DNA of 64,000 bases from Dimorphilus gyrociliatus. Its lineage: Eukaryota > Animalia > Annelida. The translations under genes and the position numbers were made by a program. The notes below the pieces were generated by a model. It was not told the DNA's origin and ran no database searches. It saw nothing but the letters and a program-made list of their open reading frames with translations. The stretch lies in the NCBI GenBank assembly GCA_904063045.1, contig CAJFCJ010000004.1, positions 923,713-987,712 on the forward strand. Direction: 5' to 3'. The stretch's first letter is position 1. Every line of letters starts with the position of its first letter. This document shows, in pieces, positions 1-64,000 of the stretch.

Positions 1-1060
1 TACCCTGGGAAATTAGTGTTATTATTCATAAACCCCAAAATACCGTATCTGTCTTGTGTCAACTTTAAAAGCAAAGGCCAGTTAGGATGCGCATTATTTC
101 ATTTATTCGTTTATGTAAACGCCACCCGCCCCTAATTCGGCTATAGCTCATACCTAATGCGTAGAAAAGGTCAAGATAAGGTTAGGAGCTGTTTTCCTTT
201 GTTTTATAATAACATTTAATGAAAATTCCATCAGTTTGTTACCTTCTAATTAGTTTTTTAGTACCAAATTGCTCAGCTTGTGAGAAAAAATCCATTCCAT
301 GAATCGTTTATTTTAATTTTCCTGTTACGAAATGAATAAATTAACGCACAGTAGGACACTTAAATTCCATATGTGCGTACGCGCGTGTATGTACAAGGTT
401 TTTTTCTCCTTTTATCATTACGATTGATATATATCCAACAGAGAGCTGTCTATTTTTTTTTTATAAGAGAGGTTTTTTGTAACTTTCTCTTTATTTTTTA
501 CGATTTTCATCTTACCTTCAACCCTCCCTCATCCTAAAAAAAAAGCGTAGTACAAAGAATGTTTTCCCCTTCATTTCCCTTTTTTCTAATGAAAAATTCT
601 CTATCCTTCTGTCTGCCTGTCTATCTCTCAGCCTATATTGTTTTTCTCAATCTTTAAAGAAAGTATTGTTTGTTTTTTCTTTTTTGAAGTAAGATTCGGA
701 AAGAAAAATATAGGCAATCGTTTCACTCCGTCGTTTTGCAGATGGGATAAGCTTTAAAGTTGTAATATTTGATCAATAGCACTCTCTACTTTTTATAGTT
801 CTTATCTATAATTAGAATATTAGAAAAGTCAAGATTTTTGTTATCCCTTCGACATTTAAAGATGTGATTTAGTATTGATATATCATACATATTTTAACCT
901 TGATAGCTTTCGTAATTTCCCAGTAAACTCTTGGGAATTAGATGGCTGTCTTGGCCACAATCTGTACGATAATCGATTTATAACTATTAGGCTAAAGGAG
1001 ATTTTCCTTTTGATTTTTGCTTAAAAACTTCAATACTTATTTTTATGTATCCTTAAATAG

Positions 1061-4000
1061 ATGAAACTGAAATGGAACCATACAAAAAAAATCTATGCCC
1101 TATCGATAAAAATTACAAAGCAAACCTCAATTTAATTGAGTTTCCAGAAGAATGTCCGAATTCACGAGTTTATCAATGTGCTAACGGAAAAGAGTTAAAA
1201 ATTCAACAATCTTGTATGAAGAAGAGTAAGTAGAAAGAGTAAAATAGGTCTATTTGATTAATACCAGTCAGATTTAATAAAATACTTATTTCATATGCTC
1301 TTTCAATGCCATGATTGCTTACAGAATCCCTTCAACTATATTGCTTGGGCTGGTGGAAGAAACCAGGTTCTAATAAGAAAATTGGGGTTGTAAGACATGG
1401 GGATACAAAACCACCAAATTATAAGTGCTTCGTTAGTAACATTTTAATAGAGCTTTTATCATGCCAATCGTACTTATCATTATAATCCAATAGCATGCAT
1501 CGAGATCTGATAACGTAGAAACGTTGGTAACATTCAATCAAGGTATTCATATGGATTTGTGCGAGGCGGAACCAAGGGATTATTATAGTAGAGACGTCTA
1601 CACTTTTAGGAAGTTGGATGATTCAACTTGGAGTAAGATGATTTGTCGATTTCCCTCTTGGTTCGAGAGGCGGAAGTGGGTAGACATGTTGGGTAGATAT
1701 CGGTACGAGACTTGGAATACCGATAAGGAATTAAGAGAGAAATTGATTGATGGTGACGGAACGAGGACATTTAGATGTGTGGGAATTCGCTCTGATGACG
1801 ATCATTTTATAATCCATAGTGCAACATCCTCTTCATGGTCAGTTTATGTTTTTTCTGTCTATTATGTAATTACATTTCCTAGACGTCCCTAAACCTAATT
1901 GTAAAGCTTCGTACAACTGCAATTTCATAATGAATCGCGGGAATATTTAAAAATCAGTCTGCGAATTGTTATAGGCTTGATATTTATCATTCATTCATCA
2001 TAGAGCTATATAATTTTCTGATATACATATAAACTAGCTAGACTATTGTTGTAGGGAAAAAGATATTTGCAGTCTCCAGTATATTGAATAATCATCAAGT
2101 TCTATTAGAGAAATCTCAAGGACGATTGAATAAAGCTTCAGACAAAGGAGATATATCTCCTTAATTGTTTTTTTTTTAAAAGAAAAAAAATTATATAAAT
2201 TTCTTTTCTATTTTTTATTGCAGTGCAAATAAATTGTATAAAACTTATGCTAAAACAATGTATAATGCAGTATATATTGTATTATATATATATATATACA
2301 GTATAGATACATATATAACCAAACACTTAAATATTCACCATGGACAACTAAGTATTTAAAAAGTAAACGTTTTAACACCAGAACTTTTTTTAACGTGTTA
2401 CCAATCAATACGGAAGAAATAAGAGAAACTAGTAATGGAATTCACTACTGGCCTCAAATTATCCAACTGTTATTATTACTTAAGATATAGAAAAAAAATT
2501 TATATAGAAATCTATTTCTAGGCCTAAAAATATCGAGCTTGTAAGAAAACAAGTTGGTTTTATGTATATATATAAAATAACCATCACATAGTGCATATAG
2601 TACTATATGCACTATATATACAGTATATTTATATATATTTATATTTATATTTGCATTTTTAATGTTCATCAATACGCAACATGTTCATCTTTTACAAACA
2701 AAACTTTACTTCTTTTCGTATAAATACGTTATTGAACGAAAATTTTTTGTTTCCAAGCCTTTCTCTCTTCTATTTATCTATCTATCTCTCTCTCTTACTG
2801 TCTCTTTATATATTTTTTTCTTTTTTAGTGATCCGATCATGCACTGCATCAAAGGAATTCGCAGAGGTGACAAACTCGTTGAACTATTAATCGGCTCGCA
2901 TCTTCGGGAGGAAGATCGTTGGGATTGTGAAAAGTCTTTGATGAAAACTGAAAAGAAGATTTTATTAGGTAGGCGGAAAACTTTCATCTACTACTCTGTC
3001 AGGGTGGCGGATTGGCCACGTGCTGATATTTCCTATTTTCTATTCCATCTTTCTCTATATATTCACATAAAAATAAAAAAAAGTCGCGTGCCGTCGTGCG
3101 ATTCTTGACCCGTCACTTTTTCTTTAAAGTAAGTAGTGGCCTTAGACGTACATGCCACCTGGGACCTCATCAATCGTCCGATGAAATCTGTTAAAAATGG
3201 TAGGGGGGAAATAAAAGAGATACCATTTCCTTATAGACCACGTGACGTTCCTAGACTCATTTCTGTAAATAGAATTAGTAAAAATGGAAAATTTGATAAA
3301 AACAGCCGAGGATACTTCACTCGTCGAATGCCAAATTCGAGGCCGTCATACGGATGCGGAAGATGAGAGAGGAGGCTGTAAATCGAATTTGAACGCTTGC
3401 TTATCACCAAATGTCATTACCATAGCGACTCTGTGTAAAGGTACGAATTTTGAAGTATTTTCTGCAATATAGTATAAAAATTTTATTACTGCACGTGATA
3501 GCGCAGTAAAAAATATATTTCAAGGGAAAATTGACCTAATTAATAATTAATTTTAAATGATTTTATATCAGTTTTACTCAAGTTTATTATCTCCTATTAA
3601 TTAAATCTTAAATATTAACTTGATTGGTTTAATTAATAAGCCGTTTTAAACAAAATAGCAAAGAAATTGGCCTGCTACCATACATGGCATCATGGAGGAC
3701 ATAAGTACATTCTAGTTGGAGATTGGGAAAAGAAAAGAGAGGCTCGAAATTGCTTGGTTTGTTTTCTTATATCGTTATTTATTCATGTTAGATTATGCAA
3801 AAGGCTGACTGCAATGACTGATTGTGAGCAAAATACGTCCTATCATTAGTTAAATGAATTGAACGTAACAAATTGTAGGCTTTAAGTAATTGTCTTTCCC
3901 GCAATTCCTTCTATCAAAAAGAATTCCTTCTCTTTTTTTTGCTCTAGCTTAATCATCAATATAGAAAATGAATAAGAGAAAAAAAATTTACTCATTTCTT

Positions 4001-4586
4001 TAGTCTCTTATTTTTTTTCTTCTTCCTTTATTATACTATTTTTACCTTTCAGTTCACTTTAACTTAAACTGTAGAAAGCTATTACGTCAGTACAAAAGAT
4101 TGAACATAAAAAATTTCAATTACTGCCTCCTTTTCTAGAAACAAATAATCATTTTAAAACAATGACAGGCGTAGCTATAATTTCTAATTTCTCTTCCTTT
4201 TTATTTTTAGCAAATTACTGAAAAAGGTAACACAATGACGGTAAAGACAGCACCAGAATGTAATATGGGTGCCCCTCACATATTTGGCCAACCTATAAAC
4301 ATAACTCTTCATTTACATAGAAGTTTGTATATTCTATTTTTTTAACGAGACTATAAAATATAAGATGTAGGCTAAATGGTTTAAATTTTTATTGATATTT
4401 CTAGGAAAATGTCATAAAAGGAAAAGCCGACAAAAGGAAAAGAAAAACCTAAAAAAGAGCGGTAATGAGAAACGTTCAGAGTTAGAAGTCTATATGGATA
4501 CTAAAACACCTGAAAATAGTGCCCCCTCACGGACTTTTCACCATCTATCTATCGCCATCTGCTGGTTGACGTACAGACTGTTTTAA
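1061..4586 (+). CDS. Multi-exon Cys-rich extracellular protein, DUF7042/DUF7043-like repeat family; 5' end unresolved
   Basis: Eight exons with GT-AG sites and consistent phases: 1061-1225, 1325-1431, 1494-1837, 2829-2968, 3279-3440, 3659-3756, 4211-4322, 4405-4586 (about 436 codons). Repeated motifs: LYCLGWW...YKCF, CRFPSW...W, HCIKGIRRGDKLVELLIG, CQIRGRH...GGCKSNL, LACYHTWHHGGHKYIL...NCL. Ends in a short hydrophobic tail (LSIAICWLTYRLF). The family name is recalled, not searched. Confidence 0.7.
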
Positions 4587-5288
4587 AACGAAAAATCTAT
4601 AAATAGAGCAATGGGAAATAACGTTAGAAAAGAAATATAAAGAAAACGAAGTTGTAAATTATTAATAAGAAGAGAAAGAGAAAATATAAAACGATATAAA
4701 CTGCTATTTTTTCTTTTCATACATTTGATGTAAATATATATACAGTATATAAAAACTAAGTTATTAGTCATTTTCTTGCCGTTATTAGTTTGTTTCAAAA
4801 AGGAAAAAGAAGACAAAAATGACAATTGACAATTGTCAATTACAATAATTAAAAATTCACATACAGAATTGAAAAGGAAATATCTAAAGCAACAAAAGAC
4901 AAACTAACATTTTTGTGTAATTTTCCCTTTATAACCAAAAAAGAATTCAATTATGTTGTAGTGGAAAGAAAAAGAAGCTGTGACTTAGAAATTTCATATA
5001 ACTGATATATGTATAAATAAAAGTGTCTACTTTAATTTTATCAATTAATTAAGAACGAAAGATAAGAGTACAACATTCCTTTTTACCCTTTTCCCTTTTA
5101 TTTGTTTGTTTTATTAAAATCTTATTTATGGAGCATAAAGAAGAAAATATATAAATATGAATGTAAAAACGTGATTTTTTCTATTTTATATACAACAAAA
5201 TATTTTATATATAAAGAAATAAATCATACATATATACAGTTTATTAATAAATAAACAATCTTATTAAATTGTCTCTTTCTTATTCTAT

Positions 5289-6485
5289 TCATTTACCATC
5301 AAATTTTAATAATAGTAAAAATCCTAAAAGTAGAAAGCATGTTTGAAGTGCAAATATTGTAACTCCATTACCTAGAAATTCGAATATTGGTAAACCTCTG
5401 ATTCTATCTAATTCCAAATCTGGAATTTCATCTATACAATCTTTGTCTATTTGCGTTATATTTGGACATTTAATATCGGAGGTACTAAGATCGTTAAATG
5501 AAGTTGGATTTTCTAAATAAGAGAGTAGTTGTCTTGGGGTTATTATAAAAAAGTTTCTATATTGTTTATCCTGTGCTCCTTTACGAAGAAATTCAGCTAT
5601 TCCGTCAACAATCAGTGGTCTTTTTATTAGATCTCTTATATTTAAATGGATTATGAAAGGAGCTCTATTAGTTTCGTTAAATTTTAGGAAATGTTGAAAA
5701 AGTACTTCTACAACATGAGTTTCATTATCAAATTTGCAGTGTTCGATTGTTGCACAAGTTTGTTTAGTTAGATTGTCTTTTATTTCAAAAGCTGGAAATT
5801 CCCATATAGGATAAGACTCTTTTGGACACTTCGGTTTCCAGCATATTTTTCCTTTACACATTGGCATACCACATTCACCAGTTTCCCAGGCTATCGATGT
5901 ATTTAGCTTATAAGGCCATAAAGGTTGATTGAATTTCTTGCTCCAAGGATAGACGGTACTGATATCATAAGAGATATCCATCTCGGATAATGCTTGATAT
6001 TGAGCATCACCACCAATAGCAAAATGGGGCGCTTTTGCTCCTTTGACTTCAACGTTATTTATTATACTTTTTATGTCGTTTAATTCGTCAAACCATTGTT
6101 CTTTTGACGCGTGAACCCAAAATGGAGGGGGCCATATATAAGATTTACTCCCAGCAATTATTTCGTGCCCTCTTATAGCTATATCTTTTAACAGACACTC
6201 ATCAGTCTTTGATCTCGTAACAGCAATAGTAAGTCCAGCCGAACATAAACCTAGGGGTGGTTGATTTCGTCGCCTGGTGGGCATAATTCTTCTTAAAATG
6301 CTATATGATTTGTAGTCGATTTGTCCCTCAACTACAATAGAAATAAATTGTGGCCTATCTTCATCACATATTCTCTTTCCATATAGGCAACATTTATCAT
6401 CTCCCGTACATTTTTCGTGTTTCAAGCTACAATTAAAATTAAATAAAATACAAAAGAAAACGCTTAAAATAAGGATAGGAGACAT
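5289..6485 (-). CDS. Chitin/polysaccharide deacetylase-like (CE4/NodB barrel) protein with signal peptide and C-terminal hydrophobic anchor, probably catalytically inactive
   Basis: Single 398-aa ORF. N-terminal hydrophobic leader; PQFISIV, RGHEI, KGAKAPHFAIGGDAQY, YDIS, LWPYKL, CP..SYPIWEFP and NRAPF match animal CDA-like proteins; C-terminal hydrophobic segment GVTIFALQTCFLLLGFLLLL. Confidence 0.85.
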   Translation of the reverse strand: MSPILILSVFFCILFNFNCSLKHEKCTGDDKCCLYGKRICDEDRPQFISIVVEGQIDYKSYSILRRIMPTRRRNQPPLGLCSAGLTIAVTRSKTDECLLKDIAIRGHEIIAGSKSYIWPPPFWVHASKEQWFDELNDIKSIINNVEVKGAKAPHFAIGGDAQYQALSEMDISYDISTVYPWSKKFNQPLWPYKLNTSIAWETGECGMPMCKGKICWKPKCPKESYPIWEFPAFEIKDNLTKQTCATIEHCKFDNETHVVEVLFQHFLKFNETNRAPFIIHLNIRDLIKRPLIVDGIAEFLRKGAQDKQYRNFFIITPRQLLSYLENPTSFNDLSTSDIKCPNITQIDKDCIDEIPDLELDRIRGLPIFEFLGNGVTIFALQTCFLLLGFLLLLKFDGK

Positions 6486-8412
6486 ATTCCTCGACTTTCG
6501 AAAGTAGAAATATTAGAGGAAGTAAATTGCAATATTAGATCAATATTTATAAATATGAAATCCGACAGGTGGCGTTCTTAGTGGTAAGTTGAACGCTTGT
6601 GTCTATTTTGAAAAAACAAGTGTGTACGTGACCTCACTGTCCTCTAGATACGTTTAACATTTCATACAATATAAAAAATAGAGGAAATAACATGATAATA
6701 GATACTTTAGAAATAGTGTTCTCTCCTATGAACAACTTCTGAACAATGAGCACTACTAATAAACTTATGAATATAAGTAAAAGAAAAGTAGTAAAAGATA
6801 GAAGAATAGAATATTTAGATAAATCATATATGTTGTTTACTTATAAATAACTGCGAGATTGATAAAAAATGGAATCATTTTTCCTATCTTTTTGCTGGTT
6901 TCATACAGCATATTTAAATTAATATATAAAATGAATTGATTAAAGGATTACGCAATAAAAGATTAAATTATAAAATCTATAATTATATCTAATTATAAAT
7001 GCTAAGAATCTATTGCATCAATCATAAATCGGTATTGCTTATTGCTATCGTTATTGTTCGTGTAGCAAAATGTGTTCATTAGTTGTTAATCTCATCAGGG
7101 AAACTAAATAACAATACAAATATATTTACTAACCCATTTTCTTTAGTCTATTTCCTACAAAGTAAAGGCTTCCTTCTACTACTTTCTTTTGACTATTTTG
7201 TCATCAATATATGCACAATCTTTTCTAAAAAATACAAAATTGGGGATTGAATATTATAATAAAAGAGTCTTATAAATTCTAAAATAAACGAGCGCTATGA
7301 ATTCTATTTAAACAATTCTGTGTTGTTAATTCTTAATTATTAATTAGATGGTTTAAGATGTCAACTGTATCAATTTTAAATTGATGCAAATTATTCTTAT
7401 TATTAGTGTTCATGTAACAAATTATACTCATTAATTGTTAATTTCTTTATACGAGAAAGAGTTGGCAGTTTAAAGAAATCCTTAACTGCTTTCAAAATAG
7501 AAACAGGAAGAAAAAATAGTATTAGAATGTAGGTTAACTTGTGAATATCAAATGGATTAATCCTTTTTCCTATTGTATCGTTATTAGAGAAAAGATCTTA
7601 ACGCTATTTTTACTGCTACGAAGAGTGTAAAGTTTAAGTTAAAGTGAATGACTTGTCAATTGGAAAGAAGGAAAGACTGTACATAGAAATTGGGCTTTGA
7701 GATCAAGATTTATAAATGACGGAGCGTTAACCTAAGTCTTACCTATTTGACTAGTTCGTGACGATAATTTACAATAAAATACAATTAGATATTTTTCACC
7801 TACGATACAAGCAGATTATTGAAGCGTGTCCTATAAAAATGGAGGATATCAAGTGTTAATTCCAAAAAGATCCTAAATATCAGTTTGATTCTAACGAAAT
7901 TATCTACTCAAAAATAGAACAAAAATACAGTATATGTATATTTATAGATATTAATATTTCTATTTTAATTGACTGGTTCTAATTTTTAATTTCCATTTAA
8001 TATCTACAAAAGATAAAAGAAACTATAAATGATAATTGAATAGTGTTTTTCGAAGAATATTGATTAAAATCAAAAAAACAAAAGAAAAATTAAATTAACA
8101 CATCTGCTTAATTGTCATCGTGAATTTTTATTGTAACATTCTTTTATTACATTACAAATTTCGACTTTACATCTATAACATATGTTTATAATTGCTATTA
8201 GCCATAATAATAGTAATAATAATAAAATATGCAATTAAACTTGAGTAAACTAATGTTTTTTTATACTTGAAATTAGACTGTACATTATATTTTCTCCTTC
8301 TTGTCTCTGTTGCTTTCTTCTTCTTTTTTCTCCGGTTTCTTTATAATGTGTAAATGTGCATCAGTTTGATTAAGTAGATAAATTAAAGATATAAGCTTCG
8401 TCTATTCTTTAT

Positions 8413-11400
8413 TTATGGTCCGTGATATTCTAAAGGAGGAATCCTTAACATTAATTGAGTATAGCTATCTAATGGATGCGTTGGCATGCTGTTAAAAGAA
8501 AATATAATATTTATTATTATTTATTATATAAGAGTATTGCATTATTATCAGAATATTTAAATTATCGTACTTTTCAGGTTGTAGTGTAGGTGGTGGTGGC
8601 GGCGATATATTTTGAAACAACGTTGAATTGTTATTATTAGTATTATAGGTTGGAGTTGTTTCCATTATGGTTGGTTGATTATCTTGACGTTCGCTAGTTG
8701 TTAAAAAGTTACTAGGTATTGGTTGATCAGACATTTCGGCCGATAGCTTTTGCTGCCTCAACAACCAAACTTGATTAGCCATAACTCTTCTATGTTGACT
8801 AATAAGTCTACATTTTTCGCATTGACAAAACTGATATTTGCAGCTATTCTTGTGATACTTCAAATATGCAATTTCATTATGAGCTTTACATCTCTGACAG
8901 AGAGGCTTTTTTCGGCGCTTTGTCATCCTGATAATAATTAAAATTAAATAATAAAGATGAAAGAATTTATCTCGTAGTTTAACTTACTCTTCGCCATCTA
9001 AGCTATTCGATTCTAGAACTATTCAGTGGGAATAAGAACAAGATTAAAAACCGAATAATAAAATGTTTTCTATGTATATTCATATATACCTGATCCCTCA
9101 TCTTCATTATCAACTGTTAAACAGCTATCAAAGTTTTCTCTCTTCTGTTTCTTTTTCAAAGCCAACTGAGTGATATTTCTTTCAATAATAAGAGAACATT
9201 TAGGACATGTACAATGTTGAAATTGGCATCGCCATTTATGCCCTCGCCTCAATGAGTCAACGCCATGATTCCTACACCTTGAGCATTTAGTTTCCCGTTT
9301 GTAGTTCTTTTCCATATTTTCCGACGAGGAACTGCTACATATAGGAAAATTTTTTAAGACGCAAGTATATTATAGACGATTATATTAATAAAGAGAATAA
9401 AAATATATCAGATATGAATATTCATAGAATTAATGATACGGTACTTGCACGGTCAGTGTTTCTTTCTGAATGCTAATTATTATCTACACATAATTCAGTT
9501 GAGGTAATTAATAATTTCAATATAATTAATTAATATTTAAATTTTCTAAACTTAAACCTATCTTGATAAATTTTCTATCAATTAACTAAATTCGCAGTAT
9601 ACGTTAATATAGTTTTATCGTTAATTTAACAATAAATTTAATAAAATTACAATTTAGAATAATACAGCCTTCAAGGCTATATCAAGGCTCTACCTACATG
9701 TTTTTTTACTATTTACGTTTTCAAGGCTAACTTCATCTATTCAAAAAAAAATGAAATCGTCTGGTGCGCAAAACCGAAGAATTGTCTATGATGAGCAAAT
9801 GTATAGAATTTTTTTTTATAGAAATATATCGGTCGCTTGAATGTTTTTCTACTAATATTATACTCTACTAGTTCAACTAGAACGTAATATTTATTTTAAA
9901 AAATAACATTTCCGACTATCTTAATCTATCAATATTTACTAAGTGAAATATCTTTTCAACGTATAAATCATTAAGTCTATTAAACGTTTGTAGTTAAAAC
10001 AATTGAAAATTAATTAAGATATTTACTTAAGCTAAACAAAACAGTTCGTCCTTCAAATTTCATCTACCTGCCGCAGAGAGAAATGTTTCTCTTAGTGATT
10101 GATTCTAATAAAGAGAATGATAACTGTTGCGCCCTCTCTCCTAATATTGATAATTTATTATTCTTATTTATTTATATAAGCTGATAATTTTTTTAAGTAA
10201 GCTTTTAAAAAAGAAAGAAGACAAATTAATGTAAGTATATGCAATTAGGTCAGGTTATATACACATTATTAAACTGTGATAAAAATAAACTAAGGAGACT
10301 TTACTGTCAAGAACAAGTTCTAAGCGTGTAGGAACTTGTCAAACTATTTCGAGCAGTTTTTTTACTTTCCATTTACTGTTTAAATATATCCTTTCTACTC
10401 CTTACTAGTAATGATAGAATTATAAATACGCTACATTGAGAATTTAAGTTGAGTTAGAGAAAAACTGCAGTTAAGCAGGTTTTTTTTAAAAGAAAAATGA
10501 GAAAAGTTAAAAAAAAAAGAAACTTGAAAGAATCTGATTCAAGATTAATAAAAATGAGATAATTACAATTACCAAAAAATAAAAGGTACAACAATGAAAA
10601 TCAGTAGATTATGAGTTTTTTCGGAAATTGTTACAATTTGTTTTTTTTAGGTATATTTTGTCAAATGTAACACTTTTCCCTTTAATAGTGGCCCTTTTTT
10701 TTCTTTATCATTATTCTCTTCTCTTCTGTATTTTTTACTATCCACATACAAAACCTATTCACCTATTTATACATAAAGTATTTGTATATATGCTAATATA
10801 CTAATAAAATACTGTTTTATATGTAAAATTGTACATGATGTATAAAACATATACTGTATGTTATCATGTATACGTTTTATGAGTTATATTTTATTTGTTT
10901 ATTATACACTTTAATAGTCCCGACACTTGACAAATTTAGAGTAGTTACTACCTTTGTGAATTATTTAAATAGACTTTAAAACGTAAATATTCATTTAAAA
11001 AGTTAAAGATATAGATAAAACCTATATCGAAACTGATAATCGAAAGAGAAGAAGGGAGGAGAGAGATACAAAATAGAAATTGTATAAAAAGTGAATATAA
11101 AGAAAAAGCACACTTCGAAAGAAAGCAGTTTTAGGAGAAAAGTTGAATAGATTGAAAATAGAATTTGTTACTCTTAAACTTGATGAAAGGTTGTTAAATT
11201 AAAATGCTTTTTTTATCGATTTATGTCCAATAAATGAACATTAAAAGTGAAATTGCTTTAAAAAGGTAAACAATTATTAGAAATTAATAATTTCTAATAA
11301 AAAGAGATCTACTTTTTTCTATTGTTGTTTTTTGTTTCTATTTTAGTTTTACATCATTAGTTTTGTTTGTTGTTTAGTTATTTTTAAAATTAGAAGGAAC

Positions 11401-11834
11401 TTGACCATTCAATATCAATTTACTGTTTAATTTTGGCTTATTAAACGATATTATTTATAAAAGCTATTACTTTTTAGGAATAAAGTTTATATAAAATAAT
11501 ATATTATATGATAAATACGATTGGGTAACGTACCTGTCGTTATTGTCCTCGGCGCTGGCTGCTTTACGTAAAAAAGTAGAAATTATTAGTATTCATTAAA
11601 ATATAGATTAATGATATTAAAATTATAATTACATTGGTTGCTAAAATTTTTTTCCTCGTATGAAACAGTTTCTTGTTTTCTTAATGCCAACTGCATGCTT
11701 ATACGTTCAGAGACAATAGCACATTTCGGACAAGCGCAGTACCGAAATGGACAGGTCTTTTTATGTCCTTTGAGACTCCTCTCTCGACCATGATTTCTAC
11801 ACCTTGTACATTTTATTTCTCGCTTTCTTGACAT
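8413..11834 (-). CDS. Dmrt: Doublesex/MAB-3-related transcription factor with three tandem DM domains (predicted 312 aa, 6 exons)
   Basis: Exons 11834-11633, 11561-11534, 9334-9090, 9018-8988, 8927-8571 and 8488-8413, all GT-AG, sum to 939 nt in one open frame. Three complete C-x2-C-x2-H-x8-H-x3-C-x4-C-x-C-x2-C motifs. The DM domains are near certain; joining into a single transcript is predicted. Confidence 0.8.
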
Positions 11835-14219
11835 AATAACGATAAATATTTCTATATGTAAATAAAAATACTTTATCTTTTCATATTCGATACAAACAAT
11901 CTTAAAAAATAAAGGAAAAGAGCCAAAATGAAATCAACGCAGTTATACGTTTAATCTCTTTGCAAGAAGTGATATCTTTTGTGTCTATGTGAATAATCGC
12001 CTAAGTATGCAAGCCTAGCAGGCAAATGTATATTCAATAGTCCTATATTCAAGAAGGCCTAAGGATTCAATGATTGTTATAAGCTGAACATAACATATAT
12101 AACTATTTCTTAAAAGAAAAGTAAAAAACAGGCTTTATATAGTTTGCTTATAGCAAGCGAATAATATAAAGGTCTATTTGCGAATTTTATTACATATAGC
12201 TAATATTAATTAACATAAATAAGATTTGATCTATCTGATTTAAAAGAGAAATATCATTTAAAATATATGTATATTTATAATATTTATGTAGTTTTAGAGT
12301 TTCTTGTCGGGAATTATTTACAAAATATTACACAATGGCCCAATAAACGCGCTATTGGTGTAGTTACAAGGACAAAAAATAATAATTTATAACTCCTTTT
12401 AATTTTCTCTTTTACTTAAAGAAAGCCTTTTTAAAGTATTGTTTTGTAATAAAGTTAGGATTGTATATTTGCAGGACTAACAATAACCTATTTAATAAGA
12501 AAAATACTAAAAAAGTTAGAGTGTGTAGTGCTGTTGTATATATTATAAAATTTTTATTGATTGTTATTGAGAAAACAATGACAGGTAATATTGGCTCGTA
12601 ATTAAATTTGAAATAGTAAATACTTACGTTACTATCTTATTAACAATCTCTGTTTAGTAGCGTTTCTTTAATGAAGAATATGCAGAAAACAACACTAGCT
12701 GCCAATTGTTGACTAGCAAAGTAGTGAAATTATAACAGAAAGTTTTCTAATATATCTCGGTACGTTGTAATACCCTCTTTTTTTCGAAAAGTAATGTCAC
12801 GTGTTAAAAAGAACCTTCACATTAATACCTAGTAATTCTTGTACGTGTTCTTTTGAATTTGACTAACTTACTCCACTCTGATAGGAATTTACACTATCTA
12901 AAAATAAAATAGCTTATTTATACATTTTTAGTTATAAACAGTACAGACTATTTGTTTCGTAGTTAAGTAAGGGAGGCTTGCCATCGAACTTTAACCTAGT
13001 CAAAAAACCTTTCACCTTGGAGAAATTTTGTTAAATGGTTGTTCCTATAGAAAAAAGACCTTTTCAGAAAGAGTAAATTTTTATTCGTGCTGTCGAAAAT
13101 CAACAAAATTGTTCTTTCTTTTCTCAAGGCTACGCTTTTTTTAACTTTTTTTTCTTTCTATTTTATTTTTCTCTATATATTGATAAACTTATAACCTAAC
13201 TTTATCTTTTCTATTTATTAACGTGTTTGCATTTTGGGAAAACCCAAAGCGAAGAAAGGCTTCTTAATCTCCTTAATCCTTTTTGTATATTCATTAACAA
13301 AAGGTTTACTAAGAAAACAGGCGATTGCATCTTGGTAAGTTATAGCAACCTTTAAAATTTTCGCTAGAATTTGTTTTTAATAATTCTGAATGTTTCGTAT
13401 TTCTAGAAAAAGTGTTCTTTCATCCATCAACTTTTTAAAAGGAATTAAATTTATTTAAATCCGATAGAGGGCGGTAGGTTGTAGATACACTTGCTTGAAA
13501 ATTATTATTTTCAGAGCATTTATGATAGATATTAATTATTGAAGCAGAATGACTATGTACACTTAATATAACAAATAAAGAGCATAATGATGTCATTTTA
13601 GCTATTTTCCATTTAAGAGAGCATGCATTTACATAAATAGTTTATTGTATATATTGTTCATATATGAACCCGTATCAATAATATAATACATTTTTTGTTA
13701 TAGAAATTGTTTTTTACTTAATCAATAAAATTTTGCATTTATGTAATCGGATTTATTGTTCAAATATTAAAAATGTATTATTATTTAAGAATGTTAGTAA
13801 GCCTTTTTTAAAAAGCGATAGTCTTAAATATTAACTATTTTTCGTGACTTCCTAGAAGAATACATACGGATAGTAACAATTTTCCCTGTTGTAGAAACAG
13901 CTTTGTGCTATTCAAGGAAATAAATATACAGTCAAAAATATTTTAAGCATATATGTTTATATATACATTATATATTTATAGTGTATATACTAAATATACA
14001 ATTTATATGAGCATTAACTTTTCACAAACAGTCAGTATAAGGATTTATGGCTGTAATCAAAACATGAATAGTAAAATACTTCTGCCTTTTTGTCTTAGTC
14101 TCTAAGTATTTGTCAAGCTTAAATTAACCATATAGAAAGGGAAGATATTTGTAAAAAATAGCATATTTTTATTAATTTGGCAGCAAAGGATCTAGACAAT
14201 AGCACTTTACTTGCTATAT

Positions 14220-16118
14220 TTACAATTTACAATAACAAATACCTTTCAGTTCCCTATTATTGATGCAATCAGACTGATTACCATACTTATCCAATCGTTC
14301 AAAATTCTCAAGTAGAGTGAATTTCCTTGAATCATAGGAATAGCCTACCATAGCTTCGAAAATTCCAAATGATGGTTTAGCTATAAAAGTAATTACTAAT
14401 TTAGCATACGAACTATCAGTTTTTGATTTTAGTTCATTTTCAGTTAATGGAACGCCATCTTTCAAAGATTTTAGCAGAATAAAAGCTTCAACAGCTCTTG
14501 ATAAAGACATTGTTTTACATACTTTTTTCTTATCGTGTTTTTTGACAAGAGATCTCATTTTTGAAAATGCAAATGATGTAGCTGATCTAACAAGCTTATT
14601 TTCTGTTGATATCTTCATTTGGGTTTTACACAAGCAGTCTCTTTGTCTAAGTGGAGCAGTTTGGCACGTTCTATTATCTGGTATTATATTGAACAATGAC
14701 TCTCCTCTTTTCTTGCCGTGTTTTTCATAATATAACTTCTCGTTATTCAAATTTAATAAATGATATAAAGTTTTATGAATATCAAAATAAGTAGAAAGTT
14801 TCTTTGAATTTAAACGCATATGCTCGTAGTAAGTCGGATACTTTGCTATAAAATCTCTGGGTGGAACTATTATCATAAATGGCAAATGCTCTTCGTATCT
14901 ACCAACGTACGTTTGTCTGAATGTGCCATATCTTAGACCATGATCAGCGTAGAAAAAAAGAAACGAGTTTTTAAAAACATCTCTCTCTTTGATTTCCTGA
15001 AAGAAATGTAAGTAGTCTTTTTCTAAAGCTCCCAGAGTATCTAATCTTGAATGAACTGAAATCGCTTGATGAATATGAGCCCACCATTTTTGATCCTTAT
15101 ATATACTTTGATACTGCAAGACCCAATCGGTAAGAGCTTGGACGTTTGTTTTTTGACCAAAACATAGTGAACTTGGCGACAATTTACCTTTCGACGCTGC
15201 ATCAGTAAAAGGTATTCCCCAATAGTCCATGGGTTGGTTTTTAAAGCCTCTGATAGCCGACTTAAACATAGAAAATTGAGAATCATCTTCGCTAAATAGA
15301 GTCACATAACCTTTATCTGCAAAATCTTGAAATGCAAATCGATATTTATCTAAATAGGGTTTAGAGGAAAAACCCTTCCACTCTTGTACCCATTTACCCC
15401 TAAGCATAACACCAATATTTCCAAGAGTGTAGCCAGCTACTTTGATAAAACCCTCATAATCTATCGCATTTAAATCTTTAAGCAAATAATCGTAAACTTT
15501 CGGCATATATCGTATTAAATTATTTCTAGACGTCGAATCAATTCCGACAAATAATAAATTATAAAGTGAGCTTTGAGATTGATTATACAAGGCCTTGCCT
15601 CTTTTCCAAAATACATTGGTATGATAATTCTCATATAATAAACTAGAATTCCGTTGACAGATAACTTTCAAAAATTCAATTTTTTTCAAAGGAAGAGAGT
15701 AGTTAATCTTTAAATCAATAGGAATTGCTGCACCTAATGAAAATCCAAAATCTGTTTTCGCTTTTCGGGATATTTTATAGTATTTACACACAACACCACG
15801 TGAAATTAAAGCAGTTCGATCGTCTTTAGATATTTTTAAATGCCCATCTTCTACCCATGTGAAATTTTTTAATTTTTGTTTTTTTGTACAATCAGGCCTT
15901 GTCATTGTTGTAAAGTGCTGTTTTGCTATTGGGGAGAATGGAGCAATATACTCCACTTTGCATCCTGTTGTATTTATTAGTAGTCCATCTCTGATATTCA
16001 CTTTTGTTAATAGAGTATTGTAAGAATCATCAATGGTTATTCCGTAATATGTAAAAGTCAATGTCATCAGTGCACTTACAATTATCAGCAGGAAAAGGTG
16101 CAATCTGAAATAGAGCAC
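14220..16118 (-). CDS. DUF229-family protein (alkaline phosphatase/sulfatase-like fold, type II membrane); exact start uncertain
   Basis: 632-aa uninterrupted ORF. N-terminal TM segment, TTGCKV, GIDSTSRNNLIRYMPK, GYVTLFSED, GFKNQPMDYW, FFYADHGLRYGTFRQTYVGRYEEHLPF, RTCQTA, C-terminal CYC. The ORF opens at GTG just after an AG, so an upstream exon is likely. Confidence 0.85.
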   Translation of the reverse strand: MLYFRLHLFLLIIVSALMTLTFTYYGITIDDSYNTLLTKVNIRDGLLINTTGCKVEYIAPFSPIAKQHFTTMTRPDCTKKQKLKNFTWVEDGHLKISKDDRTALISRGVVCKYYKISRKAKTDFGFSLGAAIPIDLKINYSLPLKKIEFLKVICQRNSSLLYENYHTNVFWKRGKALYNQSQSSLYNLLFVGIDSTSRNNLIRYMPKVYDYLLKDLNAIDYEGFIKVAGYTLGNIGVMLRGKWVQEWKGFSSKPYLDKYRFAFQDFADKGYVTLFSEDDSQFSMFKSAIRGFKNQPMDYWGIPFTDAASKGKLSPSSLCFGQKTNVQALTDWVLQYQSIYKDQKWWAHIHQAISVHSRLDTLGALEKDYLHFFQEIKERDVFKNSFLFFYADHGLRYGTFRQTYVGRYEEHLPFMIIVPPRDFIAKYPTYYEHMRLNSKKLSTYFDIHKTLYHLLNLNNEKLYYEKHGKKRGESLFNIIPDNRTCQTAPLRQRDCLCKTQMKISTENKLVRSATSFAFSKMRSLVKKHDKKKVCKTMSLSRAVEAFILLKSLKDGVPLTENELKSKTDSSYAKLVITFIAKPSFGIFEAMVGYSYDSRKFTLLENFERLDKYGNQSDCINNRELKGICYCKL

Positions 16119-16959
16119 TTTAAGAAACTAACAAATAAGATAACCTAAAAAATTGAGCAACATCAGGTTGGTGCAGAAGTAAAGAGAAATATCGATTTAT
16201 AAGCTCACTTTCTAGAATATTTGTGTAGCATACTCATTGGATATTTCTTTTAAATCAGATAACAGCCTTCCTGGTAATTTATTTTATTATATGATAAATC
16301 AGCTGATGATGGATAACTTCTTGGAATATGGCTACTACGCTTGCTTTTGTATATCCTTCTGAATTATTTCTTTAGTGTACTCCAAGTAATGTCCATGCAA
16401 AATGCAGCCTACTTTTTGCAATGACACCTGGTGTGGAAAACGAGAATAAATGTATATTTAGTAAAATATCGCTTCTTTGAGTTTGCCCTACATATAAATC
16501 AATAATAACATAATTAAAATAGATTAAATATAAATAAAGGCAATTGAATTATCTACACTTTTGTTTTTATTTAATAAATATCTATGTATAAAATAAATGA
16601 TGACCTAATGTTAAAATCTTATAAATACTGTATATTGCTATGTTAACCATTTAAAAGAAAAAGATATTGGCTATTGTATTACCAAGCCATTCTTGTTTTT
16701 ATTGATGATTCAAAGACGAGTTTTTTCTTGCGATGCCAGTTTTTTTTAGCGTTTTATTACTAATTTCCTCCATTTACTAATCGAAACAACTTTGTTTTAT
16801 ATATGAAAACATTGAAAATTCATCACAGATTCCTTATGAAACAATGAAAAATTTGTTGAAAAAATGCTTTTTATTTAAATTAATATATATGACAGCTGTT
16901 TTTTTTTTTTGCAGTATTCCAATTGTTCCGTTAGCCAGAGACTTGTTCAGCTTTTTCAC

Positions 16960-17310
16960 TTCTCATCCGTAATTCCTCCTTATTTATAAACTTAAATCGG
17001 TCATAGATTGTATCTTTTAGCATGTGCCAACACGTTTTTAATTAGTGAAAAGTCGGTAGAATAGAATGGCTATTGCAGAGCATTTATATTTTTATCTTCG
17101 GAAATATCGTCTTTGCCTTATGGCAGGGTGCATTATCATGTTGGAAAATGAAGTCATCTGGTATTTTCTCATCAAAGGGTAAGGTCTCCTTTTTCAGTAA
17201 ATTCAGGTACCATACCTTGGTACATTCTCTAGAATGTATTCCCGAAATGAAGTAAGGCTCCCCAGACCATTACTCTGTATGGTCAGATGCAGGGAACTAT
17301 TTTGGAAAGA
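16960..17310 (-). mobile_element. Degenerate Tc1/mariner transposase remnant (DDE catalytic region)
   Basis: Minus-strand translation gives RVMVWGA (about 17258-17278), FIFQHDNAPCHKAK (about 17115-17155) and STDFSLIKNVL (decayed SPDLNPIENVW, about 17025-17057), interrupted by stops and frameshifts. Boundaries are approximate. Confidence 0.75.
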
Positions 17311-20300
17311 TTTGTTTCCCTCTTTATTTCTTACTTAGTCTTTTTTAAGACTTTTTCATGCCTCCCTTCCTGACCACTAAACGAAAAATTTTGTTCTTTG
17401 AACCATTTTTGTGTAATATATAGGATTTAGACAGAAAGAAAATCAGCAAATTTTCAATAGTTTCGTAAGAAATCTATAATAAATTTCCAATGTTTTCAAA
17501 TGTAAACATAGCTGTTTTGATTTGATAAGGGGATAAAATTAGTAATATCAAATAGGCATTGCACAAAGAATTTCGTCTGTAACTGAATACACTGTAGTAT
17601 TATAATTAAGTGTTCTCAAAACTGTATTATACACATTTTCCATTATTTTTCGTAACTCTATTCAAAAGTATGTATATTCCACAAGCAATTAACACATTTT
17701 TACGAGTTGTAATATCAATCTGTTAGTGATAATTCTATCATTATTCAATTCTAAATACAAATTTGTTAAATCTGATCTATCTTATTTCAATATCAAATAC
17801 TTTTAAATAATAAATAGAGAATAAATAATTCTTTGTAAAAACTCTTATTTCAGTTATTTCCTAAATAGTCATACTTTCCATAAAGTAGACTTTCTATTAT
17901 AAAACACTGCATAAAATATATAGATAATAAATATTTAAAATCTCTAGCCTCTAGCATAACCTAGAATTACCATTAATAAGTTTGAGAAAGCTATTACTTT
18001 GGCGTCATTTTATAATCCATCTTTCAAAATCATAAACTATACCATTACACAAAATAGGATTTTTTCAGAAAAACGATTAAACTCTACAATAGAAATAAAG
18101 ATAAAATATATTCCCATATGTGTATTTGTAATCGATCATTGTCGAAAACTGAAAATAGAAGAATACTAATTTTAGTCTTCAACTGCAAAAGAATGCAAAT
18201 ATGATCGTTTTAAATCATAAAATATTATTATTCCTCTATATAAACCAGTCGGATTAATATTCGCAATTCTGTCACGAGCCACTTTATTATCTATCGAAAT
18301 GAGTAAGTTGTTCCTTATATATATATTTTTAGTAATATCTTGGATAGTATTATAATTTTTCCTAAAAACAAAGCTTTTAAAGAGTTTTTAGCTCCTACTT
18401 CATTCGAAAGAACATTAATCTCCTATTGTTTCAAAGACATTATACGCTATATGCTTTAATGCAATCTGTTTATGTTAGTATTATAAACGCGTCGCGTCAT
18501 CACTATTTCAGCTTTGCTCAATATAAATATCTGAATAATTCAATATGGAATTCACTGATGAAATGAATTGATTAAAAAAGATCACTTTCATATAGGCAGA
18601 AAAGAGATAAATAAGAGTATACTAATAACTAATACTTATTTCCAATAATAGTTAAGTTTTATTGATTAATTATGAATTAATTTTTGTCCAGTAAATAGCC
18701 TAAACGTATTTTGCAAACTCAATGTAAGTTTCTTTCTGAGTAGATATCGTATAATTACCACCACTGTAAGTTTAAGTCAGCTCACGATATAAAAGCCACT
18801 GGACTCCACCTGTAACCGGTTCAAGTTTCGGTTATGGAGACTTTAAAGATTTGCAATTTCTTGAGAAGCTGAGCTGATACCAAAAGTTTTCAGGTTGATG
18901 TAGGCGAGTTGTGTCACTATTGAAACTAAGTTCAAGCCAGCACGACTGAGGTATAAAGCATATAAAAAGCATTCCTCATGCTTTATTCGAAAAAGTAGGC
19001 CACATATTTGTATTAAAAGCTGTCTGCTACTCAAAAACAGTAACACGTAGTGAAGACTATTGAATACCACTGCACTGAAAAGTAAAAAGTTGCTGAAGAT
19101 AAATGTAATACAAATATGACATACAAATATTTGATGCAGCAAATAACATTATATGTTTAATTTTCTTTTTTTTTAAGTATACTCAGCATGGGTTTCAGAA
19201 ATAATGATATATCTTTACTATAAAATCCTTTATTTTGGGAAATATCCCCAGACTATACAATAATTAAGACTTTAATCCTACAATTTCTTAGATTTATATT
19301 TGTATACTATACTTAGGCTATCTGTCGGATTATAGTATGAGGATTCACCTAGCTGTGTTTGTTAAACGTTAGTGCCATCTGTAGTTAGTTTAGGGTATAA
19401 AAAATGTTGAACAAAAAGCGAAATCGCCTGAAGGTTTTGATTATCGGTCTGTATCATTGTTTTAAAACAATGGTGAGTAACAGGGGTTAATTCGTATATT
19501 TATAGAAATGAAACAAAGAAAACAGACCTTTCCTTGTTTACCTTTAATAGTTTTGTTGTTTTGTTTGCTAAATTTCTGTAGTGTCTAGTTTTAAAAGTAT
19601 CAAATTTTCAAAGGTTTTATCAGTAAGAAATTAAAGAGAGCTTGGAAAGTATATCGCGAATATTTTTTATTAATATTTTACTTGGGGATCATATCTAGCT
19701 TTAAGCAAAAAATATGCATTTATTACGTCTACAGACTTCTTATAACACCTTTTACCCATTGGCGTTATCGTTTAGTTTTTTACTCTCCTTTATTCTTTCT
19801 TCCCTATAGACTTATCCTTTTTCCAATATTTACTAATAGGAAAAAAGGTTGTAGCCTAGAGTTAAGATAACCTAGAAAAATTTCCTTTAAAAATTAACAA
19901 TTGTAATAAGATTCCAAAGGTTCCAACAATATATGTTTGCCATACTAATACAGATGAAAATCTCCAAAAAGGTTCTATCCCTGCCAAAAATTACTATGGC
20001 ATCTTTCCAAATGACCTTTTGTTTTTTATTAATGGTGTATTTTCCCCTTAAAATGTTTCTTATACAAAAAACTGTGTTTTAAGGCCTTTAATAATTATTT
20101 ATATTCAACTAAATTGTTTAGCGAAAAGTTGATAAACAAAGTTTGAATAAACCCACTAAAGTACTCTAATGGAATCCTGAGAAAGTCTATAACCTCGAAC
20201 CATGAGTACAGGTCTGTTATTCTTAGATGGTTTGAGATAGATCAAAGTTATGGAATTAGCTCATAGCCTAAGGACAATATTGCAGATTTTTTGCAAAAGT

Positions 20301-22454
20301 CTTTTATTTATTAGTATGATTGTTAAAACTTTAAAATAAATTCTAGCAGGGATATTTTAAAAGACTTTGTTATTTTCTTCCTAATATTTGTCGGCAATCA
20401 TTACAAAGGACAAAAGAGAAGACCGATTAACACCATGCTATAATTTACTTCCCTAATTAAAAAAATGAGATAAACAAAGATAAATTCCTCTCTTTAAATG
20501 ATTTTTTCCCCTAATATATAAGATTTACATGATAAACCTGTAATTTACAGTATGAAGAAGCTATTTTTAATTTATAATTATCAGCTGACTTATTAATCAT
20601 AACTGTTAAGGGCTATGTACAACATCATGCTCTTTACATGGAATTAGAATCATGAATCACTAGACTTCATTCAGATGTCATTGAGTGAGATCAGAATTGT
20701 GAATTATTAATAGAAAATTAATTAACAATTAAATCATAAAACTCTGAAAGATATTCATATAGATTATTAGAATAAACAAAGATAATGAGATATTGATAAG
20801 ATCGAATCATATTCCATTGTTTTTCATTTTTGACAATTGATTTGACCTGTCCAAAGTAGTTCTTCTTCTATTCTTCGCTTTTTTCTTTAATTAGCTCTTA
20901 ATCCAATATAGATAAATGAAACTTGATAATACGTATTTTAGTGTCTTCTTTAACAATTAAACTGATATGATTAGGAATAAACTAGTATTATTTGACCAGT
21001 AACAATTAATAGAGTATTTGAATGTCGATTGACTTACATTTACATTGTTATGATATGTAGACTAACAAGTCACGTACTCATATATAAGCGTCTATGGCAA
21101 CTCAATAATTTCCGGAAAGGATGTATGTTTGATAAAAGATAATAAATTCAAATTGCTGCCTCAGCAATGTAACCACAAAATAGTACCGTTATGTATATTT
21201 CGGGAAAAAATTGCATAATATGCAATCTATATAGCATTTTCGTCCAGCAGCGAATAGAGTAAGTTAATTGGCCTTTCGGATTAATTGCAAAAAACTACCG
21301 GTATTGCTTGTATAAACAGTCCAAACATAGACGCGTTAAATGGGATATAAATTTAGATGATAAAAAAAAGGAAGATTGCGCACCGTCACAACCACTATTA
21401 GTATTACTTAAACCTAATCACTATGTCTAAGCTATTCGTTACAATATTTCCATTGAATAAATAACTACTGTGTATTGTTATTCTTGTAGTTGTATCTAAT
21501 TAAAAATAACTTAATTTACATATTTATCGTATCATGTCAAAGGCTAACTAAAATTAGGGACAATTCCCTTTGTAAAGAGTCGCCATCTATACTCAATTTA
21601 TAAGAAAAAATTGGTAATAAACAAACATGCCACCTATCTCTTTATTTCTTTCTCCTTAAATTCGAGAGGTGTTTAACTTTTGCTTTTATGCTTATTTATT
21701 TTTTATGCCATTGTTGTTTTATTAATAATAATAGTTGAAATAATTAAGATTTTAAAACATTCTATTCTATTCCGATGGTAGGGCTATCAAACACTTCAGA
21801 TGTCATAAAAACGCTAGGCCTAGATATATGTAAATAAAATAGCTTCAAAACAAAAAAAAATTTTTACAAAACTTAATTTTGAAGCAAAAAAATAAAAAAT
21901 TTACGATTCGATCCTATCAGATATTCTGTTACTTTAACTTTCTAATATATTCAATTATGTAATAATGAAAATTGTATTGTTTTTGAACATGAAGAGCAAA
22001 CTATAAGCCCAAACTCTACTCATTTTATTCATATATTGTTCATTTAAAACATTTAATTATCACAACCCGCCTTAAAAATACCAAACAGCCAATCAGCGTC
22101 CAGCATTTACGATATACTCTCTCAGTTAGCTCCGAGATTTTGACGGATGTGCTTTTAGGACTGCGTAAACTTTTTTCATATGGAGAAAAAGCTGTTAAAA
22201 AGGTCAGTAAGTTTGTCAAAGATAAAGCATGAGACATTTTCTTCTTTTATTTTTTTCCCTAATCACCATCTGCCCAGCAGATTTTTTTTTTAACAAAAAT
22301 ATGCTATACACGTGTTTATATATAAGAAATTCTTTCGTTCAGTCAAGAAAAGTTTCGAATTACGTTATAATTTTCGGATTAAGGTCGCGACAGAGAAAGG
22401 CGCGTCTTTTATGCAAATTAGTTATGCTAATTAGGTTTCCCGTGTAAACAGGCT

Positions 22455-25097
22455 ATGAGTATTATCGACGTCATCTTCTGCCTACTTCTTCTACTTCTCT
22501 CGTCTTGTGAGGCGGACGTGAAGAGGCGGGCGATCCTCAGTTTGTTTGCGTTGGACGACGTCGATTATAAAAGTGAATTTCAAGTGCCTCAAGTCGTTTG
22601 GCAATTGTATAAATATCCTGAGATCTTGGACAGGATCGGTTTGAGGGGTGTTAATGTTATCCGTGCCTATGAACACAGTAAGTAGATATAATAAGATATT
22701 TTACTATTTATCTTTTATTTATATATTTAGAAAAGTATAAAATGAACTGCTATACAAAGCATAATATATATTCCCGACAACACTCTTTGTCACGCATAAT
22801 AATCAATTATTAACTTGAAAAATTTACTTATTTCTTAAACTCTATTCAGAAAATCTGAATTGAATAATTAATTATTTAAATAAAGAGTTATTTTTAAATG
22901 AGAACATATTTAAGGATATAAAGAAAAGACTTAGGCAGACAGGAAGAGCAAGATAGACAGAACATGTACAAGGTAATAGGGGTGGGTAGGTAGAAAGGTA
23001 CAAGTTTTGATAAAGGTGAAGGCAAAAGATAAAAGATAAAAAGAAAGAAAAGAAATACTTTAAAGAAAAGTTCAGCTGTTTATAGCTGTATTTAAAATCT
23101 CGTCTTTAAGCCATCTTATTCGAAACGTCTACAAATTATAACTTTAACGATAGTAGATAACCTCCAAAGATTCTCTATCGGCTTATAAAAACAATAGAAG
23201 AATAAAACTTTTTATCTAAAAGTTTATAAGGATATATTATTTTTTAATTCAAGAAAAAAAAAACCAGGTTAAACTGGTCACGAAAAAGGAATGAAAGATG
23301 AATGACTAAGTTGAACATTACATATAAAAATGTATAGAAAAAGGTAGAATTATAACATTTTTCAATAGTTAATTAAAAATAGTCTACGAGTCTCTTAAAT
23401 TGGGAGGGAAAAAACTATAAGAAATTTTCTACTTGTTTACAATGTTTGCATGAATAATTCGTATTTACAGTACTTACAGTTTTACACCTAATTAGTCAAT
23501 TACGCTTATGATATATGCCTTATGTGCTATCGCGTTCCATTTATCCGTCATAAAAATGTCTATACTTTTATATATAACAAAATTATTTGTCAATGTGCCA
23601 AAGAAAAACTAATTTATGAGCATTTAATGTCACTAGTTGCATTATAACTTAAGAAAGGAGAGACTATAAAAATAATAGAATCAATTTTTAGCGGGTAAGG
23701 GAAACGTTAGGCCTTTTATGTTGTTTTTTAAGGAAATTTTTAATTTATACAATTGTTGAGACAAAGAGAAAACATCTCTTGAAGAAGGGGGCGGCTATTT
23801 CTTGTGTAAAAGAAGCGATATAGATAATTAAGTGTTTATGGAAAAGATAAAAAAGTAAAAAAAGATTATAAGATCAAAGATATATTATCTTAATTTTATC
23901 TTTTAAACGTATACAATAAAGAACAGTTCAGGTTTTTTTATGTGTATATTTTATATGTATTACAATATCGTGTTATGTCGGGAAACAATGGGATTTCCCC
24001 ACCCACCCCACCACCCCCATCTCAAAAAAAAAAGAGAGTTTTAGAGATTAGGCCTATTTTCTTTAGAGATCCCTTAACTCTATCTGTCAATAATAAAAAA
24101 AAAGAAGGGGAAAGGAGCGTACGTATTGCAATCTAAGAAAAATATTTATAAACAATACAACTAAATTTCCAGACTCCGCTCATCTAACCTTTTTAAAAAA
24201 AAACCAAAAAGTAAAAAAAAAAAGAACCTCGCCAAAAAAACGCTAAGGCAACTAGATGGTGAAGTTCGATAAGCAGACGGAGAATGGAACACCTTTCGAG
24301 CAGCCTGCGGCTTTTTTCATTCTACACTTCTCTATTTATTTTCAGCCGAATCGTCTTATTCGAATTCCGACTCGCATTTTCTCCACTTTTCTCTCCGACC
24401 GAAGAACAGAGAGAAGTTAATTGACGCCCTCTTTTCAATATACAAGCAAGATGAAGGTCCAGAGACGATCGAAATATCTACGCAAAGGAATCTTAATGAT
24501 TCCAAAATCTTACATTCCAGACTATTAAACAGAACTGGTTGGTACCATTTACCGGTAAAAAAATATGCCGCTAAAAAAGGCAACGGGGATAAATTCCTAA
24601 AAGTTAATCTTAAGAGTAAAGTTCGTAAGCCTACAAGAATACGACGTTCAGTTTCTCAGCCTCATGGACAGGCCTTTTTATTGACGTTCTCGAGAGATAA
24701 GACAAAAAATTATAGACGGAGAAGAAGTGTTCGACCCAAACCCAAGCGACAACGTCGAAGTCGGAAAGTGAAGCGCAAACAACGTCACAACAGAGATAAA
24801 TGTGCTTTACACAGCTACCATGCCGATTTAAACTTATATGACTTAATTATAGCTCCAACAACCTATTCAGCAAATATATGTAAAGGCGTTTGTAAATTTC
24901 CTCTGGATTCAACAAAAAATGCGACAAACCACGCTATTATTCAAAGCGTTAGTAATAGCATTGATCGCAATATACCAAATCCATGTTGCGTACCTATACA
25001 GTTGGAAAGTTTACGAGTTATATTCAGAAATAGTGACCATTCAGTTGAAATTAAAAATATCGAAAATATGGTGGCTAGCAGTTGTGGTTGTAGGTGA
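22455..25097 (+). CDS. TGF-beta superfamily ligand, divergent BMP2/4 (Dpp)-like, 2 exons, 324 aa
   Basis: Exon 1 is 22455-22677 (signal peptide, prodomain start, donor a|gtaagt). Exon 2 is 24346-25097 (acceptor ttttcag), phase 1 and open to the stop. Polybasic furin-type sites RIRR|S, RRRR|S and RQRR|S; seven-Cys knot with NATNHAIIQ, PCCVP and MV..CGCR. Confidence 0.9.
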
Positions 25098-25498
25098 CTG
25101 CTGTTCTTGAACATTATCTCTTGCCGTTTTTTGGTGCTGTCTCAGTCCTGCATTGGATAGTTTTATTTTTTTTTCTTTTTTTTTTTTGTTTGGCATAATA
25201 ATTTAATTTAACTTTCTAGACCTAAATTCTAACAACTGATTTATGTTAGTAAAAAGACTAGAGCTGTAAATACAGTTTTTATTTTACAAATATAATTATA
25301 AATAAATATGTACATAGACATATATAAGAAAAAATAAACTATATGTTATATATTGGTTGTTATTTATTTAAGATATGATTAATTTTTAGTTAGTTAATAT
25401 AGCTTGTTTATAGTCTTTACAAATTTATATATTTCTTTCTAGCATTTCTTTCTTTATCTGTTTAAATATCTCTTTCTTTCGTCCTCTCTCTCTTTCCT

Positions 25499-25502
<4 letters not shown>

Positions 25503-25529
<27 letters not shown>
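25503..25529. repeat. (CT)n microsatellite
   Basis: Direct reading of the sequence. Confidence 0.95.
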
Positions 25530-25533
<4 letters not shown>

Positions 25534-27660
25534 CTCTCACCTACCGTCACTTCTACCTTTTTATTTGTCTATTATATTTAATTCGATAATTATGCTTTTA
25601 ATTGTTTCATTATCCTCTTTTAAATGTAAAGCTCTTTAATTTTGAATTGTCAACTAACAATACCTATTCTTCTTTTATGACGAGTTAAGTCACAGGAGAG
25701 TTTCACTATATTTACTTCTGTTTTTTTTTCTTATTTTTCCCATCGTGTCAAGTACGAAGTCCTTTTTTTATTTTTATTTCTCTTTTGATTTCTTTCTTCT
25801 CTGAGTTAGGCCTAAATAAAAGATAATTGTTGATATTAAGGGAAAAATTAGTTAAAATGAAAAAAATTTTTTATGCCGGTCTATATATCATACTGAATAA
25901 AAAAAAAGGAATAAGGGTAAATAAAAGTTTTTCACATTCAGTCAGTCTAATAGCGATTTGAACGGAAATGAACAGGTGCGCCGGCCAATTACAGTCATTC
26001 ACAATTCACCGAGCATCGCTGACACGTAAAGCGCTCATTACGTCATGGTCGATCCGTGTAATTAGCGATCTTGCCGATAATTTTAGCGCTTTTGTGGGGG
26101 TACTTAAAGAATTTGAGTAATCAAAGGCTTTTAAATTTTAGGTGCTGTTCATTTTTGTTCATTTTCTAAGGTTGCGCTTAGCCCTATAATAAAGGAATTG
26201 AATGACGAAAGTTGCATAGGCCTAACCAAAAGAGAGTTGTTTTCTACTTCTTTAAGTTTTCAAGACGAAATAGAAATAATACATTATAATTTTGTTTTAA
26301 CTCTAAGTGAAAGTTTGTTGCATTTATCAAATTTATATATCCATAAAAAATAATCCAAGTATCACTGCTTAATACTCTTTCTTTATCTATCAATCTTTTG
26401 CCATAGCCGTTATTTACAGTTTTTTATTATACAAACTGGAAAAGGGATAAATGTTAAATCTGGTAATCTAAATCAATTTATTTAAATAGTTTATGGCAAA
26501 GTTTGTAACATTTTTTTAAAATAGTTCTTAACTTTAAGTTATTATCTAATTTAACGAATAAACGTCCATTTTCTCAGTGAGAAAATTGAAAAAAGTTGAA
26601 TGTTATAAATAGGCTGAGAAAAATTTCTTTTCTCTATCAGATATCATGGGTAGTGGTGCATAAAGTTTTTAACAGCTTATTCGACCGTTGGTCTTGTATA
26701 GCTAGTTAGGAAAAATTGGATGCCGTTTTGTAAACGAATATTTAAGAAGTGCTATTAGAATACGAATAAATTAACATAAGTTATATATAACTATATAACA
26801 GTTAACTAATTCAATAATAATGAAAAAGTATTAATAAATATTCAATGATTAGTTTATTTAAAAAGGAAAAAGTTAAATATTTTGAAGTTACTACTTTACC
26901 CTTTTTCTAGACTAATTCCATACGCTTAAGGAACCACTAAAGTGAAATTTTACACTTAATAGAAGGTATTGAATGTATTAGAGGTAAATAGATAGATCGC
27001 AAAAAAGTAGAACTAATAAGAACGTAACAGGTTAGAGTATTCATCTTTTGTTAAAGCAAAAATGTACGATTAGTAGACTCTATTATGTGTGCTTTTCGAC
27101 TAATTTTTCTTTATAGAATAAGTTTAATTAAGGGTAAACTAAATTTATACTTCCAAAATAGGAATATAATGTAATATTCAACAAATAAGAAAACTGAAAA
27201 AACAATAATTCCCTATAGTTATTTAATTATTTAAAAAGAAAGATAATTGAAGCTGGTCAGGAAATTTTTTATGTAAAAAGGAGATTCAGGAGAACAGCTG
27301 CAGCACAAGAAAAAAATAGTTTCTGGTTTATGTCAAGGTGGATGCGAGCAGACAGATCTTGAAAAGAACACACATTATCACTCAAAAGACAGATAGTTAT
27401 CTCTAAGTAAATTTCGACCGGCTTCTCATCACTGACAAATAGTTTTTATTCGTCGGTGGCAAGTTCAATGCGTCGCTGGGAAATTGTAGGTTTGATGTGT
27501 TGGCCCTTGTTTAGTTGTTGTTTATTTTTCAAAAGAGTCGTACAATGTTCTAAAACCTTTAAAAGAAGAGAATATAACACTTTTACTTATCTTCCTTTAT
27601 TATACATAAAGCAATTCAAGAGAAAAATTTCAATTTTTAACCCAAGGGAAAAGGTATTAA

Positions 27661-27679
27661 AGAGAGAGAGAGAGAGAGA
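27661..27679. repeat. (GA)n microsatellite within a purine-rich tract
   Basis: Direct reading of the sequence. Confidence 0.9.
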
Positions 27680-28957
27680 AGAAAGAGAGATATAGACAGA
27701 TAGAGGGATGGAGAGATATGTAGGAAAAGAAAGACGCGCACTCCACACCCACATACATATAGAATGCTAAAGCAAGAAATACATTTATTCTCTGTCATGT
27801 CAGGAAGACAACTAAACAATTTAATTGATCATCCAATTCATGGTAAAAAAATTTAAGCTTATGAAAGGGCAGTTAATGATAAATTCTTGTTCATTGACTG
27901 ACAAAAAAATGTCTAAATGTGAATATTTTCCCCTACTGTATAGGATAAAGTTACCAGTAAACCGCAGAAAATTACTTAACATTTCGTCATAATCGTTGAG
28001 AACCCGTGAATAATTGACACATTGACGTTTACTCCTTAACTACATATTAAAATATTTCAATATAACAAACAAACAAAAATAAATGTTCATACATATTTAT
28101 TCTCTCTTTGTAATGAGGAGTTCAACTATAATATATATTCAAATTTATACTCTTTTCTATAGTGTTCATCTAAATGTTCTCTTCAAAAAAAAAAAAGAAA
28201 AAACAAGTCCTTATTATCTTTAAGAGATAATGCTTTTGCATGTAAGAAGTATAAAAAAAATGAGATTATAAAAGGTACTTTTTTTATCGGCTTTCAATTT
28301 CCTGAATTCATTTTCATCAGTGTATGTTAATCGCAATTTTATATTAAAATGTAGAGCAAAATTATATATATATATATATATATAAAGATTAACATTGACT
28401 TACTACTCTCAATAAAAAACTGTTATATCTATTATTTTTTCTGATTGTTTGACTAATCTCTTAAACTTAATTTAGGGAAATTAAGGAGGAATTAATAATT
28501 AAAATGTTTATGAATTTTCTAAATTTTAATAAAAAGGTTCGTATTTAGGTCGGAAATTAAATATATTATTTCTTTATTGATAGAATTATTAAATATTATG
28601 CTATAAAGATAACAATTCGGCTCCTATTGAACATCATTTTCAAGGTAAAAAATTATGACATACTAATATAATAGAAAGAAAGAAAAAAATGAAGAAACTA
28701 TAAAGATGAATGAAATATGAAAAAAAAAGTTTGCAAAGGACTAATATTTTTAGGGAGCTAACACGTGACTGTGTTGTCACAAGATTTGTATATAATCAAT
28801 CATTCATTGAGTGTTTCTCTTTTTTTTTAAAATAAAAAATTATGATCGATAAATTTTATTCATTTTTATATTCATAGCACGATTTATTAAATAAAAAAAT
28901 AGTTTAAATAATTTCCTTTTCTTTCTTTTCTCGCCCCCGACCTTCTATATATCTGTC

Positions 28958-28960
<3 letters not shown>

Positions 28961-28994
<34 letters not shown>
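28961..28994. repeat. (CT)n microsatellite
   Basis: Direct reading of the sequence. Confidence 0.95.
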
Positions 28995-28997
<3 letters not shown>

Positions 28998-29721
28998 CTC
29001 CCTTTGCTATATAGGTCTGTTTATCCCCTCTTTACTTTCTTTCGTTTCTATTTATGTTTTGTAGAACAAAGAGCTTTCTATTCTTTGCTGGAGAAACTTT
29101 CCTTTATCTCTTGTTTGTTTATGAGAGATACATAGCAGCATAAATATTAGGAGAATATTCCAAATAAAAGTAACGAAAAATCAAGATTGATAAGATATTA
29201 ACAATAAAGATAGACAAATAACACTAATAACAATAGTAATGAAGAAAATGTTATGCAATTAGTTCAAAATTAATTCGAATAAATTAATATAATAAATCAA
29301 TAAATTATTCCCTGTTTCTCAAGTGTGATTCATAATAAAAAAATCTAAACATTAGATTTGATATGATTCTTTATCGTTTACAGTTTATTTAATATATTTA
29401 TTTATGAATTGATAAATAACTGAAATAAATGAATAATAGCCAAGTATAACAGAATATTAAATGAATTAAAGATGTTACCAAGAAGAATTTAAAATACTTA
29501 AGTATTTAAAAAGCAACAAATGTTAGCTTCTTTTGATAACTTTATAGAAAACCAACACAACGGTTTAAATACACAATTTGGGATTTTCTATCTTATATGA
29601 TAAAGGCATACTTGTGTAAAACTATGTACACTTTTTCACAATTCAAATATATATAGAAAGAGAGAGAGTGGAAGCAAGAAGAAGAAGTGAGAGAGTGAGA
29701 AAGAGGGAGAGGGAGAGGTAG

Positions 29722-29722
<1 letters not shown>

Positions 29723-29760
<38 letters not shown>

Positions 29761-29761
29761 C

Positions 29762-29792
<31 letters not shown>
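29723..29792. repeat. Compound (GATA)n plus (GA)n microsatellite
   Basis: About nine GATA units followed by a GA run, inside a purine tract at about 29655-29800. Confidence 0.95.
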
Positions 29793-30449
29793 CATAGATA
29801 GACTCATACGCAAGCATCCCCATGCATAAATATATACAGTATACAGTTCATTTGAAGCATTCCAAAAAGAAAATATTAGGCCTCCTTTAAAAAATCTTGT
29901 CCTCGTAAATAACTAACCATTTTAACGTTTTTTGGTCGGGTTGACATTTTAATAGAGCTATAGCAAGGGATCGATCGATTTTGCGAAAATAAAAATTTGT
30001 TATAAAATGATGAAGGCCTAGGAGCGGAGGATTTTTCCAAAAGTAAGTAGAACAGACTGCCTGGCGCCAGATATTCCCCATTAACATTCAGTACGCACGT
30101 GCTGCAATTTACCAACAGTTTGGTGCTGTTTGGTGCAGTATCAAAGAGCTCATCTATTAGGGATTTTCGGGGTTCTATCTGATCTTTAAGAGGTATATTT
30201 GAGATTTTTATTGACCTATTAGAAACTTGTGATAGAACATTAAAAAATGATAAATATTTTGGTCAAATTCCAGCTTTAATGGATTTTGTAGAATTCCTAG
30301 AATCGTAGGGAAAAACTCTCTAGAAAGTAGACTACGCCCTCACTTCACTTTTATTTAGCTATATAACATAACATATGCGCTTGATTGAAATCCAACGTTG
30401 TCGGGGCTGTTCGTTTTAAACCAACTTTACGCCGATTAACGGTCGATCA

Positions 30450-30463
30450 ACGCCAGAGGGCGC
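30450..30463 (+). promoter_or_regulatory. CTCF-like motif (ACGCCAGAGGGCGC) in an intergenic GC-rich island
   Basis: Close match to the CTCF core CCASYAGRKGGCRS. Sequence match only; binding is not shown. Confidence 0.4.
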
Positions 30464-31032
30464 CCCAGAAATCAAAGAAAAAACCGCTCTTTTATTCTAG
30501 CCGCCCCAGGTGCGCCATTTTTTTGCTTGTGAAAAACGATAGCATCTCTTTAATGAAGTCCGACGAAGGTTATATACATATCGTCATCAGTTAATGGCTT
30601 TTTTCTTCGAAAAATAGTTCAGCCATTCTTTGAAAATTCCCGAGTTAAACTTTCATTCTAAGTAATAAATAATATAGAAGGAAAAAATGTATTTTTTAAG
30701 GAAAAGAAGCCGTCTCTTTCTAGTTTAACATTAATACCCTAATATAGATATAATACGCATACATATACTGTACATACACATACACAAAAGTCTCCTTCCA
30801 ATACACTATTACATATCTACACAGACAAATGATCTATTAATAAATTTACTTAGTTTCGTTGTATTAATAACCTTCTTTTTAATATCGCACTTATCTACAA
30901 CCTTAAAAAATTTTGTTCTTTTTATCAATTCTATGATCAGAAATCCAATCTTTTTATGATATATTATAAATTAATAAAAAAAAAGGAATTCTGAAAAAAG
31001 ACACTTATTCCAGAGATGTTGTTTTTAAAAAA

Positions 31033-31046
31033 CCAGTAGATGGCGC
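31033..31046 (+). promoter_or_regulatory. CTCF-like motif (CCAGTAGATGGCGC), intergenic
   Basis: Matches the CTCF core consensus at all 14 positions in AT-rich surroundings. Sequence match only. Confidence 0.45.
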
Positions 31047-31306
31047 AAATTCTCTCTGATAATAAAAAAACCTATCTACGTTTAAATGTTAAAAGTTAAG
31101 TACTTAATCTTTTTGGAAAGAGAAGTAACATTATGATATAAATAATATTATCATACTTTTCCTGATAAGGATATAAAGATATTTTAGAAAACGCATAGTT
31201 TCAATTTGTTATGAAGCGAAATCGGAAGATTAACGTTGTTCTTAGGAGCAATCTGAAAAAGAAATTCCATTGATTTTTAGGAAAATGTATAGATAAACAT
31301 ATACTG

Positions 31307-31339
<33 letters not shown>

Positions 31340-32979
31340 ACTATATACCAAATTGCATGACTTGACCTTTAAAAATTATTCATCTTGTTTAAAATAATAA
31401 TAATAATAAAAGCAATCTCTATCAATAATCTTCATGGTCATCAGAAAATCCAATATAATACTTATTGACATCTAGAAAGGATTATTTTGCACTATTCATT
31501 TTAAAATATAAACAATACAAGTACAACAGAGGCTTCATTTAGTTGAATAAAAATGCAAAATATTGTAGTTTAACTGTCAAGAATAAAATATGAAAATTAT
31601 GACTATGACCTAGAAAAATGATAAATACGTTAAAAGTATGTCCTGCATATGATAGTAATAATAGTAACAATAATAATAATTGATCTAACTGTGTAATAGA
31701 GTTCATACAATCGAAAAATTATAGAAGATGAAAAAATTTATTAATATTTCTATTTAAAATGTTGAGTTTTGATTGTTTCTCTTGATAATTGATATCCTGC
31801 CTTTATGCTGTAATAATTGTGATAACCTATTATAAATAATTTCACTTACATTTAGATATAAACTATAAATACAACACAAAATCAAAATTTTACTCAATAG
31901 TTATCAATATCAACTTCCATAGTATCAGATTGTTGGATTTTTTCAAGAAAATGAATAAGTCATTCATTCTTTTGGTAAATATTACATGGATTTTAATATA
32001 GATATCCTTTGTTATTGCTTTTGATCTCTATTTTAGGTCATTTTCATTACGTTAAGCGTAACGATCGACGCTTTTTCATTGGATGAGAGAAGTGCTCCAT
32101 CTTCCAAAAATAGTTTGAAGCCTTACTGTAAAGAGTTAAGAAAGGTTAGAGACTATGATAATTGACACAAATTATAATAACTATAAGTATATTTTTAACA
32201 CATCGATAGATCTGTAAAGAGAAATGTAAAGATTTAAAGAAGAAGCGTTTGAGAGTAATAAAATATCTTTAACATTTCTAAATACTGACTAAAATACTAA
32301 TTGATATATCCGATATAGGTAAGATGCAGAGATGGATGTAGATGCTCTTTTCACGATTGTGTCGACAAAATCAAAGAAACATTGGGAAAATAAAGATATT
32401 CTGTAATTTTTGCTAATAATTCTTTCAATATTCAGTTGACCTTTTAGTATTTTAATTAGAAATAGTTATATATAGTTAAGTAATAAACATTTAAAGAAAT
32501 AACTGTATTTTAACAATAAACGTTCTAGAGTTGTTTGTTTCTGTTTTTTTATTGAAATATATAGTTCAGCATCTATACTGCTAATTTTATAGTATGTTCA
32601 ATATCTTAATCTCACCACTATCATTACAAAATATTGTCCTGTATATGGAACAAAATCATTGTATCTTCAAAATATCAATCTATTTTTGCTCTAATTGAAA
32701 AATTTCATTATGTTTGATTGTTTTCAATCATAATTCGAAAGAAATGAAAGGTGTATAATTTGAGATGCTAATAAATGTAATTATAACAATTGAGAATGAA
32801 TACTACCACACTTAAAGAATAGTAATTAGAGAGTTTAACATATTTCTGGATAATATATCTTGAAAATTGTTAAATTAGATGTGAAACTGCGGTTTAAAAA
32901 GGTAAGTTATCTTGAAAATAAAGAGTTCCTTTTTGTTTAATTGAAATGACAAGGACTGAAATTGTAGATAAGTAAAAAC

Positions 32980-34296
32980 TTATTCGTTTGTGTCGTTAGT
33001 CCTTTCAAATTGATCACAATTAGCTTCAGTTGATGTTAAGTGATAACCATTTGTCTTTAGCAATCGTTTCTTACACACTCGTAGGCATTTTTTAACTGAA
33101 TCTCTGAACTTCCTATCTGCCACACAGTAAAGTATGCAATTAAAACAAAAGTTTATTCCTTGAATCATGTTCAATATTTGAGAAAGTTTCTTGTTAAGTT
33201 GTTGACTACTTAATCTTTGATCCTTAAATAGATGAAATTTTAGCAAATCCGCCGGGAGAACCAAAATAAATTGTAGAAATATTATTATTACTAATATGAT
33301 TGATATGTAAATAGTATTTCTTTTTGTTGTTTGAGATCCAAATTGTTGCTTTTGCTCCATCCTCATTTTCCGTATAGTTATAAATAGTAAAACATTACAA
33401 CAGATAAGCATCAAATAGGGTAATACTATGAATAGGGCTGGCCAAACTTGATAATGGTATATATCCCTAATAAAAGAATAAGGGATAATGTATCTTTTCG
33501 TAAGTATTGTGAAATGATTATATTGTTTATAGAACTTACCAAGACTTAGTTGATTTTCTCCTGGAATGATCATGATATCTTGGTACAACTCGATAAAGAG
33601 TTGTATTATTCATTTTACATGACTCTATTTTTGCTCTTATGATTTTAGGTATCATAGCTGCACCACATATAATCAACACGAAAATAAAAATCATAATTGA
33701 CTTCTTGGTCGTTAGAAATGAACGGATTTTGATAGGCCAGCTTATCACTAAACATCTTTCCATCGCAACAATTACCGTTATCCATGTACTTAGAGTGAGA
33801 AAGAAGTTAATGGCATGAGTTCCAAAGATATTATAGTATAAAGCAAGCTTAAATTTATAAGGATTGTTCGCATCCATGTTATGAAAATAAACCAATGGTA
33901 TAGTAAATAAATTATAACCAAGATCTGAAACTGCCAAACATAAGAAGCCTAAATTAGCTCTAAACTCCAAATCACCCAGCTTTCCATAATGTAATTTATG
34001 GCCAAATACTGAAATATTTAACGAATTACCAATTATTCCAAGTAAAGCAGAGACTGTTCGTACATAAACTGTCCACACAAAACCAAGATATGAGTAAGAT
34101 TCAATAGCTTTACAATCTCCAGAAAATTTAATCCTATTCAGAAATAATGTTACATCCCTTGCAAAAAGATCATCATATTCATAATCTATATAGAGGTAAT
34201 TATTATTATCAACATTTCTTTAGAATTCTAGTTAAAAGCCAATAATGAAAAAATTTATAGAATGTAGTTACCTGAATAGTTGGCAATATCATTCAT
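32980..34296 (-). CDS. Class A (rhodopsin-like) GPCR, FMRFamide/peptide-receptor-like, 3 exons
   Basis: Exons 34296-34272 (MNDIANYS), 34185-33540 and 33466-32980, with in-phase GT-AG introns of 86 and 73 nt. GIIGNSLN (TM1), LAVSDL (TM2), AMERCLVISWP (ERC), VWPALFIVLPY (TM5), LVLPAD (TM6), INFCFNCILY (TM7), DRKFR (helix 8). Confidence 0.88.
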
Positions 34297-36287
34297 ATTT
34301 TCGACTTGGTCTATTAAGATAAAAAGAAGGTTAATTAGGAAAAGTTAAGAAATTTTAACTTATTTGCTGTTAATAAGGATCACATTTATCATTATAAATA
34401 CATATAATTTTATTATAAATGCCAATAAAGAACGGTAATGCTTGTAATCTGTAGTTTAAAGATTATATATGTAGTTTTACGTCAATTTAATGCAATAAAC
34501 GATTGTTTTTTACCAAAAAACAAATTAATTATAGGTAAAACAAGAAACACATCTGATATATAGATATTCTAATATTTCATAATAGATGACCATTTATTAA
34601 TTAAATATTAAGTAACTACATTTATACTCTGACCATCTACTTTTTCTTATAAAAAACAAAGCTGAGAATGTTTATCATCCAAAATATAACTAATTTTCAA
34701 TGAAAATCATATATAATATATTAATGATTTAATTATTATTAATTTTTATATTTATCCTATTCTTTCTTTTAAACTTAGTTTCTTATTAGTTGATAAGAAA
34801 TGACCTTCTTAAAGTACATTAATTAAAATTAATGCATGTTTTGACCCAAGATTAAATTGCCTTTTTTTTGTTCCCGACACGATTAAATCTCTTCTTATAA
34901 TACTAATGCATTAGTACCTCTTCAATATTTATTTTTAGACAGTGGAAAGAAGGGAAAATTTGTCAATTTAAAAAAAAGAGACTAGCAGAAAATAGAGTTA
35001 GCAGAGAGTGGTATGAGACAGATAGATAGATTGCCAAGATTGAAGGAAAGATGAAAAAGGCAGGAAACAAGAGAAAGAGTTAGATAGGAAGAGAAAGCGA
35101 CTGAGTGACGAAAAGAAAGAAGGTTTAAAGTAAATTATAAAATGGGTTGAATTAAATTATTTATTACTTTATGTCTTTGTACCGTGTATAAAAAAAATAA
35201 AAAAGAAGGAAAGAAATATAATTAATAAAGCTATTTCGCCATATTTAAGAATCAATATCCCATGTAGATCTCTATTGAATATTGAATATAACTAAATATT
35301 TTATAATAAAACTCAATAAAAGGTAAAAATGAAGATACTAAACTGAAATATTAAAATATAGGAAACTATTCAAAGCTTATAAACTTTTCTCCTTTTTTTA
35401 TATAGTCTTCTATTATTTCTTTTTAAATTCTATTGATCTGTAAGAATTTTAAATGTAGTATTCGATTTACAAACTTTTAAAGCCCTTCTATAAAAAATGT
35501 TTATTTATATAGTATACTATACGACATAGGTTTAAAGTTCATTTTTGAGATTATTGAGCAAAATTGGTCTGATTTGGTTTGCTTTATTTTTGAGAAGAAC
35601 TTATCGTATTAAAAATGATTGAATTATTAATATTACTAATTATACGACGTAGAGTAATGTATTGCTAGATAATAGCAATTTCGCTATACTATTACTTACT
35701 TTTTGTCTTCTCCAAAGCATAATTTCCTTTTTTGGACAAGCGAAACGTATTCAGTATGCTCTACATATTAAAATTAACTACATACATAGATGTCGCTTTA
35801 TACTCTTAGAAGACGAAATCATTTATTATGCTTATGACATTTGTATAAAATAGAAATATCAGCATATTTCTTTAATCTCTCTCTATCTCTCTTTCTCTTT
35901 CTCTTTTGTTTAAAGTTTTAATAGTTGTAATAATAATAAGAAAGTAGGAAGTATGGTAAAAAAGAAAAAGTCTTAGCCTCTTCAATTATTAACTGGCGGT
36001 TGAAAATTTAAGGTAGTGTCGAATTTTGCCAAAGGCCTTCCTCTTGGGTAAATATTAACAGAAATAGTACAATAAAAGAAAAACAAATTTGACAGAACAC
36101 CTTTAAAACTGTTATTGTTCACTACAAGACTTACCAGTATATATGTTAATAACGGTTTTTCAATTTCTAATAGCGTTTTCTTTGTGAAAAAACTTTTAAA
36201 TATTTTTACAGCAATGCAGTTTGAAAACTCTGGCTCACGAAAGACTTTAACGTAGAAAATAAGACACACACGCATATACTTTATATA

Positions 36288-36318
36288 TACTGTATATATA
36301 CTGTATATGTATACTGTA
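36288..36318. repeat. Three closely spaced TACTGTA motifs in a TA-rich tract (Tc1-type excision-footprint-like)
   Basis: TACTGTA at 36288-36294, 36299-36305 and 36312-36318. Confidence 0.5.
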
Positions 36319-37019
36319 TTGATGATTATAACTTTGTCAAGATTGATACTCTTTTTACGACTGTAATTTAACACTGAAATTGGCAACAATTAAGATTTTT
36401 GTGACCAAGCATCCTATAGTTTAAAGATAAAGCTAGAGAATAATAATATGAAAGGCACTTGTTAGGTAAAAATCAGTTTTCTAGTAGGATGTGGTAAAAA
36501 AATGGTACAAATTTTTACTATATATAGTTCTTAATTCAATTATAAACAAGATTAGTTTGTAATTAATGCGTTAATTACGGTATTTAATTAACTTACCATA
36601 CATTATATAATTTATATATACATATATATATATATGTATATATGTATATATGTACAGATAACTATATATAGCAAACGTAATAAGAGTTTTGCTTAAAAGG
36701 ATAATTTAGCTTAGAGATGTTATAGATATATCAGAAATAGCATATCATATCTTCATATTTTAATTATATAAAAAAGAATGAATTTAAAAAAAAAGACATA
36801 CTTATTAATAAATGATTAAGTGTAATAAGTCTATTTTTAAAATGTCTCTATATTGAGAAAATTGGTTATCTCTTTGTCGATATCTTGTAGTTTTGTTTCT
36901 TTTAATAGCAATTATAAAAATAAAATTTCATCTGTTAAGTAAATTGAATATCAAATCAATTGTTAAAGCTGTAAATGGTACAAATATACTAAAGTGTAGA
37001 ATAGCATGTATTAGAGTAA

Positions 37020-37914
37020 TCAAACATCACGCATAATGGTATCAGTTTCAAATTTTTTTGTTATAAATTGAACAGTTGGTGCTTTAATTACATAATTTCC
37101 ACAGATTGCTCTTATTTGTCGTATTTTAAGTTCTTCGTTTGCATGTAAAATTATCTTCGCTTTGGAAGAACTCTCTTCAAGCCATATGTCTGATGATGTA
37201 ATAGAAAATCCTAATTCTCTTTTAAAATATGCGCAATGGTCTGCTATTTCCGTCAATTTTGAGAGGAGTTTGCAAATTGTACGCTTTTCCATGAAATTTG
37301 CTCTTTTTTTCGGACACCGTGTATTTTTAACACTATATGTTAACTCCTCGTCTATCCTTAATAAATCTCTCGTCTCGTTTCTCTGTTCTGAAACAACTAC
37401 CCAATCGCATGAAACACGAATGATACGAATTTTCCACTGGTGAAATGTCATATCAGAATTTGAATTGTTAATTCTTTTTACGCATGCTCTAGAGGTGCTG
37501 CATAAAGAGTACATTGAATTAAACATGTTTATGTAAAAAGACGGTTCGTGACGATTATCTGAAACTCTTTTAATAGTCCAATAAGTTGCCTGTTGGATAT
37601 TTTTTACCAGGGTTAGCGTTGATTCTCCCTTTCCAGCAAAAGAGTTCTTTAGATAGCATCCCTCATATTCAATATTCTCCAGCAAATATTTTTCATTCTC
37701 TACATTGACAATCTACAAGGAAAGTATTATCTTTTAATAAATCCATTATTTTAAGGAAAAAAAGTACCTTCCACAAGCAACTAGGCTCTTCTAAAACTCT
37801 CCCCAATTCTACACTATTGCAGTAAATCTTATTTGACCCGTCATCATATATTAAACGCCTTTCAGACTTTGCAACAGATTCAATGTGAACCACTTTATTA
37901 CAAAAATCCATCAT
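37020..37914 (-). CDS. Uncharacterised 279-aa protein, paralogue B; putative beta-trefoil plus aerolysin-type pore-forming protein
   Basis: Exons 37914-37768 and 37712-37020, joined by a 55-nt phase-0 intron after CLWK. Shares motifs and intron position with 38457-39389. No signal peptide. The fold call is inference. Confidence 0.75.
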
Positions 37915-38456
37915 GTAAACTGTGATATACAGATCCTTGAAAACTAAGAAATGGTTATTAACGATTTAAAAGAGAAAGTAACATTTTATAATACAGCTTA
38001 CATAATCAAGTTATTAAATGACCAAAAATGTAATTTTAGAATATCCTTTTATCGTTAATAATTGCAAAAGTCAGTTACTCTTTTAGTTGAAATAGCAAAT
38101 ATAGATGAGAAAAGAGGCCAGTTTACTGAATAAAATTCTTCAATATTGAAATATTTGACACTCTTTATCTTTTTAGTATAGCCTATATAATGAACTTTTT
38201 TCTACTAGTTTAAAGAAAGTTTTTGCTAGTTAATTGAATGATTTATTACAGAACAATGAGATGTATAATTCAGATAATTAATGAGATAGATAATTATAGT
38301 CTATTTTGTAAATAAATAGTATTCTGTATTGTAATCTAAATTCTAAAAATGCAAGAGAATGTAGTATTGAAATCATATACTTAACAAGTACACATACAGT
38401 ATAAATATATTAAGCATGGTATATTAGTTTTAGTGATAGAGATATAACTGAATAAT

Positions 38457-39389
38457 TTATTCTATATCTTCTATTTTGCAGTCAATACTATTTGTTTTTA
38501 TGACATATGGTCCATAAAAGCCTGTTAGTTGAAATACAGTTAGTTTACGTTTTGGCTGTATGTCTCTGTACTGTTCAGAACATTTGACAGCTTTTCCTTC
38601 CAATTGAGATATAGCAAAACTGATACAGGTGTCCAATTCTTGAAATACTTTATTAATCGCACAAGCCAATTGCTCATTTGCTACTATGGATTCTCCATGA
38701 GTATTAAAAACTCCTACTTTCGAAGTAATGCTTATTCTTAGCTTTTCTGATGTCAGATTGGTAACCTCTTTTAGAAGTACACGATTTTTACAAACCTGAA
38801 TTGGATGTAATAGCCAAGTATTTTTCTCCTTTTTTGACGATCCGTGCATAGCGAGTCCAGATTTATGGGGTTGTACTACATGATTATTATGAGGACTTCT
38901 GATGTAATATTGATCTTTTCTCTCAGTAGCTGTACTATCTTGTTCAAAGCTTTCAATTTTCCACCTACCCCTTTCTTTGAAGGGTAATTTTTTAAGACTC
39001 ATATAAAATTTCTGTTTTTTACGCCGGTCCGAGGCGTATAAATAGTATTCTCTATACTCCATATTTTCAATGGTAACATATCCATCGTTTTCAGCTTTTA
39101 TCTAAAAATATTAAATATGATATTAACATGTATTTTACCTATTTATTAACTTTAACGCCTTCACTACCCCGACCAAAATATGTTGAATATATCTACATCA
39201 TTATAAAAATTAAAGAACAAGTACCTTCCATAAACAGTTTAAATTTTGAAACACTTCCTCTCTAGTGTATCTGGTATGAAGCACTCGATTAGGTATAAAA
39301 TCATCATTTTCATCAATTGCATTCAACCATTCATCATCGCACTTAACAGACTCGAAACATACTATTTTATCGTTGAAATCAATCGACAT
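38457..39389 (-). CDS. Uncharacterised 269-aa protein, paralogue A; putative beta-trefoil plus aerolysin-type pore-forming protein
   Basis: Exons 39389-39225 and 39101-38457, joined by a phase-0 intron after CLWK. Repeated W-K/L-I/L strands in the N-terminal half; Ser/Thr-rich beta-like C-terminal half ending QPKRKLTVFQLTGFYGPYVIKT. No signal peptide. The fold call is inference. Confidence 0.78.
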
Positions 39390-40447
39390 TTTAAAAACAT
39401 AAGACAAACTGTTGATATTAGACAATTAAGTGAAACATGTTTTCAATACTATTTTGCTCTCATTCAGTTGTACATTTTGTTGGGAAAATAGTCTATTCAT
39501 ATTAATCTTTAAGGCCTATCAGGATGTTAGAATGATCTTATCTCCGAACGTCAAACTGTATAGATAGATAAAAAGAGATTAATTAGACGAAGTATTAAAT
39601 CAATCAAACTCTAAAAACAAAAAGAAAACAAAAATGGATTCAAACTCTAACCTACTTTATTTGCCCCAAAAGGCTACTCAAATGACCAATTAATGCATTG
39701 TTCTAGTATATATTATATATTTATAAATAAATCTATATATATATATAGATATAGACGTTTTTATGATTTTAAAATATTTGTCTATAATACCTATTACGCT
39801 ATAAAATAAATGAGAATAAGTTTGTGTAAACCATTAAACTAATACAATGCAAATTAATAAAAAAACGATTTAACATAAAGTGAAAGTTTCTTTAAACTAA
39901 CTCCCAAGAGACAAGACGAGCCTAATTAAGCTGGTTAAAACACTATACGTTTGATGTGGTTTGCAGAATAAAAACAGGATTTCTGGCCAAAAAAACTGTT
40001 ACTTGTTTACTAACAGGTTTATTTCATTCTTTTTAAATATATAGGTTAAATAAGTTTATTCTCTTCTTTTTTTATATTTAAGGCAACAAGCGTATTACAG
40101 CATACTGTGTTTTATATATCTTTTCTTACTTTCCTATCCACCCACCGAATACTTAATTATTCATATAATGTACAATATATAATCATTGTTTAAAGAAATT
40201 TTTACTTTAAATTCTACTCTCCTACGATGCAGAAAAAAAAGAGAATAAATCTAAATAAAAAGGGAGGAAAAAATAGTATCAACTATTACCTTTATCGTGA
40301 CATATTAGCTATTGTTAACCATGACAAAACTATAGGCCTTAACTTTGAATATTCTTAGTTATTTTTATATTACATAGAAAGCTCTTTTTACGCTTGGCAT
40401 TTAATAATTAAGTTATTTATCTTCTAGATACTGACACATGCTATGAA

Positions 40448-41084
40448 ATGATGCTTACTTTATTCTTTACCTCTCTGTGTCTAAATTTCATATGTAAGTT
40501 ATGAATATATGTTTTAATTTTCATATATTTTTATTAACCTATTGATTTAGCTATTCGAATTAGAATATATTGTAGCATATTTTCTTATTTTTAGATGTGA
40601 ATCTCGTTGATGGTGTAAATACAACAAAAAAGCTTGAAATTGTTATAGGTATGCTAAAAAGAATAGTCTATCCTTTCTCTCCTTATCATTAAGGAAATTA
40701 CTTTCTTTTTTAACTATACATAAGTCCATCAAGGTATTTAAATCCTTGGGGGAAATATAATGTCTCTTTTGGTTTTTATCTTTTCTACAGTCCAATTTTC
40801 AATTATTAAAGATGTATACAATGTTATCATATAGTTTACATTATATTGTACATCTCTAAAATATGCATTTTCAATTAACTAATTCGTACAGACGTCTCTT
40901 ATAATATTCTCTTTCTCCTTTAAATATTTCAGATAAATACTCCACTGGGGATCATTCTTTGGAAATTCTCATAGCTCTAATATGTTTTTGTGCCGTAGTG
41001 ACTTTAATGATTTGTTTTATTCTAGTAATATCTACTTGTCTTAAGCTCAGTGATAAAAATGATAAAATGGATACATTTATATAG
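40448..41084 (+). CDS. Small single-pass membrane protein (83 aa, 3 exons), unknown function
   Basis: Exons 40448-40493 (t|gtaagt), 40595-40648 (g|gtatgc) and 40933-41084, both introns phase 1 GT-AG, total 252 nt. Translation: MMLTLFFTSLCLNFIYVNLVDGVNTTKKLEIVIDKYSTGDHSLEILIALICFCAVVTLMICFILVISTCLKLSDKNDKMDTFI. Confidence 0.6.
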
Positions 41085-41924
41085 CAATAAATGATAAATT
41101 TAAAAAATGTCCATTAAATGTTTTGTAAATATAATAAAACAAGTGAAAATACTGATTTAGCTTATTTCTGCTATGTTAGAAAAGTCAAATGTACTTTTGC
41201 TTCAATAAATACCATAGAAAATAGCACTCTAATGAAATTGTCAATGTTAATATTGCTTCGTACTATATATTAAATAGGGTGGTTTTATTATACTAATCCA
41301 AAAATCTTGGAAGAAAAAATCCGAGGTTAACTTAATCTATATAATTCTATTAACAAGTAAAGTATACTTAAGAAGTTGAAGGACTAATGTAAGGAATATT
41401 CTCTCATTTCTATATAATAGCCTTATATTTTAATCTACGTTAAATTTTAAAGTATTATTACACTATTTTTCTATAAAATCTATTAAAAACGATTAGTAAT
41501 ATGTCTAACAATACTTTACATTTCTTCTATCAATAGTCAAGTTACGATATTTATGCGTTGTCTACATAAATATTCCAATTTTTGCTGATTGTTAGTTGAT
41601 TTAAAATAGAAAAACAAGATTGATCAAGTTTTTCTATTTAGAAAAATAAGAAAAAAGACAAATCTTATTGACATTGCTTTAATTTATTATAAAAGACAAT
41701 TCCTTTTTTGTTATTAAAATTTATACGAATAATTTACCTATGTCTTTTGAATTGTATTTTTTTCTTCGATTTATGTAAATTCTTCTTCTTTTATGTTGAA
41801 TTTTTAAAAATGTTCACAACCTAGTCTCGTTTTTCTTTTATACACATTTAATTATGAAATTAGTAGAGAAGAAAGAGATGGCGTGATAAAATTTTAAACA
41901 TTTTTTAAATATTTTACAACTCAT

Positions 41925-44900
41925 TTAACTAAAAAAGCCAAACATGAAAGTTGCAACTGACAATAAAATTACAGCGTTTATGTTACATATCCATTTGTAT
42001 AATCTATCTTCCTTTAGAGTCATTTTATCATCAATTATTGAAGTTTCTCTTGATTGCTCTTGTTTTTCTATACCACATATCCAAAAGAAAGCTTTCTTAT
42101 ACCAAGGTATATTTTCTCCTGTATATGATAAAAAGATATAATTAAGCTGAGACATAAGCTAATGCTTTTGCAATGAAAAGAACCTGTATCAAACATGGAA
42201 TTATCAATTACGGTTTCCTTGCTCCTATCAACCTCTACTGGTAAGTCGTCGTCAGCTTTCTCTTTCTTCGAGTATCTTGACCAAAATGTTGTTCCTATAC
42301 TCTGCAATTGTAGAAGAGTTTAAAGAAGAAAGCTTGAAGAAGTATTTTATATTTTCGCTTACGTATTTTTTTGGTAACGGCTTTGTTAGTAAACTCACGA
42401 CAACTGCGACTAAAACAGTGAAAAAGAAAACAAAGATTCCAAAATATAAGTAATGAAAATTCTTAATTATAGATGGTCTGTTGTCCTCTTCTCCGCATTG
42501 AGGATTACCATAGACAATCTCTAAGATAAATCTTAGTAATCCTGTACCTAAACCAATTACAGCTGACCAAAATGCACCCTTGTTTCAAATATATGAAAAA
42601 GAAACATTGTAAGGAGTTAATAATATTTATTACGAAAGCGTTATGTCTACTTGTTCGTTCATCCTTGACCAAAATATAGATGCAACATAGACTGCGCATA
42701 CAGGAGGTTGAAGAAAACTTGAAACTCTTTGAACGTAAACAAATAATTGACTTCCCTGAGTTGCTTGAATGATTGGTACCCAAGCAATACTTATACCCAC
42801 TAAGACAACAACTGTGAGTCTGTGATGATATGAAAACAATTTAAGGTCTTAATAATTATACTCCATAAAAGAATCTATAAATGTAAACCTTCCCACTATC
42901 ATTAATTCAAAATCTTGAGCATTTTTTCTTATTCTTTTCCAAACATCGAGAGTGAATACAGTGCTACTACTGTTAAAAATTGACGTAAGAGACGACATTA
43001 AAGCACTGAGAATAACTGCTAACATAACGCCTCTTGCACCTAAATAGTTTGCATTATAAGTTTACATAAAGTATATAGGCACTGTACAATATTATGAAAA
43101 TCAACTACCATTAGGCATTAGATTTAATACTAATTTTGGATAAGCTGTATTGGTGCATCCCGACCTACTTTTACAAACTTCATAGCAAACATCAGGATCA
43201 ATGCAAGCTACTTCCTCTGAAAAAATTTCAATACAATTAAACTGCCATCTACTGGACAAGTTTTCATATATGTAATTATGATAGCTTGTTGCTTTTTTCC
43301 TAACCCGTATAAAGTATTCTTGAGATCATTCCAGGGAATATCAAGAGGAATAGTGGAAGTAATTTCAAATAGCCAGCTAATACACAACCAGCCTTGGCGT
43401 GTGTGAAATTTTTTCCAGATAAGGTTCGCTGAACAATAACCTGTTATAGATAAATCACCATAAAAAATGAAATAAAAAAGTAATAATTCACCAACTTGAT
43501 CAGCACACCAGTACCATATTGATGAAAAGGTAATTCCCAGTAATCCTGGCCAAGGTACATCACCCTCTTTAGGACTTCTACAAAGGGTATTAAAATAGAA
43601 AACTTAAAATACGAAAGATTATAGTTTTAAACTGAACCTTAAGAAGTTTAGGTAATCTTTTCGAGGTAGACCACAAGTAGAATTAGAATATATTGATGAG
43701 TTAGCAATTGATCGTTCATACTTATATTTCATATTTTCGAACCCGCCCACTTCTATAAAGGCTATAATTAAATAATCATGTTAGAATATGTTTTATCTTT
43801 GTCCTTGTTGTTCTTCTTTAAGTAGATTATTGATTATACACACCCATGATCATTAAAGAAAATGCACCACATAACATTATCCCAGTTTGTATAAAATCCG
43901 TCCATATTACCGCCGTTAAACCTCCTATAAAATAGGTCAAATTTAATTTCAGGATATGACGAATATATAACTACAAAGATATTCATTCATTTCTGATAAT
44001 ATCTTAATTACGGGCCTTATTTTGGCTAGTTTTTTCCACTTTTTTTTAAACACAAAACTGATATATATGACGCCATCTGTTGTAAAATAATAACAATCAT
44101 AATAAAACCAAAAAGCATTTTTTCACCTGTTATTGTAAATATTGAAGCAATAACTAAAAGAATTGCAGTTGACAGGTAAATATTCCATTTTAATGACTGT
44201 TCTATAAAAATTGCACCAGCAAATAAATCAGCCTAATCAAAGAAAATGACTCTTTATTTCTCAGGATCATTGAAAAAGAAAGACAGACCGAAATTTTTGT
44301 GAATATGTATAGTAATAAAGATAAAACAGCCAAGTAAATTTGTAACCTTTGTCCCCCAAATCTTTTGTGCAAGTATTCAGGCATGGTAAAAACCTAATTG
44401 AATAGCCAATTGATAATTACGTAATAACTTATTAAGAATACACTCACCCCGGAAGCTATATAAACAGGCATAAACAACCAACCCAGCATCATGAGTACAA
44501 AGATTGCCTGAAGTATGTGGGATTGTTTTTATTAACAACTAATGTTATTTGCTATATATAAATCTAGTACGTTTAGTTCAAATCCTCCAACAGCAATTCC
44601 TGCAGCAGCTCCAGATCCCGCTAAACCGATGAAATGTAAACTACCGATATTACTAGCAAAAAGAGATGCTCCCAACTTTTTTTAACGGGCATAAAATGAT
44701 TTAATTAGACAAGTTTTTGTTAAAAAAAAAATTAACTAATTAATTAATTATTACGGGAAGCCAATGCATGTTTCTACCAGCCAGAAAATATCCGCCAACA
44801 CTACCTCGATTTGATCTCGACGTCTAGGTGTAACATTATTAAATAGCGTGTATTTAAGATTTTTATAATATATGGATATTTTCCAATAAAATTTACAAAC

Positions 44901-44990
44901 CCATAGTCCAACTGTTAATATAAATATAAAATAAACTATGATAATTGCAATATCTGCTGCATGAAGTGATGTGTTTCCAACAGTCGCCAT
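41925..44990 (-). CDS. SLC5A: Sodium:solute symporter, SLC5A sugar/myo-inositol cotransporter subfamily, about 16 exons
   Basis: Exon peptides read through short introns: [128 protein letters not shown]. Confidence 0.95.
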
Positions 44991-46612
44991 TTTAAAAACA
45001 AAAGTTGAATATAGTTGATAAGTAGTTATAAAAGAAGTGATCTGATTTTATTAGCTTTTTATCTATTGATACCTATTAGATTAGATTTAAAGATTTTTCT
45101 CTTTATTCTACTTAACGAGGCATGCATAATTCTATATAGTCTATAATTTGTTCAAGTTTTAAGTAAAGTACTACTTGAAAATATGAAAAAAATTTTATTA
45201 TCTAGTACTCAAGCAAAGTAAAAATAAACAAGTAAATAAGCAGAAAAACATGAGTAAAAATACGAATGAGCACTATAAAGGGATAAAGAAAGAGATTTGC
45301 TCAAAGATAATTTTTGGAGACAGATTAATCTTAATCCTTTCTTTTTCTAGATCGTATAAAAAAATATAATAGTCAATAACCTTATTGTATTTTTAAAGCT
45401 AAAAATTGTTCCTTAATTACCCGTCTTTTTGAAAATACACGTGACAAAATAAGATTTGGTATATCTATAGAATTAAAGTTATAAAATAAACCAACAAGGT
45501 TAGTTTGGTATACAACTATAACAAATATATGCTCTGATTACACATTTACTTTTTGATAAAGAGAAAAAAGAGGAAAATATTAATAAAGTATAATTTAAGT
45601 AGATTCTTTTACTTATTTCGAGTAGTTTCCATTATTTTTATAATAGTATCATCTTTCAAAGTTCTTAATAGTCAGTTTTATATAAAATAAGCATTTACCA
45701 AATGTCAAAAATACCATTAACCCCTAAATTTAACTTTGTAGAAGGCTATAAATAACAAATATCTATTTCGATTGAATAAAGAGCAGTGGTTTTATATATC
45801 TTTTAACATAATTAAGGAACTTTTAATCAATAAATTAGTCTAATATAATAGAAAATATTACTAATCAAAAGTTATTGTTATTTAATTCTTGGAAGAAATA
45901 CACCTTTTGTTTATAAACAACTTGCATTAACTTTTTCTTTTTATTATTACGCAATACTATCGTAATAATTTCAAAAATATAGTCAGCAATTTCACTAAGT
46001 AAAAAATTTTAGGGGTCATATTATAAGAGATTTATTTTAATCCGTTATTGAAATTATTTCTCTATACGGTAGTTTCAAAGTGTTTGATTACTATAAGGGC
46101 TAAAATATACCAGTGGAAATAATGAAATAAGCACAATAAATAATAAAGAGAAACCGTTCGATAATGTTGTCCTTAAGTTTACTTTTAACCCATTTGTGAA
46201 TCTACGACAATTTTACACATGAAATTCAAGTAAATATTAATTAATATCAACTAAAAATTTGGTATATATAGTATTAAAAACTATAGGGAAAGCTTAATGA
46301 CCTTTGAATAGGAATAAATAACCTTTCTTTTACAATTGGAAAATTTTTTTATTCAAAGTGACCCGAACTACTGAAACATAGATAGGTAAGGATTATCAAA
46401 GGCTTACAATACGTACGCTTTATATTTAATCAAATATGCTATTAATGACTAATCTGACTGAAGAAATTTAATACGTATAGTTATTGAACTCACTTTTCTA
46501 TCGGTCACTGTTTGAACATGTGTTGCTTTACGACTATCAAACCGATATAAGTTTCTCACGTTCGTAGCATAGAACTTTATGGATCTAGGAATAATTTAGG
46601 AGTGAGAGTAAT

Positions 46613-48007
46613 ATGGAAAAGTTGGTTGCCACTGCCCAAATATTTTCAAGAAATTTTCATAATGACGACGATTTCATAGATCGTATTAATCACCGATATA
46701 CGACAAGTATTCTTCTTATATTTAGTATGATAGTTTCTACGAAACAATACGTTGGAGAACCAATCAATTGTTGGTGTCCCGCTCATTTTACTACAAGTCA
46801 TGTAGCATATGCGAATTCAGTTTGTTGGGTTAAAAATACTTATTACGTTCCTCCCTCTACATTTCATATAAATAATAACGCACCAAAGAAGATGATTGTC
46901 TATTATCAATGGGTTCCGATGATTCTTCTATGTTTGGGGATGATTTTATACATTCCCCGATTATTTTGGAAAATGATGAACGGTAGATCAGGAATAGAAA
47001 TAAATGATATGGTTGAAGCTGCCAGTGCCTTACAAATAACTAAAAAAGAAGTAAATAGAGAGAGGACTTTACAAACTCTGGTTCAAATTATTCATAGATA
47101 TCTTATGACAAAAACAGAAAGGTATAGACTCGGCTGCAGGGATAGTATTAAACGCTTCTTTAGAATTACTAGCCGTTGCTGTGGAACAAGCTCTGGAAAT
47201 TATTTAGTTTCCATTTTTATTGTTACAAAAATACTATATTCACTTACCAGTATTGGCTTATTCTTCTCTTTAAACTTGTTTTTGGGGAAAAAATTTCATT
47301 TTTACGGAATATTATTCATTAAGGCAATGATGTCTAATTCAGAATATAATACTTCTGACATGTTTCCAACAGTTACCCTTTGCGATTTTGAAATGAGAAC
47401 TCTTAACAATATCCAAGGACATACTTTGCAGTGTGTACTCCCAATTAATTTATTTAATGATAAGATATTTATTTGTATTTGGTTCTGGCTGATTATTTTG
47501 TCAACATTAAATCTATTTAAATTATTGTTCTGGATTTGTGTCATATGTACACAAAAGGAACAAACTAAATTTATAAGGGTTTGTATTCGGACCTTAATTT
47601 CCTTTAATAGTAATTAAAATAGTTTATATTATTATTAGTATTATGAAGATTATTTTTATTGTTAATATTGTTGTTATTATTATTACTTTAAAAGTAGTCA
47701 ACTAGATGGCACTTGTTACATCTTTCTAATATTTTCTACAAATTAACAGGCACAATTGGAGGTTAGTAAAAGAGTTCAGACTAACATGAAGAGGGAAGAC
47801 AACGTGGATATTGTCGATTTCTCAGTCAAACGCTTCAGTGAAGATCATTTACAACAAGACGGCGTTTTAATATTAAAATTAATTGGTTTGAATGCTAATA
47901 AGATCGTGGTTTCAGAGCTAACTGCTGAGCTATTTAGAAACTGGAATACTGCTACTGGTGAAAATTGCAAGCATGCCTCAAATGGTCATCGAGGGAGTGA
48001 CGTTTAG
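46613..48007 (+). CDS. inx: Innexin (invertebrate gap-junction protein), 2 exons, 407 aa
   Basis: Exons 46613-47578 and 47750-48007 (phase 0). DDDFIDRINHRYT, KQYVGEPINCWCP, YANSVCWVKNTYY, YYQWVP, FPTVTLCDF, QCVLPINLFNDKIFICIWFW, QDGVLILKLI. Confidence 0.97.
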
Positions 48008-49002
48008 CCTAAAAAAATATAACAAATTTTTTGTATCCTGATACGATATTATAAAAAAGGGAAAGTTATGAAGTTTTCTACTTTACCTTCAATTTTTATA
48101 CAAATAATTTTTAATATTCAATTGGGTAGTAAAACGTCAACGTTGATTGCGGACAAGGATTTAATTATATACAAGATACATATATACAGTATTAAACATA
48201 TACAATATGTATATATAATATTCAAGTGAAATATCACCACTGTTCTTCCTTTTTTTTACAGTAAATAAAAAAAATTGTTTTATTTGTACAAATTATACGT
48301 TTTGTTTTTATTTTCTTATCAATAGAGAAAAATGGCATTAAAGCCAATAAATTACTAATGGTGCTTCACATCGTAAAAAATTATTCAACTTTAATAATCT
48401 TGGTTATATGGTACCTTAGAAACAGGGACTTGTAAATATATACTGTATATAAACTCCTTTTTGGTTTTCTACTAATATATTCCCAATTAATGTCACATTT
48501 TCTGAATGATTTTTGTATTACTTTTACGTGATGTATACAAGTAAATAGACTGTACGTATTGACGTATATACACTATACATTCTGTATATATATATATATG
48601 TATCAAAACGCTGATGTATACTAAATGTTTGTTAATAAATTTTCAAAGAAAATGATGTATATATACTATATATACAGTATATATATATATATATAAATAT
48701 GTTTTCCTAGCTTTGATGTTGATTTCAATACTTTAGAAACTTTATAAAATAATAGAATATGTTTTTTTAAAACTTATAATTTTCATAAATCGACCAAAAA
48801 AGATACACTTTTACCATTAGAGAAAATTTGTTTGAAATTATATAAAATTGTTTTGTCCTAGTTGTATAATTTGATAGAAGAATTAGTTGGAAACTTTTTA
48901 GAGATTTAAGAGCATATATATCTATATATATATATATATATATATAGATTTATACTAGAAAATAACATTGGATACTCCTACGTTCATTGCGGTCAAACGA
49001 AA

Positions 49003-49853
49003 ATGAAGATTGTAATTTTATTACTAGTGTTTACTTTTTCAACAGGTTGAAAATAGTTTCACTTAATAAAGATTAAGAGATTTGTTTTATATTATATTAT
49101 ATAATTGTTTATGCTGTTTATTTAGATACAGTATATTTATATATTATTTAAGTTCATTCTGATTAATTAAATACTCATATCAGTTGCTCTATCTCTGTGG
49201 GAGTGTAATTGTGGAGGAGAATATGATCCAGTTTGCGGTATCGATGGAAAATCTTATAGTAATATGTGCCTTTTAAAGTGTCGGTAAGTAAGATATTCCC
49301 GGATTTCTTACTCATTTTTATTCTTATTTATGTTTCGAGTAGGTGACTGCAAATAAGGCTATTTGTATAAAAAGTATAAAAAAAACTATGATTGACGATA
49401 TATATTTAGATGTTAATAAGTCTATTGTATACTTTCTCATTAGCTGCTTGTCATTTACTTTTTAGAAAAGTTGAATTTAAACACAAAGGAGAATGCGAGA
49501 AACAATGCTTTTGTCCTAAAAACTTCGACCCAGTCTGTGGTAGTGACGGCTTCACGTATTGGAATGGATGCAACGCGGAATGCTCCGGAGTAAAAGTTAT
49601 ATATTCTAGGGCTTGTATAAAAGAGTGTAAGTGCCCAAAGAAATATAGACCAACTTGCGGGGTTGATGGTTGGACGTACTCGAATGAATGCCAAGCTAAA
49701 TGTAACGGAGCTGAGGTCAAACATTTAGGTATTTGTTCCTGCTTCGGTTCAGCAGTCTTTGATCCCGTTTGTGGCTACGATGGGCGTACTTATGCTAATG
49801 AGGAAACTGCCAAATGCAAGCACGTAGCTATTAAGACGAAAGGTCGTTGCTAA
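49003..49853 (+). CDS. Secreted Kazal-type serine protease inhibitor with four short domains, 3 exons, 176 aa
   Basis: Exons 49003-49045 (signal peptide MKIVILLLVFTFST), 49184-49283 and 49466-49853, all in phase. Four P-V/T-CG-x-DG-x-T/S-Y-x-N repeats with the compact C-x-C spacing of leech LDTI/bdellin-type domains. Confidence 0.93.
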
Positions 49854-52122
49854 CCCTTTTATAAGAGAGAATTTTTTGCTGATTAGTTATCGTCACTCAA
49901 AAGTAATGAAATTATAAAACATAGCTTTTAACCTTTTCAAGATTTGCTAATAAACTTAGTCTTTATCCAATAAGATAGTTATTTTTCTTTAATGATCTGC
50001 TAAATAGTAATGAACCCTTTGAATAACACTTAATAGCCTCTTTGCAACTATAGAAAGAAATGTTATGTATGAAAATATTGTACATGGAATTAGAGATCTT
50101 ATGCTTTCTACCCTTATTATAAATATCTTACTAAGCATTTCCGATATAAAGCTTATTATAAGGAATTTATATATTTGTCTAACCTAAACAAAACGCATTA
50201 ATCAATACGAGTTTACTTGTCAAGTCTGTAATACTAATTTCCTTTTTTTATCCTTTTCCTTTATTCTTCTATCAGCTGCCGAAAAGCAAACAAGATAATA
50301 ACAAAACTACAAATTTCTATTTTATGAAAGCATCAATTTTCACATAATGGTTGATCGATAATTACATACTCTTTTCATACGTTCTCAATTTTTTTTTCTA
50401 CATTGAAGATATACGCTTTCTAGTACCCTGAGTATACGGTAAAAATATTAAAGGAGTAAGAAAAGGCCTATTTTATTGATTGTATAAAAAAAGAATTCCA
50501 AGATATCAATTAACGTATTCATAGATTACTAAAAGAAAAGAAAAAATTAGTGATCAATACACAAATCTCTAGCATGGTTTCTGTTTATTTGTGTAAAAAT
50601 TTTTTAATAGAGATGAAAGACCGTTTAAGGAAAAGCATAAAAACGAAGCTATATATTCCATAAAATTATACTAATATGTATACACTATATACAGTATATT
50701 GTGTACACTATGTCTGTCTGTCTGTCTGCCTGTTTTTGTATCTCTATCTAGCTGTCTCTCTCCCTCTCTCACTCTTTCTCTCTTTATGTATGTATATATA
50801 GACATATATATGCTACTTATTTACTGTACATGCTATTTAAAAATAGATCATATTAGATTTAATATATCTGGTTCACCACGCACCTTGTTTTACACGTTTG
50901 TACATTTGTGCGTTTAATTATGTTACTAACTACTCTGGGCATTTCCAAGAGATAATTATTCTTTTTAATAAATATTTTAATAATATATTAAGAGTCTAAT
51001 ACTGTTGATCTAAAAAAATATATGTACAATGTTAATTTTATATATGGTAGTTTAAGTAGACGTCAGATTTTTCATAATATTTTTTATATAATATATTTAA
51101 CCTTAGGAAAATAACTATCACGTTTATCTATTTAAATTAATATCTATGTATATATTGTGTCTTCATATAAAGCTTCCAAAATGTTTATTTTATCCTTTTT
51201 GACATTGACTTTAGAAAAACTACAAAAAAAAGGAAATATATCAATGAAAAATTGCATCATTTTGTGCATTTCTAAGCAAAAAGACCTAGTGTTTTTCATC
51301 GAAATCTGATTTCACAGGAAAGAGAATATTTTTTTATCATACTTTAGAAATATTTATTACAATATGTATTATACTAGCCTGATAATAGCATAACATATAT
51401 ATACAGTATATAGTGTATATCTAAATAACACAATTTAATTCTGTTGTATTGCATATAGCTGTGGAAATATTACTAGTATTATTATTTAACTATTTATATA
51501 TTTATATATATTGCATTGATATAAATCCAATATTAATTAAAATTACATAATCAATTTAGTTAGGTAAATATTTAATGTCGCAAATTTTTCTTTTGCAACT
51601 ATATTCTAATTATTATCGGACTTTGTCCCAAAATCAGGTATGATTTTAGTTAGACCATACAATAACAAGTAAGTATTTTGTAGAACCTGGCGCCTTAGCA
51701 TACAAATATTTTTGTTCGCAAGTGAATATGTTAGGTTCAGTATTCTATAGTCTTTCTATAAAAATTCTTCACGCGCATTTTTATAGATGAATAGGTTTAA
51801 AAAATTATTTTATATATACTAATTTTTACCATAAGCAGCCATTTTACAGCTATTTACACTTAAGGAGCACTATCTTTATCCTTTGAAAATCTCTATTGAT
51901 CATTTGCATCTAAAATTAACATCGCAAAGAAGTTTGTTGTTCTTTTATGACAATATTATTTTTAAAATATGACTTTTCCGTTGTATATTGTATTAGTAGT
52001 TTTCTGTGACGTACAAATAGGAGATTTAAGTATGAAATAGAATTATAACAAAAGAATTTAGATAATTTTCTGTAATTACAGAATAGAAAAAAGATAATAC
52101 AAATTTTTGATTGATTTTTCAG

Positions 52123-54033
52123 ATGGATCGCCTAATCAATGACTTTGATATTATGACTTGGAAATATACAATTCTATATACGGGAGTTGCTGTAGGATTC
52201 GGATATGCTTTGTATAAATGGTATACAAATAGTTTGAGATTAATACCAGGCCCAAGGGGTCTACCCATTCTAGGCATTACGCCGTATATGGACATAAAAC
52301 ATTTTCATGTGCAATTGAATGAATATGCAAAAGAGTATGGGCCCGTCTGTCGAATTGACCTTCTGGGTGAATCTGTAATTTTGGTTACTGGTAAAGATGC
52401 AATTGATGAAGTTCTGTCTACGAAACAAAATGATTTTTCAGACAGATTGCAAACGTTTAGGTTCATAATTCAATATAGATTAACTCTGCAACTTTGTAAC
52501 ATTTATATTTAATAGGACCAGTCTAGCTATGAACGAAAACGAAGTAACAGGATTTATGAATGATACACCAGAATTTAGAGAGATAAAGAAACAGATATAT
52601 AAATCATTGAAAACCTATGGTGATGGTATGAATAAAGTTGAAAATATAATGGAAGAAGTATTAACTGATTTGATGAAAGATATTCGAAACGAGGAGAAAA
52701 CTTCTGTCAATTTTAGCCTTAAACTACAATATACTTTAACGACTGTTATCACTTCGCTGGTAAAAAGATATTTATATATATAGATAACTAGTATCATTCA
52801 TTTATGTTTATATTTTTTCCTTTAGATTTTTGCACAAAGAGTTCATGAAAAAGACATAATTAGAACCATCGGTTTGGTCGATAAAACTTCTAAATCATTT
52901 TTCAATCTCTCCAGTATTTTATTAGATGTTATGCCCTGGTTAAGATTTTTTGGAAACAAAGCTTATCAAACATTGAAATCGTCTAGAATGTCGATTGACC
53001 AAACTTTCGACCCAACTATTGAAGACCTCAAAGTTTGATTTATTTTTTATTTTCTTTTAAGGTGAATAAATACAATTATATAAAATTTATTGATACTTTT
53101 AGAATTCGATTGACGAGAATCGTATTCGTAACTTTGTGGATAGTTTCTATCTTAATTGTGAAAAGAGTTCACTGCAGCTCAGTCACTCTTTGCTGGCCAA
53201 TAATGTCAAGGGATTGATAATTGCAGGTAAAATAAATGACACCAATTGTACAGAGAAATGGAATTAAATGGTTTCCCTTTATAAAGGTTATTTGACTTCT
53301 TCATCGATATTATATACCTTATTGTTATTATTAATGAAACACCGAGATATTGAAGACAAGATTGTTAGAGAGATTATAACCTACATTGGTACAAACCGAT
53401 TACCTAAGATGGAAGACCGAGAAAAAATGCCGTATACTGAAGCTTCTATCTTAGAAGCCTTAAGATATATATCAAACGTCCCAATTGCACTACCCCACGT
53501 CGCTAAGAATACTTCTACCATTTCGCAATTCAAAATAGAAAAAGGAACTCAGGTAAATTAATACTGATATCCTGGTTATATCACAGAGAGTTACCACTTC
53601 TAAAGCTATATTATTTATTATTAGATATGGGTTAATTTGTGGGGCTTACATCATTCAGAAGAAATTTGGGGAGATCCTTTTACTTTTAGGCCAGAAAGAT
53701 TCTTGGCTGAAGATGGAAGTTTACTGCCTCTCGATTCGAAACTGAGAAAATGGTATTAAAAATTTCATTCTTAATTGTTTTCCTATAAACAATATATTAA
53801 ATATTTAATATTTATTAAGCTTAATGGCTTTCGGAGCTGGTAGAAGATTTTGTGTTGGAAAGAATTTAGCTATGCACAGAATATTTTTAATTCTTACTGC
53901 CGTCTTGCAAAATTTTCGCTTGGAAATACCGAATAATACAGAACTAGTTGATTTAGACTGTAGAAAATTTGAATTTGGCCTTGTTGTCGCAGCTTCGGCA
54001 ATGCCTTTGAAGTTTATTCCAAGAAACCTTTAA
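52123..54033 (+). CDS. CYP: Cytochrome P450, clan-2-like, about 7 exons
   Basis: N-terminal anchor followed by IPGPRGLPILG; I-helix GLIIAG|YLTS; K-helix EALR; FRPERF; heme motif FGAGRRFCVG. The ORF pieces are separated by short GT-AG introns. Confidence 0.95.
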
Positions 54034-55693
54034 AATTGAAAACAGGAAAACTATACACAAGTATCTAAAAATATAAATTAAAAGTATAGTATCAATGATT
54101 GTAGCCTGTGTTATATACAGTAGAACAAATAATTTATGTTTTGATGGTAACATATAATGTAAACCTAATTACCTTTCGTTTTAATTGCTTATTACAAACC
54201 TTAAATTATTCATTTTAAGTCATATCTTACGTGATTACGATTGGAATTAAATTTCCTACTGCTTAAGTAGCTATTTACTTTCGTATACTGCTGATGGCTT
54301 GTGACAACTTTTAACTGTATATTGTAAATGTATATATATTTAAAAATGGATACTACTGAATAAATATTAAAGAAAATGAATGGAGTTTTTTTAATATATT
54401 GTCTACATTATTTCAATTAGATCTAAATGCATAATTTACAAGTTATAATTATTACTTTGTAATTAGAAAACAGCTTAAAGTCTCTGTAGAGCCATTTTTA
54501 TTTTACAACAATAGTTGATAAACTAATCTAAATTAACATGAAATATAAATTATTATTCACTTCAAAAAACATTCAATTGATAGAATCAGACTTTTTCAAG
54601 GTGAATGTGGGAGACAGAGAGTGAAATTTACTAAACAAAATGTCCTTAGACTATTACTTCCGAAAATTATTTTAGTCTTTCAAAAAGAAAGTAATAACAA
54701 AGTTGGTAGTTTTTCATTAAATGACGTAGTTAATTATTGTCCAATTTAGAAAGAGAATGAAATTTCAGACAAGGCAATAGATAATTTGTTCTATAAGCCT
54801 TATGAAAAAGCCAAGAAATATTTAAGGAAACTAAATGAGACATTTTTTAATAGAAAAAAAATAACAAAGAGTATTGAAGTAATTCCTTTCTTTTTCAATT
54901 CTAAACAAAATATAATTTTACTTAATGGAAGAAAAAAGGTATTTTATAAAAAAAATCTATGTACTATATATCTTCAATATAATAAGTCGGATAATTGAAC
55001 CGAAAGGAGCTCCATGTAGCGGAACCATCTTTTTCCATAATTATTAACTTTGGAAGCCTTACCGAACGACATAAGTGGTATTAAATGTTTGCACTTAGTT
55101 ATTTCTTTCTAGTATTTTATTTGCTAAAAACGTATCAAGCTTTTATGTTTTTTTCTTTCTATCTACGTCTGTCTTCAATTCCAAACTTACAGTCATACTA
55201 TAAGACTAATACTTACTAAATTTCCGATGTTAAAGACTAGAACATGTATAACATTTGTAAATCATATATTTTCTACGTAAGTTTTATCATTTTAACGAAA
55301 TGCCATTACCAGGTAATGATTACATACAAAGACATTTCTGATTAATACACCTAAAAATGGTTTTATCATTGATTTTTTTGTACCAGTTCTAGTATACAAC
55401 ACTGACAATTACGTCATAGCGTCTCTTAACAATTAAGAATCGAATCTATTTTTAATTTATACAAGCTTTTTATTGAACGAAAATAGAAAATTTATAAATC
55501 AAGAAAAAATCTTGAAAAAATAAATCTTTAATCAAATAAATGTTCAATTTTCCTAAATATTTGTTCAAATGTAAAGAAAAGTGTATATTTTACTATAAAT
55601 ATGGCAATTGCAGAACAAAATTAACTTAAAGATATCGTAAAGCTGTGCTAATTATTGATAAATTTACTTATAAATCAAGTTAATTTTGTTGGC

Positions 55694-58243
55694 TTAAAAC
55701 CAATTTTGCAGTTTCTCGTAGACAGTATCAAAAACCATTAGCATTATGGCTCCTCCTGAAAAAGTGGAAATTTTAATTTACATAAATAAATAAATTAGAC
55801 AATTGTAATGCAAACCTGGTCCAAGTCTTAATAGCTTAGGAAGCAGTCCCTTGTATAGAGCTAAATATCTATAAAAATAAACAAGAATTAGGCTTTAGAG
55901 AACTTTTAGCTAATTAAATCAATATATAAATTATTTATTATAAGTAATGAAGCCTAATACTTTATTTATTGGTAAATCTTTTGCAAGCACAAAGTTAAAC
56001 TAACCCTTCCTCCTTATATACCAAACGTATAGTTTGTAGACATGATTTGTACTTAATACCAGTTTCTGGTTGTGGTCCTTGAATTCTGCTCTTGGCTACG
56101 TCAAACGGTATATTGGCTGTAGACGCTATGCTACCGGCCATTAAACCTAAGACGAACTTCCTTCCTAATTCCATATTCTGGTCCTTAGTTTTATAAAAAA
56201 GACATAATAAGTTTTATTAAGTCTCACAACTTCTTTGATGGCAAAAGAAATTAGAGAAGCTATTACCTTTTGGATCGGAACAACATTTTTCAAATTATGA
56301 TACAATCCAAAATATATCATATTCCAAATTCCATGACGTAGCAAAGTAGATGTTAGACCTTTGTTCAAACCACTACTACCAAAGCCATTTTCTCCATAAA
56401 TAGTTTTGGCCATTTGTATAGCAGAGAGTTGCTAAAGTATAGATGAAGAGAGAAATTTATATATATATCATATAACTACAGTCCCGAGAAAAAGTCTTTG
56501 GTAGGGTTATTCTTATAGTGAGAAAAGCGAATTAACCAACAGAACTTAATTAATTATCTTTTTTTGTTTAGAATGAAAGAAATGACTTTTATACAACTGA
56601 ATTTAAAGATAGAATTCATAAGTAAAATGTTCTTCCTTTTAATTAATTTTATTAACAAAGGTATATTTGCGGAGAAAAAATTTTGGGCAGGTTACCTGTT
56701 CCTTCCAAAAAAGTAGATGATAATTAGATAGAAACCCAATTAAACAATTTTTATGGCCTTTCCTGAGTAGTGTTACATGATTGTATAGAATAGAAGATTC
56801 AAAAATACTCATTAATGGGGAAGATTAGCCTTGAAATGAGGGTAAAAATTATAGAACTAGACAGAAAAGGGCTAAGCCAAGTTAAAATCTCTAAAGAGCT
56901 AAAGATTGCTCGCAGTACTGTCCAGTACAACCTAAATAAAAAAATGAAACATTCTTCAATGGAAGATAGACCCAGATCTGGTCGTCCCAAAAAGATATCC
57001 GAAGCAGACAAAAGAAATCTTGTTAACATACAAAAGCAAAACCCCTCTTACTCAGTCAGACAAGTCTATAGCAAATGGAGCATGGCAGACAAGGTAAGTT
57101 TATCTTCTGCCAAGAAGATTCTGTTCAAGTATGGTTTGAAAAGTGACTTAGCGAAGGTGAAACCATTGACTAAATCGGAAAATCGAAAAAAATAACTATA
57201 TTAATTTTTTTTTGATGAAGGCTATCTTTAAATTCCATTGTAAACATGCCGTATATGTGTGACCGTATGTGTGTATGTTAACACAAAGTATATAGATAAG
57301 AAATATACATGAAGATAAAGAAGTGTAAAATGTACAAGCTGTCAACATCAGTGGTGATTTGAATTTATCTAATAATATGCAAATCTTTTTTAATATATTA
57401 CCTAGGATTGTATCGCTATTTATACTCTACGGTTATCTAATATTTAAGGAATACGATAATTAGCCTAATTTTTAATAACTTCTAAAGTCAATTGTTGCCT
57501 TGAAAACATTAATAGAGAATACTACCTGGCTAAAGAGTTGTCTGTCAGCTTGCAGTTTAACCTTGACAACTTCAAATGGATTGATTAAAAATCCTTCAGT
57601 TAAACCAGAACACAATCCAGCTAGAGCAAAGGTCTGAAATTCGAGAAGTGAATAGAAAAATTCATTTATTTCTTGTTTAGAGAGTATGTTTTAATAGATT
57701 TTGTCTAATAGACGACAAACCACAGGAGTTGGTGAGCTTGCTCCAAAAAGGAAAAGACTTTTGTACTGTTCAAAAGTAAAGAATTTTACTGCTCTCTTTG
57801 GCGTCTCAGCCAAAATCGGGGGCAGAAGGCCTTTGTAGAACGACAGTGCTCTATAATATTAAAAGGATTTTGTTTTCTCAGTAGGACATAATTTTGTATA
57901 TGATTGAAATTATTACCCTTCTTGTCGGTACATTTTCTTGAAGCAATCTACTATAGACTTGTACCGGTTTGGATCATCGGGTCCTTTTTGTATTTGGAAG
58001 CGAGTTTTAACAAGATCTAATGGATGCATTAAACAAACTTCAACGAAGCCTGAAAATAAATAAAACACGTTTCATGTTTGTTTAATAGACACAGAATCAC
58101 TTAATACCAAATTTTCTTCCGTAACGAAACAACATTTAACTACACCCAATTGTCGTTCTATACAACTCACCCGCTGATCCTCCAGAAGCAATTTGCATTA
58201 GTGCTAAAGTTCCTAAACTTCTTTGTTTCTGTATATCAGTCAT
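55694..58243 (-). CDS. SLC25A21: Mitochondrial 2-oxodicarboxylate carrier (SLC25 family)
   Basis: ATG at 58243. Exon peptides: QIASGGSAG|FVEVCLMHPLDLVKTRFQIQ, FYKGLLPPILAETPKRAVKFFTFEQYK, INPFEVVKVKLQA, GLNKGLTSTLLRHGIWNMIYFG, ANIPFDVAKSRIQGPQP, LYKGLLPKLLRLGPGGAIML. Three P-x-D/E-x-x-K carrier signatures; stop at 55696-55694. Confidence 0.93.
56477..57195 (+). mobile_element. Tc1-like DNA transposon 5' half (left end plus DNA-binding domain ORF) inside an SLC25A21 intron, antisense to the host gene
   Basis: TA at 56477-56478 followed by CAGTCCCGAG (typical Tc1 terminus). ORF 56815-57195 encodes a bipartite HTH with RPRSGRPKKIS and stops at NRKK*, before the DDE domain. No right-hand inverted repeat seen. 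Confidence 0.85.
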
Positions 58244-61200
58244 TCTGTATATTTGTTTTACTTGTTCTTTTATTAACAAAAAGATTGATATGAAAATACA
58301 ATTGCTTGGTAAGTTTTGAAATACACGTGATATATTCAAGTTATTTTCGTATTTTTTTGTTTACTTAGGGAAAGAGAGATTAAAAAATTGGGAAAAGCAT
58401 AAATTTTTTTGTGCCAATAATTAAAAATAAATATTATGAAAAAAATCATCTGGTTAACAAGAAGTACTAGATAAAATAACGCAAGAAGTGAGTGAGGAAT
58501 TTTCAACAGGCTAAAAAGAAACGTCCTTCACCTTATTGATGTTCGTTGAATATTCATAAGGATACGACGCTGGGCATGGTAGAAGGTAAATTTTTATTCT
58601 CTAACATTATCGTGAGTGAATTCTTTATAAAAATCGTATAAGAAAATGTAACAAGAAATATGTTAACGTAGAAGCAAATGTCAAGTATTAACTAATTTTT
58701 AAATGATCTTTTCATTTCTTAAACAATTTTAGGAAAATAGAAATTTACTATCCACAATAGGCCTTTCTTTAACATTACTTCATTGCCTTGTTTTAGCAAG
58801 TAAAAGTATTTAATAAAGGTATTTTTAAAGAGCATATTTCAATGAATATATGAAGATTTTTACACAGATAATAATAACAAAAATTAAGAAAAATAAGGAT
58901 AAAAACCTATTATGATATGATATATGTTGTAAAGCTATATATATTGCAAAAACCAGAATACCTCGGTTAGAATAAGATGAAAAGATATATTGTATCCGTA
59001 ACTTTTATTGAAAAACATTTGAAAAGTTGCTATTGCTCAGGCTAACAGTAGCCACAATCTACTATTTCAATGGAAAGCTGTTTATTAAAGTACATGCAAG
59101 ATTAATTTCTTAATAAATTCTTCATAAATATTGGTCAATTAGTTTCTTATTTCAAATAAGAACGAGAAATAGAAGGCATCCAGAACTTTTAAATATCTTT
59201 AATTATTTAATAATATTGAGTCTAATAACAACCGAGAGGGAAAAAGACACCTTTCTTGTCTCTCTCCATGCCTTTCCTCTTCTCTCTTTATAACGTCGTT
59301 AGGCAGTTAGTAATTAATGGTAGGTCTGCAGGATACACACAATATTTGCTTTCTTTTCCTTTTCGATATGTGGATGAGGTGAAAGGGGAAAGGAACAACC
59401 TTGATTATATTGAAAAAATAGTATGAAATAATTTTTTGACGGGTACTTTACAATCGCGTCTAATATCTAAGTACTTATATTGGAATACAGGTATTAATAT
59501 ACTAAAAGCTTTTTGACTTGTTTGTTTTATTAGTTTGACTGAATTTGTTAAACAGACAACAGTATCGACGTATTCATTGAACATTTTAGTACATATACCT
59601 TTCAAATAAATAATATCCATGTACGGTTAAATAAAAAATAAAACAACTTTCAGAAGGAAAAGACTAGGAACTGTGATGTTTTTATAGAGCAATACGAAAT
59701 AATATCCGGTTAGAACAGAAGAGAAGAATTCACCTGATGGGTGAGAAGAACTATATATCTGTCTATGGCTATACTGAACAAACTACCTTTGTCAAACGCT
59801 TCTAGTTTCATAATTCATCAAAGAATTTTGACTTATTATAATCTAGATACCTAAATACTAGTTTCTATATACACATTTATGCTAGCATCATTAATGCCAT
59901 TGATTTTTCTTGCCGAGTATACTAATAGTAACACAAAACTGAATATTTCTCAGTTGTTATAATTATCTAATTAATTGTTTTAGAAGTTTTTCTAAAATGT
60001 ATTCTGCTTTCTAAAGTTTAATTCTAATCTTACAGAAAAAGTCATTGTCGCTAGATTTTATGGACGCCATTAGTGACTTAGGCGTCACCCTTCACTTGTT
60101 CTTTTGCCAACTTGGAACAGCTGGTATATATTTTAGGAAACTATTTTGACGTTGTTGTAAAATCCCTTGGCATTATCGTGTCTTTTATACGTGTTATCCC
60201 CAAGCAGTTTTCTTAGATTATTTTTAGTTTCAGTTCGCATCAATGTTAATTTTATCCTTCACTTGTCTTTTAAATTGCGTCACAGCGATAACCATCCGTA
60301 ATTTACCATTATTTTTTAATATAATAAAAAAGAAGAATTAAAAGAGAAGCAGAGTTAAAATACCATATGAATATCATATGTGTTAATAACTAAACGCAAA
60401 AATGGACTTAATTTATACTTTATCAACAGCTATTTAATACTATAGTTTTGTTTATTATTACAAATACATTAACAAACATACCAAATAACTGTTTCGCTCG
60501 ACTACAGATGTTAATTCCTGAATTGAACGTTGTTAAGGCAACGTCCTGAATCGGAAATATGCTGATCAATGCCTAAATGTTGTTTTACTAAAAATATTGA
60601 TTGTCGTCTACTTGATTCATCTCTTGTTTTTTTATTTACACAAAGCGAAATGGGGTTAGAGGCGAAAGTTAAATTGCAATCAACAGTATAAAGCATTCTT
60701 GTTTACATAATCCTAAACCCACTAATGTTATTGAATTAATTTATGATCATATTTTTTTCAATATTAAAAACAAAAGATGATCTAGAATCAGTGTCGAAAG
60801 GATTTAAGGACTTTTCTTCAAGCACATTTCGATTTCTTTCAATTTTAGAGAGTCGACCATGAACTGATTTTAATGCTCTTTTTTGAATAGTCCTTCTTTT
60901 TGTGCTTGTTGTTGTTGGTTTTTCGATATAGAAAGGGAACTATATATAAAAAGTATTTTCTATTAAATTTTTTACAGCTGTATTCATATGTGCTATTTCA
61001 TTATTTTAAATAAATCAACTGTATGATGATATAACGCCATCTGTTAGCTAAACTATATACCCTTTTACTATCGTTCTATCTCAATTTTTCGTTTAACAAG
61101 CCGTTGTGAATTGTTTAAAAACCCTCTTTCAAGACGATATAAGTATATTTGGATGATTTTGTAAAGGGTACAGAGTGAGGTTGGGAATAAATTAGCACTC

Positions 61201-61305
61201 TATTATACTTATATTGTCATCCTCAACCTAATCTCCTCCAAAGCTCTCTTACTTTATGTATCTCTTATATATTTTACTCAATTCTTTCTGAAAATTTTTT
61301 TATAG

Positions 61306-61461
61306 CGACCACACCAGTTCTCATCTTTTTCGGCTTCGTAGCGTTATTCTTTATTCTACTGGTGATCTTCTTTCTATGTTTAAATAAGAAACTCTGCTTT
61401 AAAAATTGCGGAGGATTTCCATGCCTTGAAGATAGAGCTGCTGAGAAGGAGAGTCTGTTAG
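61306..61461 (+). CDS. Isolated internal exon encoding a synaptotagmin-14-like N-terminal transmembrane segment
   Basis: Acceptor tttttatag and donor g|gtgagt; 156 nt, phase 1/1. Translation TTPVLIFFGFVALFFILLVIFFLCLNKKLCFKNCGGFPCLEDRAAEKESLL resembles the recalled SYT14 segment FLYINKKFCFENVGGFP. No flanking exons identified. Confidence 0.65.
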
Positions 61462-64000
61462 GTGAGTAAAATATTTCTATTTATTTTATATATAAGAGTG
61501 TAGTTTAGTTTATAAATTTTCATAAGAATATCAGCTGCACAAAAATATTAGCTGAAATTACTTCCAAGAATTTAGGTCGAATGTTGAATCATTAAATGAC
61601 TATATATACAAATTTACTGAGAACACCTGTCTAATTAAGAAGAAAAGTAGTGGAGGTAACAAAAAGAAAAAAAGAACTGTAGACTTTTAATAGATTAATT
61701 GATTAAGAAATTGCACAAGCATTCTTCTATTTTATATTATTCTCTCCTTTCTTTCATTGTCAAGATTTATCTGTGTTCTTTTGCACCTATTTTAAATTTA
61801 ACTTTTCTTTTGCTATGCCAATCCCAAGTGTATCCTCTTTTTTTTATATTTAGATTGTATTTAAGAATTCTCTTTGAGTCGCTATGAATTTTACCCTGAT
61901 TCTTTAGTAAACTAGATACAATAGAAGCAATATTGTTTTTCAAGTTATTTTATAGTACAAAGCCTATTTTACTCTTTGCAATATGAAATTATAAAGGGAT
62001 AAATAATAGAAATACTTCAGATGGCTCTAGTGATTGACATAAACAAACAGCCTTTTTTCAAATGTAATCTGGTTGTATTACAGAAATATTAATCGAATTT
62101 GTATTATTTATCAAAATAAATAGTTATTAGATAACTTGAGCTGGGATTAGGCCAATATTTATTGTCGAACAGAGGCGATAACTGAGAAAAAAAAGCCACC
62201 GACTAGGCCTATAAAATTCAATTACTCTCCTAAACGCCATCTGATGGCCGAGTTTTTCACATTGATCAGTCAATTTCTGTATCGTGCCCAGTCAACTTTG
62301 GCTCTTGTTGTTTTGAAAGATCGATAATAGAAGATCTAATAATTTTCTAATGGCATATCCGATCTAGATTATGGCATTAGCAAAAATGATAAATTCGGAT
62401 AAAGAATATTCAGTAACCGATATATTCAGCTCATGCTGGAAAAACTGTTTAAAAAAGAAGACTAAGGAATACGAGAACATTGAAGGAGTTAATTTAAACG
62501 GTGGGGAAAAAAATTCAGGAGATAATAATAAGGCTTTCGATAGTAGAGAGAATCGTGAGTAATGTTTTTTCTTCGGAGAAAGATAAATGAAACAAATGTA
62601 ATAGAATAAGAGAATAGAATATTAGAAAAAGAAAGTAACAGTCGCTTAGGAAATTGTTGAAAACACCATCAATTATATTTAGGATGCAAGTCTTGTATAA
62701 GATGCGTCTTTAGAGAATATTTTTGACTATTTCTACCCGTAGAAAAAAGATAATGACCTTGCCTCTGCCTCTTCACTTTTCGTTCTTTAGTACCTCATTT
62801 TTTTATCATAAAATAAATAATACAGTATTTTGTTTATAATACTCGTATAATTTATAATTAGAGTATTATTAATTTTTATCTAATAGTGTACTTATTCTTC
62901 TAAGTCTATTATTTATATCTTAATTTCATTCTAAAGATAAGTAATTTAATAAATAATTGAAGTGAAATATTAGAAGCATTGACATAATTCAATTTTTCTT
63001 TTTTAAACTCCTGCCTATTTTTTTCTTATTAATCAATTGATATCTTTATAAAAAAAATGATGAACTAAAAAATAATGGTATTAGGTTAATCGCAAACTTG
63101 TCGTAATATTTACAAAAAATTGTTTAATTCGAATTGAAAACTTAGGCAATTACCTTTTGTAGAGGCAAATTGATTCTCACCATAAATTATTTAGGTATTA
63201 TTGATAATCAAAAATATTACTATTTACTAGTAGATATCCTTGCGAAAAATTCCTTTCCTTCTAAAACTGAGGCCTATTATAGATGAGAAGAATACTTAAT
63301 GCTTTTCTCGATAAATATAATATAGTTGTGATAAATTATACTAACAATATCAAATAGATAACCGTTTGTATGTATATACATATATACTGAATACAAAAGT
63401 ATGAATGGAAATAGAGTGCAATTTGCTATAAATTTCTTTAATTCGCAGTTTGAAAATATTTACCAAAAATTTTAACATAGAATTCCTTGCTTGTGACAGA
63501 CTTAAAGGTCGTAAAAATATCGATTGCTGCTACTGTTAAGCTTTATGTATTATGTATTATATGCTTATAAACATCAGGACTAGGAAAAATATACTGAGGT
63601 TTTTGTTTTTGCTGGAAAATTAAAAGAAAAAGAAACAAGCAATCTCCGTTCAAATATGCTAAACTTTAAACATATATAGTTATTTTATGAGCACTTGTCA
63701 TTTAATTATTATTATATATATACATATATATGTATACATATATTTATATATTGTATATATAGTGATATATTACAAGTATCTAAACATCCAAAAGCAATTA
63801 TACAATTGATAGATGTAAGGTTATTTTTATAGGTTTAGAAATGTTGATTTAATATTAAACAATCACTCTCCCTCTCTATGTCTCTCTGTTTCTTTCCTTA
63901 TTGAAATATTCCTCTTAACAAGTGCTGTCTTCTCTTCAAATGGCCTAGTTTGCTCTAAATTCTGATGGTGTTAAAATAATATCTATTGTGTTTCATGATC

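Follow-up and report, generated by a model that had tools for sequence, protein, structure and literature searches.

To our knowledge, DM-domain proteins are the one class of regulator for sexual differentiation across animals. They act on DNA as oligomers, and proteins with two DM domains are known in nematodes, crustaceans, spiders, mites, ants and bivalves. The nematode group 3 DMRTs (MAB-3, DMD-3, DMD-8, DMD-10) contain two adjacent DM domains, not three, and represent a nematode-specific expansion. Iterated DM domains within the sexual-development family are also found in malacostracan iDmrt1/iDMY (PMC10252143) and in chelicerate genes such as Parasteatoda Dmrt_like2 (PMC6604209) and the predictions from Tetranychus, Brevipalpus and Araneus, and these again have two domains rather than three. 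Three DM modules do occur together in the structure of human DMRT1 on DNA (PDB 4YJ0), where they belong to separate chains and the bound DNA is a 25-mer (preprint).

In this study, we examine a locus of Dimorphilus gyrociliatus at which three complete DM domains (Pfam PF00751, E 1e-14 to 6e-17) are arranged in tandem on the minus strand of a 64-kb window, the window being the whole stretch of DNA analysed. Judged from sequence, the locus is probably one Dmrt-family gene whose longest product has three DM domains in 311-312 aa, a reading to which we assign a probability of about 0.6.

The minus-strand ORFs that contain the domains (11834-11586, 9315-9070 and 8926-8492 in the ORF listing) score 61.7, 58.9 and 54.3 bits, all above the Pfam gathering cut-off of 27 bits for PF00751. 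Each domain is intact, with 8/8 zinc ligands both here and in a related dinophilid (regex C..C..H...H...C...C.C..C). The ligands are those expected of the intertwined CCHC and HCCC sites, and the domains also align to 4YJ0 and 1LPV. Pfam finds DM alone in the three ORFs and in the deposited protein of this locus, DgyrCDS2861, which does not place them in the DMRTA subfamily (Dmrt93B/Dmrt99B type). An earlier note on this DNA had proposed that two micro-exons with canonical AG/GT ends join the three ORFs into a 939-nt frame with three zinc-binding motifs. Reading the junctions confirmed those ends, and the summed exons of the resulting six-exon model (Table 1) give 939 nt, encoding 312 aa and a TAA stop, with phases 0/1/2/1/2/2 and GT/AG at every junction. 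Two tandem acceptors leave small variants open to the model: micro-exon 1, which encodes an acidic, Ser-rich linker, is 25 nt instead of 28 if the acceptor at 11558 is chosen, and tag|CAG| at 9334/9331 gives exon 3 a leader of 19 or 16 nt before its ATG.

Table 1. Features of the proposed three-DM gene, in window positions
Feature	Position or sequence	Strand	Description
Exon 1	11633..11834	-	202 nt; ATG at 11834; DM domain 1, zinc core residues 9-38
Exon 1 donor	CAAT|GTAATT	-	exon not annotated in GCA_904063045.1
Micro-exon 1	11534..11561	-	28 nt; donor ACAG|GTACGT; phase 1 to 2
Conserved non-coding block	10068..10138	-	within the 2.2-kb interval between DM1 and DM2
Exon 3	9090..9334	-	245 nt; annotated ATG 9315; DM domain 2, core residues 94-123 of the 312-aa model
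Micro-exon 2	8988..9018	-	31 nt; linker with DGEE end; phase 1 to 2
Exon 5	8571..8927	-	357 nt; DM domain 3 with a canonical recognition helix (core residues 179-208); low-complexity tail
Exon 6	8413..8488	-	76 nt; conserved C-terminal motif ...LMLRIPPLEYHGP; TAA stop

The downstream part of the model, which joins DM2 to DM3, is already in the public annotation. DgyrCDS2861 (GCA_904063045.1; 229 aa, two DM domains) equals model residues 84-312 exactly, with identity running from the ATG at 9315 on, and the two share exons 3-6 including the 31-nt micro-exon. They differ in that the deposited protein lacks DM1 and micro-exon 1 and begins at the internal ATG; neither the DM1 exon nor the 28-nt micro-exon is annotated, and no gene is called at DM1. 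In the related dinophilid, the counterpart of micro-exon 2 (28 nt) also has a DGEE end, followed by a GTAAGT donor, and the last 13 residues of exon 6 are identical. DM3 of the relative has no ATG of its own before the domain, so that splicing which combines several DM domains is the norm here. One spliced three-DM gene had been claimed, and that claim is partly supported. Its DM2-DM3 half, including the last exon and the 31-nt micro-exon, is upheld by the annotation and by the relative, and the joining of DM1 through the 28-nt micro-exon, absent from the annotation, is a matter of comparison between species. In favour of that join, DM1 is under purifying selection, the donor of the micro-exon is conserved, the phase is preserved, the leader is in frame and the DM domains are equally spaced.

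The interspecies comparisons covered 12600-10527 and 10488-8000 as separate pieces. DM1 and its ortholog in the relative (P0011) have 82% nucleotide identity, with a dN/dS of 0.073 at a dS of 1.6; the dN/dS of DM3 is 0.029. This pattern of substitution indicates that DM1 is functional and under purifying selection.

Splice ends plus frame, as a sole test of micro-exon 1, were rejected as not discriminating. Within 11633-10527, AG/GT ends with the right phase shift are found in 45 candidate micro-exons, which with two acceptors make 90 solutions, and 143 solutions exist in the relative. Frame compatibility by itself is roughly a 1-in-3 event, which counts against the weight of the frame argument. 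The candidate at 11561-11534 is singled out by its composition (61% G+C, as compared to 14-25% in introns and 14-23% in its flanks), by the best splice signals among the candidates, and by conservation in the second species. A 13-mer across its donor recurs once, with 2 mismatches, in the 1250 nt past the relative's DM1, and any match at that level was seen in only 7 of 5000 shuffles. The recurrence falls at a micro-exon of 25 nt, which has a GTAAGT donor and is preceded by a branch point and a pyrimidine tract, in an intron that is otherwise unalignable between the two species. On this comparison, micro-exon 1 is conserved in the related dinophilid. Exon 1 and micro-exon 1 sum to 230 nt in both species (202+28 here, 205+25 in the relative), so that the phases are compatible in both, and each micro-exon differs by 3 nt between them (28 versus 25, and 31 versus 28). 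One detail counts against the three-DM gene: the relative's donor T|GTAAT, homologous to that of D. gyrociliatus exon 1, had to be rejected since it makes a TGA with the micro-exon, and a second GT 12 nt downstream is needed.

Further support comes from the far side of the long interval. Micro-exon 1 requires a particular frame in the 16-nt leader ahead of the DM2 ATG, and in both species that frame is open; 4 of the leader's 6 interspecies substitutions are at third codon positions, and similarity at exon 3 begins exactly at CAG|TTC. The DM cores start at residues 9/94/179 here and 9/93/177 in the relative, a pitch of 85/85 and 84/84 aa, respectively. This equal spacing is no by-product of duplication, since the DM1 module needs a net shortening of 21 nt here and 18 nt in the relative, but the NAGNAG tandem acceptors leave some freedom in the argument and count against it.

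Other observations also count against a three-DM gene. The annotation of this genome is transcript-weighted (PASA/EVM; PMC7854359), and it begins at the DM2 ATG with nothing at DM1. The proposed intron has a length of 2.2 kb, whereas the median intron of this genome is 66 bp and its gene density is 209 per Mb (PMC7854359). In the relative, DM1 and DM2 are on two non-overlapping contigs, and their linkage there is unproven. No cDNA-derived three-DM ORF was found in 5.8 billion protein clusters; queries with ORF3, DgyrCDS2861 (length window 126-400 aa) and ORF1 brought back only the protein already deposited, fragments of genomic ORFs from one related species, and one paralog. In favour of the three-DM gene, on the other hand, a search of the interval between DM1 and DM2 for a second conserved coding block (blastn, Smith-Waterman, six-frame tblastn) yielded low-complexity matches only, which leaves DM1 without a competing conserved partner there.

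What the interval does contain is a conserved non-coding block; no other longer blastn match on the same strand links the two species there. The block has the motif AGAGGGCGC at 10137-10129, and a CAG|GTA comes some 60 nt after it. The stretch AGAGGGCGCAACA is identical in both species, and a donor-like CAG|GTA is near the aligned place. The motif is enriched in the window, with 6 sites at <=1 mismatch as compared to 1.2 expected. By its sequence features, the block is a candidate internal promoter with a non-coding first exon for the annotated two-DM isoform, or else an intronic regulatory element. A promoter-like block with a donor-like site would explain the exon 3 acceptor as a 5'UTR acceptor, which speaks against the three-DM join.

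The same block is central to an alternative that we regard as unlikely, though to be taken seriously, in which the locus holds two transcription units and no three-DM protein is made. DM1 and micro-exon 1 would belong to a small unannotated gene whose terminal exon is short and not conserved and whose poly(A) site lies no more than 1.4 kb downstream, and the two-DM gene would stand apart with its promoter at ~10130. The public start at 9315, the enriched promoter-type motif and donor-like site between the units, the short introns and the gene density of this genome all fit such an arrangement, as does a paralogous two-DM locus of the relative, where a TAG lies in frame 27 nt ahead of the ATG and the 7.4 kb upstream contain no DM1. 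Frame-closing terminal exons are also easily found; for example, the AG at 11471-11470 leads to six codons and a stop. However, a terminal exon conserved between the species was not found, a DM-only protein of ~85 aa would be unusual, and the annotation pipeline called no separate DM1 gene either. Two units also leave unexplained the open joined frame in both species and the equal DM1-DM2 and DM2-DM3 spacing.

Less probable still are two readings in which DM1 has a different fate. The DM1 and DM2 modules could be alternative 5' modules with separate promoters, each spliced to the DM3 exon at 8927, to give a 220-aa DM1+DM3 protein and a 229-aa DM2+DM3 protein but no three-DM product. Exons 3 and 4 indeed form a symmetric 276-nt cassette, micro-exon 1 joins exon 5 in frame, the two modules are duplicates that share their phases, and a spider Dsx2 gene places different DM domains in different isoforms (PMC6604209). 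We nevertheless consider this improbable: the pyrimidine tract and CAG acceptor of exon 3 are conserved exactly where interspecies similarity starts, a read-through transcript should use that acceptor, and the equal spacing and in-frame leader would have to be coincidences. It is highly improbable that DM1 is a decaying duplicate and micro-exon 1 a chance product of AT-rich sequence. DM1 is unannotated and 90 frame-restoring GT/AG solutions arise by chance, but the low dN/dS with saturated dS rejects a pseudogene, the ATG and all eight zinc ligands of DM1 are intact in two species, and the micro-exon 1 donor is conserved.

In the preferred three-DM gene, transcripts starting upstream of 11834 would use the DM1 ATG and would run from exon 1 through the 28-nt micro-exon and across the 2.2-kb intron to the acceptor at 9334 or 9331, and then into the annotated exons. 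DgyrCDS2861 would more likely be a second isoform, transcribed from a promoter within the long intron, than a model truncated at its 5' end. The three DM modules, at an even pitch of 85 residues and with acidic linkers of ~35 residues, would sit on neighbouring DNA sites, in a placement predicted to be that of the separate DMRT1 chains in 4YJ0. The D. gyrociliatus array would be covalently linked, the pre-assembled DM trimer that the earlier note had envisaged. More tentatively, and as a possibility on which we place less than even weight, two promoters may give rise to the three-DM protein (upstream of DM1) and the annotated two-DM protein (~10130), with selection maintaining the covalent array because it reads a tripartite site; the even 85/85 pitch, 84/84 in the relative, would then reflect that selection. 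The three-DM product would possibly be sex- or stage-specific, and hence missed in female-dominated transcriptomes.

We found no described three-DM protein: the phrase "three DM domains" is absent from ~8.4 million full texts, and no relevant paper on such a protein was found. The sequence record adds one case. Among 1.84 billion representatives, the only other protein with three complete DM cores is the predicted Nephila pilipes GFT29200.1 (962 aa), an automated, unvalidated model spanning 9 kb in a lineage unrelated to D. gyrociliatus. Its three domains have canonical helices and long uneven linkers, in contrast to the short-helix DM1 and DM2 and the even pitch seen here. The three-DM architecture is therefore very rare, not unique. 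D. gyrociliatus is a tiny marine worm whose genome is 74 Mb, whose males are extreme dwarfs and whose sex is fixed in the egg, and it is a tractable species for asking whether Dmrt isoforms differ between the sexes. If the three-DM reading is true, a natural, evenly spaced array would offer a test of how DM number and spacing set DNA-site choice. At the least, the DgyrCDS2861 model leaves out a DM exon that is conserved and under selection, and the Dmrt counts of D. gyrociliatus need revision.

The three domains are of two types. DM3 aligns without gaps to human DMRT1 in 4YJ0 and matches 47/47 profile positions, whereas the match of DM1 and DM2 is confined to positions 1-41, and both lack three residues of DMRT1 where the recognition helix starts. 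In alignments to DMRT1 on DNA, DM1 and DM3 reach E ~1e-12. In a tree of 54 columns, with deep nodes unresolved and nematode and malacostracan sequences not included, DM1 is sister to DM2 (support 91/82) and the paralog's DM3 falls together with DM3 (100/98). The tree places the duplication within dinophilids, unlike the nematode group 3 expansion, and mite and spider DM domains cluster with others of the same lineage, a pattern that suggests independent origins. The ancestor would have been a two-DM gene with a short-helix DM2 type and a canonical DM3 type, in which the module of DM exon, short intron and micro-exon was tandemly duplicated before D. gyrociliatus and the related dinophilid split. 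In D. gyrociliatus, the intron that separates a DM exon from its micro-exon measures 71 nt in both cases. As evidence of duplication this equality was rejected; it is probably a coincidence, since the corresponding introns of the relative measure 85 and 82 nt and a length of 71 nt is close to the genome median.

Three open reading frames (ORFs) on the minus strand of the window each encode a DM domain (PF00751) with all eight zinc ligands complete, and all score far above the Pfam gathering score of 27. The six exons proposed in the earlier note, which include micro-exons of 28 nt and 31 nt, were confirmed at the tabulated coordinates with their AG/GT borders, and when joined they form a 939-nt frame that encodes 312 residues followed by TAA. 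G+C content is 36-61% in these exons versus 14-25% in the introns. The proposed acceptors of exon 2 (11561/11558; aag/CAG/, 11558-11563) and exon 3 (9334/9331; tag/CAG/, 9331-9336), both on the minus strand, are tandem NAGNAG sites, so that one-codon isoform variants, with a product of 310-312 residues, could occur.

Features of the Dmrt locus (window coordinates unless a contig of the relative, a related dinophilid, is named)
Feature	Position	Strand	Description
DM1 ORF	11834-11586	-	Pfam DM (PF00751), 61.7 bits
DM2 ORF	9315-9070	-	Pfam DM (PF00751), 58.9 bits
DM3 ORF	8926-8492	-	Pfam DM (PF00751), 54.3 bits
Exon 1 (DM1)	11834-11633	-	AG/GT borders
Exon 2 (micro-exon 1, 28 nt)	11561-11534	-	AG/GT borders
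Exon 3 (DM2)	9334-9090	-	AG/GT borders
Exon 4 (micro-exon 2, 31 nt)	9018-8988	-	AG/GT borders
Exon 5 (DM3)	8927-8571	-	AG/GT borders
Exon 6	8488-8413	-	AG/GT borders
Conserved non-coding block	10138-10068; L001 about 686-760	-	AGAGGGCGCAACA identical in both deeply diverged species
Further AGAGGGCGC sites (up to 1 mismatch)	6165, 13466, 24424, 30455, 31038
Paralogous two-DM gene of the relative	L008 7398-8849		DM2-like domain, one intron, DM3-like domain (P0158)

A search with the DM3 ORF returned DgyrCDS2861, a public 229-aa protein of Dimorphilus gyrociliatus, at 100% identity. Its sequence equals residues 84-312 of the six-exon model, and therefore the public record (GCA_904063045.1) already contains micro-exon 2, the last exon and the join of DM2 to DM3, in an annotation that used Augustus, Exonerate and PASA transcripts merged by EVM (PMC7854359). 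The interval from the DUF229 gene to the ATG at 9315 contains no annotated gene; of the single spliced three-DM gene that had been proposed, the DM2-DM3 half with its 31-nt micro-exon thus stands, and DM1 and micro-exon 1 are absent from the annotation. Protein-cluster searches found no ORF from a spliced cDNA contig with three DM domains on record. Elsewhere in the window lie the DUF229 protein gene itself (14220-16118, minus; E 2e-92), an innexin gene (46613-47617, plus; E 2e-84) and a weak, sub-threshold 7tm_1 (rhodopsin-type GPCR) match (32980-33588, minus; 25.7 bits, cut-off 30.5), all unrelated to the Dmrt locus, and a single-exon ORF of 398 aa (5289-6485, minus) that is publicly annotated as a gene and has no Pfam match.

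Among 1.84 billion representative proteins searched with a profile, two short ORFs (P0011 and P0012) came from Logan contigs of the relative (runs SRR23372228-31 and SRR31984831/34). Contig L003 bears the DM1 ortholog, and contig L001 bears DM2, a micro-exon, DM3 and the last exon; the two do not overlap, which leaves the DM1-DM2 linkage in the relative unproven. Between the species dS is at least 1.6, and introns were unalignable by blastn, Smith-Waterman and six-frame comparison, so whatever stays conserved is under selection; the comparisons took window 12600-10527 and 10488-8000 as two separate stretches, on either side of 10489-10526 in the long intron. The C-terminal motif LMLRIPPLEYHGP (window 8416-8454, minus) is identical in the relative, and the tail preceding it is poorly conserved.

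The frame shift supplied by an AG/GT-ended 28-nt micro-exon had been offered as grounds for joining DM1 to DM2. Alone it proves nothing, since AT-rich DNA holds many equivalent solutions: 45 candidate micro-exons with 2 acceptors satisfy the borders and restore the frame here, and 143 solutions do so in the relative. At 2.2 kb the proposed intron is long for a genome in which the median is 66 bp (PMC7854359), and use of the relative's counterpart of the exon 1 donor would give TGA, such that a GT 12 nt downstream is needed there.

Other evidence bears more directly on DM1. Its dN/dS against the relative is 0.073 (0.029 for DM3), a value that disfavours a pseudo-exon, which we hold to be very improbable; judged by this constraint, DM1 is a working coding exon rather than a relic. 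No ATG precedes DM3 in the relative, which makes the splicing of DM exons to each other obligatory at the locus. The relative also has an equivalent of micro-exon 1, 25 nt long and 85 nt downstream of its DM1 exon, with a CTAAC branch point, pyrimidine tract, AG and GTAAGT donor. When the 1250 nt that follow DM1 in the relative are searched with the D. gyrociliatus 13-mer spanning the micro-exon 1 donor, it matches once (2 mismatches), at the donor of this 25-nt exon; shuffled controls gave any match in 7 of 5000. Exon 1 and micro-exon 1 together measure 230 nt in both species (202+28 here, 205+25 in the relative), and phase is therefore kept. At exon 3, interspecies similarity starts at CAG/TTC, the acceptor, where that of the relative lines up with the second AG of the tandem site, and the 16-nt leader before the DM2 ATG is open in both species in the frame needed by micro-exon 1, reading S-S-S-E-N-M here versus S-L-S-E-T-M in the relative, with four of six substitutions at third codon positions. 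In the conceptual proteins the DM cores begin at residues 9, 94 and 179 (D. gyrociliatus) and at 9, 93 and 177 (relative), with spacings that are equal within each species and unequal between species. Duplication alone does not give equal spacing, because the DM1 module needs a net shortening of 21 nt (18 nt in the relative), and the argument has some slack because both acceptors are NAGNAG sites. On sequence grounds, donor conservation, kept phase, open leader and core spacing together, and not the frame-shift argument, carry the case for joining DM1.

In the reading that we consider most likely, with a probability of roughly 0.6, transcription starts at a promoter upstream of DM1, and splicing of exon 1 through micro-exon 1 to exon 3 yields a message for a three-DM protein; the public two-DM protein would then be a second isoform from an internal promoter, or a truncated model. 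In the conserved block inside the long intron, AGAGGGCGCAACA is followed in each species by a donor-like CAG/GTA near the aligned place. The 9-mer AGAGGGCGC, allowing one mismatch, occurs at six sites in the window versus 1.2 expected, and may correspond to the CTCF-type promoter motif described for the species, the commonest open-chromatin motif of its genome, which lies mostly at promoters; long introns in D. gyrociliatus often contain open chromatin (PMC7854359). A possible role for the block is that of an internal promoter with a non-coding first exon, from which the annotated two-DM isoform would be made; the exon 3 acceptor would then be explained without DM1. DM1 could also form a separate small gene, a reading that we regard as unlikely. 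Less probable still are alternative 5' modules, each spliced to DM3, in favour of which micro-exon 1 joins the DM3 exon in frame and exons 3 and 4 form a symmetric 276-nt cassette.

If DM1 is joined to exon 3, as we favour, three DM modules would be evenly spaced, with acidic, Ser-rich linkers of 35 residues between them, and would be expected to bind neighbouring DNA sites. DMRT1 in 4YJ0 places three separate chains on neighbouring sites, whereas the predicted protein would carry its modules in one chain. The known multi-DM type would thereby be extended to three domains, in a species whose sexual dimorphism is of interest; were this reading false, the annotation gap would remain, as the public gene set omits a conserved DM exon. 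Two-DM genes have been described in nematodes, malacostracans, spiders, ants and bivalves (including PMC6604209 and PMC10252143). Among the best 150 of 2606 DM-protein clusters, 76 have two DM cores, and the single one with three is Nephila pilipes GFT29200.1, whose gene model was made automatically and spans 9 kb; one mite protein has two complete cores and a fragment. The novelty suggested for a three-DM protein holds for the roughly 8.4 million full texts searched, none of which contains the phrase 'three DM domains', but is qualified by this one database prediction.

The paralogous gene on contig L008 encodes, in the same exon as its DM2-like domain, a Gln-, His- and Pro-rich linker of about 130 residues, and contains neither a micro-exon nor the motif found at the C-terminus of the six-exon model. 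Because its reading frame is closed by a TAG 27 nt upstream of the ATG and no DM1 was found within 7.4 kb upstream, two DM domains are, on this comparison, the older state. DM1 is sister to DM2 in the DM-domain tree (support 91/82) in both species, and a module of DM exon, short intron and micro-exon would have been duplicated in tandem in a two-DM ancestor. Relative to DMRT1, DSX and DM3, the recognition helix of both DM1 and DM2 is three residues shorter at its start (about window 11700-11712 and 9175-9187, minus), a deletion present in no other of the best 150 DM proteins and shared by the DM2-like domain of the paralog; these short-helix domains may have altered specificity.
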